From IMG/VR virus record IMGVR_UViG_3300021108_000002, positions 1 to 57,446 of that record: a stretch of DNA of 57,446 nt. One strand, 5' to 3'. The position numbers were made by a program, and so were the translations under genes. The notes under the pieces are model-generated. The model had not been told where the DNA came from and ran no database searches. It was given only the letters and a program-made list of their open reading frames with translations. Position 1 is the stretch's first letter; each line of letters opens with the position of its first letter. The stretch is from a virus. Taxonomy: Duplodnaviria > Caudoviricetes. Shown in pieces: positions 1-57,446 of this stretch.

Positions 1-1741
1 TACGGTCAGCTGTTAAATCATATGCGTCACCATTAATAGTTAATGTTCTAGCATTTGTTACAGGAGTGTACGTTAAAGCTGTAGTTACATCAGAAGATGT
101 AAGCGTAATAGCACCTGTACGGGTATTGAAACTAGTAACACCACCTTGATATTGAGGAATGTTTAAAACATTTCCTGATAGTGTTGCTGCTCCACTTGTA
201 CCTGTAGTGGTAAGACTTGTTATCCTATTAGTATAAGCACTGTCCCAAGTTGTTTGAGATGCGATTGTAGGTATTGAATATCCTGCTGTTAAACTAAATA
301 CACCTGTTGTATTTGTGTATGTTAAACCAGTTGCAGTAGAACTTAAAGAAACTAATGTGATGTAGTTAGCTCCATTAGTTATTTGATTGTTATCAGTAGG
401 AATGGTTATAACACCAGTGGTAGAATTATATCCACCGCTTCCTGCAACAAATGATAAAGCTAATCTAGCTCTAGCATCAGTGTAATATAGGTTACCAGAT
501 TCAGTGACAAGTGCTGTAGTGTAGTCTCCAGAAGTAGGAACGATTGCTCCTGTTCTTGTATTGAATGATGTAACACCAGAAGCTATTGTGAATGATCTAT
601 CTGCAGACAAATCTAGTGTTGTACCATTAATAGTAATAGTTCTAGTTTGTGGAACTTTAGTTCCTATAGACGTTGCTACAGTAGTTGCAAAGTTCGGATC
701 GTTTCCAAGAGCTACCGCTAATTCATTTAAAGTATCTAATGTGGCGGGAGCAGATGCTACTAAGTTGGCTATTTGAGTTCCAACATAAGTTTGAGTGGCA
801 TATGAATTAGCAGTTAAATAAGATAGTACACGTGCGTCCGTGTAATATAAATTAGTACCCTCAGCAATATTTGTTGTTGTAAGAACAACAGCACCTGTTA
901 AAGTGTTTACACTAGTTACACCTCCTGTTACAGTGATGACGCCAGTGGCAGAATCATAAGATCCAGAACCAGTTACGCTAATAGCAGCACGAGCTCTTGC
1001 ATCTGTGTAATAAAGATTAGTTCCTTCAGTTACTAGTGTAGTGGTATAATCACCGCTCACAGCAACCACTGTACCTGTTCTTCCAAATATTGATACAACA
1101 CCTCCTATATAACTAGGAATGTTCAACACTCCTGTTGAACTATTATAAGTGGCAGATCCACTTGTACCAGTGGTGGTTAATGATATAGCAGCTCTTGCAC
1201 GAGCATTAGTGTAATATAGATTGGTAGATCCTTCAGGTACTTGATCTGTAGTAGATATAAATCCATTATAAATTGGATTATATACAAATATATCTAGTAA
1301 GTCATTTACAATAGCACCATCTGTTAATGTAAATGTAGTACCATTAGTTGATGTTATAGCTGTTGGTGTAAGTAATACACCATTTAAAAATACGTCAATA
1401 AGTCCAGGAGTGTAACCACCTGACACTGTGAATACAGTTTGACCTGCTGTAGCTGTAATTTGTTGTAAAGCTCTAATAGCTCCAACACCAGATGTAGTTA
1501 CAGATACAATACCTGTTCCATCTATAGCTAAGCCACTGCCTATCTTAACACCACCTAGAGTGACACTAGACGCTATTGGTAAAGAGTAGGGTGTAACAAA
1601 CCCTCTAACCCAAGCAGTTGTAGCCAACTTGGTGGAGTTATCGTTAGCATCAGGTGTTTGACCAGTAGCAGTATTGTTAAGTGTAACTACACCATCTACT
1701 GTCAGACCAGCTTTAGCTAGTATGTCAGATAGAAACTTCAT
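1..1741 (-). CDS. Long tail fibre protein (partial, runs off window start; missing from ORF track)
   Basis: ATG at 1741 reads MKFLSDILAKAGLTVDGVVTLNNTATGQTPDANDNSTKLATTAWV. Thr/Gly-rich, with four E[GS]xxNLYYT[DN]AR repeats and the tail-fibre motif APATLDTLNELAVALGNDPNFATTV. Confidence 0.85.
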   Translation of the reverse strand, partial: MKFLSDILAKAGLTVDGVVTLNNTATGQTPDANDNSTKLATTAWVRGFVTPYSLPIASSVTLGGVKIGSGLAIDGTGIVSVTTSGVGAIRALQQITATAGQTVFTVSGGYTPGLIDVFLNGVLLTPTAITSTNGTTFTLTDGAIVNDLLDIFVYNPIYNGFISTTDQVPEGSTNLYYTNARARAAISLTTTGTSGSATYNSSTGVLNIPSYIGGVVSIFGRTGTVVAVSGDYTTTLVTEGTNLYYTDARARAAISVTGSGSYDSATGVITVTGGVTSVNTLTGAVVLTTTNIAEGTNLYYTDARVLSYLTANSYATQTYVGTQIANLVASAPATLDTLNELAVALGNDPNFATTVATSIGTKVPQTRTITINGTTLDLSADRSFTIASGVTSFNTRTGAIVPTSGDYTTALVTESGNLYYTDARARLALSFVAGSGGYNSTTGVITIPTDNNQITNGANYITLVSLSSTATGLTYTNTTGVFSLTAGYSIPTIASQTTWDSAYTNRITSLTTTGTSGAATLSGNVLNIPQYQGGVTSFNTRTGAITLTSSDVTTALTYTPVTNARTLTINGDAYDLTADR

Positions 1742-1753
1742 TCAGTTTGTTTA

Positions 1754-2959
1754 TTATTTCTTGATAATTACACGATACGCATTGGCAGAAGGAGCTACAG
1801 CAAAACTTACAGTTACTGTTGCAGCATCAGTTATAACTACATCTGTCATAACTTCTTCTAATGTTGTATTATCTTTAATCATCACGATTACATCAATAGT
1901 GTTCAAGCCATGTGTTAATGCATAAGAAGTGCCAGCACCTCCAATATTTGCAGCATAACCACCAGTTCTGTTATCTAAATAAGTCTTTAACTTTAAAGGA
2001 GTTACAATTCTAGTATCATCTGTACCAGTTGTTAACTCAGCATCTGTTGCAATCTCTGCAATACCTGTACGAGTTTCTGTAGCAGTACGAGCAGATAAAG
2101 CAGAAGGAGTTACAGCTTTTACAGTGTCTGTACCAGTTTGTGTTTCTGCGTTTGTAGCAATAAACACTAATCCTAATACAGTTGTAGTAGCTTGATCTCT
2201 ATTTACTTCTAATTGAATCCAGTCTGTAGCTACTGATGTAGATGCATTATTAACCTTAGCAACAATTACATCACCAATATTAAAGGCTACACCGCCAGTT
2301 GTTCCTGCTACTGATACATACCAATAGTCACCAGCTTTGGTGCCAGCCACGGGGCTAGAACCTACTGGAAACGAACCACTAGATGCATCCCAAGCTCCTT
2401 CTAAATTACCAAGACTACCTACGTTAGCATCAATGTATGTTTTGATTGCTGTAGATGTAGCTAATGTAGAAGTACTAGAGTTAGCCATATCTGTAATGAT
2501 CGTCACCTCAGCAGGGTTAGCAGTAGCTCCAGATACATTACCAATTACTCTTAGATTAGCAATCTGTTGTAACTTTTCAAAAGTTACAGCATTAGCATTG
2601 ATCTTTAGAGTGGTAACTGCAGAATCTGCTAGTTTACCTGTGCTTACACCAAGATCTTTAATTCTTAGTGTGTCAGCATTAATCTCAATTGTAACGCTAT
2701 CTACGTTTACATCAAGAGTAACCACGTCACCATTAGCTGATGTAGAGGCTGTAAGACCGGCTCCACCAAGAACATCTTGGATATCACCAGACATATCCAC
2801 CCAGGCTAAACTATCCCAGAAGTAAATACGCTTATCTGTAGTGTCAAAATACACCTGACCTGTTACGGGAGATGCAGGAGCACTACTTAAATTGTGGATG
2901 GCCACATTCAAAATCTGATTTTTGGTGAGGTCCAGATTTGTTAAAAACTTTTTAGACAT
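1754..2959 (-). CDS. Tail fibre / virion structural protein
   Basis: 401 aa, Thr/Ala-rich, ATETRTGIAEIAT and AVTP repeats, C-terminal THGLNT module; lies in tail cluster. Confidence 0.75.
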   Translation of the reverse strand: MSKKFLTNLDLTKNQILNVAIHNLSSAPASPVTGQVYFDTTDKRIYFWDSLAWVDMSGDIQDVLGGAGLTASTSANGDVVTLDVNVDSVTIEINADTLRIKDLGVSTGKLADSAVTTLKINANAVTFEKLQQIANLRVIGNVSGATANPAEVTIITDMANSSTSTLATSTAIKTYIDANVGSLGNLEGAWDASSGSFPVGSSPVAGTKAGDYWYVSVAGTTGGVAFNIGDVIVAKVNNASTSVATDWIQLEVNRDQATTTVLGLVFIATNAETQTGTDTVKAVTPSALSARTATETRTGIAEIATDAELTTGTDDTRIVTPLKLKTYLDNRTGGYAANIGGAGTSYALTHGLNTIDVIVMIKDNTTLEEVMTDVVITDAATVTVSFAVAPSANAYRVIIKK

Positions 2960-2977
2960 GATATTTATATTTTATAA

Positions 2978-3505
2978 TTAGTTCAAAAATGCTTTCCCAC
3001 TAAATGGTGCAGAAAATTTAACTGTTAATGAATTAGAGTTTGTATATTCTACCTCTCCTATAACTTCTGCATTACTAGAATCCACTATAGAAACGGCTGG
3101 GTATTTATTTAAATTATGTGTAATGCTCCACGTGGAACTAGACACTGTTTGATTATGAATATGAGAGAACTTATAAGTCTCTTGTATAGAAAGTGTATCT
3201 CTATACGTAAGGATAATAGTTCTATTTTCATTATCAGCAGTTACAGTGATGTCAACTACTGTTTTATTAAAAGCCTCAGCTATTTGAGAAAGTTGAGTGT
3301 CAGATAAACTTACCTGATCCCATTGATTACCATCCCATGCATATACTAGTTTTAATGTAGTGTCATATACAATAATACCACTGTCATTAGAATTATACCC
3401 AGATGCTAAAGCATTTCTTTCTGCAGTGGTTACAGGTTGTAACTTAGCATTAAGAATCTGATTCTTATTAAAATCGTAGTCTACATATATTTTCTGTACT
3501 GCCAT
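2978..3505 (-). CDS. Tail-associated structural protein
   Basis: 175 aa; N-terminus similar to 1754..2959 (KNQILN), C-terminal WSITHNLNKYPAVSIVD module. Confidence 0.65.
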   Translation of the reverse strand: MAVQKIYVDYDFNKNQILNAKLQPVTTAERNALASGYNSNDSGIIVYDTTLKLVYAWDGNQWDQVSLSDTQLSQIAEAFNKTVVDITVTADNENRTIILTYRDTLSIQETYKFSHIHNQTVSSSTWSITHNLNKYPAVSIVDSSNAEVIGEVEYTNSNSLTVKFSAPFSGKAFLN

Positions 3506-4101
3506 TATGATAAATATGCTCTACCGGCTACGGGTTGATTAAAGTAAATCTTAAGTCTGTTATTATCAATATACTCTATTGCTCCTTGTATATCTGCACC
3601 AGTTAAATCTTCTATACGCACATTAGGATTTAAGTTCATTCCATGAACTACATCCCACATGGTGGAAGCTGTTTGTTGTGTAAAAACAAAAGAACTATTT
3701 TGATTAATAGTAATGGCAGGATTTAAGTTAATTCTAGTTATACATCCACCAGAGTTAATCTCTATAATATTTTGACCTGCTTGTTGTGTACTCATGTAGT
3801 CTAAACCTAAAGCAGGACCTTTTCCATCTTCAGACATAAAGTAACCTGTGCCTCCTTTAGAATATAATACATCATCATACTTTACACCTAACCAGGTTTT
3901 AAGTTGAATTGTAGTTTCAGATAGAGCTCCATCATCTTCATTAGCTTCCCATTCAACTAACTCTTTTCTCATAGAGATAAGTTGGTTGTCTTGGTCTGGC
4001 TTACAAGAGTCAATACCGTAACGCATCTGCTTATACAGACGGTGCATTACATCAGCAAACTGCTTATTATATTTAACTCTGTTCTGTAGATACGTTCTCA
4101 T
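3505..4101 (-). CDS. Tail-associated structural protein
   Basis: 198 aa; C-terminal WDVVHGMNLNPNVRIED module paralogous to neighbour; abuts neighbour start codon. Confidence 0.6.
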   Translation of the reverse strand: MRTYLQNRVKYNKQFADVMHRLYKQMRYGIDSCKPDQDNQLISMRKELVEWEANEDDGALSETTIQLKTWLGVKYDDVLYSKGGTGYFMSEDGKGPALGLDYMSTQQAGQNIIEINSGGCITRINLNPAITINQNSSFVFTQQTASTMWDVVHGMNLNPNVRIEDLTGADIQGAIEYIDNNRLKIYFNQPVAGRAYLS

Positions 4102-4237
4102 TTTGAGTTTTAATCTGATTAATTAACTGCTGTTCGTACAAAGATATACAATTTGCACAAACTCTGATTCCATTGGATGCTATTCTATCTTGGCATCCGC
4201 AAGAGATTTGGGTTCCACAATTTGAACACTGTCTCAT
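4073..4237 (-). CDS. Small Cys-rich protein, 54 aa (not in ORF track)
   Basis: MRQCSNCGTQISCGCQDRIASNGIRVCANC..., preceded by AAAAACCAAA leader like neighbouring genes. Confidence 0.6.
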   Translation of the reverse strand: MRQCSNCGTQISCGCQDRIASNGIRVCANCISLYEQQLINQIKTQNENVSTEQS

Positions 4238-4259
4238 TATATTTGGTTTTTAGTGAGCT

Positions 4260-4817
4260 TTAACAGTTTGTTCCACAAAGTCCGTTGGTAATTTTATCCA
4301 ATCTTTTCTTTGCGTATAACAACAGTTCCATACCTGCTTCAGGACTATGGCAGTATTCCACCTTAGCCTTTGCTGCATCTATAAAACTTTTTATCAATCT
4401 TAATTCTATAAGTTTTTCTTTTATGTCTGCATCTGGTTCACAAGCACCCATCTCTAGTTCACACATAAGATTGTAATATCTATTTACAGTTTGTGTTACA
4501 CGAAGATGGTTATATTCCACTTGAACTATGCTGTTTGGAGACATAGAATAATTAATAACATAGATACCATCTGGAAGTGGTTGTACTGCTTCACTGCATC
4601 CTGTCTTTTGTAAACCTAAAGTACAGGCTGTTAGTGTGGTGTTAAATCCAGGTAACATCTCAATATTTACAGGAAGATTAAATCCTGGAGAAGTAATACT
4701 TAGAATACCGCAGTCTTTTCCAACTCCTTCAGCATATATGCTGGTATCAAAGATACGTAAAACCTTAATATTGTTAGTATCAGGCAGCTCTAAACTTAGC
4801 TGATGTTTGCTTGCCAT
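4260..4817 (-). CDS. Hypothetical virion protein
   Basis: 185 aa ORF in structural block, downstream of a GTATATTA motif. Confidence 0.55.
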   Translation of the reverse strand: MASKHQLSLELPDTNNIKVLRIFDTSIYAEGVGKDCGILSITSPGFNLPVNIEMLPGFNTTLTACTLGLQKTGCSEAVQPLPDGIYVINYSMSPNSIVQVEYNHLRVTQTVNRYYNLMCELEMGACEPDADIKEKLIELRLIKSFIDAAKAKVEYCHSPEAGMELLLYAKKRLDKITNGLCGTNC

Positions 4818-4903
4818 TAGTGTAAACTTTTATAGTTTATATAAATTTGAAGACAAAGGTCCTCAATAATAATATACCAAATTTTTGGGAATTATCCAAA
4901 AAC

Positions 4904-4933
4904 AAAAAGGGAGGGACACGAGTCCTCTCCCTT
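4904..4933 (-). terminator. Rho-independent terminator
   Basis: Minus strand AAGGGAGAGGAC-TCGT-GTCCCTCCCTTTTT after the 451-aa gene. Confidence 0.75.
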
Positions 4934-4956
4934 AGTGTTAGATATTCTTAATATCC

Positions 4957-6312
4957 TTATACAGTCTCTAGAGAAACAGCATTACCAGCAGCACTTGCAC
5001 TAGATACAATGAAGTTAGTAATTGAAGTGGTTGCAGTACCAGTTGGTACGTGAACTACGATCAAATACTGATCATTATCAAAAGTACTAGAAGGATTGTT
5101 AAAACGAGGTACGTTGTGCAAGATCAATACTTGATCATACAAAGCAGACTTAGTTACAGTGTTCAAAGCTGGATCAGCTTCAATCTCACGCATACGTAAG
5201 CTATCTACACGAGAGCTATCAGGATATGCATTTTGTAAGTAACGACCATCTAAGATCAACTCACGAAGTACAGTCTCACCCAAACCAGAAGCTTGCTTAG
5301 GAGCTTGAAGTTCTGCAGATGCAAACAAGTTTGTAGCACAAGGATCACCAGACTCTTCTACAAAAGAAGTGTAGATGAACAAAGGCTCCAAACCGTAGAA
5401 ATCTGTAGGAGTGAAAGTACATGCACCAAACTTAGTCTCAACATAAGCAGCAGTGATCTCAATGTGAGAATCTAAAGCAGCAATGTCGTTAGCTACAGTG
5501 ATTACAGTGTAAGTGTCAGTTGCAATTTCAGAATAGATCTTAGCATTACCATTTGTAGAAGCTACAGCAGCTTTACTAAGAACAACGTTTGCATTACCAG
5601 AACTAGCTGAATCAGCAGCACCAACAGAAACTACATAAGAAGCACCAGCCAAAGAAGCATGAACTACTTTTTCACCAACTTGGAACAAAGTACGATCAGC
5701 ATTTGCTACAACAATAGTTGCAGAAGCAGCAGTTGGGTCAATTGCTACAGAAGCTGTAGTCATATTCCATACTTTAGCCACTACAAACTCTTTCAACAAA
5801 AGAGACTCGTTAATCTGGTCTTTCCACTTAAGTAAGACAACATTTTGGTCTACTGTGTTAGTAGTACCAGCTACAGTGTCACAACCACTGAATCCATCCA
5901 AAGTGTCATAAAGATTACGGCTTACGAAACGTAAAGCAGGTGAACCTTTAACATCTAGACGTAGACGGTAAGTGTTATCACTGTAAATTGTAGCTGCAGA
6001 AGGATCTACAGATACGATTTGGTTCTGAGCAGCATCAGATGTCACTTTGATAAGACGGCTGATGTACTTAGGGTTAATCACTTTAGACTTAACTGACTCT
6101 TTGTAACCACCGTGTACGGGGCCAATTTTGTCAGCAGCAAAGTAACTACCTTGAGCCAAAATAAAAGGGGCAGCTTGTGCAGAAACTACTTGGTAAGATT
6201 TGGCATCAAAGAAACCAATCTGTCCAGCAGTTAAAGCATCAGTTCCACCAGAGCTAGCAAGTGTTGTGCTAGCAGGCAAGAATGACTTGCGGAATGCATT
6301 AGGAAAATACAT
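4957..6312 (-). CDS. Abundant structural protein (putative auxiliary capsid protein)
   Basis: 451 aa in capsid module; shares its translation leader with the major capsid gene; followed by terminator. Confidence 0.55.
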   Translation of the reverse strand: MYFPNAFRKSFLPASTTLASSGGTDALTAGQIGFFDAKSYQVVSAQAAPFILAQGSYFAADKIGPVHGGYKESVKSKVINPKYISRLIKVTSDAAQNQIVSVDPSAATIYSDNTYRLRLDVKGSPALRFVSRNLYDTLDGFSGCDTVAGTTNTVDQNVVLLKWKDQINESLLLKEFVVAKVWNMTTASVAIDPTAASATIVVANADRTLFQVGEKVVHASLAGASYVVSVGAADSASSGNANVVLSKAAVASTNGNAKIYSEIATDTYTVITVANDIAALDSHIEITAAYVETKFGACTFTPTDFYGLEPLFIYTSFVEESGDPCATNLFASAELQAPKQASGLGETVLRELILDGRYLQNAYPDSSRVDSLRMREIEADPALNTVTKSALYDQVLILHNVPRFNNPSSTFDNDQYLIVVHVPTGTATTSITNFIVSSASAAGNAVSLETV

Positions 6313-6358
6313 AGGGCTTTAATTTAAAGGGTTATAAATAAATAAATAAAAAACAAAT

Positions 6359-6772
6359 TTAACTTAAAAACATTAACTTATACTTGGTTGAAGCAATCAA
6401 ACTCTTCACCTCATCTAGTTGGTTTACTACTTCAGAGAAAGGCATGATCTTTTGTAACTCACTAACTTCTGTATATAATTCTTTTATGTGAGATATTGCT
6501 TCCTGTACAGATCCACATTTATATGGACTCACTGCCGGGAAGTCTAGAAGCTTCTCACGAGCTCCTTGGTATTGTTCAGCTACAGCATCTACTAAATCTG
6601 GCATTTCATCATAAAACTCATTAAGAGCCTTATGTGCTGAAAAAGATCCAGGTCCAGTTATCTTAAGATGTAACTGATGCATACTTGTTGTAAGAGCTTG
6701 AGCATGTGCCAACATTGCTGCTGTTTCTGTACATGGTCCCATTGGACCAGGTCTTTGTAGTTTCTGCATCAT
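6359..6772 (-). CDS. Ferritin/Dps-like protein (DUF5856-like)
   Basis: HQLHLKITGPGSFSAHKALNEFYDEMPDLVDAVAEQYQG resembles the Dps helix A/B motif HxxHW...FxxxHxxxxExY...DxxAE. Confidence 0.7.
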   Translation of the reverse strand: MMQKLQRPGPMGPCTETAAMLAHAQALTTSMHQLHLKITGPGSFSAHKALNEFYDEMPDLVDAVAEQYQGAREKLLDFPAVSPYKCGSVQEAISHIKELYTEVSELQKIMPFSEVVNQLDEVKSLIASTKYKLMFLS

Positions 6773-7476
6773 TAACTATTTCTTTGTGCGTTTTGTATTT
6801 CTCTCTGATACTGGTTCATTGACTCTATATCTCCTGCTAAAATAGCAGCTGCGTCATCAACTATAATTTCACAAATATCATCTTTTAACTCACACTCTAC
6901 ATTTACTGTAAACGTTTGTCCAGTTGATATATTGCTACATCCAATAAACTGAATTTCTCTAGGCTTTCTATAATATACTAACTTAGCGTCAAGTACCGTA
7001 AACTTACCATTTGTATAGATTCTAATCTTATCTCCTAAGATTGTGCAAAATGTTTCTGCCCATTCAAAAGAAGGTTGTTTAAAACTATCTGCTAGTAACA
7101 TATCTACGTTAGCTTCTTCAGCTTGGTATATTGTACTTAAAGGTCTTTTAGGACAGCAATCATTCTGTATATTAGCTCCAACTCTTACAAAGTGTAAATA
7201 GTTAGCTGGAATTAATTCACTCTCAAAGAACTTTAATCTTTCATAACCAGTCAGATCAACTTCATTAAGTAAGATCTGTAGATCATCAACAACTGTTACA
7301 CTTTGTTCTGAAGACTCTTTTAAAGCATTCAATCCATGTAATCTTCTACGTGTCCATTCAAGCTGAGCCTTATTAAAAGCTTCTTGTATCATCCAACACT
7401 CTATGTTGTCATAATCAAAGGAGCTAAGCTTATTAAGCCTTTGCTTGATTTTTATTTGTAGCAAGTTGTTATTCAT
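6772..7476 (-). CDS. Conserved crAss-like structural (neck/tail ring-type) protein
   Basis: 234 aa; LNKLSS..FNKAQLE..YYRKP..EIIVDDAA pattern; position downstream of capsid gene. Confidence 0.55.
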   Translation of the reverse strand: MNNNLLQIKIKQRLNKLSSFDYDNIECWMIQEAFNKAQLEWTRRRLHGLNALKESSEQSVTVVDDLQILLNEVDLTGYERLKFFESELIPANYLHFVRVGANIQNDCCPKRPLSTIYQAEEANVDMLLADSFKQPSFEWAETFCTILGDKIRIYTNGKFTVLDAKLVYYRKPREIQFIGCSNISTGQTFTVNVECELKDDICEIIVDDAAAILAGDIESMNQYQREIQNAQRNS

Positions 7477-7484
7477 ATACTATT

Positions 7485-8501
7485 TTACTGATTCCAGTAT
7501 TTTTCTACTTTCTTAGTCAAGTTTACCAAAATCTCCTCATTCAAAGGATTCTTAAGGTATTCTACACAATCAGATGGAGTACGTCCTAACATTGTAGTAG
7601 TTTCCATATGATATATAAACCCATCAGCCTTAGTTGCAATAAACTTGTAATATGTACAGTCTTTTACAATAGCTCTAATCTTTAATGTTTCCATATCAAG
7701 AGTAGATATATCTAAGAACCTTTGAGCAGTCTTACGTTTGTCTTTTTCAACTAACTCTCCGTTTACATACTTATCCATGTTATCATAGATGATGTCATTA
7801 GGAGTAGACTTTTTATACTGAGCACTATTAGGATCTAACACCTTGGCTACATATAATAGTTTATTCTGATTCTTGTCAAATAACTTCTGAAGTTCAGAAA
7901 GAGCTTTATTACGAAGCTTCTTAACTTCTGTTTGTACTGATGCTGTTTCTTCAAGTTTATCAAGATAAAACTTAGGAGGAACTGGCATTCTGCGAGCTTC
8001 TTCTAAACTTTTAGCCACTATACAAAACCCACCTGCTTCAATTGCATATAATCTAATTAGATCATAAGGGTCTTTATCAGGCTCTAGAAAACTTGGTTCA
8101 TTACCACATCTAATTTTGATCTTATCCCAAAACACTGAGTTATCAGGTTTCATGAGTTTGATCTTATTCCAAAACTCTTCGTCAGTTGCATCAACTACAT
8201 TAGCAGCTAATTCTCTTTCTAACTGAGCAACAACTACACGTATCTGCTTAATCTTAGCTTCTTGTTCTTCAGCTGGTAAATCTTTTACATCTGGAGAAAA
8301 CTCATTTAAGCCAGTTACGTATCTTTTGATGCCATTAATCTCTAGACAAGCTAATTGTTCTTCGTGGAACGCTCCGTCAAAAAGACTTAATCCATACTTC
8401 TGTAGTCCCATATTATCAACCATTGGATCAAAGAAAGGTCTAATGGCAATAGTGGACTTTTTGTTTTGTGGATACTTCTCCACGATTGTTACTCCGCTCA
8501 T
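7485..8501 (-). CDS. Conserved crAss-like protein downstream of major capsid gene
   Basis: 338 aa; position matches the conserved crAss-like capsid module order. Confidence 0.5.
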   Translation of the reverse strand: MSGVTIVEKYPQNKKSTIAIRPFFDPMVDNMGLQKYGLSLFDGAFHEEQLACLEINGIKRYVTGLNEFSPDVKDLPAEEQEAKIKQIRVVVAQLERELAANVVDATDEEFWNKIKLMKPDNSVFWDKIKIRCGNEPSFLEPDKDPYDLIRLYAIEAGGFCIVAKSLEEARRMPVPPKFYLDKLEETASVQTEVKKLRNKALSELQKLFDKNQNKLLYVAKVLDPNSAQYKKSTPNDIIYDNMDKYVNGELVEKDKRKTAQRFLDISTLDMETLKIRAIVKDCTYYKFIATKADGFIYHMETTTMLGRTPSDCVEYLKNPLNEEILVNLTKKVEKYWNQ

Positions 8502-8561
8502 GTTTGGTTTGTTTGGTTTTTATTTATAACTGGTTACAAATGTAACCTTTTATATTTAGAA

Positions 8562-8691
8562 CCTATTAAGAGTTGCGAGCTCCTCATGTGATCACCATGG
8601 TACGCATACAATAGGAAGCCTGGAGATACTATCTACAGGGCGGCACTGATGTATCGTTTGGCAGGGGACTTTACACCCCTGCCTTAGATAC
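8562..8691 (-). ncRNA. Putative structured RNA 3' of major capsid gene
   Basis: Helices GGCAGGGG/CCCCTGCC within GTATC/GATAC, CCTG/CAGG, and a CCTATT/AATAGG-closed junction. Confidence 0.45.
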
Positions 8692-8697
8692 TATTTT

Positions 8698-10317
8698 TTA
8701 GAATGATCCTCCAGTAACTGGATTTCTCATAACAATTTTCAACACCTTGGTTGGGTCTTTAACCCAGATAGCTGGCATTGTCTGTGTCATGAATACACGG
8801 TAACCGTTGAACTGTCCAGAAGACTGGAAGCCTTGGGTACGTCCCATGTAGTCCATTGTACCGTTTTGGTAGAACCACTTCAATTGATTATCCCAAGATA
8901 ACTTCAACAAGAAGATGTTGTCGTTAGTATTCTGTGTGATATCAAAGATAATGAAATTATAAGAACTTAATGGGAAACCATCAATAATAGGGTTCTCAAT
9001 GTCGTTAGTATGAACGTTATCAAACGCTGGGTTCAATACAAACTTAACGTTAGCCAAGAAAGGAATAACGTATTGAGTGTATGCAAAACCAAAGTTTAGA
9101 TCCATACCTTTTCCAGTGATTGCTCCTACTTCAGATGCATTAATCACTAAGCCAGAGTTGATAGCCTCACGCTTAATAGCTTCGTTTACAAGCTTCATAC
9201 CACCAAGGCCAGTTTGTACAACTAATTCACGCTTAGGATCTGGACCTTGAAACTCAACTTTACCATTAAAGAAGTTGAAGATTTCAGACTTGAACAAATC
9301 TAAGTTGAAAGAACCTTTGTTATAAATACGCTTGTAAGAGTTATCCAACTGCTTCCAAAGACCTACAGACAATCTGATGTCATCTGGACCATCTTGCTTA
9401 ACCTTACCACCTTGACCCCACATTAAGTAGGTCTCAATGTCATTAGCAATTTTGCTCAAGTGAGCTGCTTCCATTGCAGTTAAGAATGTACGAGTAAGCT
9501 GTCCTGATTCGTAAGCTTTCTTTACATAATCTTTACCCATTGTAGAAGCCATAGTCTCCAAACTTGAAACTGAAGGATCAACACTCTTGTCGAAGTTTCT
9601 CCACATTTCAATAACTGGAATAGTTCCGTCAGCTTTCATTCCACCTTTCATCATCAAGTCAGCTCTAGAGCTTACAGAATAATGAACGTGAGCTTCAGCA
9701 CCACCTACGTAGTTGTAAAATTCACGGAAACCTGCATTGATGTTACCGATATCAGAGAAACGCTCACCGTATTCACCACGAGCAGATCCTTTACGGAACA
9801 CCTTAGTACCAACTTTAAGATATTTGTTATCCAAATACTTAGCGTTGTCGTTGTTTACCAACTGAACAGTGTAAATGAAACCGTCACCTGCTGGGATAAT
9901 ATCGTCAGCTGTGATGTACATTTCCACACCATTGTACTTGTCATAAGTGATGATATCACCATGACCAAAAGAACGCTTGTTAATTTTAATCTTGAAAGCT
10001 TGACCATCAATACCTTTAGTGGCATTTGCTGATTCAATATCTTCTGTAATGTATGGGAGATCCTGCGTTACTGGAATCTGCCACTTGTACTCACCACGTG
10101 CATTATCTACTGAGATAACGTTCTTACCGCCAAAGCTGGACATTTGGTACAAAGGCATTTCTACTTTTTGTGCCATAGCCCATAAATCTACTGGACCTAA
10201 ATCTGTAGGTTCAGCTGACTTTAGCAAGTTTGAAAGGTGGTAGCTGTCTACGTGCGAGCTAGTCTGGTAGCTGGTATCTCGTAGAAATATACCATTGTTC
10301 AAAACTGGAGTTGCCAT
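8698..10317 (-). CDS. Major capsid protein (crAss-like)
   Basis: 539 aa; follows terminase-portal-scaffold genes; IETYLMWGQGG, GLWKQL, VVQTGLGG and IWVKDPTK motifs typical of crAss-like MCPs. Confidence 0.85.
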   Translation of the reverse strand: MATPVLNNGIFLRDTSYQTSSHVDSYHLSNLLKSAEPTDLGPVDLWAMAQKVEMPLYQMSSFGGKNVISVDNARGEYKWQIPVTQDLPYITEDIESANATKGIDGQAFKIKINKRSFGHGDIITYDKYNGVEMYITADDIIPAGDGFIYTVQLVNNDNAKYLDNKYLKVGTKVFRKGSARGEYGERFSDIGNINAGFREFYNYVGGAEAHVHYSVSSRADLMMKGGMKADGTIPVIEMWRNFDKSVDPSVSSLETMASTMGKDYVKKAYESGQLTRTFLTAMEAAHLSKIANDIETYLMWGQGGKVKQDGPDDIRLSVGLWKQLDNSYKRIYNKGSFNLDLFKSEIFNFFNGKVEFQGPDPKRELVVQTGLGGMKLVNEAIKREAINSGLVINASEVGAITGKGMDLNFGFAYTQYVIPFLANVKFVLNPAFDNVHTNDIENPIIDGFPLSSYNFIIFDITQNTNDNIFLLKLSWDNQLKWFYQNGTMDYMGRTQGFQSSGQFNGYRVFMTQTMPAIWVKDPTKVLKIVMRNPVTGGSF

Positions 10318-10362
10318 GAGGCTTTTAAATTTAAAGGGTTAATAATAAATAGTTTAAGTAAA

Positions 10363-11631
10363 TTAGCGTTTAAATATGTTTGTAGGTCTAGCAATCTTTC
10401 TAGATCTAGTTTCATCTTCTTCCTGATAAGTAGAAACATTCTTACGACTTTGTTCAGTCTTCAATTGTCTCACTGTTTGTTCTACCGCTTGGTTCTTCCC
10501 TTGTTTTACAAGAGTCTGACGGTATTCTTCAGGATTAGATAGTAACCAAAGTGCTTCAGCAATCAATGGGTAGTTAGGTTCTACAAACTGATACTTCTCT
10601 AAAAGATGACCCAACTGGTTAGTTGGTCTTCCACTAATAGAAGGATAGTTTGGTTGAACTAGTCCACTATATAACTGAGCCTGAGTTTTCTTATCCAACT
10701 TAAGTCCGTTGATCTCTGCCGGTCTAAGAGCTTCAAATACACTTTTCATGTAAGTGTCTGCTGCTTGTTCCTGCTGAATCTTTCTGCTTTCTTGTTCAAC
10801 AATCTGAGATTGTACAAACTCTTCTTGCATCTGATCCAACTTTGGCTTAAACTGCTTGGCTTTTTTCTCTAGTACTCCTAGATCTTTCCAAGTAGTTAGT
10901 TCTTCATCAATCTCCTCTTCGTTACCAAATCCGGTGGCTTGTAAATAAGATCTTACAATACCTTCCTGATCGTTCTCTTTAGTAGGGTCAAGCTGACGAA
11001 CTTGCTCAACTTGTGCTAGAGCTTGGAAAAGACCTTTTAAATCTTGTCCTCCATCTGCCACATACTTAGCTGCATATTGCAACTCTTCTGGTAGTGACTC
11101 AAAAAACTCTTGGGGTGTCTTAGCAGCAACTTCTTGTTTTAAGTTATCAATGTTGGCTTGCCATAGCTCCTCAACATCTTTCTCTCCAAGACCACCTAAG
11201 TACTCTTCAAGAGACTGGTTACCCTCATCATAGTCATCAAAAGCAAACATCTCTTTTGACTCTATTCGTTTTTTAAGAAACTCTACTAAGCCAGACTTTT
11301 CTGTCTTAGGTCTTCCACCTTTAGATTTAGATGGTTGATCAGCATCCTGATCATCATTATCATCTACATTCACAAGGTCATTAATAAAGTTTTTAGCTGC
11401 ATCAGGATCTTTTGGCTTTCCATCTGCATTTTCATCTTTATCAGTGTTATCTTCTTCATCTAGAAAGCTTGTATCAAACTTTCCTTGACTAAAGATGTTG
11501 GGTTTTTGGTCTTTTTTATCTTCAGTGCTAGGAGTAACGATGCTGTCTGCACCAGGTGCTCCTAACCAACTGTCAATATCAAGATCCACTTGTTGTACAG
11601 ATGTCTGTACATTGGTTTGAGTATCAGTCAT
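10363..11631 (-). CDS. Acidic scaffold-like protein between portal and MCP
   Basis: 422 aa, very acidic N-terminus, coiled-coil middle, basic C-terminus. Confidence 0.6.
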   Translation of the reverse strand: MTDTQTNVQTSVQQVDLDIDSWLGAPGADSIVTPSTEDKKDQKPNIFSQGKFDTSFLDEEDNTDKDENADGKPKDPDAAKNFINDLVNVDDNDDQDADQPSKSKGGRPKTEKSGLVEFLKKRIESKEMFAFDDYDEGNQSLEEYLGGLGEKDVEELWQANIDNLKQEVAAKTPQEFFESLPEELQYAAKYVADGGQDLKGLFQALAQVEQVRQLDPTKENDQEGIVRSYLQATGFGNEEEIDEELTTWKDLGVLEKKAKQFKPKLDQMQEEFVQSQIVEQESRKIQQEQAADTYMKSVFEALRPAEINGLKLDKKTQAQLYSGLVQPNYPSISGRPTNQLGHLLEKYQFVEPNYPLIAEALWLLSNPEEYRQTLVKQGKNQAVEQTVRQLKTEQSRKNVSTYQEEDETRSRKIARPTNIFKR

Positions 11632-11740
11632 TTTGTTTGGTTTTTTTGTGTATCTCTACATAATTAATATACAACTTAAATCTTAAAAATTTACTTATCC
11701 TGTAATATTTTTATCTAAGGTGTGGATAATAGAGCTATAA

Positions 11741-14491
11741 CTATTTTGTCTTTTTATCAGAAGATTTAGAGACATCATATTTATTTTTATTTTCTTTAGC
11801 AACTTGTAACTGTTTGTCTGCTATTTCTTTTCTAGCTTGTAATGATTCACGCTCAATCTGTAGTTTCTGATTACCCTGTTCTTTCTTAGTCATCTCAGAT
11901 TCACGCTTTAAGTTCATCTGATCTTGATAGCGTTGTTCCTGACGAATACCTTCTAAAGCATCTTGGTAATCTGACACCTGGTTTTGATTAATATCTACAG
12001 TGGCACCATAGCCAGCTGCTCTAATCTCTGCCACTGTAAGCTGTGTTTGTCTATCCATATCAGCTTGTTCAGATCTAAACTGTAGATCCATTGCTTTCTG
12101 CTTCTCTTGAGACTCAATCATCTGCTTCTGCATTTCTTGTTGCTGCTGCATTTCAGATTCTTTCTGAGACTGTACCTTTTGTTCTGCATTCTTAAGAACA
12201 CCAGTAAGTTCTGCAATAGACTCAGACTTAATAACATTACCTAGATCATAAATAGAAGCACCAGTGGTATTATTGTTAATAGCTAGTTGTTTAAGCTGCT
12301 CCATTACAGCACGAGAATTAGTCTTAGTGGTGCAGAATATGTTTAAGTCTCTCATTAACAACTCAGTGCCATTAATCTCAAAGTTTACCTTCTCATCTTT
12401 AGAAGTGATATACTGAAGACGTACACTAGGTTTGTTAGAATGATAATACTGAGCCAAGTCAGTTCTCATTTGGTGAACTCTTGGCATTAGGTTATCAGAG
12501 TGTTGTATGAAATACTGCTCTGTCTGTGCATAAGAAGCAGACATAGCTTGTTCAATACCTGTAGCTGTTTGTTGTGCAATAGCTTGACCCATACGTTGTG
12601 GGTTAAGACCAATCACCTCAAAAGCTTGGTTCTTGAAATAACTTGCTAAGTTTACACGAGAAAGTAAACGGTTAGTTTGTTCTAGGTTCAACACTTGATA
12701 GTGTTGGAAGTTAAGAGCATTCTCAGTGTTTGTAATAGACGTATCTAAAGGCAACATCTGGAAGTTCTTCATAGCCACATAGGCTTTGGCCAGATTATTT
12801 TTACCCCAATCTTCTCCCATGGAGTGACGAGGCAAAGAGTTCTGGTCCAACATAATAACCGTACCAAGCTCATCAACCAAGATGTCTGCTATTTGGTTAT
12901 TTACAATGTTATAGCCTATCTGGTATGGTTTCATAAGATCTACCAATGAAATACTGCGGGTATTACGATCACCGAACACAGAACCTTCCACTGGTAGTTT
13001 ACAGCCATATAATGTTGCATCTCCTTTAAACTGGAACGGAACTCTTCCTGGTTTGCCACCATTCAGTCCCAAATAAATTGGATTGATGCCACCTGGGTTA
13101 TTCATACCCCAAAACGCTGGTCTATTAGGACCAATCTTCACTCCACCCCATGTTTCATTAATCCAAATCCAGTCAATATGTTCACCAAAGATTAAGTTAT
13201 CTTTGGACTTTTGTTTGTATATAGATGTATTATACAAAGGCTTATCTGTCACTTTATATTCTTCAGTGATGATATCCTGTATAATTTCTCCTTCTTCTGT
13301 AATTTTAGTTAAGTGACCTATCTTACGTTGGCTCTTCCAATAAATAGTAGAAACACGTAATAAATGAGTCTTACCAAAATCCACAGTGTCTTCTGAGTCT
13401 GATAAGATCCATTCTACAATATCTCCTGTACCAAACTTAGTGTCGTATAAAGAAGTATATTGTCTATACCCCAATGATGGCATTTCTGTATTCCAATCAT
13501 GAGATTTAGTAGGATCATAATAAGTACCGTCATTCTGGTAACCCTGTACAGCATAGCCTGCTGAACGGACCGGATAGATGGCTTCTAAGGACTCCATTTG
13601 TTCCTCGTTCATCATCCATCCATACTTGTCAATAACGTCCGATACGGACATCATATCCATCTTACCGACCCAATTACCTTGGGAGATGTATCTAACATCT
13701 GGAGACTTATGATAAAAAGTTAAAAGTGGGTTCCAAAGTTCTAGTTCATAGTCATCTTCATTCATTTTAAAATGCCAGAACTCTCTATCTGTAATAAGCA
13801 TGTCTTTAAATCCACGCTCTTCTAATTCTTGTAGTTTAAATCTTTCCTCGTCTACAGACATCTGATGACTAGCCCATTGCTCAATCATAGACTTGTAGTC
13901 TTTACGGAAGAATCCTTCAATCTCAGGAAGTTGTTGTAAGCTTTCTGGAGCTAATGCTTTCTGCATTTCTTCAGAGTCAAGCTCAATACCCATAGCCATC
14001 ATCTCCATCATCATCTTCCTTTCAGCATCTTCAAGCAAGACTTTCTCCACCATACCACGCTTTTCTTCCATCATCTCGTTATGAGAGATGTCATCCATAG
14101 CTTTAAACATAATACGTGAGCTTCTTTTGGAAAACTCATTACATAATACGTTAATTACGTTAGGAATAATAGGATAAAACTTAAGTTCTAAAGCAGATTC
14201 ATCTTCTTTTGTAAGTGTGTCAATAAGATCTGCCATCTCATTATCCTCTTCTACAATATAATCAGCTTTGTCAATAATACCTTTAGCAAGCTTGTAGTTC
14301 TTCATCAGCCTACGAGCATTACGTCTAAGCTGTTTCATTCCTTGAAACTCTAGCCAATCTAGGTTCCAAGATCTCCACTCTTCGTCTTTTTCCTTTTCAG
14401 ATATAAACTGGACAGGCTGGGTAAGTGTACCCATTTTATTATAATCCGCCTTTTTCCCAGATTTAAGATCTAGAGCATTGTATATCTGCAT
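11741..14491 (-). CDS. Portal protein
   Basis: 916 aa; YPIIPNVINVLCNE, SLVDLMKPYQIGYNIV and GLNPQRMG motifs; Gln-rich C-terminal barrel; follows terminase. Confidence 0.88.
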   Translation of the reverse strand: MQIYNALDLKSGKKADYNKMGTLTQPVQFISEKEKDEEWRSWNLDWLEFQGMKQLRRNARRLMKNYKLAKGIIDKADYIVEEDNEMADLIDTLTKEDESALELKFYPIIPNVINVLCNEFSKRSSRIMFKAMDDISHNEMMEEKRGMVEKVLLEDAERKMMMEMMAMGIELDSEEMQKALAPESLQQLPEIEGFFRKDYKSMIEQWASHQMSVDEERFKLQELEERGFKDMLITDREFWHFKMNEDDYELELWNPLLTFYHKSPDVRYISQGNWVGKMDMMSVSDVIDKYGWMMNEEQMESLEAIYPVRSAGYAVQGYQNDGTYYDPTKSHDWNTEMPSLGYRQYTSLYDTKFGTGDIVEWILSDSEDTVDFGKTHLLRVSTIYWKSQRKIGHLTKITEEGEIIQDIITEEYKVTDKPLYNTSIYKQKSKDNLIFGEHIDWIWINETWGGVKIGPNRPAFWGMNNPGGINPIYLGLNGGKPGRVPFQFKGDATLYGCKLPVEGSVFGDRNTRSISLVDLMKPYQIGYNIVNNQIADILVDELGTVIMLDQNSLPRHSMGEDWGKNNLAKAYVAMKNFQMLPLDTSITNTENALNFQHYQVLNLEQTNRLLSRVNLASYFKNQAFEVIGLNPQRMGQAIAQQTATGIEQAMSASYAQTEQYFIQHSDNLMPRVHQMRTDLAQYYHSNKPSVRLQYITSKDEKVNFEINGTELLMRDLNIFCTTKTNSRAVMEQLKQLAINNNTTGASIYDLGNVIKSESIAELTGVLKNAEQKVQSQKESEMQQQQEMQKQMIESQEKQKAMDLQFRSEQADMDRQTQLTVAEIRAAGYGATVDINQNQVSDYQDALEGIRQEQRYQDQMNLKRESEMTKKEQGNQKLQIERESLQARKEIADKQLQVAKENKNKYDVSKSSDKKTK

Positions 14492-14496
14492 GATAG

Positions 14497-14778
14497 TTAA
14501 GTATTTAAGTCTGCTGAATTATCTACAGCTGTATTAATAAAAGATGTGCCAGTTGTAGAGATAAACGAAGGATAGTTAATACCTCTAGTAATTGAACTAC
14601 CTGTATTAGGAAAAATAGCCGTACCACTACTAGTTAAGTATTGTACTGGTTTATCCATCGGTTGTTTTGGCTCTTCATCCTTTAAAAGAAGCAAAGCTTC
14701 CTCAAGGCTTAGGTAGTTTTCTTTAATTAATCTAGAAAGAATAGTTACTTTTTGAGCATGAAGTTCTTGATTTTCCAT
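14497..14778 (-). CDS. Hypothetical protein
   Basis: 93 aa filling the gap between terminase and portal. Confidence 0.6.
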   Translation of the reverse strand: MENQELHAQKVTILSRLIKENYLSLEEALLLLKDEEPKQPMDKPVQYLTSSGTAIFPNTGSSITRGINYPSFISTTGTSFINTAVDNSADLNT

Positions 14779-14780
14779 AA

Positions 14781-16973
14781 TTATCTCATATTTTTAAAGG
14801 GATTACGTGGGCTTTTTGAATTAACTCCATTACCTTTAGAGCCACCTATATGTCTAAAGGGGCTCCAATTTAATTTACTAAATTTCTGGGAGTTATCCAA
14901 GTTTTCTTTTGTAACTTCTACACGTTTAGTCAGTCCTCTGTTACTCTGTTGCACCTTTGCAAACGCTATAAGAGCACAAAAAGCTACTAATCTATCTACG
15001 TTTAGACCATCTCTGTATGCTTGCATCTCTTTTAGAAGCATAATATCAGGAATACGTTCAACACCATATATTGTCTTTACAATGTCACCATTTTCTTTAG
15101 TCTCATAGTCTAGCTCTTCTTTTGTAAACTCTATACCATAAGATAGTACATTTCCTTTGAATAATGTACCTACGTTTTTCCAACCATATTCTTGGAATAC
15201 ATTTCTATTGGCACCAATATCTTTTAAAAATAAGATCATATCTTTTGGAACTAAGTACTTCTGCTTTCTTTTTGAAATCATGTACTGAATAAACAAAGCT
15301 ACGTTATTTTCTACAATAGTCCAGGCATTATACCATTCTATAAGAAGCTCAAGTCTTTCATGAGTTTTGTTAAGATCATCAAAACGTCCACACCATGATG
15401 CTACAATCATGTCACGTTCTATCTCGTTCTTTACAGATCCGTTACCATCATCCTTTATAACCTCCACTGGATTCTTATATACATATATAGAACATAGTGA
15501 ATCAGATGTAGTGGTCTTTCCTTCACTAACAGGGTCTACAGAAGCATAGTACATCCCAAATGTAGGATCTTTATGAGGTCTTTCGTAAATACACAATACT
15601 CCTTCTTTATCTTCTGTCTTCTTAGACACAGGAAAGTCCATGATAGGAATCTTTCTGGAAGGTTTGTCTACAATCTTACCCTCAGCATTACGAGATAGTT
15701 CTAAATATTCAGTGGGATATTCTTTATCTTGTATACGTTGCATTTGTTTAGCAACTAAGTGTGGAGGAAACACGCTCACCTTACGTGTTGCAAATGCTTC
15801 TTCTATACAACGAGGTTGCTGAGATACTGTCAACTGATAAGCTGCCGGATCTAAATCCTTTTTCATCTTATCAAACTCTTTTTCTAATGCTTCTAAAGCT
15901 TCTTCCACTTTAGAGTTACCCCATTGATCTATGTATGGAGGCATAGACCATTGTTCAGGAATAAACAAACCTGTTTTTCCTATTGTACCATCTTTATCAA
16001 TGAGATTAGACTCTACAGCATAAAATCCATTTTCTTCTGGATGCATGATGTATTCTTTCATAGGCTCGCACTGGTCTAAATCACCGACAGATCCAGCTGC
16101 AATAAACTGGCCCGTAATCATGTGACCAGACTTCAATGCTGGTTTCATAAACCCGTAAGTATCGTCCATCTTTGGAGCAATACCGGCTTCCTCATGAAAG
16201 AAATAGGTGACAGGTCCACCGACACCGTGTGTCGGGTCTTTCTCAAAGGAGTATAAGTTGATCGTGGATTTCAAACCTCTATAAGTGTCACGACCACCCA
16301 TTCTCACTTTAATCTGTTGCTGCCAAGCTCCCACCTTGTCTGGCTCTGCTGGTCTATACCATGCAGTGTGTTCATTTAAGAAGTTCTTGTATTCACCAAG
16401 AAACTTCCATGAACCTTTCTCATTAATGTAATCCTTTAGACTAGCTCCTATCTTTAATACAGCTCCTTCTTCAAACCAATACTGGTTGATTAGTTTAGCC
16501 ATATGAAAATATGAGGATGCTATCTGACGCTTCTTTAGAATGATAGCATGCTTATAATGTAATTCAGCTAAATGCTCATATAGAGCCATGTGATACTGTG
16601 CATCTCTCACCTTAGCAAAGTCAAACCTCTTTTCTTCTTTATCATAGATAGGAAGAAAGTTTAACCACATGTAATAGTCTCTACTTATAAACCAAGAGGT
16701 GCCAGCATCTTTAATAATTACACCGTTACGACATTTATTCTTTTGATCATTCCAGTATGTAATAAAGTCTTTACTCTTTATTGGTGCTGCACAGTAGTAT
16801 CCTTGTTTTTGAAACTTACGTCCTTCTTCATTAAAAATCTTACTAGTTTCATTAAAATTATACTTACCCGGCTCTTTAAACATAGATAAAAGAAAGTCCC
16901 TAAACTCTTCCATTGTATAGAATGTAGTTACATCCCATACGCCATTCTCGTATGTAGGTATTTCTTTAAACAT
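14781..16973 (-). CDS. terL: Terminase large subunit
   Basis: 730 aa; LKKRQIASSY Walker A variant, FFHEEAG Walker B, YYASVDPV RNase H-like nuclease, C-terminal NVDRL. Confidence 0.9.
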   Translation of the reverse strand: MFKEIPTYENGVWDVTTFYTMEEFRDFLLSMFKEPGKYNFNETSKIFNEEGRKFQKQGYYCAAPIKSKDFITYWNDQKNKCRNGVIIKDAGTSWFISRDYYMWLNFLPIYDKEEKRFDFAKVRDAQYHMALYEHLAELHYKHAIILKKRQIASSYFHMAKLINQYWFEEGAVLKIGASLKDYINEKGSWKFLGEYKNFLNEHTAWYRPAEPDKVGAWQQQIKVRMGGRDTYRGLKSTINLYSFEKDPTHGVGGPVTYFFHEEAGIAPKMDDTYGFMKPALKSGHMITGQFIAAGSVGDLDQCEPMKEYIMHPEENGFYAVESNLIDKDGTIGKTGLFIPEQWSMPPYIDQWGNSKVEEALEALEKEFDKMKKDLDPAAYQLTVSQQPRCIEEAFATRKVSVFPPHLVAKQMQRIQDKEYPTEYLELSRNAEGKIVDKPSRKIPIMDFPVSKKTEDKEGVLCIYERPHKDPTFGMYYASVDPVSEGKTTTSDSLCSIYVYKNPVEVIKDDGNGSVKNEIERDMIVASWCGRFDDLNKTHERLELLIEWYNAWTIVENNVALFIQYMISKRKQKYLVPKDMILFLKDIGANRNVFQEYGWKNVGTLFKGNVLSYGIEFTKEELDYETKENGDIVKTIYGVERIPDIMLLKEMQAYRDGLNVDRLVAFCALIAFAKVQQSNRGLTKRVEVTKENLDNSQKFSKLNWSPFRHIGGSKGNGVNSKSPRNPFKNMR

Positions 16974-17257
16974 TATTTAGTATTAACAACAGTGGTTATA
17001 TTACGAATCTCATTTACATCACCTTTAGACTTATGTAATAAGTGCAAAAGAGTGTTAAAATCTTTACTACGTAATACGCCATCCAGTTCACAATTGTCCC
17101 AATACTTGGTATACAAATCTCTCGGAATAGCATTCCATAGTTTATTGTAAGGATTAAAATGAAAAACCCAATCATGCATAAAACCATCAGTATCTGATAG
17201 AGGGGTAATTGCTGCAAACTCTTTAATTTCATAATCTGTGTAAACGTCTTGTGCCAT
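16973..17257 (-). CDS. Hypothetical protein (likely start 17257, MAQDVY)
   Basis: 94 aa, WVFHFNPY motif; the upstream ATG in the track lies inside an RNA hairpin. Confidence 0.6.
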   Translation of the reverse strand: MAQDVYTDYEIKEFAAITPLSDTDGFMHDWVFHFNPYNKLWNAIPRDLYTKYWDNCELDGVLRSKDFNTLLHLLHKSKGDVNEIRNITTVVNTK

Positions 17258-17279
17258 AGTTTTATAGTTTAATATTTTT

Positions 17280-17384
17280 AGGAAAGCAGAAGATGGGTGC
17301 GTGGACATCTGCTTTTACGACTGGCATTTCTAACCTCTAGGTATCCGCCCTTTCTACAGTTAAAGGATACATTCCAGTCAACCT
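17280..17384 (-). ncRNA. Structured RNA 3' of tRNA-like element
   Basis: Helices GACTGG/CCAGTC, GTATCC/GGATAC and AAAGCAGA/TCTGCTTT. Confidence 0.4.
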
Positions 17385-17390
17385 AATATG

Positions 17391-17560
17391 CTGTAGAGGG
17401 TGGACTCGAACCACCAAGGTGAGATTCAATTGATGACAGTACGCTTGCAAGCTGGTGGTCTACCCCATATCATCAATCTATTTCTTTGTCACCGCCCACG
17501 AGACAGGTGGGTGCGTATGCCAGGGTCATAACTGAGACAACCCAATTTCGCCACTCTACA
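17391..17560 (-). ncRNA. Expanded tRNA-like RNA (GTC/Asp anticodon, large D-loop and variable-arm insertions)
   Basis: Acceptor TGTAGAG/CTCTACA, D-arm GCG..CGC, anticodon arm CCCAC-CTGTCTC-GTGGG, T-arm GGTGG-TTCGAGT-CCACC; 170 nt; no encoded CCA. Confidence 0.7.
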
Positions 17561-17565
17561 ATGTT

Positions 17566-18078
17566 CTATTGATCATAAGCTAGATTCTGTCCTCCTCTAA
17601 CTTGTGATTGTTGTTCTTCTAACAAATCTCTATACACTCCTTTAAAGCTTTGTCTAACAGCATCAAATCTTTCTGCTATTCTAAGAATAGCTGTAGCAGA
17701 TCCATCTCTACCAGATGTCACTTTTTCTGTAGCCATAAACCCAGCCATATTATCTAGTGCAATCTTAATACCCTGGTATGCTCTATAGGTGGGGGTCTCA
17801 TACATTTTCTTACACATCTTTAACCCATTCACTATAAGATCATCTTCTGTAGAAAAATCCCCGTCTACTTCTGATATAATGATTTCTTCTTTGTCCATTT
17901 CCGGTACATCAAAAAAAGGATTTAAATCTGGATTAGGACATGTCATATAGAACAAATATGTAAACACCTTTACAGATTCATCACCATACTCATCCATTAT
18001 ATCTTTTAAAAACTTTAATGTGTAACAATGCTCACTTGGAACCACCTTACCATTTTGTATATCAAATAATCTTATCAT
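17566..18078 (-). CDS. Hypothetical protein (possible terminase small subunit)
   Basis: 170 aa upstream of terL, helical, C-terminal VRGG; function inferred from position only. Confidence 0.4.
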   Translation of the reverse strand: MIRLFDIQNGKVVPSEHCYTLKFLKDIMDEYGDESVKVFTYLFYMTCPNPDLNPFFDVPEMDKEEIIISEVDGDFSTEDDLIVNGLKMCKKMYETPTYRAYQGIKIALDNMAGFMATEKVTSGRDGSATAILRIAERFDAVRQSFKGVYRDLLEEQQSQVRGGQNLAYDQ

Positions 18079-18917
18079 TAATGTTTTTGTTTTAAATTGT
18101 CTCTATTATCTTCTAACCAATGTAGTAAAGATATAACTTCTGCTTTCAAATATGGTAGATCATACTGAATAATATCTTTAACTATAGGATCACCATTTGT
18201 ATCAAGAGCGGTGATGGGATTACCAAACTTATCTTTACCCACTTCTTCAAATAGAATATGATGTATAGTTAGTATTCCTGGCTTTAGTTTTGGATTATGT
18301 TTCAGTATAATATACATATACAAACTTAATTGTAATGCATAGTGGTTTACATTACAATCATCAAGATGACTAACAGGAGAGTTCATCTTAGTTGTAACAC
18401 CCTCCCAGTTAGTGAATCCTTCTGTCTTAATTTCTTTGTTAGTCTTATAGTCTGTAATATGAACTTCTCCACTAATCACCTCAACAAGATCTGACTGACC
18501 ACATAATCCGGCAGATTTTAGGTAAACCATGTGCTCAGGATATACACCATCTGTGAGCTTCTGGTTTGGAGAAACTTTAATACCGTCAGTCTCAATCGGC
18601 CTAAAAATAGGAACAGTGTTACCATGTCTTTCTATTGTTTCTAATGAACATATATCTGATTCTCTGCAATTGTGATACCATGTACCTAATGTTGTAGCAC
18701 GTAATGCTTCATTAGACCATGCAAGTTTTATTTCTTCTGGCGTCATACCATACCATTTAGACTTCTTAGACTTAGATGTTTTTAGAGCAATCTTATCTGC
18801 GTCAAATGGTTGTTTAAAGTTACCAATAAACGATGTTACAGATACCCATTTGATATCTTCTTGTTTATCTATACTTGTATACTTGTGGTCATGTGGTGTG
18901 AATGTTATAATGCTCAT
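18078..18917 (-). CDS. PD-(D/E)XK exonuclease
   Basis: SVTSFI, LGTWYH, GQSDLV, ITDYKT and YALQLSLY motifs. Confidence 0.8.
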   Translation of the reverse strand: MSIITFTPHDHKYTSIDKQEDIKWVSVTSFIGNFKQPFDADKIALKTSKSKKSKWYGMTPEEIKLAWSNEALRATTLGTWYHNCRESDICSLETIERHGNTVPIFRPIETDGIKVSPNQKLTDGVYPEHMVYLKSAGLCGQSDLVEVISGEVHITDYKTNKEIKTEGFTNWEGVTTKMNSPVSHLDDCNVNHYALQLSLYMYIILKHNPKLKPGILTIHHILFEEVGKDKFGNPITALDTNGDPIVKDIIQYDLPYLKAEVISLLHWLEDNRDNLKQKH

Positions 18918-18928
18918 ATGTTTGTTGT

Positions 18929-19258
18929 TTATATTCCTAACTTCTGATTAATTAAATCTTCTTCTTCTTGTGTCACCTCAGCCTTCCAATGTCCCTTTGG
19001 GCAATCTGAAGATAGAGATCTAGTTTTAAAACTTAAACTACATCCGCATCCACTAAGTTCTTGATTGCAACATGGACCTGTACCAGGAACTAAACATCCT
19101 TTATCATCTTCTGTATATAGATCACAGAAGAAGCATATATCCATTCTACGTTTAGCAATCTCCTCTACATCCTCTCTCTTAAAGATGGAGTTAGTTATTC
19201 CCTCCAGGATCTGTCCCTTTGCTTTCCAAATTTGTATTATGTTCTCTTTTAGACTCAT
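18929..19258 (-). CDS. Cys-rich hypothetical protein (likely start MSLKEN)
   Basis: RMDICFFC...CGCSLSFKTRSLSSDCPKGHW, a common phage Zn-binding pattern. Confidence 0.6.
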   Translation of the reverse strand: MSLKENIIQIWKAKGQILEGITNSIFKREDVEEIAKRRMDICFFCDLYTEDDKGCLVPGTGPCCNQELSGCGCSLSFKTRSLSSDCPKGHWKAEVTQEEEDLINQKLGI

Positions 19259-19622
19259 CAGTTTTGGTTTTATGTAACTTAATAAAATCTTTCCTTTGTT
19301 TCTCTTCATCCATCAAAGCTTTAATTGCTTTTAAATCAAAGAGTGTCTCATCTGTTCTAAACCTGGTTACAATTTCTTGTAATCCTTTTTGTCTAAAGTT
19401 GTCTTTAAACTTTTCTAACTTATCAATCTTATCATCTAACTTCCAATGCTTTATTGTAAAGTCTCCAAGATTGGTAATATGTATTCTACTATGTTTTAAG
19501 CTTGATAGACTTTTTCTTATCTCTTGCCAATAGAACGATGTGACATCTGTCACCATCTGTTGCGACAAGTGCAGCTCTTCAGCTACAATAGGAAGTATGT
19601 CTTTATACTTTTTAGGCTTCAA
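19191..19622 (-). CDS. HU/IHF-like DNA-binding protein
   Basis: VAEELHLSQQMV...IHITNLGDFTIK fits the HU/IHF fold; such genes are common in crAss-like phages. Confidence 0.65.
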   Translation of the reverse strand: MKPKKYKDILPIVAEELHLSQQMVTDVTSFYWQEIRKSLSSLKHSRIHITNLGDFTIKHWKLDDKIDKLEKFKDNFRQKGLQEIVTRFRTDETLFDLKAIKALMDEEKQRKDFIKLHKTKTDESKREHNTNLESKGTDPGGNN

Positions 19623-19974
19623 CGCTTAAAAATTTATAGTCTAACAAAATATTTCCTTGAGCATGTAGTTTAAGACTAGAATTAATAGAAATCTTTTTCT
19701 TATTCTTTCCTTCTTTTACAATCAATCCTTTCCTTTCAGCTTTAGTGAGACAGTTACGTACAGACTGTGTGCTAGAAAAGATTTTCTTATCATATGCTTT
19801 GTTACAGAAATGTGTTAGTTCTTGATCTCCTTCAATAGCCAATAGAGTGAGACAGTTTAAATCTGCTTCACTAACTGGTATCTCAAAAAGATAACAATGT
19901 GTGAGTATCTGATACTTGACAATCTGCCAAGTGGTCATCTTCACTCTTTTATCCACCTGATTAACTAGTGCCAT
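19612..19974 (-). CDS. Winged-helix DNA-binding protein
   Basis: STQSVRNCLTKAERKGLIVK wHTH-like signature. Confidence 0.55.
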   Translation of the reverse strand: MALVNQVDKRVKMTTWQIVKYQILTHCYLFEIPVSEADLNCLTLLAIEGDQELTHFCNKAYDKKIFSSTQSVRNCLTKAERKGLIVKEGKNKKKISINSSLKLHAQGNILLDYKFLSVEA

Positions 19975-20405
19975 TATAATGTGATTTTAAAACTCGTGTA
20001 ATTTTCTTTTGTTTTGTTCCAATCCTTATAAGAAAGAATAGACTCAGCTCCTAGGTTTTTGAATATATGCCAACTAGCTCCTTCACGAGCTTCTCCTGTA
20101 ATAAACTCATAACCCATTTCCTGTGCCCAATCCATAAGGGAATGGATTATTGCATATCCCAATCCTTTTTCCCTATGGCTAGGAAGCACAGTGAAACTAT
20201 CTATATGTAATACGTTGCCACTCTGCCATGATGTAATAATCTCTCCAAATAACACTGACTTATCATAGAACCATATCCCTTGACATGTTTCATGTTCTGT
20301 CAGCATGTACAACTTGTACTTATTATCCCATCGTAACTCTTTCGGATGCTCTCGTTCAAAAATAAATGATGATGAGTAGTCCTTAAGCTTATAGGCAACA
20401 ACCAT
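19974..20405 (-). CDS. GNAT family acetyltransferase
   Basis: IDSFTVLPSHREKGLG acetyl-CoA-binding motif A. Confidence 0.8.
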   Translation of the reverse strand: MVVAYKLKDYSSSFIFEREHPKELRWDNKYKLYMLTEHETCQGIWFYDKSVLFGEIITSWQSGNVLHIDSFTVLPSHREKGLGYAIIHSLMDWAQEMGYEFITGEAREGASWHIFKNLGAESILSYKDWNKTKENYTSFKITL

Positions 20406-20411
20406 ATTAAT

Positions 20412-20759
20412 TTATTTGTCTTTCTTTAAAGATCTTTTTTCTGTAGGAGGCATAGAAGGAATAATCACTTCGTCTCCCACCTTAATACCCTCTTCTACAA
20501 GTTCTGGATTATTATCCATATCTTCTTGTGTAATAGTGTGAGGGGTGCCTTCTGGTTTAGCTCCCCCTTGTTGGGTCATCTGTGCAATAAAAGCTAAAGC
20601 CTTAAGCTCTTCTGCTCTTGCACTAGCTAATCCAGTGTTTAACTCCTGCAACTCTAGCTGCACAGTTTTCACTTCAATCTGCTCTTTAATAAAAGCAATG
20701 ATCTCTTCTTTGGTAGGAACCTTCTGTTCTTCCTGTTCTGTGTTTTGTTCTTTTTTCAT
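20412..20759 (-). CDS. Hypothetical protein
   Basis: 115 aa with AAACCAAA leader. Confidence 0.6.
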   Translation of the reverse strand: MKKEQNTEQEEQKVPTKEEIIAFIKEQIEVKTVQLELQELNTGLASARAEELKALAFIAQMTQQGGAKPEGTPHTITQEDMDNNPELVEEGIKVGDEVIIPSMPPTEKRSLKKDK

Positions 20760-20777
20760 TTTGGTTTTTTTATTGGT

Positions 20778-21089
20778 TTAAAAATCTAACTCATCCCCAT
20801 CCTTTTGTTCTTTAGGAGGATGAGACACTGTAGGTTGTTCATGATAATCAACAAATAGTTTTAAAAACTCCGGGTACGGTGTGTCTATAATGTACGTATC
20901 CCCAGGCTCTGTGAAGATGGTGGTACAGTTAAACACTAAGGAGTCCTCTTCTAGGGAAGTGAGCTTACAAGCAATCACTACATCTAGATGGAATGCAAAG
21001 GACATCCACTGACCCTTGTCCTCTATACCCATAAGCTCCACTTTTTCAATATCTAATGCGTGACAGTGGATGTTACAAACATGTATCAT
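20778..21089 (-). CDS. Hypothetical protein, first gene of leftward late block
   Basis: 103 aa, just downstream of GTATATTA motif. Confidence 0.6.
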   Translation of the reverse strand: MIHVCNIHCHALDIEKVELMGIEDKGQWMSFAFHLDVVIACKLTSLEEDSLVFNCTTIFTEPGDTYIIDTPYPEFLKLFVDYHEQPTVSHPPKEQKDGDELDF

Positions 21090-21108
21090 ATAATCTTGGT
21101 TTATAGTA

Positions 21109-21116
21109 TAATATAC
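21109..21116 (-). promoter_or_regulatory. Putative late promoter motif GTATATTA (also 4870-4877, 11665-11672, 46349-46356)
   Basis: Same 8-mer 20-60 nt upstream of four minus-strand structural/lysis gene starts. Confidence 0.55.
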
Positions 21117-21333
21117 TTATTAGGTTTAAACTTAACAAATTTAATTATAAAAAACCAACTTAGCAAATTTTATTTTTTTTTCACCCACCAAATTTACCCC
21201 CCGCCTAACCATACAGTTTATATTAGAGATTGTAAGTGCCACCCCGTTAAATAACTCCACCCCTTCCTGAAGCTGCCGCATACCCCCTTACTTCCAGCAG
21301 TATTATTAATTTAAATCTTTAAACTCTAAAACC

Positions 21334-21588
21334 ATGAGCAAGATCACATTTCTTTCAGTAGCCGCTTTCAAGAAAGTAGCAGGACTTACTAAACTAGACA
21401 TCGTTCTAAATTCTAAGTCTGACAAAATCAGCGTCCTTGGTGACGACACAACCTTCTATCGTTGCCAACAAAGCATTGACCCTAAAGGCCATATGGCATT
21501 CTTAATTCCAGACGGAATCTTAGACGATGCATGCTTAGTTAATACGTCTACAGAAGGTAGTCCATTAGAGACACAGTTCAGTCTCTAG
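21334..21588 (+). CDS. Hypothetical protein, first rightward gene
   Basis: 84 aa, A-rich leader, followed by hairpin terminator. Confidence 0.65.
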   Translation: MSKITFLSVAAFKKVAGLTKLDIVLNSKSDKISVLGDDTTFYRCQQSIDPKGHMAFLIPDGILDDACLVNTSTEGSPLETQFSL

Positions 21589-21595
21589 TACATTA

Positions 21596-21629
21596 ATAAC
21601 AGGCCGGCAGTTTGTCGGCTTGTTATTTT
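21596..21629 (+). terminator. Rho-independent terminator
   Basis: ATAACAGGCCGGCA-GTT-TGTCGGCTTGTTAT followed by TTT. Confidence 0.65.
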
Positions 21630-21876
21630 GTTAGAACAGCTGTTGTTGGTCTGACACGGTTAATTATTCACCCATCCCTAAACTTACGTTCTATGATTAG
21701 ATCTAAGACTCTTGTATTCCATACCTGGGACATGTTCCGTAATTGGTATGAATACATTAAACTACGCTTTACTAACCTAAAGCTAGTACTGGCCAAGCTA
21801 TACTCTGGATATATGTCCAAAGTGTTAGTTGTTGTCACATACTAACTCGTTAATACTTAACTAGTTGTGTGTGTGT

Positions 21877-21907
21877 AAGTGAGTGGTAGGCAACTGTCAC
21901 TCACTTT
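21877..21907 (+). terminator. Hairpin / terminator
   Basis: AAGTGAGTGGTAG-GCAA-CTGTCACTCACTT followed by a T-rich tract. Confidence 0.55.
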
Positions 21908-21999
21908 CTTCATCTTTTCCATTAGCCATAAACCACACTTCCGAGTGCGGATAAGATAGCTATAATTAATCATCTCTTAACAATCTCATACAAAACATT

Positions 22000-22278
22000 A
22001 TGAAAAACCTTTCATACTTCTTCACAGCATTAGGTGTATGCTTAATGTTCTTTACTCTCTACATCATGTTTAATCCAGGTGATTATCAAGATAGAGATTT
22101 TGTCTTAGGCTTGTTCTCTGGTATACTTATAAGCTTTATAGGTTTTACACTAGAGACACATACTAGACCTTCCGATTCTAGGTACCAACGTGACCACAAG
22201 CGGAGGCTTTTACGTACTTCCTACTCAGTGGTCATCCTTTCAGCTATCATGGTTGTATTGACGCTTATATGGCTTTAG
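22000..22278 (+). CDS. Small membrane protein (3 TM)
   Basis: 92 aa with three hydrophobic segments. Confidence 0.6.
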   Translation: MKNLSYFFTALGVCLMFFTLYIMFNPGDYQDRDFVLGLFSGILISFIGFTLETHTRPSDSRYQRDHKRRLLRTSYSVVILSAIMVVLTLIWL

Positions 22279-22283
22279 TTAAG

Positions 22284-22366
22284 TGAGGTCATTTATGACC
22301 CCATTAACATACTACTATATAGTTAACTCTTACTACTATGTTAAGGAGGGGTCAAATATGACCTCA
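22284..22366. repeat. Long inverted repeat built from two GGTCA-N4-TGACC palindromes
   Basis: TGAGGTCATTTATGACCCCATTAACATA ... TATGTTAAGGAGGGGTCAAATATGACCTCA. Confidence 0.75.
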
Positions 22367-22407
22367 TTAAACAATTATAACCTCTAATCATTTAAAAATA
22401 ATTCGTT

Positions 22408-22719
22408 ATGCGTAATACAATTACACAGCCTTATGGCTACAAGGTATTTAGTATTGGGACAATTACGGTTTACAGTGCTAAAATCCGAGTTAAAGCAGAC
22501 TACAGTGAGTTTGACTTTATGTTTATTAGTATGGCTGACAACCACCCTATAATTATTAGCAACCATAAAAATAACTGTGTTGCTATTAGTTGGGCCACTA
22601 CTGATTACATAGTACATAACATGTACAGAGAGCTACTTAATAACAAGCTAGCCTCGATTATGCATGCACGTATAGACAGTAAGTATACTAAACATACTCC
22701 TGAATATATGTGCTTGTAG
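22408..22719 (+). CDS. Hypothetical protein
   Basis: 103 aa ORF, co-oriented with block. Confidence 0.55.
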   Translation: MRNTITQPYGYKVFSIGTITVYSAKIRVKADYSEFDFMFISMADNHPIIISNHKNNCVAISWATTDYIVHNMYRELLNNKLASIMHARIDSKYTKHTPEYMCL

Positions 22720-22830
22720 CTTAACAAACAGTTTGAAAACAGGAGTTTATCTGGTCTACTTCATTGATCAGAGGCTTTGTAGGTTGAAGCACAAAACCTA
22801 CATATTTCTAACCATCTAAATAAAACTCAA

Positions 22831-23067
22831 ATGGATAATATTCATTACGATAATCAAAGAATCTATTGTGACACTAACAAGGTTCCTTTCTTTGCATCTT
22901 CTAATTGTAACCATACATATGGTTGGGTTAGAGATGACAGGTACGGTAAGCTTCAGACATTGTCTGAGATGCTAATAGAGAAACATGGAGAAGAAGAAGC
23001 ATTTAAAATCTCTTCCTCTACACATATCATCTCTTGTCCAACATGTAGTAGAAGCTGGTGCGACTAA
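22831..23067 (+). CDS. Hypothetical protein with CxxC motif
   Basis: 78 aa, C-terminal CPTCSRSWCD. Confidence 0.6.
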   Translation: MDNIHYDNQRIYCDTNKVPFFASSNCNHTYGWVRDDRYGKLQTLSEMLIEKHGEEEAFKISSSTHIISCPTCSRSWCD

Positions 23068-23071
23068 TATT

Positions 23072-23206
23072 ATGAAAAGAAGATATATAATCTTATACAT
23101 AATCAAGTGGACAGTATTCTATACTTGTCTGATAGCACTAATGGCACTGCTCACTACATGGTGGATCAGTTTTATAAAGTATTTCCCTCAAATAGAACAA
23201 TATTAA
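23072..23206 (+). CDS. Small membrane peptide (44 aa)
   Basis: MKRRYIILYIIKWTVFYTCLIALMALL...; starts 4 nt after previous stop. Confidence 0.45.
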   Translation: MKRRYIILYIIKWTVFYTCLIALMALLTTWWISFIKYFPQIEQY

Positions 23207-23288
23207 ACTTATGTATGGATGGTTAGCCCTGGAGATCACATCAAAGGGGGTACATCTATATAATTATTAATCCTTTAATTCATTAAAC

Positions 23289-23882
23289 ATGAAAGTATTC
23301 AAATTAACTGCTCACGAGCAGACTTACAGTGTAACTATAAAACTAGGTAAGTATGCCAATGGGCGTACAGCTATATATTTAGATGATACAAACGAAGGTT
23401 ATCCTTATGCAACAGCTACAGTGAACATAGATCATGTTCTTTTAGCTGATGATGAAGTGCTAATCAAAGACTACTCAGAGAATGAGGGTATGTTAGACTT
23501 CCTTATAAAGAATAACATAGTGACGCCAACACCTAATGGTGTACAGTCAGGTTTTGTATGGCTACCAGTAGCTATCCTTAATGACGAATCTGTATGGGGT
23601 GAAGCTCCTAATGCATATTGTATGGGTGATGAACCTGAATATGACAGTGCTGGTTATAGTGAATCTGATAGAAAACCTTTAGTTGCATCATATGTTGATG
23701 TTAATGAGCGTAGTGCTCCTAACAGTAATGGTTGGATGTCAATGAATAAATTAGATCCTGCACCAGATGAGATCAACACCACAACAGGTAAATCTATGTG
23801 GATTGTTAAAGGCTACAAGATCTGGGCTGATTCATATCAGCAAGCTGTGAAAGAATTATTACCTCTTATAGAACAAGCTTAA
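23289..23882 (+). CDS. DUF4313-like protein
   Basis: YANGRTAIYL...PYATATVNI...IKDYSENEGM motif. Confidence 0.55.
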   Translation: MKVFKLTAHEQTYSVTIKLGKYANGRTAIYLDDTNEGYPYATATVNIDHVLLADDEVLIKDYSENEGMLDFLIKNNIVTPTPNGVQSGFVWLPVAILNDESVWGEAPNAYCMGDEPEYDSAGYSESDRKPLVASYVDVNERSAPNSNGWMSMNKLDPAPDEINTTTGKSMWIVKGYKIWADSYQQAVKELLPLIEQA

Positions 23883-23900
23883 TCATTTAAAAACAAACAT

Positions 23901-24302
23901 ATGTCACAGAAAAAACTGACACCAACAATTGCTAAAGCGTTAGCAGAGAAAGTGAGAGCTGAATTAGTAGCTCGTCACAAAGGAAGTTCTGAAATCCTTA
24001 TAACTAAAGTGCAATCCTCTAAACTCTATAAAGAGTTATTATTAACCATTGCTAAGATCAATGAGCTTGAAGAAAAAAGACAGCTTATCAGAAAAGAAAT
24101 AGAGGATAAATTCTCTACAAAGATATCTGATGTAGGTGTGTCTGCTTATCATTCAGAGCCTCATGTATCTGTTAACTACCATGCTTCATTATCGGTAGAT
24201 AGTATCAAAGACATGATCTTAATAGAAGATTATATGTCTGATGATACAAAAACTGCAGAAGAGTTTATCACTTATATTGCAGACAAGATTCTTAATCATT
24301 AA
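23901..24302 (+). CDS. Hypothetical protein
   Basis: 133 aa ORF. Confidence 0.65.
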   Translation: MSQKKLTPTIAKALAEKVRAELVARHKGSSEILITKVQSSKLYKELLLTIAKINELEEKRQLIRKEIEDKFSTKISDVGVSAYHSEPHVSVNYHASLSVDSIKDMILIEDYMSDDTKTAEEFITYIADKILNH

Positions 24303-24323
24303 TCAATCATAAAATAAACAAAA

Positions 24324-24695
24324 ATGGGTACTATCCAAAAACCAGGTAAATTCTTCACTAATGAAGAAATCAGTAAACTAATGCCATATATCAATGGTAA
24401 TTTAAGGTTTGACTATAATGTAGCTAAAGGATTAGCTGCAGAATTGTCTAGAACAACTAATTCCGTACATAAATATGTACGTAATCAAAAGGTTATCTAC
24501 AAAGACCTTGGAAGAGTTAAGAGAAGATATACTAAGAAAGTTAGTAATGATGTAAAAGTAACTACTGATAAATCTGTAGTTAATACAACTAACATCATTA
24601 AACATGGTGAGTTTATCATTCCAATTAATTCTTTTGAGTTACGTAATGACAAAGGAGTAACTAGTTTGGTATTAAAGTTTAAAAAGTTTAACTAA
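24324..24695 (+). CDS. Hypothetical protein (possible HTH)
   Basis: 123 aa; LAAELSRTTNSV. Confidence 0.6.
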   Translation: MGTIQKPGKFFTNEEISKLMPYINGNLRFDYNVAKGLAAELSRTTNSVHKYVRNQKVIYKDLGRVKRRYTKKVSNDVKVTTDKSVVNTTNIIKHGEFIIPINSFELRNDKGVTSLVLKFKKFN

Positions 24696-24703
24696 ACCAA
24701 TAT

Positions 24704-24732
24704 AGAGAGGTTAGAAATAGCCTCTCTCTTTT
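24704..24732 (+). terminator. Rho-independent terminator
   Basis: AGAGAGGTTA-GAAA-TAGCCTCTCT followed by CTTTT. Confidence 0.7.
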
Positions 24733-24744
24733 AAAACTAAAGCT

Positions 24745-25323
24745 ATGTTACTAAAAGAAAGAGACTTTGATCATAACAGGGATGAATTTCATGAAGCTAT
24801 GAATATTCCTGGTTATATTAGAACTAAATGTCGTGAGCGTATTTTCTTTGCAGCTTTCTCAAATGCTCTACAAAGAGCTGAGTTGTTTGAAGATGAAGAT
24901 GATGCTCCTAAAGACATGTCTACCGTTACAGGTGACCTACAACGTTGTCTTAAAATGATCAACGATCCATTAGAATATGAATACACTTTACTTACCTTTT
25001 ATGGTCATCAGCGTATGGCTATGGAAGCATATAGTAGATATAAGTATTTAAATTCATCGTCTCAGTCTAAAGAAGATAAAATTAAGTTAAGTATTATTAA
25101 CTTGATGATGGATCTTAAAGAAAAACAAGAAGACGAAGAAAATAATAGTAAAGAAGATGATGAAATAGATAACATTACGGTTAATACAACCATTAAGAGA
25201 ATATCTATTGTTAAAAGTTCACTTTATAACTTTGATACATACTTAAAACTAGTATCTAAAAAGTTAAGCAGTCGACCAGACAGTGACTTTAATGTAGATG
25301 ATTTCTTGAAGGACTATCTTTGA
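24745..25323 (+). CDS. Hypothetical protein
   Basis: 192 aa ORF. Confidence 0.65.
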   Translation: MLLKERDFDHNRDEFHEAMNIPGYIRTKCRERIFFAAFSNALQRAELFEDEDDAPKDMSTVTGDLQRCLKMINDPLEYEYTLLTFYGHQRMAMEAYSRYKYLNSSSQSKEDKIKLSIINLMMDLKEKQEDEENNSKEDDEIDNITVNTTIKRISIVKSSLYNFDTYLKLVSKKLSSRPDSDFNVDDFLKDYL

Positions 25324-25342
25324 TTAGGGTTAGTTAGTAGTT

Positions 25343-25379
25343 TGTAGAGGAAGGTCTTTGGCCTCCTCTACATTTTTTC
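25343..25379 (+). terminator. Rho-independent terminator
   Basis: TGTAGAGGAAGGTC-TTT-GGCCTCCTCTACA followed by T7. Confidence 0.75.
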
Positions 25380-25390
25380 TACTATATTTG
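25357..25390 (+). promoter_or_regulatory. Bacteroidota-type promoter (-33 TTTG / -7 TAnnTTTG)
   Basis: TATATTTG at 25383-25390, TTTG 22 nt upstream. Confidence 0.5.
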
Positions 25391-25428
25391 TATAACAACA
25401 GTCATAAACCACACACAATACATGATGC

Positions 25429-25716
25429 ATGAAAAGCACAAATCCACGTTTACAAAAAGGCTTTGGTCAAGTCTCTAATGAAGTGATGAGAAACCCAGAG
25501 TTATCTTTGAAAGACAAGGGCTTGTACGCATATCTATGTACGTTTGCTGGTAGTCAAACTAATGAACTTATTGTAAGTGTATACCGCATGGCAGATGAAT
25601 GTGGAACAAGTCCGTCATCTATAAAGAGAAGCATAGATACTCTTGTATCTATGGGAATTATAGATAGACTCTTTATGGGTAAGGGTAACACTAGAAAAAC
25701 TATTATATTAAAATAA
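25429..25716 (+). CDS. Helix-turn-helix protein (HTH_36 / replication-initiator N-terminal-like)
   Basis: GFGQVSNEVMRNPELSLKDKGLYAYL...SPSSIKRSIDTLVSMGII. Confidence 0.7.
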   Translation: MKSTNPRLQKGFGQVSNEVMRNPELSLKDKGLYAYLCTFAGSQTNELIVSVYRMADECGTSPSSIKRSIDTLVSMGIIDRLFMGKGNTRKTIILK

Positions 25717-25719
25717 TAT

Positions 25720-25792
25720 AGTCAGGTGGCTGTAATTGGTAACAGCGGTGCAATATTGCATAGAAATGCAGGTTCAAGTCCTGTCTTGACTA
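25720..25792 (+). ncRNA. tRNA-like RNA with collapsed anticodon loop
   Basis: Acceptor AGTCAGG/CTTGACT, D-arm GCTG-TAATTGGTAA-CAGC, T-arm GCAGG-TTCAAGT-CCTGT; anticodon arm GTGCA-ATAT-TGCAT has only a 4-nt loop. Confidence 0.75.
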
Positions 25793-25877
25793 TATATTGA
25801 TATTAGCTGATTGTATTAACGTCATGTAAGTCATTGGCCATCGGCCAGCATTGGCTTGGTATAGTAGCTATTTAATT

Positions 25878-26054
25878 AAAGGGTCTGATCTGAGGAGCTA
25901 TATAGCGTATTAACTAAATTAGTCAGGGCAGTATCAAGTTGAGCGGTTCCGTCACTCAGTGGTTGCAAACTAAGAGTGGTCATACCTAGTAACAGTCGAT
26001 CAGAACAGCACTAGACCCATAAGAACTATGGAACCCTTGGATAGACCCTTTTTT
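25878..26054 (+). ncRNA. Putative structured ncRNA domain
   Basis: Closed by AAAGGGTCT/AGACCCTTT; internal helices GGTTCC/GGAACC, CACTC/GAGTG, CTAGT/ACTAG; no ORF in track. Confidence 0.5.
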
Positions 26055-26059
26055 AAGAC

Positions 26060-26262
26060 ATTACCAAATTGAAGTCAGTGGCAATAAGACCGGCCACGTG
26101 AAATGTCCCATGTAACAAGTTATGTGGAGCCATTATAAAACCGGACATTTGGGAGCAGTTAATGAAATCTCCATGTATGGAAGCTACTTATACGTTACGT
26201 GTAGCAGAACGCACTTATAAACAGACGGTAAATCGTTCCAATGGTGCCCCGAAAAAGTAATT
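26060..26262 (+). ncRNA. Putative structured ncRNA domain
   Basis: Helices GTGGC/GCCAC, AAATGTCC/GGACATTT, GGAG/CTCC, GCTAC/GTAGC, GAACG/CGTTC. Confidence 0.45.
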
Positions 26263-26270
26263 AACGAACC

Positions 26271-26304
26271 ATAGAGGATAGATATAACGTCTATCCTCTA
26301 TTTT
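26271..26304 (+). terminator. Rho-independent terminator
   Basis: ATAGAGGATAGAT-ATAAC-GTCTATCCTCTAT followed by TTT. Confidence 0.75.
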
Positions 26305-26315
26305 AAAACTAGATT

Positions 26316-26747
26316 ATGAAAACAGAAGATATTATTAACAAGTATCCTAAGATATTTGAAGATTACCAAGGTAATCCTAATGGAATTAATTGGCATGGTG
26401 TACCAGATGGCTGGTTACCAATTATAGATAAACTATGTGGTTGTATGCAATCATATATAGATCATAACACTACATATACAAAAGATGGACCTATAAAATC
26501 TATGCAAGTTAAGTGTACCCAAATGAAAGAAAAGTTTGGAGGACTACGTTTTTATGCTGATAGTCATGATGAGATCATAGAAGGTATGATAGAAATGGCT
26601 GAATATATGTGTGATAACACTTGTCAAGACTGTGGATCTGAAGAAGATCTCGGTGTAACATCTAATTGGATAAGTGTATTATGCAGAAATTGCGTAATTG
26701 CAAATGGTGATAGAGCTATGAACGCTTGGAAACCTAAAAGTAAATAA
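26316..26747 (+). CDS. Conserved phage protein with QxKEKFGxLRFY motif
   Basis: DGWLPII...QMKEKFGGLRFY...CQDCG...CRNC. Confidence 0.7.
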   Translation: MKTEDIINKYPKIFEDYQGNPNGINWHGVPDGWLPIIDKLCGCMQSYIDHNTTYTKDGPIKSMQVKCTQMKEKFGGLRFYADSHDEIIEGMIEMAEYMCDNTCQDCGSEEDLGVTSNWISVLCRNCVIANGDRAMNAWKPKSK

Positions 26748-26748
26748 A

Positions 26749-27027
26749 ATGGAAGATAAACATATTCTATTACTCTGTAGCTGTTATAGCTCAGAGCATC
26801 AAATGATTATACATTTAGATAAAGGTGGAGATATGTTTCCTCCAGAAGCATTTGTTCACGTACATCTAGTAAGACGGTCTTTTTTGTACCGTGTTAAGTA
26901 TGCAATTAAATACATATTTGGATTTACATCTAGATATGGAGCATGGGATGAATTTATCTTAGATAAATCTCATGTAAAATCTTTATTAGAAATAGCTAAA
27001 CACTTAGATGATGAAACAGTATACTAA
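26749..27027 (+). CDS. Hypothetical protein
   Basis: 92 aa, CxCxxxxH motif. Confidence 0.65.
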   Translation: MEDKHILLLCSCYSSEHQMIIHLDKGGDMFPPEAFVHVHLVRRSFLYRVKYAIKYIFGFTSRYGAWDEFILDKSHVKSLLEIAKHLDDETVY

Positions 27028-27577
27028 ACTACCTATACCTAAAGGTACAGCATGGGAGTACAAAAGATTAGATCATAAGTTACTTAGACTTATACATTGG
27101 CGTGTAAAAAACTTCTTTCATGGTATATGGAATATTATAAGATGGATGCCTACTTTATTTAAAGACAAAGATTGGGATGATTATTATATTACTAAGATCT
27201 TACAAAAGAAAATAGAGCATCAACGTGCTTATTTAGTAAAAGCTAATAGACATACTAATGTTGATAGAGATAACTATTGGATGACAGTGGTTCTCAATCT
27301 TATAGAAAGAAAGCATGAAGATTACTATGATATGGAACGTTATAACTATATAGTTCTTGGTCCAGATATATTTGGAGATGTAGAATCTGAAAATTTAGAT
27401 GAGTATATATCAAAATATCCAACTGCTAAACGAGCTGCTTTAAAAAAGTATGGTAAATACAGAAATATTGATGATAAAGAAACTCTTTCTTTATACATGG
27501 GACATATACGTCAACAAAGATGTGATGAACTTATTTATGAAATTCTTAAAAGACGTTCTGCCGAATGGTGGGATTAA
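27008..27577 (+). CDS. Hypothetical protein ending in WWD
   Basis: 189 aa, KDKDWD and C-terminal WWD, a pattern common in phage proteins. Confidence 0.65.
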   Translation: MMKQYTKLPIPKGTAWEYKRLDHKLLRLIHWRVKNFFHGIWNIIRWMPTLFKDKDWDDYYITKILQKKIEHQRAYLVKANRHTNVDRDNYWMTVVLNLIERKHEDYYDMERYNYIVLGPDIFGDVESENLDEYISKYPTAKRAALKKYGKYRNIDDKETLSLYMGHIRQQRCDELIYEILKRRSAEWWD

Positions 27578-27587
27578 ATAATCTATT

Positions 27588-28124
27588 ATGACAGATACTC
27601 AATTTATAGAAATGAAGGATGCATATCTAGATGATATCAAAAGTATGCTACTTAAAAATGGAAACTTTTCTGCTACAATTAGTATTATAGGTGAAGAGAA
27701 AAAAGATTTATCTTCTTCTATAGTACATATACCTTTACCAGAACAAATTGTTAACTCAGATGAAGGTAAACAATTGTTTGTAGATAAGATGATACCGGAA
27801 CTATCTAAGAAATTAAAAGATAGATTTAATATTCAAGCCGTAACTTGGGCATCAGAGGCATGGATGCGTGAAGCACATAAGGATGATTATAATCCTGATA
27901 TAGATAACTATAAAGATCTACCTATTAAGAAAGAGATACTAATTATCACTATAGATACAAAGACTAATTTAGAAAGTCATGTATATGAGATAGTAAGAAT
28001 GTCTATAGCACCCAACGGAGACTTAATAGAAAAAGTAGATCTCTTAAAACTACCTGAATTAAGTAAAGCATTTGCTTCAACTGAAGGTAGATTTAGTGGA
28101 TTATATAAAAAATTCACAGATTAA
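27588..28124 (+). CDS. Hypothetical protein
   Basis: 178 aa, SEAWM motif. Confidence 0.65.
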   Translation: MTDTQFIEMKDAYLDDIKSMLLKNGNFSATISIIGEEKKDLSSSIVHIPLPEQIVNSDEGKQLFVDKMIPELSKKLKDRFNIQAVTWASEAWMREAHKDDYNPDIDNYKDLPIKKEILIITIDTKTNLESHVYEIVRMSIAPNGDLIEKVDLLKLPELSKAFASTEGRFSGLYKKFTD

Positions 28125-28151
28125 TTAATTTAATAACGCATAATCAATATT

Positions 28152-28325
28152 ATGATAAAATGGATTCAGAGTTTACTTACTAACTATAAGAAAGTTAAAA
28201 AGTTAGAAAACGAGATAGAAGTCTTGAATGATAGGATTGATGAAAAACAAGACATAATCAACAAGACTAATGCTTATTGGAAGAAAAAGCTCTATCATCA
28301 GAATAAAAAATCTAAAGAAGCCTAA
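28152..28325 (+). CDS. Small coiled-coil protein, 57 aa (not in track)
   Basis: MIKWIQSLLTNYKKVKKLENEIEVLNDRIDEK... Confidence 0.55.
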   Translation: MIKWIQSLLTNYKKVKKLENEIEVLNDRIDEKQDIINKTNAYWKKKLYHQNKKSKEA

Positions 28326-28416
28326 CTTATAGCTCTATTATCCATAGATTCTATATATATCGTTTGCTAGTTGTACTATATTACTTAGTTTTATATCATA
28401 CTAACTACGCATAAAA

Positions 28417-28680
28417 ATGCTTTATCAGCTACCCAATGGAAGGGTAATAGAAATAAGTACAGAGCAATTCTTTCAGATGACGGATGATGAGCTTGAATAT
28501 TTGATAGCTTACAACTTTGGAGACAATGTTGAAGACCCATGGTTTGGGTCAGTTATACATAAAAGTTCAAGACCAAGTGTAGAAGAAGATACTCCAGAAG
28601 TAATTCCAGATCTAACTAATATATCTAAAGAAGAAAAAATCAGCTACACTGATATAGACTATAAACCTGAAGAGGATTAG
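28417..28680 (+). CDS. Acidic hypothetical protein
   Basis: 87 aa, MLYQLPNGRVIEIS. Confidence 0.65.
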   Translation: MLYQLPNGRVIEISTEQFFQMTDDELEYLIAYNFGDNVEDPWFGSVIHKSSRPSVEEDTPEVIPDLTNISKEEKISYTDIDYKPEED

Positions 28681-28707
28681 TTTATACATTTATTACGATT
28701 AAGACAC

Positions 28708-28737
28708 AACCCTTGAGATTATCTCAGGGGTTTTTTT
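28708..28737 (+). terminator. Rho-independent terminator
   Basis: AACCCTTGAGA-TTA-TCTCAGGGGTT followed by T-run. Confidence 0.75.
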
Positions 28738-28760
28738 ATTTATTTTAAAACAACGTTCAC

Positions 28761-29267
28761 ATGAAACACAGTAAAGTAAGAGTTGCCGCTGATATTAACG
28801 GTAACGTAATTGGGGTATCCCAAAACAATCCAGAGTACGGTTATGTACGTGTTGAGCAATCAGTAACACAAATTAGTGAAGCTGGTTGGTTAAAGCCAGT
28901 AAAACGCTCAGCATTAATTAAGGGTAAAGTAGAAGACTTGGCAGAAGCTGGGTTTGTAGAAGGCCATGAGCTTTCAGGTAAGATTATTGTAAGAGAGTCT
29001 TTAACAGCATTTAACCCAGAAAATCCAGATCGTGATCTAAAGATTGCTGGTGCTACAGGTGTTGTATGTACAATTGATGATCAACCTATCTATCGTCAAA
29101 CATTCTATACGTCTAATCAAGAGGCTTATGATGACTTAATAACTCATGATAATACTGTTGAAATACGTGAGGTACAAATTGCACAAAAAGAGATAACTTC
29201 ACTTAAGAGTAACACTCTTAGGGATTTAGGTAGAAAATTAGTAGCAGAACAAGAAGCTACGTTGTAA
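28761..29267 (+). CDS. Hypothetical protein
   Basis: 168 aa ORF. Confidence 0.65.
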   Translation: MKHSKVRVAADINGNVIGVSQNNPEYGYVRVEQSVTQISEAGWLKPVKRSALIKGKVEDLAEAGFVEGHELSGKIIVRESLTAFNPENPDRDLKIAGATGVVCTIDDQPIYRQTFYTSNQEAYDDLITHDNTVEIREVQIAQKEITSLKSNTLRDLGRKLVAEQEATL

Positions 29268-29335
29268 TAATTAACTAGGAGGGCTCAAATATGAGCTCTC
29301 CTATATTTACACATCCATTCAAACCATACTACGTT

Positions 29336-29857
29336 ATGTATAACCCAAACAAAACAATATCCGCTAACTCTAAAGGCATAGTTGTGTCTTTTGGAGATGT
29401 TAACAAGCATAGATTCGTTAAGTATGAGTCTATAGCTGTTAAACAAATTCAGCTTTATGGTACTGTAAAGTATCAAAAGATTGAACAACCAGGATTTAAC
29501 CCTACACAAGAAAAGCTATTTTATGAAGCTATGTATGGTTTAAACTTTTACACTGCAGCAGAGATTAAAGTTATGCCTGTAGAAAAGAAGAGACATGTGA
29601 TTGTATTATACACAAGAGTACAAAAAATGTTAAACATGTGGAAACAAGAAATTATTGGTAAACAAGTAGATCACTTCTTTGCTACACTATTTCCTAATTC
29701 ACCCTTTACTAAATTTCTTTTAGAGAATGAGTTTTATGATAAAAACTTAGAATGCCCATTAAGTCTTAGAGATCTGGGTGTTAGAAGTGAAAAACTTATA
29801 GCTGAGAAACTAGTAGAATCTAGACTATTACCCTATAACTTTTTTAAATTAACTTAA
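29336..29857 (+). CDS. Hypothetical protein (likely start MYNPNK)
   Basis: Upstream ATG at 29291 lies inside a hairpin; AAACCA leader precedes 29336. Confidence 0.6.
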   Translation: MYNPNKTISANSKGIVVSFGDVNKHRFVKYESIAVKQIQLYGTVKYQKIEQPGFNPTQEKLFYEAMYGLNFYTAAEIKVMPVEKKRHVIVLYTRVQKMLNMWKQEIIGKQVDHFFATLFPNSPFTKFLLENEFYDKNLECPLSLRDLGVRSEKLIAEKLVESRLLPYNFFKLT

Positions 29858-29860
29858 ATT

Positions 29861-30097
29861 ATGCAGTATACATTTATTATTAATGGTACAGCACAGCTTG
29901 TGCTTATTCCAGAGAATGAACTAGACCGTTTGCTTTTAGAGCGTACTCTAGACACCGGTTCTACAATTGAAGTATCTAAAATCTCACAACCAATTAGTAT
30001 TTTAGGAAAACCTGTTACAGATAGCTATGTATTAAAACGTAAGATTCATTCAACAGTTACAGCTTTAAATAAAGAAGATGATACAAGCGAAACTTAA
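29861..30097 (+). CDS. Hypothetical protein
   Basis: 78 aa ORF. Confidence 0.6.
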   Translation: MQYTFIINGTAQLVLIPENELDRLLLERTLDTGSTIEVSKISQPISILGKPVTDSYVLKRKIHSTVTALNKEDDTSET

Positions 30098-30461
30098 ACA
30101 GTGTGCTGGTTGTAACCAGATGAAACACATATGGAAGTCTCATGGTAAGGAAAAATATTGTAAAGAATGCTGGTATAGTATTGAGAAGCCAAAGTCTATA
30201 GCTCCCATCTCTAAAAAGATGAAAGAAACTGTAGATCAGTATTCAAAAATACGTACAGCATACCTTACAGTGAATCCTCATTGTAAAGCCAACTTAGTTG
30301 GTTGTGCAGGTGCAGCAACAGAAGTACATCATAAAGCAGGTAGGGGTGAAAACCATTTACGTATTGCTACATGGTTACCTGTATGCAGACCTTGTCACAC
30401 ATGGATAGAGCTTCATCCTAAAGAAGCTAAAGAACTAAATTTATCAGAAACAAGATTATAA
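30078..30461 (+). CDS. HNH / NinG-like nuclease with Zn ribbon
   Basis: CAGC..CKEC, then ATEVHHKAGRG...VCRPCH. Confidence 0.7.
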   Translation: MIQAKLKQCAGCNQMKHIWKSHGKEKYCKECWYSIEKPKSIAPISKKMKETVDQYSKIRTAYLTVNPHCKANLVGCAGAATEVHHKAGRGENHLRIATWLPVCRPCHTWIELHPKEAKELNLSETRL

Positions 30462-30462
30462 T

Positions 30463-30744
30463 ATGGAAAATACTTGGGAAGAAACGAGAAACAAATACAA
30501 GATGGCAGCAGCTCATTTTGCAGACAGATATGGAGAAACTGTATCTGAACACGTTTTAGATGTAATGATATCTACAATGTTAACTAAAGATGGTGTATTA
30601 CAAGGTGGTAGCTTTGTAGATGCAATAGTAACTAATAACTTAAAAGAAGCTATTAGTAGGGCTGATAAAGAATGTCTTGCACATTTAAGAATCATTACAC
30701 TATGTGCTAACTTTTGTAACGTAGAATACGAGATGAATGTCTAA
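30463..30744 (+). CDS. Hypothetical protein
   Basis: 93 aa, GGSFVDAIVTNNLKEAISRAD. Confidence 0.6.
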   Translation: MENTWEETRNKYKMAAAHFADRYGETVSEHVLDVMISTMLTKDGVLQGGSFVDAIVTNNLKEAISRADKECLAHLRIITLCANFCNVEYEMNV

Positions 30745-31852
30745 AAGAGAAGAAATCCAACATGAAGCCTTAGAAATAGCTATTACAAACAAACGTTGTG
30801 GTTTAGCTATTTCTATGGGTGTTGGTAAAACCTTAATTGGTTTGCAGTATATAGATAAACTAAGAGAAACTAATATAAATCTTAGAGTGTTAGTAGTAGC
30901 ACCTAAGCTATCTATATTTGACTCATGGATAGATGATGGGATAAAGTTTGGTATATCAGGAGCTAATATAGATTTTACAAGTTACCTCTCTTTACATAAA
31001 AAGAATCCACATGAGTATGATGTAGTTGTACTAGACGAATGTCATAGCCTACTTAACTCTCATATAGTATTTCTAAAACCTTTTACTGGTAGAATACTGG
31101 GCCTAACCGGTACGCCTCCCAGGCACAGTAATACAGATAAAGGTAAATTAGTAAGTACATACTGTCCTATGTTATACAAGTATATTACTGATGATGCTGT
31201 AAGTGATGATATTCTAAATGATTATAGAATATTAGTACACAAGATGCCTCTTTCTAATATAAATAGTATCCCTGTTAAAATAAAGAGTAATGGCATGGAG
31301 TTTTATACATCAGAACGTAAAAACTATGAGTATTGGACAAAACGTATAGGTCAAGCTCAAAGTAAAAAACAAGAGCAGATTGCTTCTGTAATGAGAATGC
31401 GAGTTCTTATGGACTTTAGAACTAAAGAAACGTATGTAAAAAAGCTACTTAATGATATAGAAGACAAATGTATTGTATTTTGTAATACACAAGACCAATC
31501 TGATAGAATCTGTAAACAATCTTATCATTCTAATAATCCAGAGTCAGAAGAAAATCTACAGAATTTTAAAGATGGAACTATATCTGAGCTATCATGTGTA
31601 CTTCAGCTTAGTGAAGGTATTAATATACCCAATCTTAGAGCTGGTATCATTATGCATGCATATGGTAACGAGCGTAAATCTAGTCAAAGACTAGGACGTC
31701 TACTGAGACTTAATCCTAACGATACAGCTTATGTACATATTCTTTGTTATCAAGATACTGTAGATGAAAGATGGTTAGCAGAGGCTCTTAGAGATTTAGA
31801 TCCTAGAAAAATTAAATATTTTGACGTAAATACATTATCAAATGAATTATAA
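30737..31852 (+). CDS. SF2 DExH helicase
   Basis: MGVGKT, LDECH, LTGTP, EGINIP and QRLGRLLR motifs. Confidence 0.9.
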   Translation: MSKREEIQHEALEIAITNKRCGLAISMGVGKTLIGLQYIDKLRETNINLRVLVVAPKLSIFDSWIDDGIKFGISGANIDFTSYLSLHKKNPHEYDVVVLDECHSLLNSHIVFLKPFTGRILGLTGTPPRHSNTDKGKLVSTYCPMLYKYITDDAVSDDILNDYRILVHKMPLSNINSIPVKIKSNGMEFYTSERKNYEYWTKRIGQAQSKKQEQIASVMRMRVLMDFRTKETYVKKLLNDIEDKCIVFCNTQDQSDRICKQSYHSNNPESEENLQNFKDGTISELSCVLQLSEGINIPNLRAGIIMHAYGNERKSSQRLGRLLRLNPNDTAYVHILCYQDTVDERWLAEALRDLDPRKIKYFDVNTLSNEL

Positions 31853-32240
31853 ACCACTTAATGGGAAGTTTATTAAAAGAAACGGCAGGCTAGAATTTTC
31901 TAGCTTAGCTGTTTCTAAACAACATGAAGTTTTTGTATCAGAAGTACCTGATAACACTATAGTAGAGTTTTTCTTTGAGGTGCAACAAGATGACGGTACA
32001 CTTCCTCAATTGGCTAAACTACATGCAATGATAAGAGAACTTGCACTGCATATAGGTGAGCCATTTGAAGATATGAAGCTATTAGTAAAAGATAAAGCTG
32101 GCTTATGTTTATCTAGAGAAGTTGCTGGTAAAGAATATTTCTTAGCTAAAAGCTTTGGTGAATGTTCTAGAGAAGAATTATCACTTGCTATACAAGCAGC
32201 TATAGATATTGGAATCAGTGTTAGCTGTCCAGTTGCGTAA
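31842..32240 (+). CDS. NinB/Orf-like recombination protein
   Basis: QLAKLHAMIRELALHIGEPFEDMK resembles the NinB family. Confidence 0.55.
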   Translation: MNYKPLNGKFIKRNGRLEFSSLAVSKQHEVFVSEVPDNTIVEFFFEVQQDDGTLPQLAKLHAMIRELALHIGEPFEDMKLLVKDKAGLCLSREVAGKEYFLAKSFGECSREELSLAIQAAIDIGISVSCPVA

Positions 32241-32499
32241 CATCTGCATCATAAGTAAAACCTTGCTCTTCAGCTTTAGTTTCTATTTCATTCATTAAAA
32301 GCATCATAGTAGATAGATGTTCCATCCAATCTAATGTAAGTTCTTCTTTTGCAACAGCTTGTCTCTGAAATTCAGCAAGTTCTTCATCAGTTCTATCACT
32401 TACTAAATACAGCACAACTGCTTGTATTTTCTGCATAAAACCAGAACCAACGGTTATTTGGATTGCAGCATCCTTCTTGATCATCTTAATGTTTGACAT
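32221..32499 (-). CDS. Hypothetical protein, counter-oriented
   Basis: 92 aa filling the gap between NinB-like and UNG genes. Confidence 0.6.
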   Translation of the reverse strand: MSNIKMIKKDAAIQITVGSGFMQKIQAVVLYLVSDRTDEELAEFQRQAVAKEELTLDWMEHLSTMMLLMNEIETKAEEQGFTYDADVTQLDS

Positions 32500-32559
32500 A
32501 TAATTATAGTTTTACTTTACAGATTAATAGCATTTTGCTTTACAAAAATATAAAACTTT

Positions 32560-33276
32560 ATGACACAAACCGTAAACTTAGAAGAAATAAAATGTAAGCT
32601 TATAGAAAAGCTTACTCCTTCAGGCTGGGCAACAAAACTACGTGGATTTATACAATCCAGTGATTTTGATGCCATATTAGAAACACTTTATATAGAAAGA
32701 GAGCAGGGTAGACGATTTACACCTCCATTAAAAGACGTATTTAAAGCATTTGAAGAATGTCCAGAAAAAGACCTTAAGGTTGTAATAATTGGACAAGACC
32801 CATATCCTCACATGAATGTAGCAGATGGTATAGCTTTTAGCTGTAGCCGTACTGGTAAACCACAACCCAGTTTAAAGTTCATATTTCAAGAAATAGAACG
32901 TACTGTATTTCAAGAATGGCCTTCTCATCAAGAACCAGATTTAACCCGTTGGGCTAAACAAGGTGTGCTATTACTTAATACTGCTCTCACTTGTCAAATT
33001 GATAAAGTGGGTAGTCACTATGATATATGGCATGACTTTATTATGTATGTATTAGATATGATAAACCTAACTAACTCAGGTGTCATATTTATTCTATTAG
33101 GAGCTAAGGCTCAAGAACTAGAGTCCGTACTTGGTCAAAATCATTATATTCTTAAAGCATCACATCCTGCATCTGCTGTATACAGTGGAGGCACATGGGA
33201 TTGTAATGATGTCTTTAATAAGACTAATGAGATAATTGTAGCAAACAACGGACCTTTATTTAAAATCAATTGGTAA
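32560..33276 (+). CDS. ung: Uracil-DNA glycosylase (family 1)
   Basis: KVVIIGQDPY, GVLLLNTAL and SHPAS motifs. Confidence 0.92.
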   Translation: MTQTVNLEEIKCKLIEKLTPSGWATKLRGFIQSSDFDAILETLYIEREQGRRFTPPLKDVFKAFEECPEKDLKVVIIGQDPYPHMNVADGIAFSCSRTGKPQPSLKFIFQEIERTVFQEWPSHQEPDLTRWAKQGVLLLNTALTCQIDKVGSHYDIWHDFIMYVLDMINLTNSGVIFILLGAKAQELESVLGQNHYILKASHPASAVYSGGTWDCNDVFNKTNEIIVANNGPLFKINW

Positions 33277-33295
33277 ACTTTTAAAAACAAACAAA

Positions 33296-33649
33296 ATGGC
33301 AGTTAACAAAGTGGAGATCTACGTATCTCAAATTCTAGAAGATTTAGACAATGGTCTAACATGGTTAAAGAGAGATGATTTAGGTTATGGATCTATCCAA
33401 GACAAGTACAATGCAAAAGATCAGCAGATTGTTATGATCAGAAAACACCCTGCTCTTAAAAATGCAGAGACAACAGTGACAGTATTTACTGTTATTGATG
33501 ATACTAAGAAACAAGAAGTAGTTGCATCTGTAGATAACACTCCAGTTAAAGACACTACTCCTTTTATAGAAGCTAAACCTGAAATGCAGACTTTAGTAGC
33601 ACAACCATCTAGCAGTGATGATGAACTATCAGCATTTGCAAACTTATAA
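33296..33649 (+). CDS. Hypothetical protein
   Basis: 117 aa, upstream of AAA+/VWA pair. Confidence 0.6.
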   Translation: MAVNKVEIYVSQILEDLDNGLTWLKRDDLGYGSIQDKYNAKDQQIVMIRKHPALKNAETTVTVFTVIDDTKKQEVVASVDNTPVKDTTPFIEAKPEMQTLVAQPSSSDDELSAFANL

Positions 33650-33683
33650 TCAACCCACAAATACAAATTAAAAAAACACTAAC

Positions 33684-34823
33684 ATGTCTAGAGTAAAATC
33701 TATTACCAAAAGAACTACGCAAGAAGTGCGTCAGATTGAGACCTCTCTAATTAATAAAGAGGAAGTATTTAAAATGCTAGCTTTAGCAGAAGCAACAGGA
33801 CTACCATGTCTATTGATTGGTGCACCAGGCGTAGCAAAAACTAAAACTGTACTTGACTATGCTAAAGCATGGTTGAACAGAGACGGTAAAATGACAGCAA
33901 AAGATTTTGCTGAAAAGATTTATATTTTAGAAACTGATGAGGGTACTAAAGCATCAGAAATTAAGGGTATGCCTGACTTAGGTAAGTTATTTACTGATAA
34001 TGAGTATTCACTTAGTACACCTATTGCTGATGCAGAGATTGTTATCATCAACGAGGTGGATAAAGCTAGCTCAGCTATCCGTAATGCTATGCTTGGTGTA
34101 ATGAATGAGAAGTTCTTATTCAACGGCAAGCATAAAATCCCATGTAAATGGAAGTTATTTGTAGCTACATGTAATGAGATACCTAAAGAAGAAAAAAACT
34201 CTCCTTTCTGGGACCGTTTCATGTTGAAGCATACAGTTAATCGTGTATCTGCAGGTGAGATGATTAAGTATTACAACAAAGGTGGTCGTGAGTACCGTGA
34301 GAAGTTTACAATTGGTATTCCTAACAAAGTTGAGATTAACGAAGTTGAAATTCCAGTGACTAAACTAGAAAAGTATATGGAAGTAGGTTACAACCATAGC
34401 TCTGATAGAACTCTAACCTTTGTACCAACACTTTCTAAAGCAGTATCTTATATATGGGATATTTCAGTAGATAAAGCTCTTGTAAAAACAGCTCAGATCA
34501 TGATTGATCAAACTGCAGGTTCTGAATTACAGAACAAACTAATGTCACCAGAAGTTAAAGCAGTGATGAGTAAGGTGGAGATGTTACATAGCTACCAAAC
34601 CAACGAGCAGCTAGAGCTTGCTATTGCAGAGATTGAGGGTCTTGTTAACACCTATGCTACAAGAGGTATTATGGACTCTGGGCAAGTAAATGAGATTGAG
34701 ATCTCTATGCAGTATATCTTACAGAATCATCCGGCACGTGTAGATGATACAAATACTGAAGACTTAGAAGAAATGATGGCAGAAGTAGAATCTTTGCCGG
34801 CAACTTCTTCAAACCCTTTTTAG
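33684..34823 (+). CDS. MoxR/RavA-like AAA+ ATPase
   Basis: GAPGVAKT Walker A, IINEVDKA Walker B variant, ATCNE, FWDRF. Confidence 0.85.
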   Translation: MSRVKSITKRTTQEVRQIETSLINKEEVFKMLALAEATGLPCLLIGAPGVAKTKTVLDYAKAWLNRDGKMTAKDFAEKIYILETDEGTKASEIKGMPDLGKLFTDNEYSLSTPIADAEIVIINEVDKASSAIRNAMLGVMNEKFLFNGKHKIPCKWKLFVATCNEIPKEEKNSPFWDRFMLKHTVNRVSAGEMIKYYNKGGREYREKFTIGIPNKVEINEVEIPVTKLEKYMEVGYNHSSDRTLTFVPTLSKAVSYIWDISVDKALVKTAQIMIDQTAGSELQNKLMSPEVKAVMSKVEMLHSYQTNEQLELAIAEIEGLVNTYATRGIMDSGQVNEIEISMQYILQNHPARVDDTNTEDLEEMMAEVESLPATSSNPF

Positions 34824-34891
34824 AACAGGGTTATAAGCATATAACAGAAAATTATTACTGGAAAACCGGTGAAATATATTTTCTAAATGAA

Positions 34892-34935
34892 ATTGGTGAG
34901 ATGTATCCTATATTGGGTACATCTCCACCAATATT
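34892..34935 (+). terminator. Hairpin between ATPase and VWA genes
   Basis: ATTGGTGAGATGTATCC-TATATT-GGGTACATCTCCACCAAT. Confidence 0.5.
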
Positions 34936-34958
34936 TATAACCCGTAAACCATAAACAA

Positions 34959-36446
34959 ATGGCTAGTCCTAAACAATACAAGAATGTATATACTATTCTT
35001 GAAAAAGTAAAGAAAGGTGAGATTCAGTCTTACTATAACGATGATGATGATGGTTTGTTTGGTAAAATTAACTTTTATAAAAAGTCTGATTTGATCAAAC
35101 CGTACATGCATTATATAGATGAGCGTAAAGTGGATACAGTTATTGATACATACATTGGTAATGGAGATGTACTTTCAGAAGCATATCATAAGCTTAACAA
35201 AATGGCTCCAGACCAAAGACCTGATATGGCTGCATTTGCACAAAAGGTTAAAGAAACTTATAGAAAGTTTCCTAAACACTTGTCTAAGGATATCCAAAAA
35301 ATGTTCTATCATAAAATGGAAAAGTTGGAGTTTGAAGATCGTACTGATGCTAATCATACTAAGTTCAGATTACTAGAAAAAGCTAATAATCCTGTAGCTA
35401 AAATTATGGCAGAAGGCAGTAATCTTAAATCTACAATATTTGCTAGAAATATCATGGCATACTATGCTATGCAGTCTACTGTTATGGAATACATTGATCC
35501 AGACACCAATGATCAATTTATGAACGGTATGAATGGTGACGGTGATCCTAAAGATTCAGATAATGCTATGAACAAAATGTTTGGGAATAGCTCTTCTAAG
35601 AAGATGTTTGACAAAGCTGTTCAAGATGCAACAGATACATGTAAAAGCATGGATGAGTGTATAGATAAAGACACCCAAGATAAAATGTTTGAAAACATTA
35701 ATAAAGATGGAGGTCAACAAGCTGGTAACATGAGTCCAGATTACATTAGAAAAGTTGCACAAGAGCTATCTAAATTAAAGCTTTCTATGGGTAGTCTTAA
35801 AGAAAAGATTAAGAAGCTTATGGATAAGTCTGCTAGTTATTTCTCTTCAAAGAAGCAGGTAACATATGATGACTTATTTAATTCTGATAATCTTGCTGGC
35901 TTAAATGATTACATAGAGCTACATCCTAAACTACGTAAAGTATTTATAGAGGATATTCTTGTAAAAGATGAGAAGCCAATTGGTAAGCTAGATATTTATA
36001 TAGATATATCAGGTTCAATGTCTGATAACTGTGGAGTAGAAGATGGTAATGGTCAAAGAATAAGTAAACTAGATTTCTGTAAAGCTTTTACAATGAAGCT
36101 TAAAGAAATGGAAATGCTTAATGATGTATATTTATTTAATACATCAGTTACTAAATATAGTAGCGATCCTATATCATTAGCTATGTTAGATACATGTGGG
36201 GGTACTAAAATTGATAACGCTATATTAAGAATTAATAAAGAAGGTGTCAATGCATTAGTAATCACAGATGCTGAAGACAGATGTAGTATATTTTCTGATA
36301 AAGCATTCTTTATAGGTATTAAAGGAGCTCGTTTTAGCCACTTTAATACTGATGTAATAGAAAAATATTCCGAGAATAACCAAGTAGTAGTATTTGATGG
36401 TACTAGAATTTATAATGTAAACCGTAATGGTGACGCTATAAACTAG
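34959..36446 (+). CDS. VWA domain protein (ViaA-like)
   Basis: MIDAS DISGSM, GGTKI and VITDAED. Confidence 0.85.
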   Translation: MASPKQYKNVYTILEKVKKGEIQSYYNDDDDGLFGKINFYKKSDLIKPYMHYIDERKVDTVIDTYIGNGDVLSEAYHKLNKMAPDQRPDMAAFAQKVKETYRKFPKHLSKDIQKMFYHKMEKLEFEDRTDANHTKFRLLEKANNPVAKIMAEGSNLKSTIFARNIMAYYAMQSTVMEYIDPDTNDQFMNGMNGDGDPKDSDNAMNKMFGNSSSKKMFDKAVQDATDTCKSMDECIDKDTQDKMFENINKDGGQQAGNMSPDYIRKVAQELSKLKLSMGSLKEKIKKLMDKSASYFSSKKQVTYDDLFNSDNLAGLNDYIELHPKLRKVFIEDILVKDEKPIGKLDIYIDISGSMSDNCGVEDGNGQRISKLDFCKAFTMKLKEMEMLNDVYLFNTSVTKYSSDPISLAMLDTCGGTKIDNAILRINKEGVNALVITDAEDRCSIFSDKAFFIGIKGARFSHFNTDVIEKYSENNQVVVFDGTRIYNVNRNGDAIN

Positions 36447-37795
36447 AGATTTATCTTAGAACCTACAACAGCAAACATTAACATAGGTATTTCAGGATTA
36501 GTAGAAATACTAGTCTTGAAACCTATGTTTAATTTAAATCTTTTAGTAAAAGAGTAATCAAAACCAAAACCTGTAAGTATTCCCATGTCAGAAGACTCTG
36601 TAAAGGTACCATCTTTACTAAGGTATACTAAAGGACTACCTGACAAGTATATATCAGGAGATATAGATAACCGTTTACTTAGTGTAAATGGTTTAGTGTA
36701 GAATAATAAAATAGAACTAGTTAAACTAATTTGACTAGATGCATCTATCATTGGGTCCGGTTGATATGCTGCTTCAGCAAAACTTAAAGTGTAATTGACA
36801 CCAGTTACACCCCATTTACCCAATGGTTTGATATAAGCATACGTACCAAAACCAAACTTTGTACCAAAAGCATAAGCTGCTGTAAAACCAAAGTTAGATA
36901 TACCCTGAAGTTTACCTTCATCAAAATGCATTAATGTATATCTAGAACTAATAGCAAACTGTTGAAGATTGCTCCACACCATACCGGTTACTCCCCAGGA
37001 AGATTGTCCAGTCATAGAAGACCTAGACATACCACCGGTCATAATAACACTGAAACTATTATCTAGACTTTGCCCACCAGTAAAGTCAGAATTAAATAAT
37101 ATAGGATTTACCTTAGCAGGTCCCTTTGCGGCAGCTTTAGATTTAGATCCACCTGATTTAGAAGAACCTTTTGATTCTGATTTAGACTCAGACTTAGATT
37201 CTGAACTACTTGATGAAGACTCTGAACTAGATGATTCAGAACTTGAAGAACTTTCCCCGCTAGAGCTGCTGCTACTAGACTCTGAGCTCGATCCTTGAGA
37301 ATTGCTTGAACTAGAAGCAGAGCTACTAGCTGAGGAAGAAGCTGAACCTGCAGCAGAAGAACTTGCAGATGACGCTGCACTACTAGAAGCTGACGAGGCA
37401 GCCGAACTTGCTGCTGATGAAGCTGCACTAGCCGCAGCAGAAGATGCTGCCGTAGAAGCAGCCGCAGAGGCCGCAGCACTTACTGCAGCAGAAACAGCAC
37501 TGGCTGTAATCTGAGTGCTAGTTGCTGTAGCCTGAGCCACAGAACAGGGAGATAGCTTTCTATATTCTTCATAAACTTGATTAAGCCAAGAATTAAATAC
37601 GCCATTTCTAACATCAGCTGATGTAAAAATACGAGACTTATTATAAAAAACAATGACAGTGCTACCATTAAGAGGTATAACAAACGTAGAAACAACCTTA
37701 GTACAAGGGTCCACAAATGTTTGTACCAAAGTTTGAGAATACCCATAGATTGGTAGTAATACTACTATTAACAAGCTAAATATAAACTTTTTCAT
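36443..37795 (-). CDS. Secreted protein with Ser/Ala-rich linker and putative C-terminal outer-membrane beta-barrel
   Basis: Signal peptide (..YGYS/Q), about 120 aa S/A/E low-complexity tract, then alternating aromatic/Gly strands to the C-terminus. Confidence 0.6.
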   Translation of the reverse strand: MKKFIFSLLIVVLLPIYGYSQTLVQTFVDPCTKVVSTFVIPLNGSTVIVFYNKSRIFTSADVRNGVFNSWLNQVYEEYRKLSPCSVAQATATSTQITASAVSAAVSAAASAAASTAASSAAASAASSAASSAASSASSSAASSASSSAAGSASSSASSSASSSSNSQGSSSESSSSSSSGESSSSSESSSSESSSSSSESKSESKSESKGSSKSGGSKSKAAAKGPAKVNPILFNSDFTGGQSLDNSFSVIMTGGMSRSSMTGQSSWGVTGMVWSNLQQFAISSRYTLMHFDEGKLQGISNFGFTAAYAFGTKFGFGTYAYIKPLGKWGVTGVNYTLSFAEAAYQPDPMIDASSQISLTSSILLFYTKPFTLSKRLSISPDIYLSGSPLVYLSKDGTFTESSDMGILTGFGFDYSFTKRFKLNIGFKTSISTNPEIPMLMFAVVGSKINL

Positions 37796-38526
37796 TACTT
37801 ATCAAAGATTCCTTTTTTAACCATACGGTCAAGGATTCTTGCACAAGCAATATCTAGGGCTTTTTTAGTAGCTATTGAAATAGTAGATTGATTAAATTTT
37901 ACAGGGTCTAGACTAGCGTCAGATAATCCTGAAGTTTCTTTAGTACTTTTAGCTTCACCTAATCCAGATCCAGATATAACTGTACCAGTTTCTGCATTAG
38001 TAAATCTAACTTGAAGACCAATACGTGTAACTAATAGTTGTTTAGTGTCACCTTTTATATAAACAGATTCATCTTCTGATATAGAATAGTCATAGCATTC
38101 TATGGTGACAAAGTATTCTGCTAGATTAATCTTACCACGTCCGTCTAGTTTATTTTCAGAGATCCCGGCAGCGGAAGCTTGAAACTGTTTTACCATTCTG
38201 TTTTTAATCTCTGTCTTATCTTCAGTGAACTTAAACCTATTAAGGTTTTCTAAGTATTCCATAGAGATATTAGCTACACCTAATCCTACACGCTTTTCTT
38301 TAAGCTCAGGATAAAGTTCATACATCTCTTCAGAAATACCAGCTTTAAGAATCTGTATAGGAATCTGTTTACCTTCATAATCCATAAACTGACTGATGTC
38401 AATAGCTTTCTCAAAGTCTGCTTTATAGTTCTCAGTGGTAGTTTTAGCCACTTGAGAAAAACCAGCATGCCCCACTAAGAGCATGCCGGAAAGAAACATA
38501 AACCAAACAATATATTTATTTCTCAT
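37795..38526 (-). CDS. CsgG/HfaB-like protein
   Basis: Signal peptide; LENLNRFKFTE..AEYFVTIECYDYS..IGLQVRFTNAETGTVISGSG resembles the CsgG family. Confidence 0.6.
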   Translation of the reverse strand: MRNKYIVWFMFLSGMLLVGHAGFSQVAKTTTENYKADFEKAIDISQFMDYEGKQIPIQILKAGISEEMYELYPELKEKRVGLGVANISMEYLENLNRFKFTEDKTEIKNRMVKQFQASAAGISENKLDGRGKINLAEYFVTIECYDYSISEDESVYIKGDTKQLLVTRIGLQVRFTNAETGTVISGSGLGEAKSTKETSGLSDASLDPVKFNQSTISIATKKALDIACARILDRMVKKGIFDK

Positions 38527-38746
38527 AAGTTTTTAGTTTATTAGAGTACTTGTGTAGAAGCCAATACAATAGCCAGAATAGCCCTGACAAACAGTAAAAT
38601 ATGATATCTGTAACCCAAAAGCTCCCAGTAATATTTAAGAGAGTCTTGAATAAAATGTCGTATCCTAGTGGTAGAAAAAACATAGCTAGTATTAAGCTGA
38701 TGTCTTTGAGAGAATTTGCACTCCGTAGTTTTGTTCTTCTGTTCAT
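38516..38746 (-). CDS. Small 2-TM membrane protein
   Basis: 76 aa with two hydrophobic helices. Confidence 0.55.
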   Translation of the reverse strand: MNRRTKLRSANSLKDISLILAMFFLPLGYDILFKTLLNITGSFWVTDIIFYCLSGLFWLLYWLLHKYSNKLKTYEK

Positions 38747-38770
38747 CAGGCTCCATGTTAGTTAATTAAG

Positions 38771-39391
38771 TTAAACAATATCTTTTATCTTGCCACACTT
38801 AAGGCATTCTTCAATACCATCTCCATCAGCGTCACCCCAAACGTGCTCACACTGACGGTGTGCAAAATACTCATCAATCTTACCATCACCATCAAAATCT
38901 AGACCGTCCATAACACCGTCTCCATCTTCATCAATTTCTACACCTTTTTTAACTGGTGCAGCAACTGGAGCTTCAGGTTTAACTTCTTCTTCTTTAGAAG
39001 CTTGTGATTGAGCATTAGCTCTATCAGCAGCAGCTAAAAAAGCAGGATCTACTAACGGTGTATGATCTTTAGGTGACTCTTTCATATCATTAGTATGACT
39101 TAGAGTGACACCATCTTCTTCATCCATTTTCTGTACTAACATTTTATCTTTGTCTGTATCAGAAAACCAGTAATCAATGATTTTACCATAAGAGCCAATA
39201 AAAGCTCCTAGTAATAATAATAATAGTTCTTTCCATTCTCCTGCAATAGCAGTGCCATATGTAATAGCAGTAAAAATACCTGCTATAATAAGCATGAATG
39301 AACCTAGTACTAACGCTGTAATAAACCAGCGTCTTTGCATCATGTCTGCTAGTAATTGTTTAAAACCACTAGCTTGTGTGTTGTTTTCCAT
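38771..39391 (-). CDS. 2-TM membrane protein with DxDGDG Ca-binding repeats and terminal CxH..CxxC
   Basis: DEDGDG, DFDGDG, DADGDG; CEH...CLKC. Confidence 0.65.
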   Translation of the reverse strand: MENNTQASGFKQLLADMMQRRWFITALVLGSFMLIIAGIFTAITYGTAIAGEWKELLLLLLGAFIGSYGKIIDYWFSDTDKDKMLVQKMDEEDGVTLSHTNDMKESPKDHTPLVDPAFLAAADRANAQSQASKEEEVKPEAPVAAPVKKGVEIDEDGDGVMDGLDFDGDGKIDEYFAHRQCEHVWGDADGDGIEECLKCGKIKDIV

Positions 39392-39410
39392 CTTTATATT
39401 TGTTTAATAA

Positions 39411-39725
39411 TTACCACTTAGGATCTGCTTCCTTAAACTCATCACCTTCTTTTTTCTTAACCGGCTTAGCTGGTTCTTTAACAGTTTCTTTTTCTTTAAT
39501 GATAACTGTTTTACCACCACCTGCAGCTTGAGACTGTTGGTTTGAGTTAGTAATATTAATTACTGGAGCTGCTTGTTGTACAGGAGCTGGTTCATCACCT
39601 CCACCTGTAAGTTGGGTTATACCCCAAGTTCCTAATCCCATAACTGCTGTAGTGATTACACCAATAATGGTTTTCTTTAATCCGGAAAATGTTCCGTCAT
39701 TTGCACTTTCTACTTCTTCTGACAT
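39411..39725 (-). CDS. Single-pass membrane protein
   Basis: 104 aa, one TM then Pro/Lys-rich tail. Confidence 0.6.
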   Translation of the reverse strand: MSEEVESANDGTFSGLKKTIIGVITTAVMGLGTWGITQLTGGGDEPAPVQQAAPVINITNSNQQSQAAGGGKTVIIKEKETVKEPAKPVKKKEGDEFKEADPKW

Positions 39726-39731
39726 GATATT

Positions 39732-40112
39732 TTATTTTATAATTATTGGATACTTAACTTCTTTACCATTTACGTCTATAAAAATAAGATCATAATCTTG
39801 TTTGGCCAAACCAGTCAAGTTATATACCTTTTTAGTTATAGAATCTGTAGCTGTAAAGCCTTCTTTTTTAACTGGTTCTTCTTTACCAAATGGTACAATC
39901 TGTACAGAGTATTTAGCTCCTTCAGTTGTATTAAACTCAGCAGTAACAATGTTACCATTTTGACTAATAGACTTAATCTTTGTAGACAATGAGAAAGTAC
40001 CTAAATTAATAGGTGGTGCTGGTTCTGGTAGTTCCATCTTAGTACAAGAGTATATTACGAATATGCCCATGATTATCAAGTAGATGGCTAATATTTTATT
40101 TGTTTCTTTCAT
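39732..40112 (-). CDS. Lipoprotein with T9SS C-terminal-domain-like region
   Basis: IYSC lipobox; YNLTGLAKQDYDLIFIDVNGKEVKYPIIIK resembles a type A Por CTD. Confidence 0.5.
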   Translation of the reverse strand: MKETNKILAIYLIIMGIFVIYSCTKMELPEPAPPINLGTFSLSTKIKSISQNGNIVTAEFNTTEGAKYSVQIVPFGKEEPVKKEGFTATDSITKKVYNLTGLAKQDYDLIFIDVNGKEVKYPIIIK

Positions 40113-40113
40113 T

Positions 40114-42249
40114 TTAAAAGTTATTATAACCGGTTAACTTAATTTGTGTAGAGTTAAGACTTATTCCTAACTGATTTCCTTTAGAATCTGCAGCATCCAT
40201 AAGTTGACTAACTTTTACAGATGTAAGAATATCTACTCCTTGACCTATTGTAGTAAACTTAAGTTTAAAAGGAACCTTCACTCCAGATATAGCTTCTGAA
40301 TTATTCTTATCCAAGGCACCAAACTTAACTCTGCCGTCCTTAGATTTTGCAAACACATACCATGTATTTGGTACATTGGTTAACAGCTCTTCAAACTTGA
40401 TTTTAGTTGGATCATAAGTAAATTCAAACTGTAATCCAGTAACAGATACTCCTCTAGTATCTATACTTACTGGGATCTCAATAGTATTAGATGTAACTGT
40501 AAGATTATTAAGGTTAACTTCAATTTCTTTTACACTAGTTGGTGCTGAAATAGAGTTACCAGTTGTATTAGCTTGTATAGACATTGTTCTAAATGCACTA
40601 TTAGTAACTAAACTATTAACAGCATTTGTTTGTACAGTAGCAGTACCTCCTGAACTAGTGATCACTTGAGAAGAGTGAGATCTGTTTACATCACCCCATA
40701 AAAGATATTTCAGATCTAAAATAGCATTAGTACCAGGAGTTCCAGTCTTAAAGAAAGTTTTTGGCACAGTAATATTCTTCCAGTTAGCTGCAGTGATGGC
40801 TCCCCAAGATGCATTTACAGAGCTATTAAACTCAAACTCAGCTCTTAAAGAATAATCAACATTCTGATCGTTAACATTACGTATAGAAGATACATATAAA
40901 GACGTACCATCTTTTGCTTTAACAAGTGTAGAAGGTACAGTGTATTGGGCCCAAGTTCCATCTTGAGAAACATATTCAATAGGTCCTGTATAGATATCAA
41001 AAAGCTGTACACTTTTAATAGTATTAGGTGCTACACCACTAGCAAACTCTCTCATATCAATACGAAGAGTACTAGAAGATGTGCCTGGAGTAACATAAGC
41101 CCATTCAACTTGGCCAGCAAGTGTAGTTGCATCAGAAGCATTCCATGTAGGAAGAGACATATAACCTCCAGTTCCTGCTGTATAACCACTAGGGAGCATA
41201 AACAATGTATCTATACCTGCCACTTGTGCAAGCAATTGGGGAAGATCTCCACCATCTATCGTTTTATTACGATTAATGTCTGCGGCATATAATGACTGTC
41301 CAGTTTTGATACTTTGGCCATTAGATCCGTCCAGTCCCATTGAAGTAAATTCACCCTGAGCTGTAGTAAAATCAGATATAGTGATTGCATTACCATATAT
41401 AGTATACAACTTATCCATATCGTGCATTACAGTAACCTCATACACTTTATTATTTGCTAAAGAAGCTTGATTAATATCAACCTCTCCTGTAGAAGTAATG
41501 GGAAATAATACCCCTGTATTAGTAAGAGTATCTCTAAAAGAAACTCTTAAGTTAGATAGATTAAATAAATTAGAGTTTAGATCAACCTTAGCAGATACAT
41601 ACTTACCATAGTTTTGGTTCATAGTAACTGCAGTGGATAAAGGAGCTTCCATTGTAGTAGCATCATAGACACCATTAGCTGTCCAACCAGCTACAAAGTT
41701 TAACTTAATAGGATTAAATGTATATGCTGTAGAAGCAGCTTTAAGTCTAAACTTAATCTTAATTAAATCACTATAACTACTATAAGGCATAGCTGAATTA
41801 GTAGCCCATGATAGAGTAGTTCTTAAAATAGCATTAAGTCCACCTGCACCATTAAAAGTATAATTGGCGTATTGATAATTAGTAGTACCGTTACTAGTAT
41901 TATTAGCTGCTGACCCAGAAGTTATTGAGTTCCAAGTGTAGTTAGGATAGTTATAATATGATAACTGAATATTAGAACCTTGTGGAAGAATGCCACCATT
42001 ACCCCCGGTACCAGTGTGAGCTACAGATACAATCTCAAAATTCACATGATCATACATGATATCAAATAACAACTGACGTGTTGTGTTGTTATTCATACCA
42101 TTACCATAAATGATATAATCAAAAGTTTCTCCTCTGTTAAGAGAAGAACCTCCAATAGATGTAGCAGCTTTAAACTTAATCTGACCATAAGAAAGTGTCG
42201 TGATAACACAAAAAAATGTCACAAAAAGAGACGTAATAAGTTTATTCAT
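40114..42249 (-). CDS. Secreted cohesin/dockerin-like domain protein
   Basis: Signal peptide; cohesin-like ends (IEIPVSID..GLQFEFTYDPTKIKF); dockerin-like ADINRNKTIDGGD. Confidence 0.65.
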   Translation of the reverse strand: MNKLITSLFVTFFCVITTLSYGQIKFKAATSIGGSSLNRGETFDYIIYGNGMNNNTTRQLLFDIMYDHVNFEIVSVAHTGTGGNGGILPQGSNIQLSYYNYPNYTWNSITSGSAANNTSNGTTNYQYANYTFNGAGGLNAILRTTLSWATNSAMPYSSYSDLIKIKFRLKAASTAYTFNPIKLNFVAGWTANGVYDATTMEAPLSTAVTMNQNYGKYVSAKVDLNSNLFNLSNLRVSFRDTLTNTGVLFPITSTGEVDINQASLANNKVYEVTVMHDMDKLYTIYGNAITISDFTTAQGEFTSMGLDGSNGQSIKTGQSLYAADINRNKTIDGGDLPQLLAQVAGIDTLFMLPSGYTAGTGGYMSLPTWNASDATTLAGQVEWAYVTPGTSSSTLRIDMREFASGVAPNTIKSVQLFDIYTGPIEYVSQDGTWAQYTVPSTLVKAKDGTSLYVSSIRNVNDQNVDYSLRAEFEFNSSVNASWGAITAANWKNITVPKTFFKTGTPGTNAILDLKYLLWGDVNRSHSSQVITSSGGTATVQTNAVNSLVTNSAFRTMSIQANTTGNSISAPTSVKEIEVNLNNLTVTSNTIEIPVSIDTRGVSVTGLQFEFTYDPTKIKFEELLTNVPNTWYVFAKSKDGRVKFGALDKNNSEAISGVKVPFKLKFTTIGQGVDILTSVKVSQLMDAADSKGNQLGISLNSTQIKLTGYNNF

Positions 42250-42893
42250 TATAATAGTTTATTTACCAATGAAACAGAAGCTTTCTTTAGAGCTGAACTT
42301 AAATTTTGTTGGTTAAACTTACCACCTTCGTCTACTAGTAAAGCAGACATGCTAACCTCATCAGCAGATTCCTCAACAGTTATTTTCTTCTCAAGTTTAC
42401 CATCTTTGTATAGGTATCCTCTAAGTCTAATAACAACTGATTCTTTATTATTATGTAATACTGAAAAACTAGATTGTGTTTTTAATACATCTAGATATAT
42501 TATCTCTGCTGTAATTTTAAGACTAGCAGCTGTATCTAGTTCATAATCTTTTTCTTGAACTACCTCTTCTAAAATATTCTTTAAGCCAAACTCTAGATTT
42601 CTATTACCGGCTAAAGACCCAACAACGACTTTATTACTTACAGAAGATATATTTATCTTTTTAGGTTCTTCATACCAAATATTATTTGGATTATTTTTAA
42701 ACGTACCATCAATTCTCCATTCAATCCAGTTAGAAATAGCCAAAGTCTTTTCTTCATCTCCTAAGAAATGTAGATATAGCATATAACTTTGAAAAGATAA
42801 TGCAAATACTATCCATAGTCCAGCAAAGACTATAAAGGCTTTACCTATAAGGTCAAAAATCCTTTGGCCATAATTAATTACAAGTGCTCTCAT
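42249..42893 (-). CDS. Membrane-anchored protein, possible CsgG/LptE-like fold
   Basis: 214 aa, N-terminal TM, FGLKNILEE..ITAEIIYLD..SALKKA. Confidence 0.45.
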   Translation of the reverse strand: MRALVINYGQRIFDLIGKAFIVFAGLWIVFALSFQSYMLYLHFLGDEEKTLAISNWIEWRIDGTFKNNPNNIWYEEPKKINISSVSNKVVVGSLAGNRNLEFGLKNILEEVVQEKDYELDTAASLKITAEIIYLDVLKTQSSFSVLHNNKESVVIRLRGYLYKDGKLEKKITVEESADEVSMSALLVDEGGKFNQQNLSSALKKASVSLVNKLL

Positions 42894-42925
42894 ATATTTA
42901 TATATTAAAGAGAGCTAAGTAAGTA

Positions 42926-43051
42926 TTACCTTCCTTGCCCCCTATATTTACTAACTTTTTTAGCTTTAGGACCACTACTTTTACGTAAACGTCCTGTTTT
43001 TCTTTTTCCAAAAGTGACTTTTTTTGAGTCACCTGCTTTAACTTTAGCCAT
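42926..43051 (-). CDS. Small basic protein, 41 aa (not in track)
   Basis: MAKVKAGDSKKVTFGKRKTGRLRKSSGPKAKKVSKYRGQGR. Confidence 0.7.
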   Translation of the reverse strand: MAKVKAGDSKKVTFGKRKTGRLRKSSGPKAKKVSKYRGQGR

Positions 43052-43061
43052 TGCTTAGTTT

Positions 43062-44102
43062 TTATGTAAATGAAGTTGATAAAGCTGTTGCTACTAATGT
43101 TGGACTAGCTGTTTTAGCAGTATTAGATCCTGGGTAAAACGAAAGGTATTGGTATAATAAAATAGTTGTTGCTACACCATATACAGCTTTACCTGTTGTA
43201 ACTCCTGAAGCATTGATATTAAATAAACAATTACCAACAGTAGCTATAGATCCTGAAACATTTAATGCAATACCATGTCCATTAACTTTAGTATTACTAA
43301 TAATAGATCTTGTAACAATAATAGTTCCTCCATACACTTCAATTGCTGCATCTCCAGTAGCATCTATTTCAGAGCTATCTAGAGTTACAACAGCTGTTGC
43401 CCCCACTCTAACAACTTGTACGTTAGACCCACTAGTTTCAATATCTGTCATGTAACATCCACCAGTTCTAGCATCTACACAATATACATCTCCTGTACCA
43501 CTATGAGTTAAGTGAGCATCGTTTAAGTGTAATGTGCTTCCTGATCCTGAGTTGTCTATATAAATACCAGAACCTGTAGTTCCAGATGCATCTACCCAAA
43601 TGTCTTTTAAGAATACTTTCTGAGGATTAGTTCCTGTAGAATAGATACCCTTACCATTAGATGGTGCAATGATTCTTACATTAGCCATCATAAAATGGTT
43701 TTCAAATGTAGAACTAGCACTACCATTAAATGTAATAGTACCAGTAATATTATAAGAACCATGTGTTCCTGATCCAATACTAGTTAACCAAATACCACCT
43801 TGTGTAAAAGTTACATTTTCAGTAATGTTACTTAACAATACTATAAATGCAGGATTGCTATCATTATAACCTGAAGCTACTGCTGCATTATATGCATCTG
43901 TTATAGTATTAAAAGGAGTTAAAATATTACCTGTTCGGTTATATCCTTCACTTGTTCTTGTACCATCAACATATATAGTTGATTTTGTACTCTTATTTAA
44001 ATCAACATTACCATCTATAATGGTATTTACTGAAAGTCTAAACTCTGTTGAATTAAAAAGTTTTTTTACGGGTTGTCCTACATACTGTATTAAATTTTTC
44101 AT
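43062..44102 (-). CDS. Pectate-lyase-like beta-helix protein (tailspike/depolymerase-like)
   Basis: IYVDG..TGNILTPFNTITDA cap motif followed by parallel beta-helix-like repeats. Confidence 0.6.
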   Translation of the reverse strand: MKNLIQYVGQPVKKLFNSTEFRLSVNTIIDGNVDLNKSTKSTIYVDGTRTSEGYNRTGNILTPFNTITDAYNAAVASGYNDSNPAFIVLLSNITENVTFTQGGIWLTSIGSGTHGSYNITGTITFNGSASSTFENHFMMANVRIIAPSNGKGIYSTGTNPQKVFLKDIWVDASGTTGSGIYIDNSGSGSTLHLNDAHLTHSGTGDVYCVDARTGGCYMTDIETSGSNVQVVRVGATAVVTLDSSEIDATGDAAIEVYGGTIIVTRSIISNTKVNGHGIALNVSGSIATVGNCLFNINASGVTTGKAVYGVATTILLYQYLSFYPGSNTAKTASPTLVATALSTSFT

Positions 44103-44110
44103 ATTTGCTT

Positions 44111-44710
44111 TTAAGTTATTAATTCATAGAATTCCTTAAAATGCTTAATACGATCTGGTAATCCAATAGTACCGCCATTAACACGTTTAGTAATTTTAGT
44201 TACTACTTCTGCACTAGATCCTGTATCAGCAATTAGACTTAATCCATTCTTTTTCCAGAACCAAGCAGCAGAAGATAATGCATGCTTAGAAGATACTAAA
44301 TCTGGATTAGCAAGAATATCATCTTCTACAGCTAGATCAAATGCTGTATAGTTTTGTTTACCAGTTAACTGGATATAACCACGTCCACGGAATTTATATC
44401 CTTCACCTGAAGCTTCTAAACCGTTACCCATACGACCACCATAAACTTTGTTAGCAATCTTTTGTGGTTGACGAGCATATGCATTAGCTAATGCTTCTGT
44501 AGGAAAGTATTTCTTGAATGTACCCATAAGACCCTTAGCTGAATAGTTAAGATTCTCTTGAGTTAATCTAAATCCACCTGATTCATGACCACACTGAGCT
44601 AAAAAATGAGCCAATCTTAATGGTGTATTAACACCAAAGTTTTCCATTACACCAGGGATCTGTGCAATAACAGTATCCGGGATGTGTCCTTTTAGTTTTT
44701 CTAAGTTCAT
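44111..44710 (-). CDS. Endolysin, glycoside hydrolase family 19
   Basis: AHFLAQCGHESGG, ENLNYS, FRGRGYIQLTG and VNGGTIGL motifs. Confidence 0.92.
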   Translation of the reverse strand: MNLEKLKGHIPDTVIAQIPGVMENFGVNTPLRLAHFLAQCGHESGGFRLTQENLNYSAKGLMGTFKKYFPTEALANAYARQPQKIANKVYGGRMGNGLEASGEGYKFRGRGYIQLTGKQNYTAFDLAVEDDILANPDLVSSKHALSSAAWFWKKNGLSLIADTGSSAEVVTKITKRVNGGTIGLPDRIKHFKEFYELIT

Positions 44711-44724
44711 ATATAGTGTGTTTA

Positions 44725-44865
44725 TTACTTCTTCTTACTAACACCACCAGTCTTAATCTTTACTGATGTTTTCTTAACTTCTTTAACAACTTGAGCAGCA
44801 GCAACTGCTTTCTGAACTTTAGTTCCAAATAAAAACTTCTTAACTAATTCAATAATCTTTTTCAT
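44725..44865 (-). CDS. Small basic amphipathic protein (46 aa)
   Basis: MKKIIELVKKFLFGTKV..., in lysis module. Confidence 0.55.
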   Translation of the reverse strand: MKKIIELVKKFLFGTKVQKAVAAAQVVKEVKKTSVKIKTGGVSKKK

Positions 44866-44866
44866 A

Positions 44867-45493
44867 TTATTTATTTTTTTTACCGATTTTCCAGTATGTT
44901 TGGAAACCGTAAGATATGTTACCATTTATATCAGATCCGGCTTTAAGTCCGTAGATCTTATCAGTTTTAGTCTTTAGAATAACTCCTGCTTCTGCAGAAT
45001 GTAATCCTAATGTTTGTGTTGTATTAACACCACCCCCAACATACAATTGTGTCTTAGCTGGAGCTTGGTTAGTAATTGTTACCGTTTTGGTAACAAAAGG
45101 TATTTTATAATTATACTTCCAGGATCTTCCTTTGATACCGTTTTCTTGAATTGTATCTGTCACTGTAACATAGCCTAGTGTATCTAGCTTTACGCTGTCT
45201 ACATAAATAGCTAATGCTGTATATTTTCTAACAAGATCATCAAACTGCACCTTTAGAGCAGCATAATTAGTATCAGCTAAATATTCTGTTTTACCCTCAA
45301 TAAATAAACTGTCATGAATAATCTTAGCCGGCTTAGGTTTAGAAAAAATCAAACTATCTCTAACTGACCAAGTGGTATCATGTACTACAAGAGTATCAGA
45401 CCCAGATCTAACGCCTCCGCCTACACAACCTTTATTCTGTAAAAGAACAAAGACTACTAGTACACCTATAATGAAAAAATATATCTTATTCAT
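44867..45493 (-). CDS. Putative spanin-like lysis protein
   Basis: N-terminal hydrophobic segment, DT/DS-rich repeats, beta-rich C-terminus; between holin-like and endolysin genes. Confidence 0.5.
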   Translation of the reverse strand: MNKIYFFIIGVLVVFVLLQNKGCVGGGVRSGSDTLVVHDTTWSVRDSLIFSKPKPAKIIHDSLFIEGKTEYLADTNYAALKVQFDDLVRKYTALAIYVDSVKLDTLGYVTVTDTIQENGIKGRSWKYNYKIPFVTKTVTITNQAPAKTQLYVGGGVNTTQTLGLHSAEAGVILKTKTDKIYGLKAGSDINGNISYGFQTYWKIGKKNK

Positions 45494-45728
45494 CTACCTT
45501 CTTTTTAAATGAGAACTTATCACCCGTGTCACCAATCAATGCTGCTATACAGATGTACATTACAGCGTCAACTAAAGCGTCCGAAGGTTTAACATCACCA
45601 TGAGAAAAGCTATTAGCTGTTAGTGTTATACATAGAAACAATGCACACATAAAACCTACTACTGGTTTAATAGAAGTGGAACCACGTTCATCTTTAAAAA
45701 GATCTAGAGCCCATTGTTTAAAAGTCAT
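45486..45728 (-). CDS. Putative holin
   Basis: 80 aa, 2 TM, charged C-terminus, upstream of endolysin. Confidence 0.6.
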   Translation of the reverse strand: MTFKQWALDLFKDERGSTSIKPVVGFMCALFLCITLTANSFSHGDVKPSDALVDAVMYICIAALIGDTGDKFSFKKKVDE

Positions 45729-46005
45729 ACTTAATTGTTTTATATTTGTTATCCGGCAGAATAGCTACAAGTGATTGATAATCATTAAGATGCTTAATAG
45801 GAGTAGCAGGAAAACCTGCTGATTTAAACAACTGACGTTCTAAATTATCTATTCTGGTCTTGTCTATATTAGACTGAGCCATTAGCAACTTTACATCAGA
45901 TTTAATCTCGTTTACATCATTCCAGATAAGCAAACTAACAAGAGATACAAGTGTTGGGAATACCCACACCTTGAATGCTGCTATAGATGGGTTCTCTTTG
46001 ATCAT
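45718..46005 (-). CDS. Membrane protein with coiled coil (lysis-associated)
   Basis: 95 aa, one TM then coiled coil. Confidence 0.5.
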   Translation of the reverse strand: MIKENPSIAAFKVWVFPTLVSLVSLLIWNDVNEIKSDVKLLMAQSNIDKTRIDNLERQLFKSAGFPATPIKHLNDYQSLVAILPDNKYKTIKYDF

Positions 46006-46013
46006 TTAGGTTT

Positions 46014-46289
46014 CTATTTTAAAAGTTTGAACTCATAAACAGAACCAAATGGTTTCTTTAGACTGATAGTCAACGTGTTAGGTACAATCCCACCGTTAGC
46101 GTCTCTACGTACAAAGTAGCGTAGTCCTGTTGGTTGGTTAACAACTACCTTTCCTCCACCTGCTGCAACATTTTGTGCAGGAATAAGGATTGAATCTGCA
46201 GGAATGTTAGCTGGAACAGTAACAGACATCATTGTGCCAGGAATTGGGAAGCCTAAAGCGTCTTTCTGGGCATAAAACTTTTTAGCCAT
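46014..46289 (-). CDS. Hypothetical virion protein with internal duplication
   Basis: FYAQKDALGFPIPGTM and YFVRRDANGGIVPNTL repeats. Confidence 0.55.
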   Translation of the reverse strand: MAKKFYAQKDALGFPIPGTMMSVTVPANIPADSILIPAQNVAAGGGKVVVNQPTGLRYFVRRDANGGIVPNTLTISLKKPFGSVYEFKLLK

Positions 46290-46422
46290 GGTATAATTAA
46301 TTTATATATAAATATCAGAAGTGTAAGATTTCTATAAACCCTACATTATAATATACAAAATATCTGTTAGAAAACCATCACATATAATATAATTTACATC
46401 CTTAAACATATAAACCATCAAT

Positions 46423-47049
46423 ATGAGTCATCAACTATGGACCACACTTATTAAGTATAGTGTTAGCCCTAATCAGATTTATTTCCTAGACTGCTGTAGA
46501 AGTAGAATTAAGCCAACTAACATCATCAATCCAGATGCTGAGGCTAATATCTGCAGAGCTAAGGGATATATTAACGAGCAGGGGGAGCTAACACAAAAAG
46601 CATTAGTAATTCTAGACGAGTTTGAGACTTTTCTTGTCAAAACAAAGAAAAAAATAGCTACAGAAGTGCTAGGTGACAAGTTTTTAGAAAAGATTGCATA
46701 TTACAGGGAGTTATTCCCAGCTCAGGCTTTACCGTCTGGGGCCATGGGTAGACAATCTGTAGAAGAGCTAAAGAAAAAGTTTATTGTATTCTTTAAAACT
46801 TATCCACAGTTTAACTGGCCCTTGGTTCATCTTGCCACTGACTACTATGTCTTTGAGAAAGAAAAAAAGGGATACATGTACATGATGAATAGTAGCTATT
46901 TTATACAAAAGACAGATAATATTAGCAAAACAACCAAGTCTGAACTAGCCGATCATTGTGAATTTCTACTAGATAATCCAGATATACTAAAACCTGCTTT
47001 AGCTAGTTATAAAGAACAAAAAAGTGTCTGGTTTCAAAAAGAACAGTAA
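46423..47049 (+). CDS. Hypothetical replication-associated protein
   Basis: 208 aa, first gene of replication block. Confidence 0.55.
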   Translation: MSHQLWTTLIKYSVSPNQIYFLDCCRSRIKPTNIINPDAEANICRAKGYINEQGELTQKALVILDEFETFLVKTKKKIATEVLGDKFLEKIAYYRELFPAQALPSGAMGRQSVEELKKKFIVFFKTYPQFNWPLVHLATDYYVFEKEKKGYMYMMNSSYFIQKTDNISKTTKSELADHCEFLLDNPDILKPALASYKEQKSVWFQKEQ

Positions 47050-47055
47050 AAATAT

Positions 47056-47086
47056 TTTGTCAATTACTAGAATTATCTTAAATTTG
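47056..47086 (+). promoter_or_regulatory. Bacteroidota-type promoter
   Basis: TTTG-N19-TAAATTTG matches the -33/-7 consensus. Confidence 0.65.
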
Positions 47087-47108
47087 AATTACAATAAAAC
47101 AATCCAAC

Positions 47109-47333
47109 ATGGTTAACACACCCAACAATTATGAAGAGCTTAGAAAGATATTTGAGTCTCTTCCTACCGTAGATGATTCAAGATCCAGTCTACGTATTAT
47201 AAACTTTGAAGTACTAAAAGGTATTGTAGATGACGCTACAAGAAAAGCTTATTTAACAGCAGGCATTGAGTCTTATACAAAGGCTAATGACATTATTAAA
47301 GAGGTTTTTAGTAAATCATTTCCTAGTTTATAA
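47109..47333 (+). CDS. Hypothetical protein
   Basis: 74 aa ORF. Confidence 0.6.
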   Translation: MVNTPNNYEELRKIFESLPTVDDSRSSLRIINFEVLKGIVDDATRKAYLTAGIESYTKANDIIKEVFSKSFPSL

Positions 47334-47345
47334 TACAAACCTTTT

Positions 47346-48401
47346 ATGGATCAAAAAATAGACAGACCTTATGGTGCTATTACGCATGCTGAAGGTTTAC
47401 GAATAGGTCTAAAGTATATTAACGATAGACGTAAAGGACGGATTAAGTCCTTAAAAACACCGTGGGATGCTATTAACAATGCTACTATTGGTGGTATAGA
47501 ATGGGGGAGCCTAGTTACAATTGGTGCTCGTCCTGCTGCAGGTAAGACTATGTTCATTAGTCACATTCTTAGAGAGTCTAAAAGACTTAATCCTGATCAA
47601 GAGTTTTCCATATTAGAGTTTCAGTTTGAAATGGGTGATGAGTCCTATGCTGCAAGAGAATTTGCGGCACAGGTTGCTATGGATTATAACGTAGTGCTCT
47701 CATCTAAAAAACAACTTGACGACTTTGCTTATGAGCAGATGGAAAATTATCTAAAAGAATCAGAAGAACTAGAAAGACTTGGTATTCAAAGAATACGTAT
47801 TAAGAAGCCGCTCACTTCTCCTGACATGAAAAAAGCTATCCATCATTATTTTAATGAACTGGGTGGTAAACCAATGATTGTCACTATTGACCACAGCTGG
47901 CTTGTAAAGAAAGCAGCAGACGAGAGAGAGAAATTACAGACTCTATACAACATAGCAGATATGCTGATTGATGTAAAAAGAGACCTACCTGTAATTGTAA
48001 TTATCCTTACACAACTTAATCGTACCATGGAAGATGTATCACGCAGAACTCCAGGTACAATTGCTAACTATCCTAGCTCATCAGATATATTTGGTGGTGA
48101 CGCTCTTATGCAGGGATCAGACTTAGTCTTTGCAATAAGTAGACCGTTTACACTAAACATAGAAGACTATGGGCCAGAACACTATCAAGCTAGTAAAGAA
48201 AACGTATTCCTTCATCTACTAAAGCTACGTAACGGTGCTACAGATGATAATATTATTTTCTTACAAACAGATTTCAAAAGACAGAGGATGATTGAGTCCA
48301 GTCCTCCACCTATGGTTCAGCAACAACAGCAGACATGGGCACCTAGAGGACCAAGAACAAACAGACAAGCACCTTCGGCTGATGTTGGCCAGGAATTATA
48401 A
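47346..48401 (+). CDS. dnaB: DnaB-like replicative helicase
   Basis: IGARPAAGKT, FQFEM, TIDH, LTQLNR and LKLRNG motifs. Confidence 0.88.
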   Translation: MDQKIDRPYGAITHAEGLRIGLKYINDRRKGRIKSLKTPWDAINNATIGGIEWGSLVTIGARPAAGKTMFISHILRESKRLNPDQEFSILEFQFEMGDESYAAREFAAQVAMDYNVVLSSKKQLDDFAYEQMENYLKESEELERLGIQRIRIKKPLTSPDMKKAIHHYFNELGGKPMIVTIDHSWLVKKAADEREKLQTLYNIADMLIDVKRDLPVIVIILTQLNRTMEDVSRRTPGTIANYPSSSDIFGGDALMQGSDLVFAISRPFTLNIEDYGPEHYQASKENVFLHLLKLRNGATDDNIIFLQTDFKRQRMIESSPPPMVQQQQQTWAPRGPRTNRQAPSADVGQEL

Positions 48402-48416
48402 ACAAAAATACACAGT

Positions 48417-48992
48417 ATGACAAGTAACACCCCACAAACAACGGACGTTAAAGAATTAAAAAGACTAAAGCTTGAGTCTATTAGAGACTACCATCAAGAT
48501 CTAATTGATGATCTACAGATTTCAAGAGTTGACTTTAACATGAAAATGCCATTCTATGATAAACATGGTAGAATGGTAGTAGGCATTTTCTCTTCAGAGT
48601 TTAGAAAAGACAAAGGTTTTTTCTTTGAGCTAATTACAAGAGACTTAAGCCCTGCAGATGCAGAACGTAAAGTTTACAGAGTTCCTGTAAGCGGATCTTA
48701 TGAGGAAGAGTATGAACTTAACGAAAAAGGTTCTTATCTTGTTCCCCTTGAAGAACTAAGAGTAGTAAATCCTAGCTCAGTGGCTATTAAAAAGACAGGA
48801 ATGTTTGGTATTGATACCGATCCATTACCTTCTTCTTTACCTAAGACACCTATGCAAGCTTACAAAGCTCCTGCTACAATGGAAGACGCACCTTACAGTG
48901 ACATGACTATTAGAGATTACTTTGCTATCCAAACAGGTAAGCCAGTAAGTTCTAAAACATGGCTAAACGAGTTAATCAAATCTACAAAATAA
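48417..48992 (+). CDS. Hypothetical protein
   Basis: 191 aa, C-terminal MTIRDYFA motif. Confidence 0.6.
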   Translation: MTSNTPQTTDVKELKRLKLESIRDYHQDLIDDLQISRVDFNMKMPFYDKHGRMVVGIFSSEFRKDKGFFFELITRDLSPADAERKVYRVPVSGSYEEEYELNEKGSYLVPLEELRVVNPSSVAIKKTGMFGIDTDPLPSSLPKTPMQAYKAPATMEDAPYSDMTIRDYFAIQTGKPVSSKTWLNELIKSTK

Positions 48993-48995
48993 CAT

Positions 48996-49679
48996 ATGGC
49001 ACAAGGGATTCTAATTATTGCAGAGTCTGGGTCAGGAAAATCAACAGCTATTGAGAACCTAGATCCAGCAGAGACGTTTATCATAAACGTAGCTAACAAA
49101 GCTCTACCTTTTAAAGGATGGAGAAAGAAGTATGTACCGTGGAGCAAAGATAACCCAACAGGTAATCTTTATTCTGCTAGTTCATCAGAACAAATAGAAG
49201 CATGCATTAAGTATGTTTCAGAGAAACGTAAAGACATTAAGAACTTAGTTGTTGATGACTTTCAGTATATGAGCTCATTTGAGTTCTTTGATAGAAGTGA
49301 CGAGAAAGGTTACGAAAAGTTTACACAGATTGGTGCTAAACTTGCCCGTATTGCACGTATGCCAAAGGATTTAAGAGAGGATCTATTAGTTTTTATCCTA
49401 ACCCATGCTGAAGAATCTACAGATATGGAAGGTAAAAAGAAGTTTAAAGCCAAAACTATTGGTAAAATGGTTGACGAAAAACTTACTTTGGAAGGATTAT
49501 TTTCCATAGTTTTGTTCGGCAAAGTTAAGAAAGACAAAGACGGTAACATCAGATATGTATTTGAGACGTCTAACAATGGTGAGAACACATGTAAGTCTCC
49601 CAGAGGTATGTTTACTGACTTTGAGGTAGAAAACGACCTAGCTTTAGTTAGAAAAGCTATCATAGATTACGAGAACTAG
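48996..49679 (+). CDS. Sak4-like AAA ATPase (AAA_24)
   Basis: AESGSGKST, VVDDFQY, LTHAE and CKSPRGMF motifs. Confidence 0.8.
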   Translation: MAQGILIIAESGSGKSTAIENLDPAETFIINVANKALPFKGWRKKYVPWSKDNPTGNLYSASSSEQIEACIKYVSEKRKDIKNLVVDDFQYMSSFEFFDRSDEKGYEKFTQIGAKLARIARMPKDLREDLLVFILTHAEESTDMEGKKKFKAKTIGKMVDEKLTLEGLFSIVLFGKVKKDKDGNIRYVFETSNNGENTCKSPRGMFTDFEVENDLALVRKAIIDYEN

Positions 49680-49719
49680 TATTCATTTTTCATTCACAAA
49701 TAGTTTAAATTAACAGAAC

Positions 49720-50331
49720 ATGTTTAGTACAAAAGGACAAGAAGTCAAAACAACAGGAGGGACAGCTAAGTCTCTACAAACAGGAGTAGTGTATGCACAC
49801 ATTTATAGTGGGCAAGTTAGAACATCTAACAAAGGTGATAAGAAAACCTTAGAGTTGATCCTAGAAGGACCAGCGTCTGAAGGTTTTGAAGGTTGGGCAA
49901 TTGATAAGAATGATTTAGAAGGTCCAAAGTTTACAGGACAATCAAGTCGTGTATCTGCAACCATCTGGACAGATCAGTTTAATGAGACCAACGTAACTAA
50001 AAATGAGATCATGTATAAGATTGCAGTTATTGCATCTGAGCTTGGTCTTAGAGATCAGATTGATAATATTTCTGCTTCTAATTTAGAAGAGTGGGTTGAG
50101 AAAGCAATGACTATGCTTAAAGGAAACAATTTATATTGGTTCTTGAAAGGTACAGAAGAAGAGTACAATGGTAAAACTATCATTAAGTTATCTCTTCCTA
50201 AGTATAAGTTTGTTTCAGCAGATGAAGCTAAGCTTGATAAGTTTGATAAGAACAACCAATACCACTATAAGGCTTTACAAAATAAGCCTGTAGCTAGCTT
50301 TGAGCCAGCTAATAGTGATTTTGATATGTAA
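49720..50331 (+). CDS. Putative single-stranded DNA-binding protein
   Basis: 203 aa after Sak4-like gene, acidic-aromatic tail SDFDM; call mainly from synteny. Confidence 0.5.
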   Translation: MFSTKGQEVKTTGGTAKSLQTGVVYAHIYSGQVRTSNKGDKKTLELILEGPASEGFEGWAIDKNDLEGPKFTGQSSRVSATIWTDQFNETNVTKNEIMYKIAVIASELGLRDQIDNISASNLEEWVEKAMTMLKGNNLYWFLKGTEEEYNGKTIIKLSLPKYKFVSADEAKLDKFDKNNQYHYKALQNKPVASFEPANSDFDM

Positions 50332-50348
50332 TTTACTGCTAGAAGACT

Positions 50349-50376
50349 GGGGGAGTGGTTTTACTCCCCCTTTTTT
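50349..50376 (+). terminator. Rho-independent terminator
   Basis: GGGGGAGTGG-TT-TTACTCCCCC followed by T6. Confidence 0.75.
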
Positions 50377-50393
50377 CGTTTAATCACAAGCCC

Positions 50394-51398
50394 ATGTTTA
50401 AGATAAAAAATATGGTACATGACATCAAGGATGTTCCTGTATCATGGATATTTGAACACTTTTGTAAGCTGAGAGAAAAGCTTGCTGGGCATGATGTAAA
50501 GATTAAAAGTCTTTTTAATTCTAAGGAACGTACACCTAGTATGTGTATTTACTACGAACCTACAAAAGATACATACAAGTATAAAGATTTTTCATCTGGT
50601 CACGGTGGATCTGCAATAGATCTAGTAAAAGAAATCACTGGATTAAATTATCATAAAGCTTGTACTCTTGTAGTAGAGAATTATAATGATTTTGTACTCC
50701 ACAATAATGGGGGGTACGATGTACAAAAATTTAAACAAGCTTCTAAATATAAAGTTAGTCAGTTTGTTTTCAGATCCTGGACCACTCAAGACCAATATTT
50801 CTGGACTCAGTTCAATATTGGATCACGTCTTCTAGATGAATATAATGTAAGACCTTTAGAGTATTACACTATGCATAAGGATTGTGATGAGGGACCCATT
50901 GATCTAACCATTAAAGGTAACTATCTATATGGTTACTTTAAATCAGATGGTACACTGTACAAAATCTATCAGCCCAAAACGTTAGATAAAAAATTTATAA
51001 AAGTAGATGACTACGTTCAGGGATCTGAACAAGTTAAAGCTGCACCTTATCTAATTATAACGTCTTCTCTAAAAGATGTAATGTCTTTAAAAAGTCTTAA
51101 GATTCCTACACTGGATATCATAGCACCAGACTCAGAGAACACTATCATACGTAAAGAACTTATGGATCAATACTTAAAGAAGTATAAGAAAGTAATTATA
51201 CTCTTTGACTTTGATGAACCCGGTATTAAAGCTATGGAAAGATATAAAGAATTGTATCCTGAAGTAGAGTATGCTGTTTTACCAATGAGTAAAGATCCAT
51301 CTGATTCAATTAAGGATTACGGTCCTAAAGAAGTATATGTAAGGTTAATACCTATACTTAATAAAAAAATTATAAATGACCAAGAAGAAAACAATTAG
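50394..51398 (+). CDS. DNA primase (crAss-like DnaG/TOPRIM)
   Basis: ERTPSM..KDFSSG N-terminus, IITSSLKDVM and FDFDEPG..KDPSD TOPRIM motifs. Confidence 0.82.
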   Translation: MFKIKNMVHDIKDVPVSWIFEHFCKLREKLAGHDVKIKSLFNSKERTPSMCIYYEPTKDTYKYKDFSSGHGGSAIDLVKEITGLNYHKACTLVVENYNDFVLHNNGGYDVQKFKQASKYKVSQFVFRSWTTQDQYFWTQFNIGSRLLDEYNVRPLEYYTMHKDCDEGPIDLTIKGNYLYGYFKSDGTLYKIYQPKTLDKKFIKVDDYVQGSEQVKAAPYLIITSSLKDVMSLKSLKIPTLDIIAPDSENTIIRKELMDQYLKKYKKVIILFDFDEPGIKAMERYKELYPEVEYAVLPMSKDPSDSIKDYGPKEVYVRLIPILNKKIINDQEENN

Positions 51399-51765
51399 AC
51401 GTACTGCAGCTCCTAAAACTAGGAATGCAGGTACTATGAGTGAGTCCGCATTTTGGACTTTCATTAGAAGTGCATTACGTCAAAAATCAAGATGGTGGAA
51501 ACCTATTACAGAGTGCAAACTAAAAGCTCGCAGACCTTATAAAGGTGTTAACAGAAGACAAAAGTTTGAATACCAATGTAATACTTGTAAAAAATGGTTT
51601 CCAGATAAAGAGATTAATGTAGACCATATAGTTGGAGCAGGTAGTCTTAACTGTTCTGCAGATCTTGCAGGGTTTGTAGATAGACTATTTTGTGAACAAG
51701 ATAACCTACAAGTGCTGTGTGAGACCTGTCATAATACAAAGACACAATTAGAAAAACAAAAGTAA
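51376..51765 (+). CDS. HNH endonuclease
   Basis: CNTC..VDHIV..NLQVLCETCHNTKT. Confidence 0.85.
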   Translation: MTKKKTIRRTAAPKTRNAGTMSESAFWTFIRSALRQKSRWWKPITECKLKARRPYKGVNRRQKFEYQCNTCKKWFPDKEINVDHIVGAGSLNCSADLAGFVDRLFCEQDNLQVLCETCHNTKTQLEKQK

Positions 51766-51766
51766 A

Positions 51767-51928
51767 ATGGAAGACCCTATAATTGAAGCTGTTATACAAC
51801 AGATAAAAGAAGACCTTGCCATGCAAGATGAAACTGCTATCTATGAACTTCTAGAGTTTTTACCAAAGAAAAACATGCTAGCCTATTTACCAGAAGAAAT
51901 TTCTGAACAATTAAAAAACTTTAAATAA
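51767..51928 (+). CDS. Hypothetical protein, 53 aa (not in track)
   Basis: MEDPIIEAVIQQIKEDL... fills the gap between neighbours. Confidence 0.6.
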   Translation: MEDPIIEAVIQQIKEDLAMQDETAIYELLEFLPKKNMLAYLPEEISEQLKNFK

Positions 51929-51929
51929 C

Positions 51930-52136
51930 ATGGAAGATATACATAAAGATACTTTCAGAGCAGAAGACTGTAGAGCTGAACTAGCTCAAGTAAAATCTGA
52001 ACTTACCAACTGTAATGATCTTATTAAAGAGTTAGTAGCTCTTCTTGAATATGAAGAAGCTCTCACTGTAGATACAAGATCACAACAAAAGATGAGTGCT
52101 AAACTAATAGAACTAGGACTATGGCCTAGTAGATAA
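51930..52136 (+). CDS. Hypothetical protein
   Basis: 68 aa coiled coil. Confidence 0.55.
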   Translation: MEDIHKDTFRAEDCRAELAQVKSELTNCNDLIKELVALLEYEEALTVDTRSQQKMSAKLIELGLWPSR

Positions 52137-52148
52137 AATCTAACTATT

Positions 52149-52541
52149 ATGAACGGATTAGAACAAATTGTATTTAGTACTGCCACTTGTAAAAAGTGTG
52201 GTGATGTACTTATATCAAGACATAGACATGATTATGTAATGTGTACTTGTGATAATAAAAGTATGTTAGATGGAGGTACAGACTATCAACGTTATGGTGG
52301 TGTAGATCTTGATTTATTAGATCTTTCTGGTACTGTTTATTTAACAGACGGTTTTGAAAAGTGTAGAGTGGTTCCTATTTGGGGTAGTTATGGTAAAGAT
52401 GGTACAGAACCTGTAAAATACATGTCTGTAGCAGAAATGGAAACGGAACACTTAGGAGCTATTATTAGAGAAATGGGTCCAAGAATTGAAAAATGGAGAC
52501 TTGATCTCATGAAACAAGAGTTAGAACAAAGAATAAATTAA
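52149..52541 (+). CDS. Zn-finger phage protein (CxxC..SRHRHDY..CxC..DGG)
   Basis: Widespread phage motif CKKCGDVLISRHRHDYVMCTC...LDGG. Confidence 0.7.
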   Translation: MNGLEQIVFSTATCKKCGDVLISRHRHDYVMCTCDNKSMLDGGTDYQRYGGVDLDLLDLSGTVYLTDGFEKCRVVPIWGSYGKDGTEPVKYMSVAEMETEHLGAIIREMGPRIEKWRLDLMKQELEQRIN

Positions 52542-52547
52542 AACAAC

Positions 52548-53579
52548 ATGGAGTTAGAACAAATCATGCAGGAATCTGCAGAAACATTAGAGAAAGACTT
52601 TTACTTAAAAAAGTTTTATTTTAGTTATAGTAGCCTTAACAAGCTCATGTGGAATCCAGCAGTATTTTACCAAATGTATATACTGGGAATTAAAGAAGAA
52701 CGTACAGATAGTCACTTAGTACAAGGTAAGATTGTACATGCTCTTCTTTTAGAAGAAGAAAAGTTTAATGATAATTTTATCATCAGCCCATCTAAACTAC
52801 CGGGTGATTCAGTTAAGATAGTTATAGACAGAGTGTTTGCTCACTATCAAGAGCTAGCTCAAAACGGTGATACACGTTCAGAGTTAAACCATTTTGATCA
52901 AGCTATCCTTGATGTAATGGTAGACATGAACTACCATCAGAGTCTTAAGACAGATCAACAACGTTTAGATAAAATTATTTCTCCAGAGTCTACCAGTTAT
53001 TGGTCATTCTTAAAAACTAAAGGTAATAAAACTCTTATAGATCAAGACTCTTATGAGTTCTGTAAGAATGCTGTAGAATTAGTTAAAACAGATAAAGACT
53101 TATGTAGTCTTATTGGTTGTAACATAACTGAATTTGACAATGTAGAAGTGTATAATGAGATTCCTTTAAGTGTAGAACATTCTAAAGCACCATTTGGTAT
53201 TAAAGGTATTATAGATAATGTTGTAATTAATCACGATAAGAAAACTATCTTTATCAATGATATAAAAACTACAAGTAAGGATCTAAAAGACTTTCCAGAA
53301 ACTATAGAGTTTTACTCTTATTGGTTACAAGCTGTAATGTATTGTACATTAGTAGCTAAGACTTATAAAGAACTTATAGAAATTAATGGATATGAAATGA
53401 AGTTCCACTTTGTAGTTATAGATAGAGCTTTTCAAACATACCCTTTCTTAGTAACTGAAAGCACCTTAAAAAGGTGGTTTAACAGAATGGAAGAAGTCTT
53501 AGAAGCAGCTAACTGGCATTATGTAAATAAAAGATACGATTTACCTCATAGTTTTGCTACAGGTAGCGTAGTTTTGTAA
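52548..53579 (+). CDS. PD-(D/E)XK exonuclease
   Basis: FSYSSL, GKIVH, KGIID, NDIKTT and YWLQAVMY motifs. Confidence 0.82.
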   Translation: MELEQIMQESAETLEKDFYLKKFYFSYSSLNKLMWNPAVFYQMYILGIKEERTDSHLVQGKIVHALLLEEEKFNDNFIISPSKLPGDSVKIVIDRVFAHYQELAQNGDTRSELNHFDQAILDVMVDMNYHQSLKTDQQRLDKIISPESTSYWSFLKTKGNKTLIDQDSYEFCKNAVELVKTDKDLCSLIGCNITEFDNVEVYNEIPLSVEHSKAPFGIKGIIDNVVINHDKKTIFINDIKTTSKDLKDFPETIEFYSYWLQAVMYCTLVAKTYKELIEINGYEMKFHFVVIDRAFQTYPFLVTESTLKRWFNRMEEVLEAANWHYVNKRYDLPHSFATGSVVL

Positions 53580-53591
53580 TCAAATATTAAA

Positions 53592-54152
53592 ATGATAGAC
53601 AGCTTATACACAAAATATTTCCAGAAATCTAGATCATTTCTGTTTCCTGCTTTGGGTATAAAGCGTACTAGCAATTTTACACCCTCTGGTACTTATCTCT
53701 CTATAGAAGGAGTGATAAGGCCAGAGGATATGAAGCTAGTTTGTAGTTTTATAGACGATAAGTCTGAAGGCTTCAAGGCTTTTGAGCAGCACATGCTTTT
53801 AAGTAATCCTTTATTCATAGAAGTTATACCTATACAAGGATATAAGTTATATGTGTTTGATTTTCAAATATATAAAGCAGATTGGTTCAATTTTATATTA
53901 GGTAAATACTCTAAGTTATCTAATGTATTAAAGAGAGCCATTAAAAACTATTACGGTGACAGATCAAGTGAGTATAAGTACATAGAAACATTTTTGTTTC
54001 CTGAAAAGTATTTTAGTATCTATGCAAAACTTCTAGATATAGATGTAAACGTACTAGAAAAGACAGGTGAATTGTGTGATGCTTGTGATATGAATAGAGA
54101 AAACTTAAAAATTCCCACAGAAGAGTTGGAATTATTAAAAAAAGGTACTTAA
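53592..54152 (+). CDS. Hypothetical protein
   Basis: 186 aa, GKYSKLS motif. Confidence 0.65.
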   Translation: MIDSLYTKYFQKSRSFLFPALGIKRTSNFTPSGTYLSIEGVIRPEDMKLVCSFIDDKSEGFKAFEQHMLLSNPLFIEVIPIQGYKLYVFDFQIYKADWFNFILGKYSKLSNVLKRAIKNYYGDRSSEYKYIETFLFPEKYFSIYAKLLDIDVNVLEKTGELCDACDMNRENLKIPTEELELLKKGT

Positions 54153-54157
54153 ATTTG
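54126..54157 (+). promoter_or_regulatory. Bacteroidota-type promoter
   Basis: TTG-N21-TAAATTTG. Confidence 0.5.
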
Positions 54158-54177
54158 TATAAATAATAAAAAAAAAC

Positions 54178-54582
54178 ATGAAAAATTCAATGATGTTGGT
54201 TACCAGTAGCTGGGGTAATGATAAGACTTTTAAGCTGATACCAATTACACCTGAATGCCCGTACAATGAGTGCATTTTTGACGTTTCAAGTAAAGTGTTA
54301 GCAGTTATCGGTAAAGAAAAGAAAGAATCTTTTCATATGATGCCTAAACTATCTGATGATGGTGATGTTTTACACTTAAAGATTGGTAAAAGACCAAACG
54401 GTAAAGATTACAAAGAAGAGAGAAAGACGCTTGCAACTTTCTATGAGTACTATGTTGAGAACCTTGATGAGATTAAAGACTTCATTAATATGTTTGCTGT
54501 TAACGCAGACAGTTTTGACTATAAAGAGTATGTAGATAAGAAATTAGAAACACCAAAACAGTCGAGTATTATAACTGTATAG
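54178..54582 (+). CDS. Hypothetical protein
   Basis: 134 aa ORF. Confidence 0.65.
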   Translation: MKNSMMLVTSSWGNDKTFKLIPITPECPYNECIFDVSSKVLAVIGKEKKESFHMMPKLSDDGDVLHLKIGKRPNGKDYKEERKTLATFYEYYVENLDEIKDFINMFAVNADSFDYKEYVDKKLETPKQSSIITV

Positions 54583-54609
54583 TATTAATTTTGTCCTATT
54601 AAACCAATT

Positions 54610-54633
54610 AAGGCAGATCTTCTGCCTTTTTTT
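54610..54633 (+). terminator. Rho-independent terminator
   Basis: AAGGCAGA-TCT-TCTGCCTT followed by T-run. Confidence 0.7.
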
Positions 54634-54674
54634 GGCGGCATAAAAGGGGGAACAGCTTAACTGAACCAAATACA

Positions 54675-56615
54675 ATGGAAGAGAAAAAGCCGGCCCACTG
54701 GGTTATGGATTATGAGACGCTGGTAAATTGTTTCATAGCTGTGTTTCAACATTATAAAGATGAAACAATCAGAAAGACCTTTGTCATATACAAAGATCGT
54801 AATGACCTACCACAATTTATAGACTTTCTGAATGAGTGTAAGAATAAAAATCAGTGGCATATTAGCTACAATGGTTTAGCTTTTGACGGTCAGATAAGTC
54901 AGCATATATTAGATAAACAACGACAGCTACTAACTCTTAGTACTGAAGCAGTTATAAATGATATCTATGCTTTTGCACAAAAGACAATTAATCTTAAGGA
55001 TCAAAACAGTTTTCTAGAATACGCTCCTGCTAAAATTAAAATCAGGCAGATAGATCTATTCAAGATGAACCACTGGGACAATCGTGCTAAGATGAGTAGT
55101 CTAAAGTGGATACAGTATAGTATGGACTGGCAGAATGTAGAAGAGATGCCTCATCATCATACGGCCCCGGTAGAAACGGACGAACAGCTTAAGATGATAA
55201 CAGAGTATTGTGTTAACGATGTACTTAGTACTAAAAAGATCTTAGAACATTCTAAGGAACAAATAGTATTAAGACAAACATTAACCAATGACTATGGGAT
55301 AGATCTTTATTCTGCATCAGAGCCAAGAATATCTAAAGAGCTATTCTTGCATTTTCTATCTCAGAAGCTTGGTTGGGAGAAATCCCATATCAAAACTCTA
55401 AGAACTCATCATAGTGAGATCTATTTAGGACAGTGTATGCTGCCCTATGTAAAGTTTCAGACTGAAGAGTTTAAGAAGATGCACGACTATCTTCGTACAC
55501 AAGTGATTATATCTACTAAGAACGGGTTTAAGTACACTCTAGATTACAAAGGTATGAAAACTGACTACGGATTGGGCGGTATTCACGGTGCCAGAACAGC
55601 AGGAGTTTATGAAGCCAAGCAGGGGTACACTATTATGACCTCAGATGTAACTTCATTCTATCCTAATCTAGCTATTAGAAATGGGTTCCATCCTAGTCAT
55701 CTACCTAAAGAAGAGTTTTGTGATCTGTACGAATGGTTCTTTGAAGAACGTAAGAAGATCCCTAAAAGCGATCCTAAGAACTATGTTTATAAGATCATTC
55801 TAAATAGTACTTACGGCCTTACAGGAGACGAGAATAGCTTCCTGTACGATCCTAAGATGACTATGCAGATTACTATCAACGGTCAGCTACTATTATCTAT
55901 GCTCTATGAGATGATATGTGAAGAAATACCTGAAGCTGTACCTCTTATGCAAAACACTGACGGTTTTGAAACATTGATGCCTACCTATTGTATAGATAAG
56001 TATCACGAGATTTGTGACCGCTGGTGTAAAATTACCCAGTTAGAGTTAGAACATGATGAGTATTCTAAGATGATCATCAGAGATGTAAATAATTACATAG
56101 CAGTTTCTAAGTCCGGGAAAGTAAAATGCAAGGGTGCATTTGAATGGGAGGACCTGGACAAAAAGAAGGTGGCAGTGTTCCACAAGAACAAAAGCTTTCT
56201 TGTTATTCCTAAAGCTATCCATGCTTACTTTACAAAAGGTATAAAGCCTGAAGACTTTATAGCAAGTAATCAAAACATCTTTGATTATTGTGCAGGTATC
56301 AAGTCTAAAGGAGGTTGGTACTTTGAGAATAAAGAAATGAAAAACGGTGAGCTTATCACCATTAGACAACAAAAGATTGTCAGATACTATGTTTCAAACA
56401 AAGGTGGGAAACTAGTTAAGTGTCATCCAGACGGTAGACTTATACAAGTTGAGTCTGGACCATGGTTACAAACCACCATAAACGAAATAAACGAAACGGT
56501 TCCATTTGATTCTTATAGTATTAACAAAAGTTACTACTTAGAACAAATCTATAAAGAGATCAATCAGATAGAAAAAGAAAGAAGTTTATCATCTACACAA
56601 TTATCACTATTTTAA
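54675..56615 (+). CDS. polB: Family B DNA polymerase
   Basis: Exo motifs DYET, YNGLAFD, YCVND; polymerase motifs SDVTSFYPN, KIILNSTYG, NTDG. Confidence 0.9.
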   Translation: MEEKKPAHWVMDYETLVNCFIAVFQHYKDETIRKTFVIYKDRNDLPQFIDFLNECKNKNQWHISYNGLAFDGQISQHILDKQRQLLTLSTEAVINDIYAFAQKTINLKDQNSFLEYAPAKIKIRQIDLFKMNHWDNRAKMSSLKWIQYSMDWQNVEEMPHHHTAPVETDEQLKMITEYCVNDVLSTKKILEHSKEQIVLRQTLTNDYGIDLYSASEPRISKELFLHFLSQKLGWEKSHIKTLRTHHSEIYLGQCMLPYVKFQTEEFKKMHDYLRTQVIISTKNGFKYTLDYKGMKTDYGLGGIHGARTAGVYEAKQGYTIMTSDVTSFYPNLAIRNGFHPSHLPKEEFCDLYEWFFEERKKIPKSDPKNYVYKIILNSTYGLTGDENSFLYDPKMTMQITINGQLLLSMLYEMICEEIPEAVPLMQNTDGFETLMPTYCIDKYHEICDRWCKITQLELEHDEYSKMIIRDVNNYIAVSKSGKVKCKGAFEWEDLDKKKVAVFHKNKSFLVIPKAIHAYFTKGIKPEDFIASNQNIFDYCAGIKSKGGWYFENKEMKNGELITIRQQKIVRYYVSNKGGKLVKCHPDGRLIQVESGPWLQTTINEINETVPFDSYSINKSYYLEQIYKEINQIEKERSLSSTQLSLF

Positions 56616-56625
56616 CATTACAAAT

Positions 56626-57446
56626 ATGCCAGTAAAAACAGTCTTTGAAACAGAATATTATTTAAGAAGTTCTGCCCTTCCCAATTACGGGAAGTCTTAT
56701 ACAATTATATCACACGGAGCAGTGATAGATGAAGCTAGAACCCAGTTGGCAGCAGCTGGTTTTGCCATCAAGAAAGAATTATATAAAGCTACACAAACAG
56801 GTGACATAGCACAAGGTATGTATCATTTAGAATCAGGCAACGATCCAGATATGGGTCTTATGTTTGTCTGGTCAAACAGTTATAATAAAACCATGGCATT
56901 TAAGTGTGCCATTGGTGCACATGTATTTATCTGCTCAAATGGCGTAGTGTCAGGAGATCTAGGTAACTATAGAAGAAGACACAGTGGATCAGCACTAACT
57001 GATGTAACCACTTTTATGCAAGAACAGATATCAGATGCTTCTAAGTATTATGATAAACTAATTCATGACAAGCAGATGCTTAAAGATGTGAGTCTTAGTC
57101 CAAGAGAAAAGGGCACCATCCTAGGTAGATTGTTTGCTGAAGATGAAATCTTAACACTTACCCAGGTAGGTATTGTAAAACGTGAGATAGACAAGCCTAG
57201 TCATTTCTATAGTGACAATGCAAACAGTGCTTGGGATATGTACAATCATATCACCTTAGCATTAAAAGATTCTCACCCTACTAGATATCTATCTAATCAC
57301 CAAAGAGTACATGACTTCTTTGTAAACGAGTTTGGTAATCTTGTATCAACGACAGGTAATATAATAAATCCTGTGGATCTAGATTCTATTGTTATGGAAG
57401 AAGAACAAGAAGAACTAGTTACTGACTTTGGTGTAAACTTTCTTTA
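56626..57446 (+). CDS. DUF932-family protein (stop codon apparently cut at window end; not in track)
   Basis: MPVKTVFETEYY...NSYNKTMAFKCAIGAHVFICSNG...SAWDMYNHIT; window ends CTT TA. Confidence 0.75.
   Translation, partial: MPVKTVFETEYYLRSSALPNYGKSYTIISHGAVIDEARTQLAAAGFAIKKELYKATQTGDIAQGMYHLESGNDPDMGLMFVWSNSYNKTMAFKCAIGAHVFICSNGVVSGDLGNYRRRHSGSALTDVTTFMQEQISDASKYYDKLIHDKQMLKDVSLSPREKGTILGRLFAEDEILTLTQVGIVKREIDKPSHFYSDNANSAWDMYNHITLALKDSHPTRYLSNHQRVHDFFVNEFGNLVSTTGNIINPVDLDSIVMEEEQEELVTDFGVNFL

Follow-up and report, generated by a model that had tools for sequence, protein, structure and literature searches.

A tRNA-like RNA with inserted helices in the D-loop and variable arm, shared by crAss-like lake phages and Bacteroidota

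Cloverleaf, inserted helices and covariation

The question raised by this locus is what kind of RNA is specified by a gene of 170 nt that has the cloverleaf of a tRNA and the anticodon of aspartate, and that embeds additional helices in both the D-loop and the variable region. The gene (17391..17560, minus strand) is located in a viral DNA of 57,446 nt (IMGVR_UViG_3300021108_000002:1-57446), the whole of which is hereinafter referred to as the window. Positions 1-170 of the element run from 17560 to 17391 on the minus strand, i.e., each window coordinate is 17561 minus the element position.

The reading of the minus strand revealed the canonical features of a tRNA, that is, a 7-bp acceptor stem, a D arm with G18 and G19, a 5-bp anticodon stem closing a 7-nt loop, and a T loop of the UUCRANY type. 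The 5' strand of the acceptor stem, UGUAGAG (17554..17560, minus strand), begins with three bases (U1, G2 and U3) that are invariant in the RNA family described below; the stem joins element positions 1-7 with 163-169, and U8 and G9 follow its 5' strand. The D arm (17513..17551, minus strand) has a stem of 3 bp (element positions 10-12 with 46-48) and a Leu-type D-loop into which a hairpin of 7 bp, with CUCAGUU as its loop, is inserted (17523..17543, minus strand). The strands of this hairpin, GGGTTGT and ATGACCC, occupy element positions 18-24 and 32-38, and are followed by GG, as in a normal D-loop. In the anticodon arm (17495..17511, minus strand), a 5-bp stem carries the 7-nt loop CUGUCUC, with the anticodon GUC (Asp) at 17502..17504 on the minus strand, immediately followed by U37 and C38. 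The variable arm (17416..17494, minus strand) covers 79 nt, corresponding to element positions 67-145, and it precedes a T arm with a 5-bp stem (17399..17415, minus strand; GGUGG/UUCGAGU/CCACC) and the 3' strand of the acceptor stem with the discriminator G73 (17391..17398, minus strand, G73 being at 17391). The sequence then continues with CAU, and CCA is not encoded.

A 170-nt tRNA-like RNA with insertions in the D-loop and in the variable arm had been described in an earlier note on this DNA, and the description is confirmed by the cloverleaf and by covariation. All the helices named there (GGTGA/TCACC, ATTGATGA/TCATCAAT and GGGTTGT/ATGACCC) are present, and the absence of CCA, the pyrimidine at position 37 and the GUC anticodon are all read in the sequence.

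The minimum free energy of the single sequence is -54.5 kcal/mol (z = -1.19), and 26 out of 200 shuffled sequences fold as well; thermodynamics alone does not show structure above chance, whereas comparative evidence does. In 20 sequences of the window subtype, 98.9% of 881 cells were paired, with compensatory changes in 23 of the 51 pairs; when the partners were slid by 1-3 columns in the same 20 sequences, pairing was only 40-56%, and none of 500 shuffles equalled the observed values on four of the five measures. Because the underlying MAFFT alignment misplaced the 5' portion of the 11 rows devoid of a D-loop hairpin, nine rows were used to count the D stem, the D hairpin and acceptor pairs 6-7. 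Compensatory pairs amounted to 3/7 in the D-loop hairpin (nine sequences), and to 8/10 and 3/5, respectively, in the middle and outer stems of the variable arm. The core cloverleaf, analysed on 38 host and phage sequences, exhibited 98.9% of 912 cells paired and 18/24 compensatory pairs. Every helix covaries, that of the D-loop insert and those nested within the variable arm among them, and since the inserted helices covary, they are parts of a folded RNA rather than the outcome of decay. A covariance model constructed on 38 host and phage sequences, without the window subtype, gave the element a score of 78.2 bits (E 1.7e-20); true members reach 79 bits or more, and cross-matches to ordinary class II tRNAs range from 50 to 63 bits.

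The existence of short-arm relatives (84-96 nt) might suggest that the inserts are introns to be spliced out, or that the gene is a dead pseudogene. This reading is scarcely credible, because covarying inserts are not expected of a pseudogene, those in the D-loop and in the variable region are not at the canonical intron site, no Rfam intron family is matched, and the RNA contigs run through the arm. These contigs come from four RNA runs, all of them in the form of Logan contigs. One lake metatranscriptome yielded short adapter-flanked contigs confined to the element (17419-17546), and another run a 4.4-kb contig spanning everything; the short RNA-library contigs are continuous from the variable arm into the anticodon and D arms. 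As to expression, the contigs represent a weak hint at most, and do not demonstrate transcription, the expression level or the ends of the RNA. The sole contig that skips the arm, from run X21, has 25 other letters replacing the long arm (window 17416-17495); since these letters are those of a short-arm relative, as in locus L005, the joint is unlikely to be the result of splicing. Thus, no clean skip of the arm was observed in the RNA contigs, and the splicing to a normal tRNA that the earlier note had envisaged finds no counterpart there. An intron-bearing tRNA was accordingly rejected on the basis of the position of the inserts, the Rfam result and the lack of a clean skip. The X21 contig also indicates that phage variants with long and with short arms occur together in lakes.

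The element is not recognized by the common annotation tools, as anticipated for tRNA scanners in the earlier note. ARAGORN called no tRNA or tmRNA gene in the window, and a scan of the window with Rfam 15 at the gathering score returned nothing on the element, the sole match being a weak tRNA at 25720-25792. When region 17000-18000 was searched at E<=10, chance matches alone were retrieved, the only one overlapping the element being a snoRNA with 19.1 bits against a threshold of 75 bits; RF00005 did not match the element even at E<=10. The same holds for the relatives: an Rfam scan at the gathering score of eight host and phage loci detected ordinary tRNAs and nothing on the family members, the RNA was not matched in the four host loci tested (one host copy at E<=1), and ARAGORN made no call in the 120 host loci listed. 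The forms called by ARAGORN, as tRNA-Asp(gtc), were the 85-96-nt phage ones, in seven loci. The comparison with ARAGORN and Rfam advised in the earlier note has, therefore, been performed, and no Rfam family was matched. Identity with tmRNA was rejected, given that the ARAGORN tmRNA search was negative in the window, in the phage relatives and in the host loci, and that an anticodon arm is present. A published description of such an RNA was not found in the literature searched, supplementary material lying outside the search, and the family is apparently undescribed; annotation pipelines under-count long-arm tRNA-like genes.

Genomic context in phages and in Bacteroidota

In the window, the RNA gene is preceded by an ORF of 170 aa matching no Pfam or PHROG family (17566..18078, minus strand), whose stop codon lies 5 nt ahead of the 5' end of the RNA, and is followed by a small ORF (16973-17308, minus strand) and by the large terminase gene terL (14781-16973, minus strand); a further neighbour is the portal gene. 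The listed start of the small ORF falls within a hairpin (approximately 17283-17315) whose folding z is only -1.4, and an in-frame ATG at 17257, placed after an A/T-rich stretch, may be its true start. The scan for promoters and terminators around the RNA gene disclosed sites no commoner than in shuffled sequences, with no terminator after the gene. Elsewhere, the window harbors a crAss-like replication module with a DnaB-type helicase, a primase domain, a family-B polymerase and a UDG. The Pfam and PHROG search, covering one ORF of 93 aa and 30 of the 65 ORFs of 110 aa or longer in the window, detected no tRNA-related enzyme, and no nuclease or defence gene adjoining the RNA was seen among the scanned ORFs.

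The nearest named relatives of the TerL protein in INPHARED are Flavobacterium and crAss-like phages, sharing 25% identity, and a blastn search of the INPHARED phages with either window 16900-18100 or a type-B relative gave no match. The DNA of the window was found in lake and freshwater metagenomes. A TerL search of IMG/VR retrieved 546 related stretches, 80 of which were kept. According to a structure-aware scan, 43 of these 80 loci carry the RNA upstream of terL and on the same strand as the terminase, at a median distance of 423 nt (44/81 TerL-anchored loci, if the window's own locus is included). The loci without the RNA comprise 22 with at least 1500 nt of upstream DNA, 14 with too little of it and one without the terL start; the covariance model found no further copy in these 37 loci. 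Since 22 of the 80 loci lack the gene in spite of having at least 1500 nt upstream, the RNA must be dispensable for some relatives.

The phage homologues range from 84 to 171 nt, nearly all of the difference being due to the variable arm (15-101 nt); the D-loop hairpin is restricted to nine unique phage sequences, including that of the window. In relatives, the RNA gene is embedded in arrays with tRNA-Cys, tRNA-Met and tRNA-Leu genes. A pattern of 28 positions, taken from the D-loop and the anticodon loop, occurs in at least 120 stretches of viral contigs, and the same pattern occurs in at least 120 stretches of the genome collection. The absence of homologues, which the earlier note had counted among the results that would speak for a decayed gene, is thus contradicted by their abundance in both phages and hosts.

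All the 80 genome titles listed belong to Bacteroidota, e.g., Pedobacter, Chitinophaga, Saprospiraceae, Cyclobacteriaceae, Cytophagales, Spirosoma and Persicobacter. The host loci listed comprise 150 pattern matches, giving 135 complete tRNA-like frames, 126 of them unique, with lengths of 108-195 nt. Their surroundings are syntenic: a divergent Lrp/AsnC gene is located about 164 nt upstream in 65 of the loci listed, beyond it lie SufB (32 loci) and a SufC-like ATPase (24 loci), and an AMP-binding enzyme is encoded downstream of the RNA in 27. The chromosome of Persicobacter diffluens (L236, 6437-7247) contains a tandem array of five ornate RNA genes (period, 172 nt), and two or three adjacent copies that differ in their variable arms occur in several other hosts. 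The strict pattern was detected in 17 of the 401 genomes of an even sample of the phylum, and the reversed pattern, used as a control, in none of them; the covariance model disclosed three more carriers among 30 genomes negative for the strict pattern, leading to 19 carriers out of 46.

The one host checked for its tRNA complement (G002) possesses 41 canonical tRNAs, including one tRNA-Asp of 76 nt. Because its ordinary set is complete and comprises a normal tRNA-Asp, the ornate RNA has to be considered an extra gene. The best explanation of the distribution is that many Bacteroidota keep this RNA as an additional chromosomal gene and that crAss-like lake phages picked it up. The earlier note had regarded the RNA as a phage oddity sitting in the packaging operon; the family is, in fact, chromosomal and syntenic in many Bacteroidota, and the phage copies of the relatives stand amid ordinary tRNA genes.

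Organization of the variable arm

The variable arm of the window is made up of an outer stem of 5 bp, a 4-nt bulge, a 2-bp step, an asymmetric internal loop, a middle stem of 8-10 bp and an apical three-way region. A single plan is common to the long forms of hosts and phages: the outer stem is followed by a 4-nt bulge and a short step, and then by an asymmetric internal loop, a middle stem and an apex; the strands of the internal loop are purine-rich and conserved, and the middle stem covaries. The apical motif GGGGUAGACCAC (17455..17466, minus strand; family consensus GGGKWGACCAC) is invariant in sequence in the long forms of both hosts and phages.

The apex of the window arm bears a perfect palindrome of 10 nt, GCUUGCAAGC (17443..17452, minus strand), which might be either a short hairpin or a self-complementary kissing loop. 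Directly after the motif, a perfect palindrome of 6-12 nt is present in 33 of 43 unique phage segments, with 14 different palindromes; the corresponding values are 6/48 for host segments and about 0.10-0.11 for shuffled sequences in this position-specific test. The simple count of 6-nt palindromes over the whole arm is uninformative (55/68 observed vs. 0.69 in shuffles). The letters of the palindrome vary and its self-complementarity is kept, also over the four central bases, which would be unpaired in a hairpin. Since self-complementarity is maintained while the letters change, the apex is a candidate kissing loop for self-pairing, and the phage RNAs may dimerise through it, as far as can be judged from the palindromes. 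Alternatively, the palindrome may fold into a hairpin of 3 bp closing a 4-nt loop. In two relatives, this place is taken by an ordinary long hairpin. In phage loci L170, L144 and L052, the invariant motif is followed by its own complement, with which it would form a hairpin of 5-6 bp with the loop ACCAC; the comparison of this hairpin with the palindrome-bearing form suggests that the motif may fold in two ways.

The dimerisation-initiation kissing loops of retroviruses are known to carry a self-complementary sequence at the hairpin apex. The phage apex is alike in showing a self-complementary stretch of 6-12 bases whose letters vary, so that dimerisation is suggested here by the sequence; it differs in that the palindrome can also be folded as the small hairpin mentioned above, and in that the host copies are mostly devoid of it. 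Another system that can be compared is that of the YrlA RNAs, bacterial Y-RNA-like tRNA mimics, some of them phage-encoded, in which the termini of the RNA are part of the Ro-binding stem that takes the place of the anticodon stem. Both have a tRNA-like module joined to another structured module; however, the ends of the element form a normal acceptor stem, the anticodon arm is present, and no Rfam match was obtained. A foreign hairpin borne on a long variable arm, the tRNA being still functional, is also a feature of the aptamer-tagged tRNAs and scaffolds reported in PMC7590224; these are synthetic, whereas the addition described here is natural, up to about 100 nt long, covarying and conserved.

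Identity marks and possible functions

The positions invariant across the family are U1-A72, G2-C71, U3, U8, G9, G34-U35-C36-U37-C38 and G73. In the host sequences, U1, G2, U3, C71, A72 and G73 are fixed in 126/126, and the scan of the phage loci without any constraint on the anticodon yielded 39 unique members, with the loop NNGUCUC in 39/39. Position 33 behaves differently: it is U in 33, G in three, C in two and A in one of the 39 phage sequences, and U33 is absent in 16 of 126 host sequences; the window itself has U33 but U37. It is known that decoding tRNAs have, as a rule, U33 and a purine at position 37. Since U33 is unconserved and U37 is an invariant pyrimidine, the anticodon loop was probably retained for a protein, the simplest candidate being AspRS, rather than for decoding.

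The replacement of U33 and the invariant U37, atypical for decoding tRNAs, argue against a working tRNA-Asp isoacceptor, whose arm would be tolerated by the ribosome and by means of which the phage would sustain the decoding of GAY codons or resist host nucleases cutting tRNAs. A normal tRNA-Asp is already available in the host checked, and such a role would leave unexplained both the sequence-invariant motif of the arm and the invariant UGU/ACA acceptor end. The canonical cloverleaf, the GUC anticodon, C38 and G73 are nonetheless those of an isoacceptor, copies are located within phage tRNA arrays, and the short forms are called tRNA-Asp by ARAGORN. Moreover, long-arm tRNAs tagged with aptamers can be translationally active, as described in PMC7590224, and defence systems are reported in PMC13096335 to cut tRNAs, including the variable loop of tRNA-Tyr. 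On the whole, a working isoacceptor is considered possible, though rather doubtful. The statement of the earlier note that this is not an ordinary decoding tRNA therefore appears sound, in that the RNA is judged an unlikely decoder in the light of positions 33 and 37 across the family. The part in which it was regarded as a mere scaffold is not supported, because the conserved set matches the aspartate identity set, which points to aminoacylation.

According to PMC9976931, aspartate identity rests mainly on G73, G34, U35, C36 and C38. All these five strong determinants are present and invariant in the family, in which G2-C71 is fixed too, and since the invariant positions include exactly these five, the RNA is probably aspartylated. 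The bacterial Asp table of the same source also lists G10: the window has G10, and in the family the 10-25 pair is GC in 16, AU in 15 and UA in 6 of 38 sequences, position 10 being G, A or U. The family further differs from tRNA-Asp in its class II body, in U1-A72 (the tRNA-Asp of the host having G1-C72), in U37 in place of a purine and in the unconserved U33 and G10.

The body resembles that of bacterial class II tRNA-Leu, as shown by the 3-bp D stem, the 11-nt D-loop pattern of the host tRNA-Leu, the A15/U48-type junction, the one or two unpaired bases on the 5' side and the two on the 3' side of the variable stem, and the cross-matches of 50-63 bits with the covariance model. The family departs from tRNA-Leu in having G73 rather than A in all members, an Asp-type anticodon loop, U1-A72 and a variable arm that contains conserved internal motifs and can attain about 120 nt. 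G73 is given as an antideterminant for LeuRS in PMC9976931.

A long arm together with G73 might also be read as a mark of serine charging, in the manner of the allo-tRNAs, with the insertion of serine at aspartate codons. The allo-tRNAs described by Mukai et al. (2017, PMC5389517) share with the family the long arm, G73, an anticodon mismatched with the body and the occurrence in bacteria and phages; GUC is among their predominant anticodons, and a change from A73 to G73 can turn Leu identity into Ser (PMC9976931). The bacterial Ser set in the latter source consists of G73, C72, G2-C71, C11-G24 and a large variable region. G73, G2-C71 and the large arm are found in the family; C72 is not, A72 being invariant, and the 11-24 pair is variable, being UA in 32 of 38 sequences. 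The two unpaired bases 3' of the arm are like those of the host tRNA-Leu and unlike the host tRNA-Ser. The allo-tRNAs differ in their 8/4 or 9/3 geometry and Sec-like D arm, whereas the family has a Leu-like D arm and a 7/5 acceptor/T geometry supported by covariation. The taxa named for them include Firmicutes, Thermodesulfobacteria, Nitrospirae, Proteobacteria and Acidobacteria, and the word 'Bacteroidetes' occurs 0 times in the main text of PMC5389517. A missense at every aspartate codon would, furthermore, be costly for a conserved chromosomal gene, and serine charging is regarded as very improbable.

The U1-A72 pair deserves attention, since amidotransferases accept Asp-tRNA-Asn by means of U1-A72, and G1-C72 and U20a exclude tRNA-Asp (PMC9976931). 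The invariant U1-A72 of the family coincides with this amidotransferase determinant, and position 20a is A in the window and in the consensus, according to the numbering adopted here. On this basis, it can be imagined that the RNA is a non-decoding aminoacyl carrier that would be charged by AspRS and then become a substrate of GatCAB thanks to U1-A72 and to the absence of the tRNA-Asp antideterminants; its Asp or Asn might feed a non-translational process or a conditional Asp-to-Asn recoding, with the arm recruiting a partner and the phage copies pairing with themselves. This is quite improbable. The gatB gene is present in 5/5 and then in 16/16 strict-pattern carriers, and also in 26/30 genomes negative for the strict pattern, kinship being uncontrolled; the 19 carriers out of 46 according to the covariance model are all gatB-positive, and the RNA is absent from the four gatB-negative genomes, again with kinship uncontrolled. 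The co-occurrence of gatB does not discriminate, and a link between the RNA and GatCAB cannot be claimed. Five carriers (G001, G002, G403, G404 and G405) harbor asnS in 5/5 cases, an asparagine synthetase over the cut-off in 4/5 and glnS over the cut-off in 3/5, with one more glnS split over two frames. The latter belongs to G001, where one asnB-like gene also contains stop codons. GatCAB looks redundant for ordinary translation in the carriers, with AsnRS, GlnRS and asparagine synthetase alongside GatB.

The earlier note had proposed a decoy, and it can be imagined that the RNA is an uncharged sponge for a host protein recognizing tRNAs, be it a defence nuclease acting on the anticodon or variable loop or a modification enzyme. 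The conservation of the anticodon-loop bases without U33 would suit it, as would the D-loop hairpin of the window subtype, which presents a second loop with UCUC(A)G, and the phage arm, hypervariable (15-101 nt) and with several architectures, as might be expected in an arms race. However, a syntenic chromosomal host gene would be odd for an anti-defence role, the invariance of G73 and of the first three acceptor pairs suggests that the acceptor end matters, and the window ORFs scanned disclosed neither a nuclease nor a defence gene beside the RNA. A decoy is, therefore, unlikely, and neither this role nor the Y-RNA-like tether put forward in the earlier note is supported by the present results.

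The reading that is tentatively favoured, with a confidence slightly short of even, is that of an accessory RNA borrowed from the host and processed as a tRNA, probably aspartylated, with an anticodon loop serving protein recognition and an arm acting as a handle for binding or dimerisation. Such an RNA would be co-transcribed with the neighbouring late genes and cut out by RNase P and by the 3' tRNA-processing nuclease, like the adjoining tRNAs in the relatives, after which CCA would be added; a C follows G73 directly, as in the tRNA genes of host G002. The host AspRS would then aspartylate it. AspRS approaches the tRNA from the side of the variable loop, and because of this an arm of 80 nt could clash with the enzyme; the variable position 10, the ordinary folding energy and the 22 related phage loci without the gene likewise weigh against the favoured reading. 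The anticodon loop would have been retained for recognition by a protein and not for efficient decoding. The oversized arm, together with the D-loop hairpin in the sub-lineage of the window, might project as a handle for a partner, and two molecules of the phage RNA may pair through their self-complementary apical loops. During infection, the phage copy might supply, or take over, the role of the host RNA. That a tRNA can be decorated and still be active is suggested by the tRNAs tagged with hairpin aptamers, which stay translationally active (PMC7590224).

If the accessory-RNA reading is correct, a phylum and its phages would share a tRNA-derived RNA unseen by standard annotation, in which the body belongs to one tRNA class and the identity marks to another, and whose variable arm bears a natural, structured cargo reaching about 100 nt. 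This would open the question of the role played in Bacteroidota by an extra, probably aspartylated and poorly decoding tRNA, and that of why crAss-like lake phages carry and remodel it, particularly as regards the phage-specific self-complementary loop. It would also bear on the limits of the natural tRNA decoration compatible with tRNA processing, a matter useful to the engineering of tRNA scaffolds.

A second odd tRNA-like gene of 73 nt lies at 25720-25792 on the plus strand of the window, and corresponds to the weak Rfam tRNA match mentioned above (39.1 bits), with no call by ARAGORN. It has acceptor, D and T arms and the discriminator A; since its 'anticodon arm', a 12-nt palindrome, consists of a 5-bp stem and a loop of 4 nt, the gene is without an anticodon. 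Its relatives, found in loci L107 (six copies, 78-148 nt), L119, L128 and L194 (203 nt), share with it the acceptor, D and T arms, and the stretch separating the D arm from the T arm is unrelated in sequence and 30-150 nt long. The first of these loci, L107, corresponds to a tRNA island of a phage and contains no fewer than 16 ordinary tRNAs.

Follow-up and report, generated by a model that had tools for sequence, protein, structure and literature searches.

Structured RNA modules in a gene-free island of a freshwater crAss-like phage

We identified a string of folded RNA modules, here called D0, D1 and D2, in a gene-free gap of a phage sequence. We consider it probable, at roughly three chances in four, that this gap of a freshwater crAss-like phage holds, one after another on the + strand, independent genes whose products are stable structured RNAs, and that it represents one version of a variable island. 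The modules are folded, conserved, separable and devoid of coding capacity, and sequence of D1 and D2 is present in RNA libraries. They are undescribed RNA families, of a kind that was glimpsed in phage phi14:2 but not described. The initial annotation of this DNA had suggested an undescribed RNA system. Tandem structured, covarying RNAs of no described family are indeed what we find; the notion of a single system did not hold, as the RNAs form a string of separable modules.

The window, meaning the whole stretch of DNA analysed, is a record of 57,446 bases with a completeness of 44% by CheckV estimate. The portal, the large terminase and the major head protein that it encodes fall into PHROG families of crAss-like phages. 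Matches of the portal by tblastn were to crAss-like phages of Bacteroides, Flavobacterium and Cellulophaga, the best being Leptolyngbya phage Lbo-JY46 (33% identity), and near-complete genomes of relatives measure 120-130 kb. The stretch is nearly complete in metagenomic DNA runs that carry a lake or freshwater label. Judged from these matches, the source is a freshwater crAss-like phage.

The gap at 25717-26315 (599 nt) contains no ORF of at least 50 aa; among such gaps of the window, it ranks second in size after 777-1673. An ORF-free island of about 500 nt, among the largest in the window and GC-richer than its flanks, had been noted earlier, and both points are borne out, with GC in 200-nt windows reaching 0.41-0.425 over 25800-26199 versus 0.275-0.37 in the flanks. 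Under alternative genetic codes (table 4 and TAG=Q, with TGA read as W and TAG as Q), no long frame appeared in the gap. The folding energy gave z = -2.27 on the + strand, where 1 of 100 shuffles was as good, versus -0.61 on the - strand. Two further stretches among the largest ORF-free gaps at the 50-aa threshold, 777-1673 (897 nt) and 1-560 (560 nt), contain no Rfam family at gathering score.

The borders named in the initial annotation are both present: a tRNA mimic (Rfam tRNA RF00005, 39.1 bits against a cut-off of 29) on the left and a 12-bp hairpin followed by UUUU on the right. The position then described, downstream of a helix-turn-helix (HTH) gene and between the mimic and a terminator, was likewise borne out. 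The features are as follows.

25429-25716, + strand: winged-helix gene (95 aa), Pfam HTH_36
25720-25792, + strand: tRNA-like element, Rfam RF00005
25804-25870, + strand: D0, closing helix P0 around a GC hairpin, with covariation
25878-26054, + strand: D1, closing helix, model R1, with covariation
26064-26152, + strand: D2a, three-way junction, with covariation
26158-26265, + strand: D2b, helices P4-P6, with a candidate pseudoknot
26271-26304, + strand: terminator-like hairpin (12 bp, 7-nt loop, UUUU) that ends D2

Searches against Rfam 15, at gathering scores for the whole window and at E ≤ 10 over 25300-26400 and the isolated modules, returned only tRNA matches. The cmscan comparison that had been proposed earlier thus left D0, D1 and D2 unmatched even at E ≤ 10. 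GOLLD and ROOL, to which the region had resisted assignment, show no similarity here either: neither 25800-26058 nor 26055-26270 matched these or any other large Rfam ncRNA at E ≤ 10.

Relatives were gathered by several routes. IMG/VR was searched with two flanking proteins, which yielded 11 and 18 loci, and blastn of the gap against these loci revealed graded similarity (87%, 73%, 71% and lower) in a mosaic layout; blastn against 50,697 phage records gave no match. From the first alignments we built two covariance models, R1 covering 25877-26054 and R2 covering 26051-26308. We then searched metagenomes, viral contigs and species genomes with a degenerate pattern made from both strands of the D1 closing helix, which retrieved 39 metagenome, 18 viral-contig and 6 species-genome stretches. 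R1 matched 15 of 29 sources (E ≤ 1e-5) and 36 of 52 new loci (E ≤ 0.01). R2 matched 9/29 and 19/52 sources at E < 1e-10; the 52 new loci contain 16 full and 3 truncated copies together with one weak partial match. Neither R1 nor R2, at E ≤ 0.01, recovered any of the 6 stretches that the pattern had found among 185,579 species genomes, and we therefore take them as chance; the pattern requires 23 fixed or degenerate bases, and divergent cellular copies would escape it.

Counts refer to one locus per contig after removal of duplicate contigs, with 18 of the D2 matches kept (removed loci include L002, L004, L008, L015, L022, L023, L032-L040, L047, L062, L071, L073, L087, L088 and L090-L093). On this basis, relatives occur solely on phage-like contigs and comprise 36 distinct D1, 24 D0 and 18 D2 sequences, a set biased toward conserved helices because all homologues came via neighbouring proteins or conserved sequence patterns. 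A lack of covarying homologues had been named beforehand as grounds for rejecting the RNA reading; homologues were found, and their helices are kept by compensatory changes in D0, D1 and D2. Lbo-JY46, the nearest cultured relative, is matched by neither R1 nor R2, and R1, run on the initial 9 kb of phi14:2, gave no convincing match (13 bits at best), so the families are narrow.

Even the most distant loci conserve a block of about 70 nt just ahead of D1. This block had been interpreted as a spacer and promoter; it is itself a folded module, D0, in which a 15-bp closing helix P0 (25804-25819 with 25856-25870, bulged A25810) encloses a GC hairpin, GGCC-AUC-GGCC (25834-39 with 25843-48). The hairpin annotated near 25827-25858 is present as this inner hairpin of the larger module. 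Across 24 sequences, P0 is 92.2% paired, 11 of its 15 pairs have changed on both sides, and the G-U pair beside the bulge is invariant (24/24). D0 lies about 2-8 nt upstream of D1 in 16/19 D1-bearing sources scanned. A loose -35/-10 pattern for a sigma-70-type promoter upstream of D1 fits only 3/26 loci; given this and the folding of the block as D0, we assign no promoter there.

D1 is about 162-233 nt long, with an interior of about 100 to 170 nt that carries large insertions and deletions. A domain at 25878-26054 had been recognised from the window alone and proves real, and its closing helix, described as 9 bp, is instead one of 17 bp with a single bulged A. This helix, P1, pairs 25878-25895 with 26035-26051 (bulged A25888) and is extended by the 4-bp P1b (25902-25905 with 26026-26029); R1 scores 162 bits on the window's D1. 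In 36 distinct sequences, 96.3% of P1 and P1b cells are paired, versus 21-56% when slid; 9 pairs have changed on both sides, and 0/500 shuffles reach the covariation score. Seven consecutive P1 positions, including the G-U pair beside the bulged A, are invariant, and the pairs on either side covary. Six distant members have P1b shifted by three bases, with swaps of their own (CUGU/GCAG, UAGU/GCUA, CAGU/GCUG and CUAU/GUAG, in an alignment read by eye). Most D1 copies end in a U-run, located at 26049-26054 in the window, and all three near-complete relatives searched have one copy per genome. Candidate interior helices can be seen by eye, for example UUAGU/ACUAG replaced by UUACC/GGUAG. A CTGATC/GATCAG pseudoknot had been proposed for this domain. 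Both words are present in the window, and comparison of the 36 sequences gives it no support: the 5' word is fixed (CTGATC in 32/36, CTGATT in 4/36) and is part of P1, and the inner word is missing in 16/36 without compensation.

Could D1 mimic a known rod-like RNA, serving as a 6S-like decoy for the host RNA polymerase or as a Y-RNA-like partner of Ro? Its size of about 180 nt, its long bulged closing stem, the conserved unpaired GCGUAUUAAC and CCAUAAGAA, the variable apical part and the 3' U-run would suit such an RNA, and the closing stem and conserved unpaired stretches are compatible with 6S RNA. The GGUC/GACC words and single bulge also recall what we take to be the Ro-binding helix of Y RNAs. 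Against these resemblances, neither the 6S model nor a Y RNA / YrlA model was matched at E ≤ 10, whether over 25300-26400 or on isolated D1. We found no TROVE/Ro gene in the window or in the records of 5 relatives, of which 4 are at least 92% complete, and no RtcB gene in the window. Single-sequence folds of the D1 interior disagree with each other, and a rod shape is not consistently predicted. We consider mimicry of 6S or Y RNA rather unlikely.

The closing helices of D0 and D1 carry one and the same invariant motif: 5'-CUG, a bulged A and a U opposite 5'-R-UAG, with a G-U pair. Scanning for the motif with flanking pairing found D0 and D1 in tandem in 16/19 D1-bearing sources scanned. A stricter scan retained only D1 in the window, at a mean of 0.02 matches per shuffled window (50 shuffles), and a looser one added three isolated matches, at 1684-1833 of the window (minus strand), in L067 and in L041. 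The invariant G-U pair and many variable G-U pairs of D0 and D1 are compatible with the + strand only. The invariant paired bases could also mark a site at the DNA level, which is conceivable because the upstream gene encodes a DNA-binding fold.

That gene encodes a 95-aa protein with a Pfam HTH_36 domain (E 1.3e-9). PHROGs 270, 8102, 428 and 186, whose profiles are 308-455 positions long, match its residues 5-91. Its similarity to phage replication-initiator and DnaD-like families is thus confined to their N-terminal domain. This domain is a protein of its own in the clade of the window, beside D0-D1, and in L028-L030 it forms the N-terminal domain of initiator-like proteins of 312-343 aa. 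Distant phages have a full-length initiator-like gene followed by a gene of about 430 aa. D0-D1 always lies directly downstream of the 95-aa HTH gene, and R1 finds D1 there in 11/18 HTH-protein loci; the remaining loci are cut short, are missed by R1 (L025) or contain distant full-length initiator genes with no D1. Just past a 192-aa ORF, a GC-rich hairpin followed by a T-run (25336-25375, + strand; seen by eye and unlisted by the terminator scan) could end the upstream transcription unit ahead of the HTH gene.

These observations allow the gap to be read as a replication origin or other DNA-level element, in which the winged-helix protein would bind repeated GGTCTG/CTGAT and ATAG-type sites and any transcript would be a by-product, an R-loop or a primer RNA, as at T4 or ColE1 origins. 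The reading draws on the match of the HTH_36 protein to the DNA-binding N-terminal part of initiator families alone, on the constant adjacency of its gene to D0-D1, on the invariance of the motif bases while neighbouring pairs covary, and on the recurrence of GGTCTG and CTGAT words upstream. It accounts poorly for pairs up to about 170 nt apart that compensatory changes and G-U pairs maintain, the latter being mismatches in DNA, and for the D2, tRNA-like and tmRNA modules, which lack such a link; furthermore, inspection by eye, rather than by a repeat finder, revealed no iteron array or tandem repeats. We judge a DNA-level element to be unlikely.

D2 consists of six nested helices in two sub-domains, D2a and D2b, in 18 sequences. 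The earlier description of a domain at 26060-26262 with at least five helices is thus confirmed. Pairing in D2 amounts to 94.0%, versus 31-40% when slid, with 13 pairs changed on both sides and 0/500 shuffles reaching the score. D2a is a three-way junction of P1 (26064-69/26147-52), P2 (26079-82/26093-96) and P3 (26108-11/26124-27), and a short helix of 26105-07 with 26144-46 is possible. D2a P1 is 100% paired in the 18 sequences with 3 double-sided changes, and P2 and P3 have 2 each. In D2b, pairing reaches 98% in P4 (26158-63/26260-65), where 3 pairs have changed on both sides, and 97% in P5 (26177-82/26236-41), where 2 have done so; P6 is a hairpin (26183-87/26201-05).

D2b may also form an H-type pseudoknot of 4-5 bp between 26211-14, inside P5, and 26244-47, just outside it. 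The words pair across lineages as GCAC/GUGC, CAGG/CCUG, CAGA/UCUG and GGUUC/GAACC. In fixed columns, 73.6% are paired, a figure that reflects a one-column alignment shift, and a helix of 4-5 bp arises in 5-39% of shuffles of single sequences. Given this chance rate and the fixed-column value, we call the pseudoknot a candidate, one that is suggested by the four covarying word pairs and not by single sequences. A different pseudoknot, CCATT/AATGG, had been proposed in the initial annotation; its words are in the window, and comparison lends it no support, as both occur together in 1/18 sequences, the window alone. The window also contains frames of 32 aa within D2, at 26162-26260 and 26122-26220, which are intact in only 3/18 and 4/18 sequences; the other relatives (15/18 and 14/18) break them by stops or frameshifts. 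D1 has no ORF common to relatives. The conserved small ORFs that had been raised as a counter-explanation are therefore absent from both modules.

The hairpin at the right end pairs 26271-26282 with 26290-26301 (12 bp) and is followed by UUUU; the consensus terminator scan did not list the hairpin at 26271-26304. A hairpin of differing sequence occupies this place in 14/18 D2 copies. The next start codon, at 26316, lies 11 nt beyond the window's hairpin, and D2, with its many conserved unpaired stretches and its candidate pseudoknot, has an aptamer-like aspect, so a cis-regulatory leader could be imagined, a riboswitch or attenuator in which a sensor and the terminator at 26271-26304 would control the downstream 143-aa gene. 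The gene after D2, however, differs among relatives, being a 143-aa, 91-aa or 189-aa ORF, and in L041 and L031 the 143-aa gene is placed differently relative to D2. The hairpin is missing in 4/18 D2 copies, D1 stands directly before a gene in L016 and L018, which lack D2, and before D2 elsewhere, and no alternative anti-terminator pairing was found. We therefore regard a cis-acting leader as very improbable.

The element at 25720-25792 has intact acceptor, D and T arms and encodes no CCA. Its anticodon stem ends in a loop of 4 nt instead of the model's 7-nt anticodon loop, and ARAGORN called no tRNA at 25720-25792; we therefore describe it as a tRNA-like element rather than a working tRNA. The same element occurs in the nearest relative (L013/L042), with G6-U/G7-C of the acceptor stem changed to G6-C/G7-U, and the 73-nt form is limited to the window and L013/L042. 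Other relatives have longer versions of 93-125 nt, with a hypervariable middle and with acceptor, D and T arms as in the window's element. All six are matched by Rfam tRNA (31-44 bits) and missed by ARAGORN.

L062, 1681-1786: long tRNA-like element, Rfam tRNA
L089, 8862-8976, - strand: long tRNA-like element, Rfam tRNA
L044, 105-206: long tRNA-like element, Rfam tRNA
L074, 458-564: long tRNA-like element, Rfam tRNA
L059, 2277-2401: long tRNA-like element, Rfam tRNA
L058, 11973-12065: long tRNA-like element, Rfam tRNA

Five of the six share the acceptor, D and T arms with the window's element, and their anticodon and variable regions are wholly different between phages. Their D arm reads like what we take to be that of tRNA-Leu.

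The island of seven relatives contains a tmRNA gene (L024, L021, L058, L089, L067, L049 and L061). No tmRNA was found in four close near-complete genomes, and the window gave no match to RF00023 or the permuted forms at E ≤ 10. The relatives' tmRNA genes span 418-671 nt (L058 12076-12501; L089 7076-7493, - strand; L024, L021, L049, L061 and L067), and their tags are unusually long, at 26 aa, ending in ...VAIAA in two ARAGORN-called copies. L058 unites D1, D2, the tRNA-like element and tmRNA, with D2 beside the tmRNA; since it has both, D2 is not a simple substitute for tmRNA. The possibility that D2 is a tmRNA remnant was also rejected, as the D1 and D2 profiles gave a best E of 0.14 against 8 phage tmRNAs. 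The record of L058 further contains a Pistol self-cleaving ribozyme (RF02679, 6162-6225, + strand, 44.3 bits against a cut-off of 34.5), about 4 kb upstream of its D1.

Decaying remnants of protein, tRNA or tmRNA genes, or a miniature inverted-repeat mobile element, now without function, would explain a tRNA-like element that lacks a normal anticodon loop, an HTH gene that looks like a truncated initiator and the inverted repeat that bounds D1, but they are hardly credible given compensatory changes that keep the helices though relatives' HTH proteins are just 48-52% identical, a single copy per genome in a fixed place, profiles unlike the relatives' tmRNAs and the lack of a conserved frame.

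The combination of modules varies between phages. D2 is missing from one of three near-complete genomes, in L016 and L018 a gene follows D1 directly, and in L041, L031, L058 and L044 the spacing between D1 and D2 is about 760-950 nt. D2 and the tRNA-like element are optional, and the modules are separable.

Small parts of the stretch are contained in six metatranscriptome runs, and contigs of four of them (X19-X22) were placed on it. X20 yielded one contig of 204 nt that lies wholly on 25854-26056 and another of 165 nt on 26084-26247. X22 has four contigs over D1 and one of 187 nt on 26080-26266, and X21 has one contig on 26179-26308. These three runs stem from three studies, and their contigs lie on D1 and D2; such contigs attest presence in an RNA library, which may contain DNA, rather than transcription. 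The same runs have no contig on the HTH gene (25429-25716) and a single 38-nt X22 piece (26505-26542) on the 143-aa gene, although uncovered parts prove nothing. The contig cover of X19 is confined to 25542-25749.

A row of RNA genes accounts better than any rival reading for the long-range compensatory pairs, for the modularity and for the change of downstream genes. The gap is situated among small plus-strand genes, in what we take as the early region, and tmRNA and long tRNA-Leu-like elements share the island in relatives. The modules would be transcribed early, possibly as one precursor, and their long closing stems may release or stabilise them. We speculate that D0 and D1 might act in trans as protein-binding RNAs, with the CUG-A-U / R-UAG motif as a docking or cutting site for the same protein in both; the phage itself might encode this partner, or it might be a host factor that processes or binds RNA. 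D2 would serve as an optional accessory RNA, folded compactly with a pseudoknot.

A bolder and more tentative extension is that D0-D1 represents a new class of phage ribonucleoprotein RNA, with tandem motifs for a dimeric or repeated protein, and that together with tmRNA, tRNA mimics and D2 it forms a swappable toolkit of stable RNAs that reprograms host RNA metabolism or translation early in infection. We regard this as possible, with the odds against it. Candidates for the partner in such a ribonucleoprotein class would be a host factor of RNA processing or transcription, or else the winged-helix protein encoded next to D0-D1, if it acts on RNA.

CrAss-like phages rank with the most abundant of known viruses, and to our knowledge their early host-takeover biology is almost unexplored. 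The only transcriptome study that we located, on phi14:2, reports abundant, stable early ncRNAs without giving them an identity. The locus studied here supplies sequence families, folds and boundaries for such RNAs of crAss-like phages, and indicates that they are modular, exchanged between phages and tied to tmRNA and tRNA mimics in one island. Unknown intergenic transcripts thereby become defined, testable RNAs, and the invariant helix motif of D0 and D1 offers a handle for finding a protein partner. A literature search on ncRNA, tmRNA and phage 6S in crAss-like phages or Crassvirales returned no description of these RNAs; the supplementary tables of the phi14:2 preprint, which lay outside that search, may hold transcript coordinates.

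Several known systems bear comparison. Like GOLLD and ROOL, the RNAs are conserved, highly structured and phage-borne, and often lie near tRNAs; they differ in having no Rfam match and in consisting of separable modules of about 70, 180 and 250 nt rather than one RNA of 500-800 nt. RNase III processing stems occur between the early genes of phage T7 and around rRNAs, and here too long, irregular, bulged closing helices join module ends, with a motif in tandem in D0 and D1. D1, however, has a conserved interior of about 140 nt, which a mere processing signal would not need. In the tRNA region of T4, tRNA genes occur together with the stable RNAs species 1 and 2, of unknown function. The island shares with such phage tRNA/tmRNA clusters the interleaving of tRNA-type genes with small stable RNAs in one direction and the terminal stems that close modules, but its tRNA-type element cannot decode, given the 4-nt loop, and the RNAs beside it are of greater size and form families of their own that are new.

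The closest parallel is phi14:2, in which two long intergenic regions yield early, abundant and stable transcripts of unknown function; according to the preprint, which presents no structures or families, these RNAs lie at the g004-g005 and g005-g006 junctions (10.1101/2020.03.07.982082). Phage phi14:2 is likewise crAss-like, with long ORF-free gaps among small genes in one direction, and expression was measured there, whereas here it is hinted at by RNA-library contigs. In the genome of phi14:2 (L100, NC_021806.1), we found an Rfam tmRNA match at 4031-4502 (+ strand), with 46.0 bits against a cut-off of 47 and an E of 3.6e-16. It has typical ends, 5' GGGGUCGA and a 3' T arm with ACUCCA, and in the GenBank record the region is free of annotated genes and no RNA gene is listed. 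By the gene junctions given in the preprint, this match falls in the g005-g006 junction, that is, in the abundant early RNA (10.1101/2020.03.07.982082). By this Rfam match, a tmRNA lies in the same island of phi14:2, as it does in distant relatives of the window.
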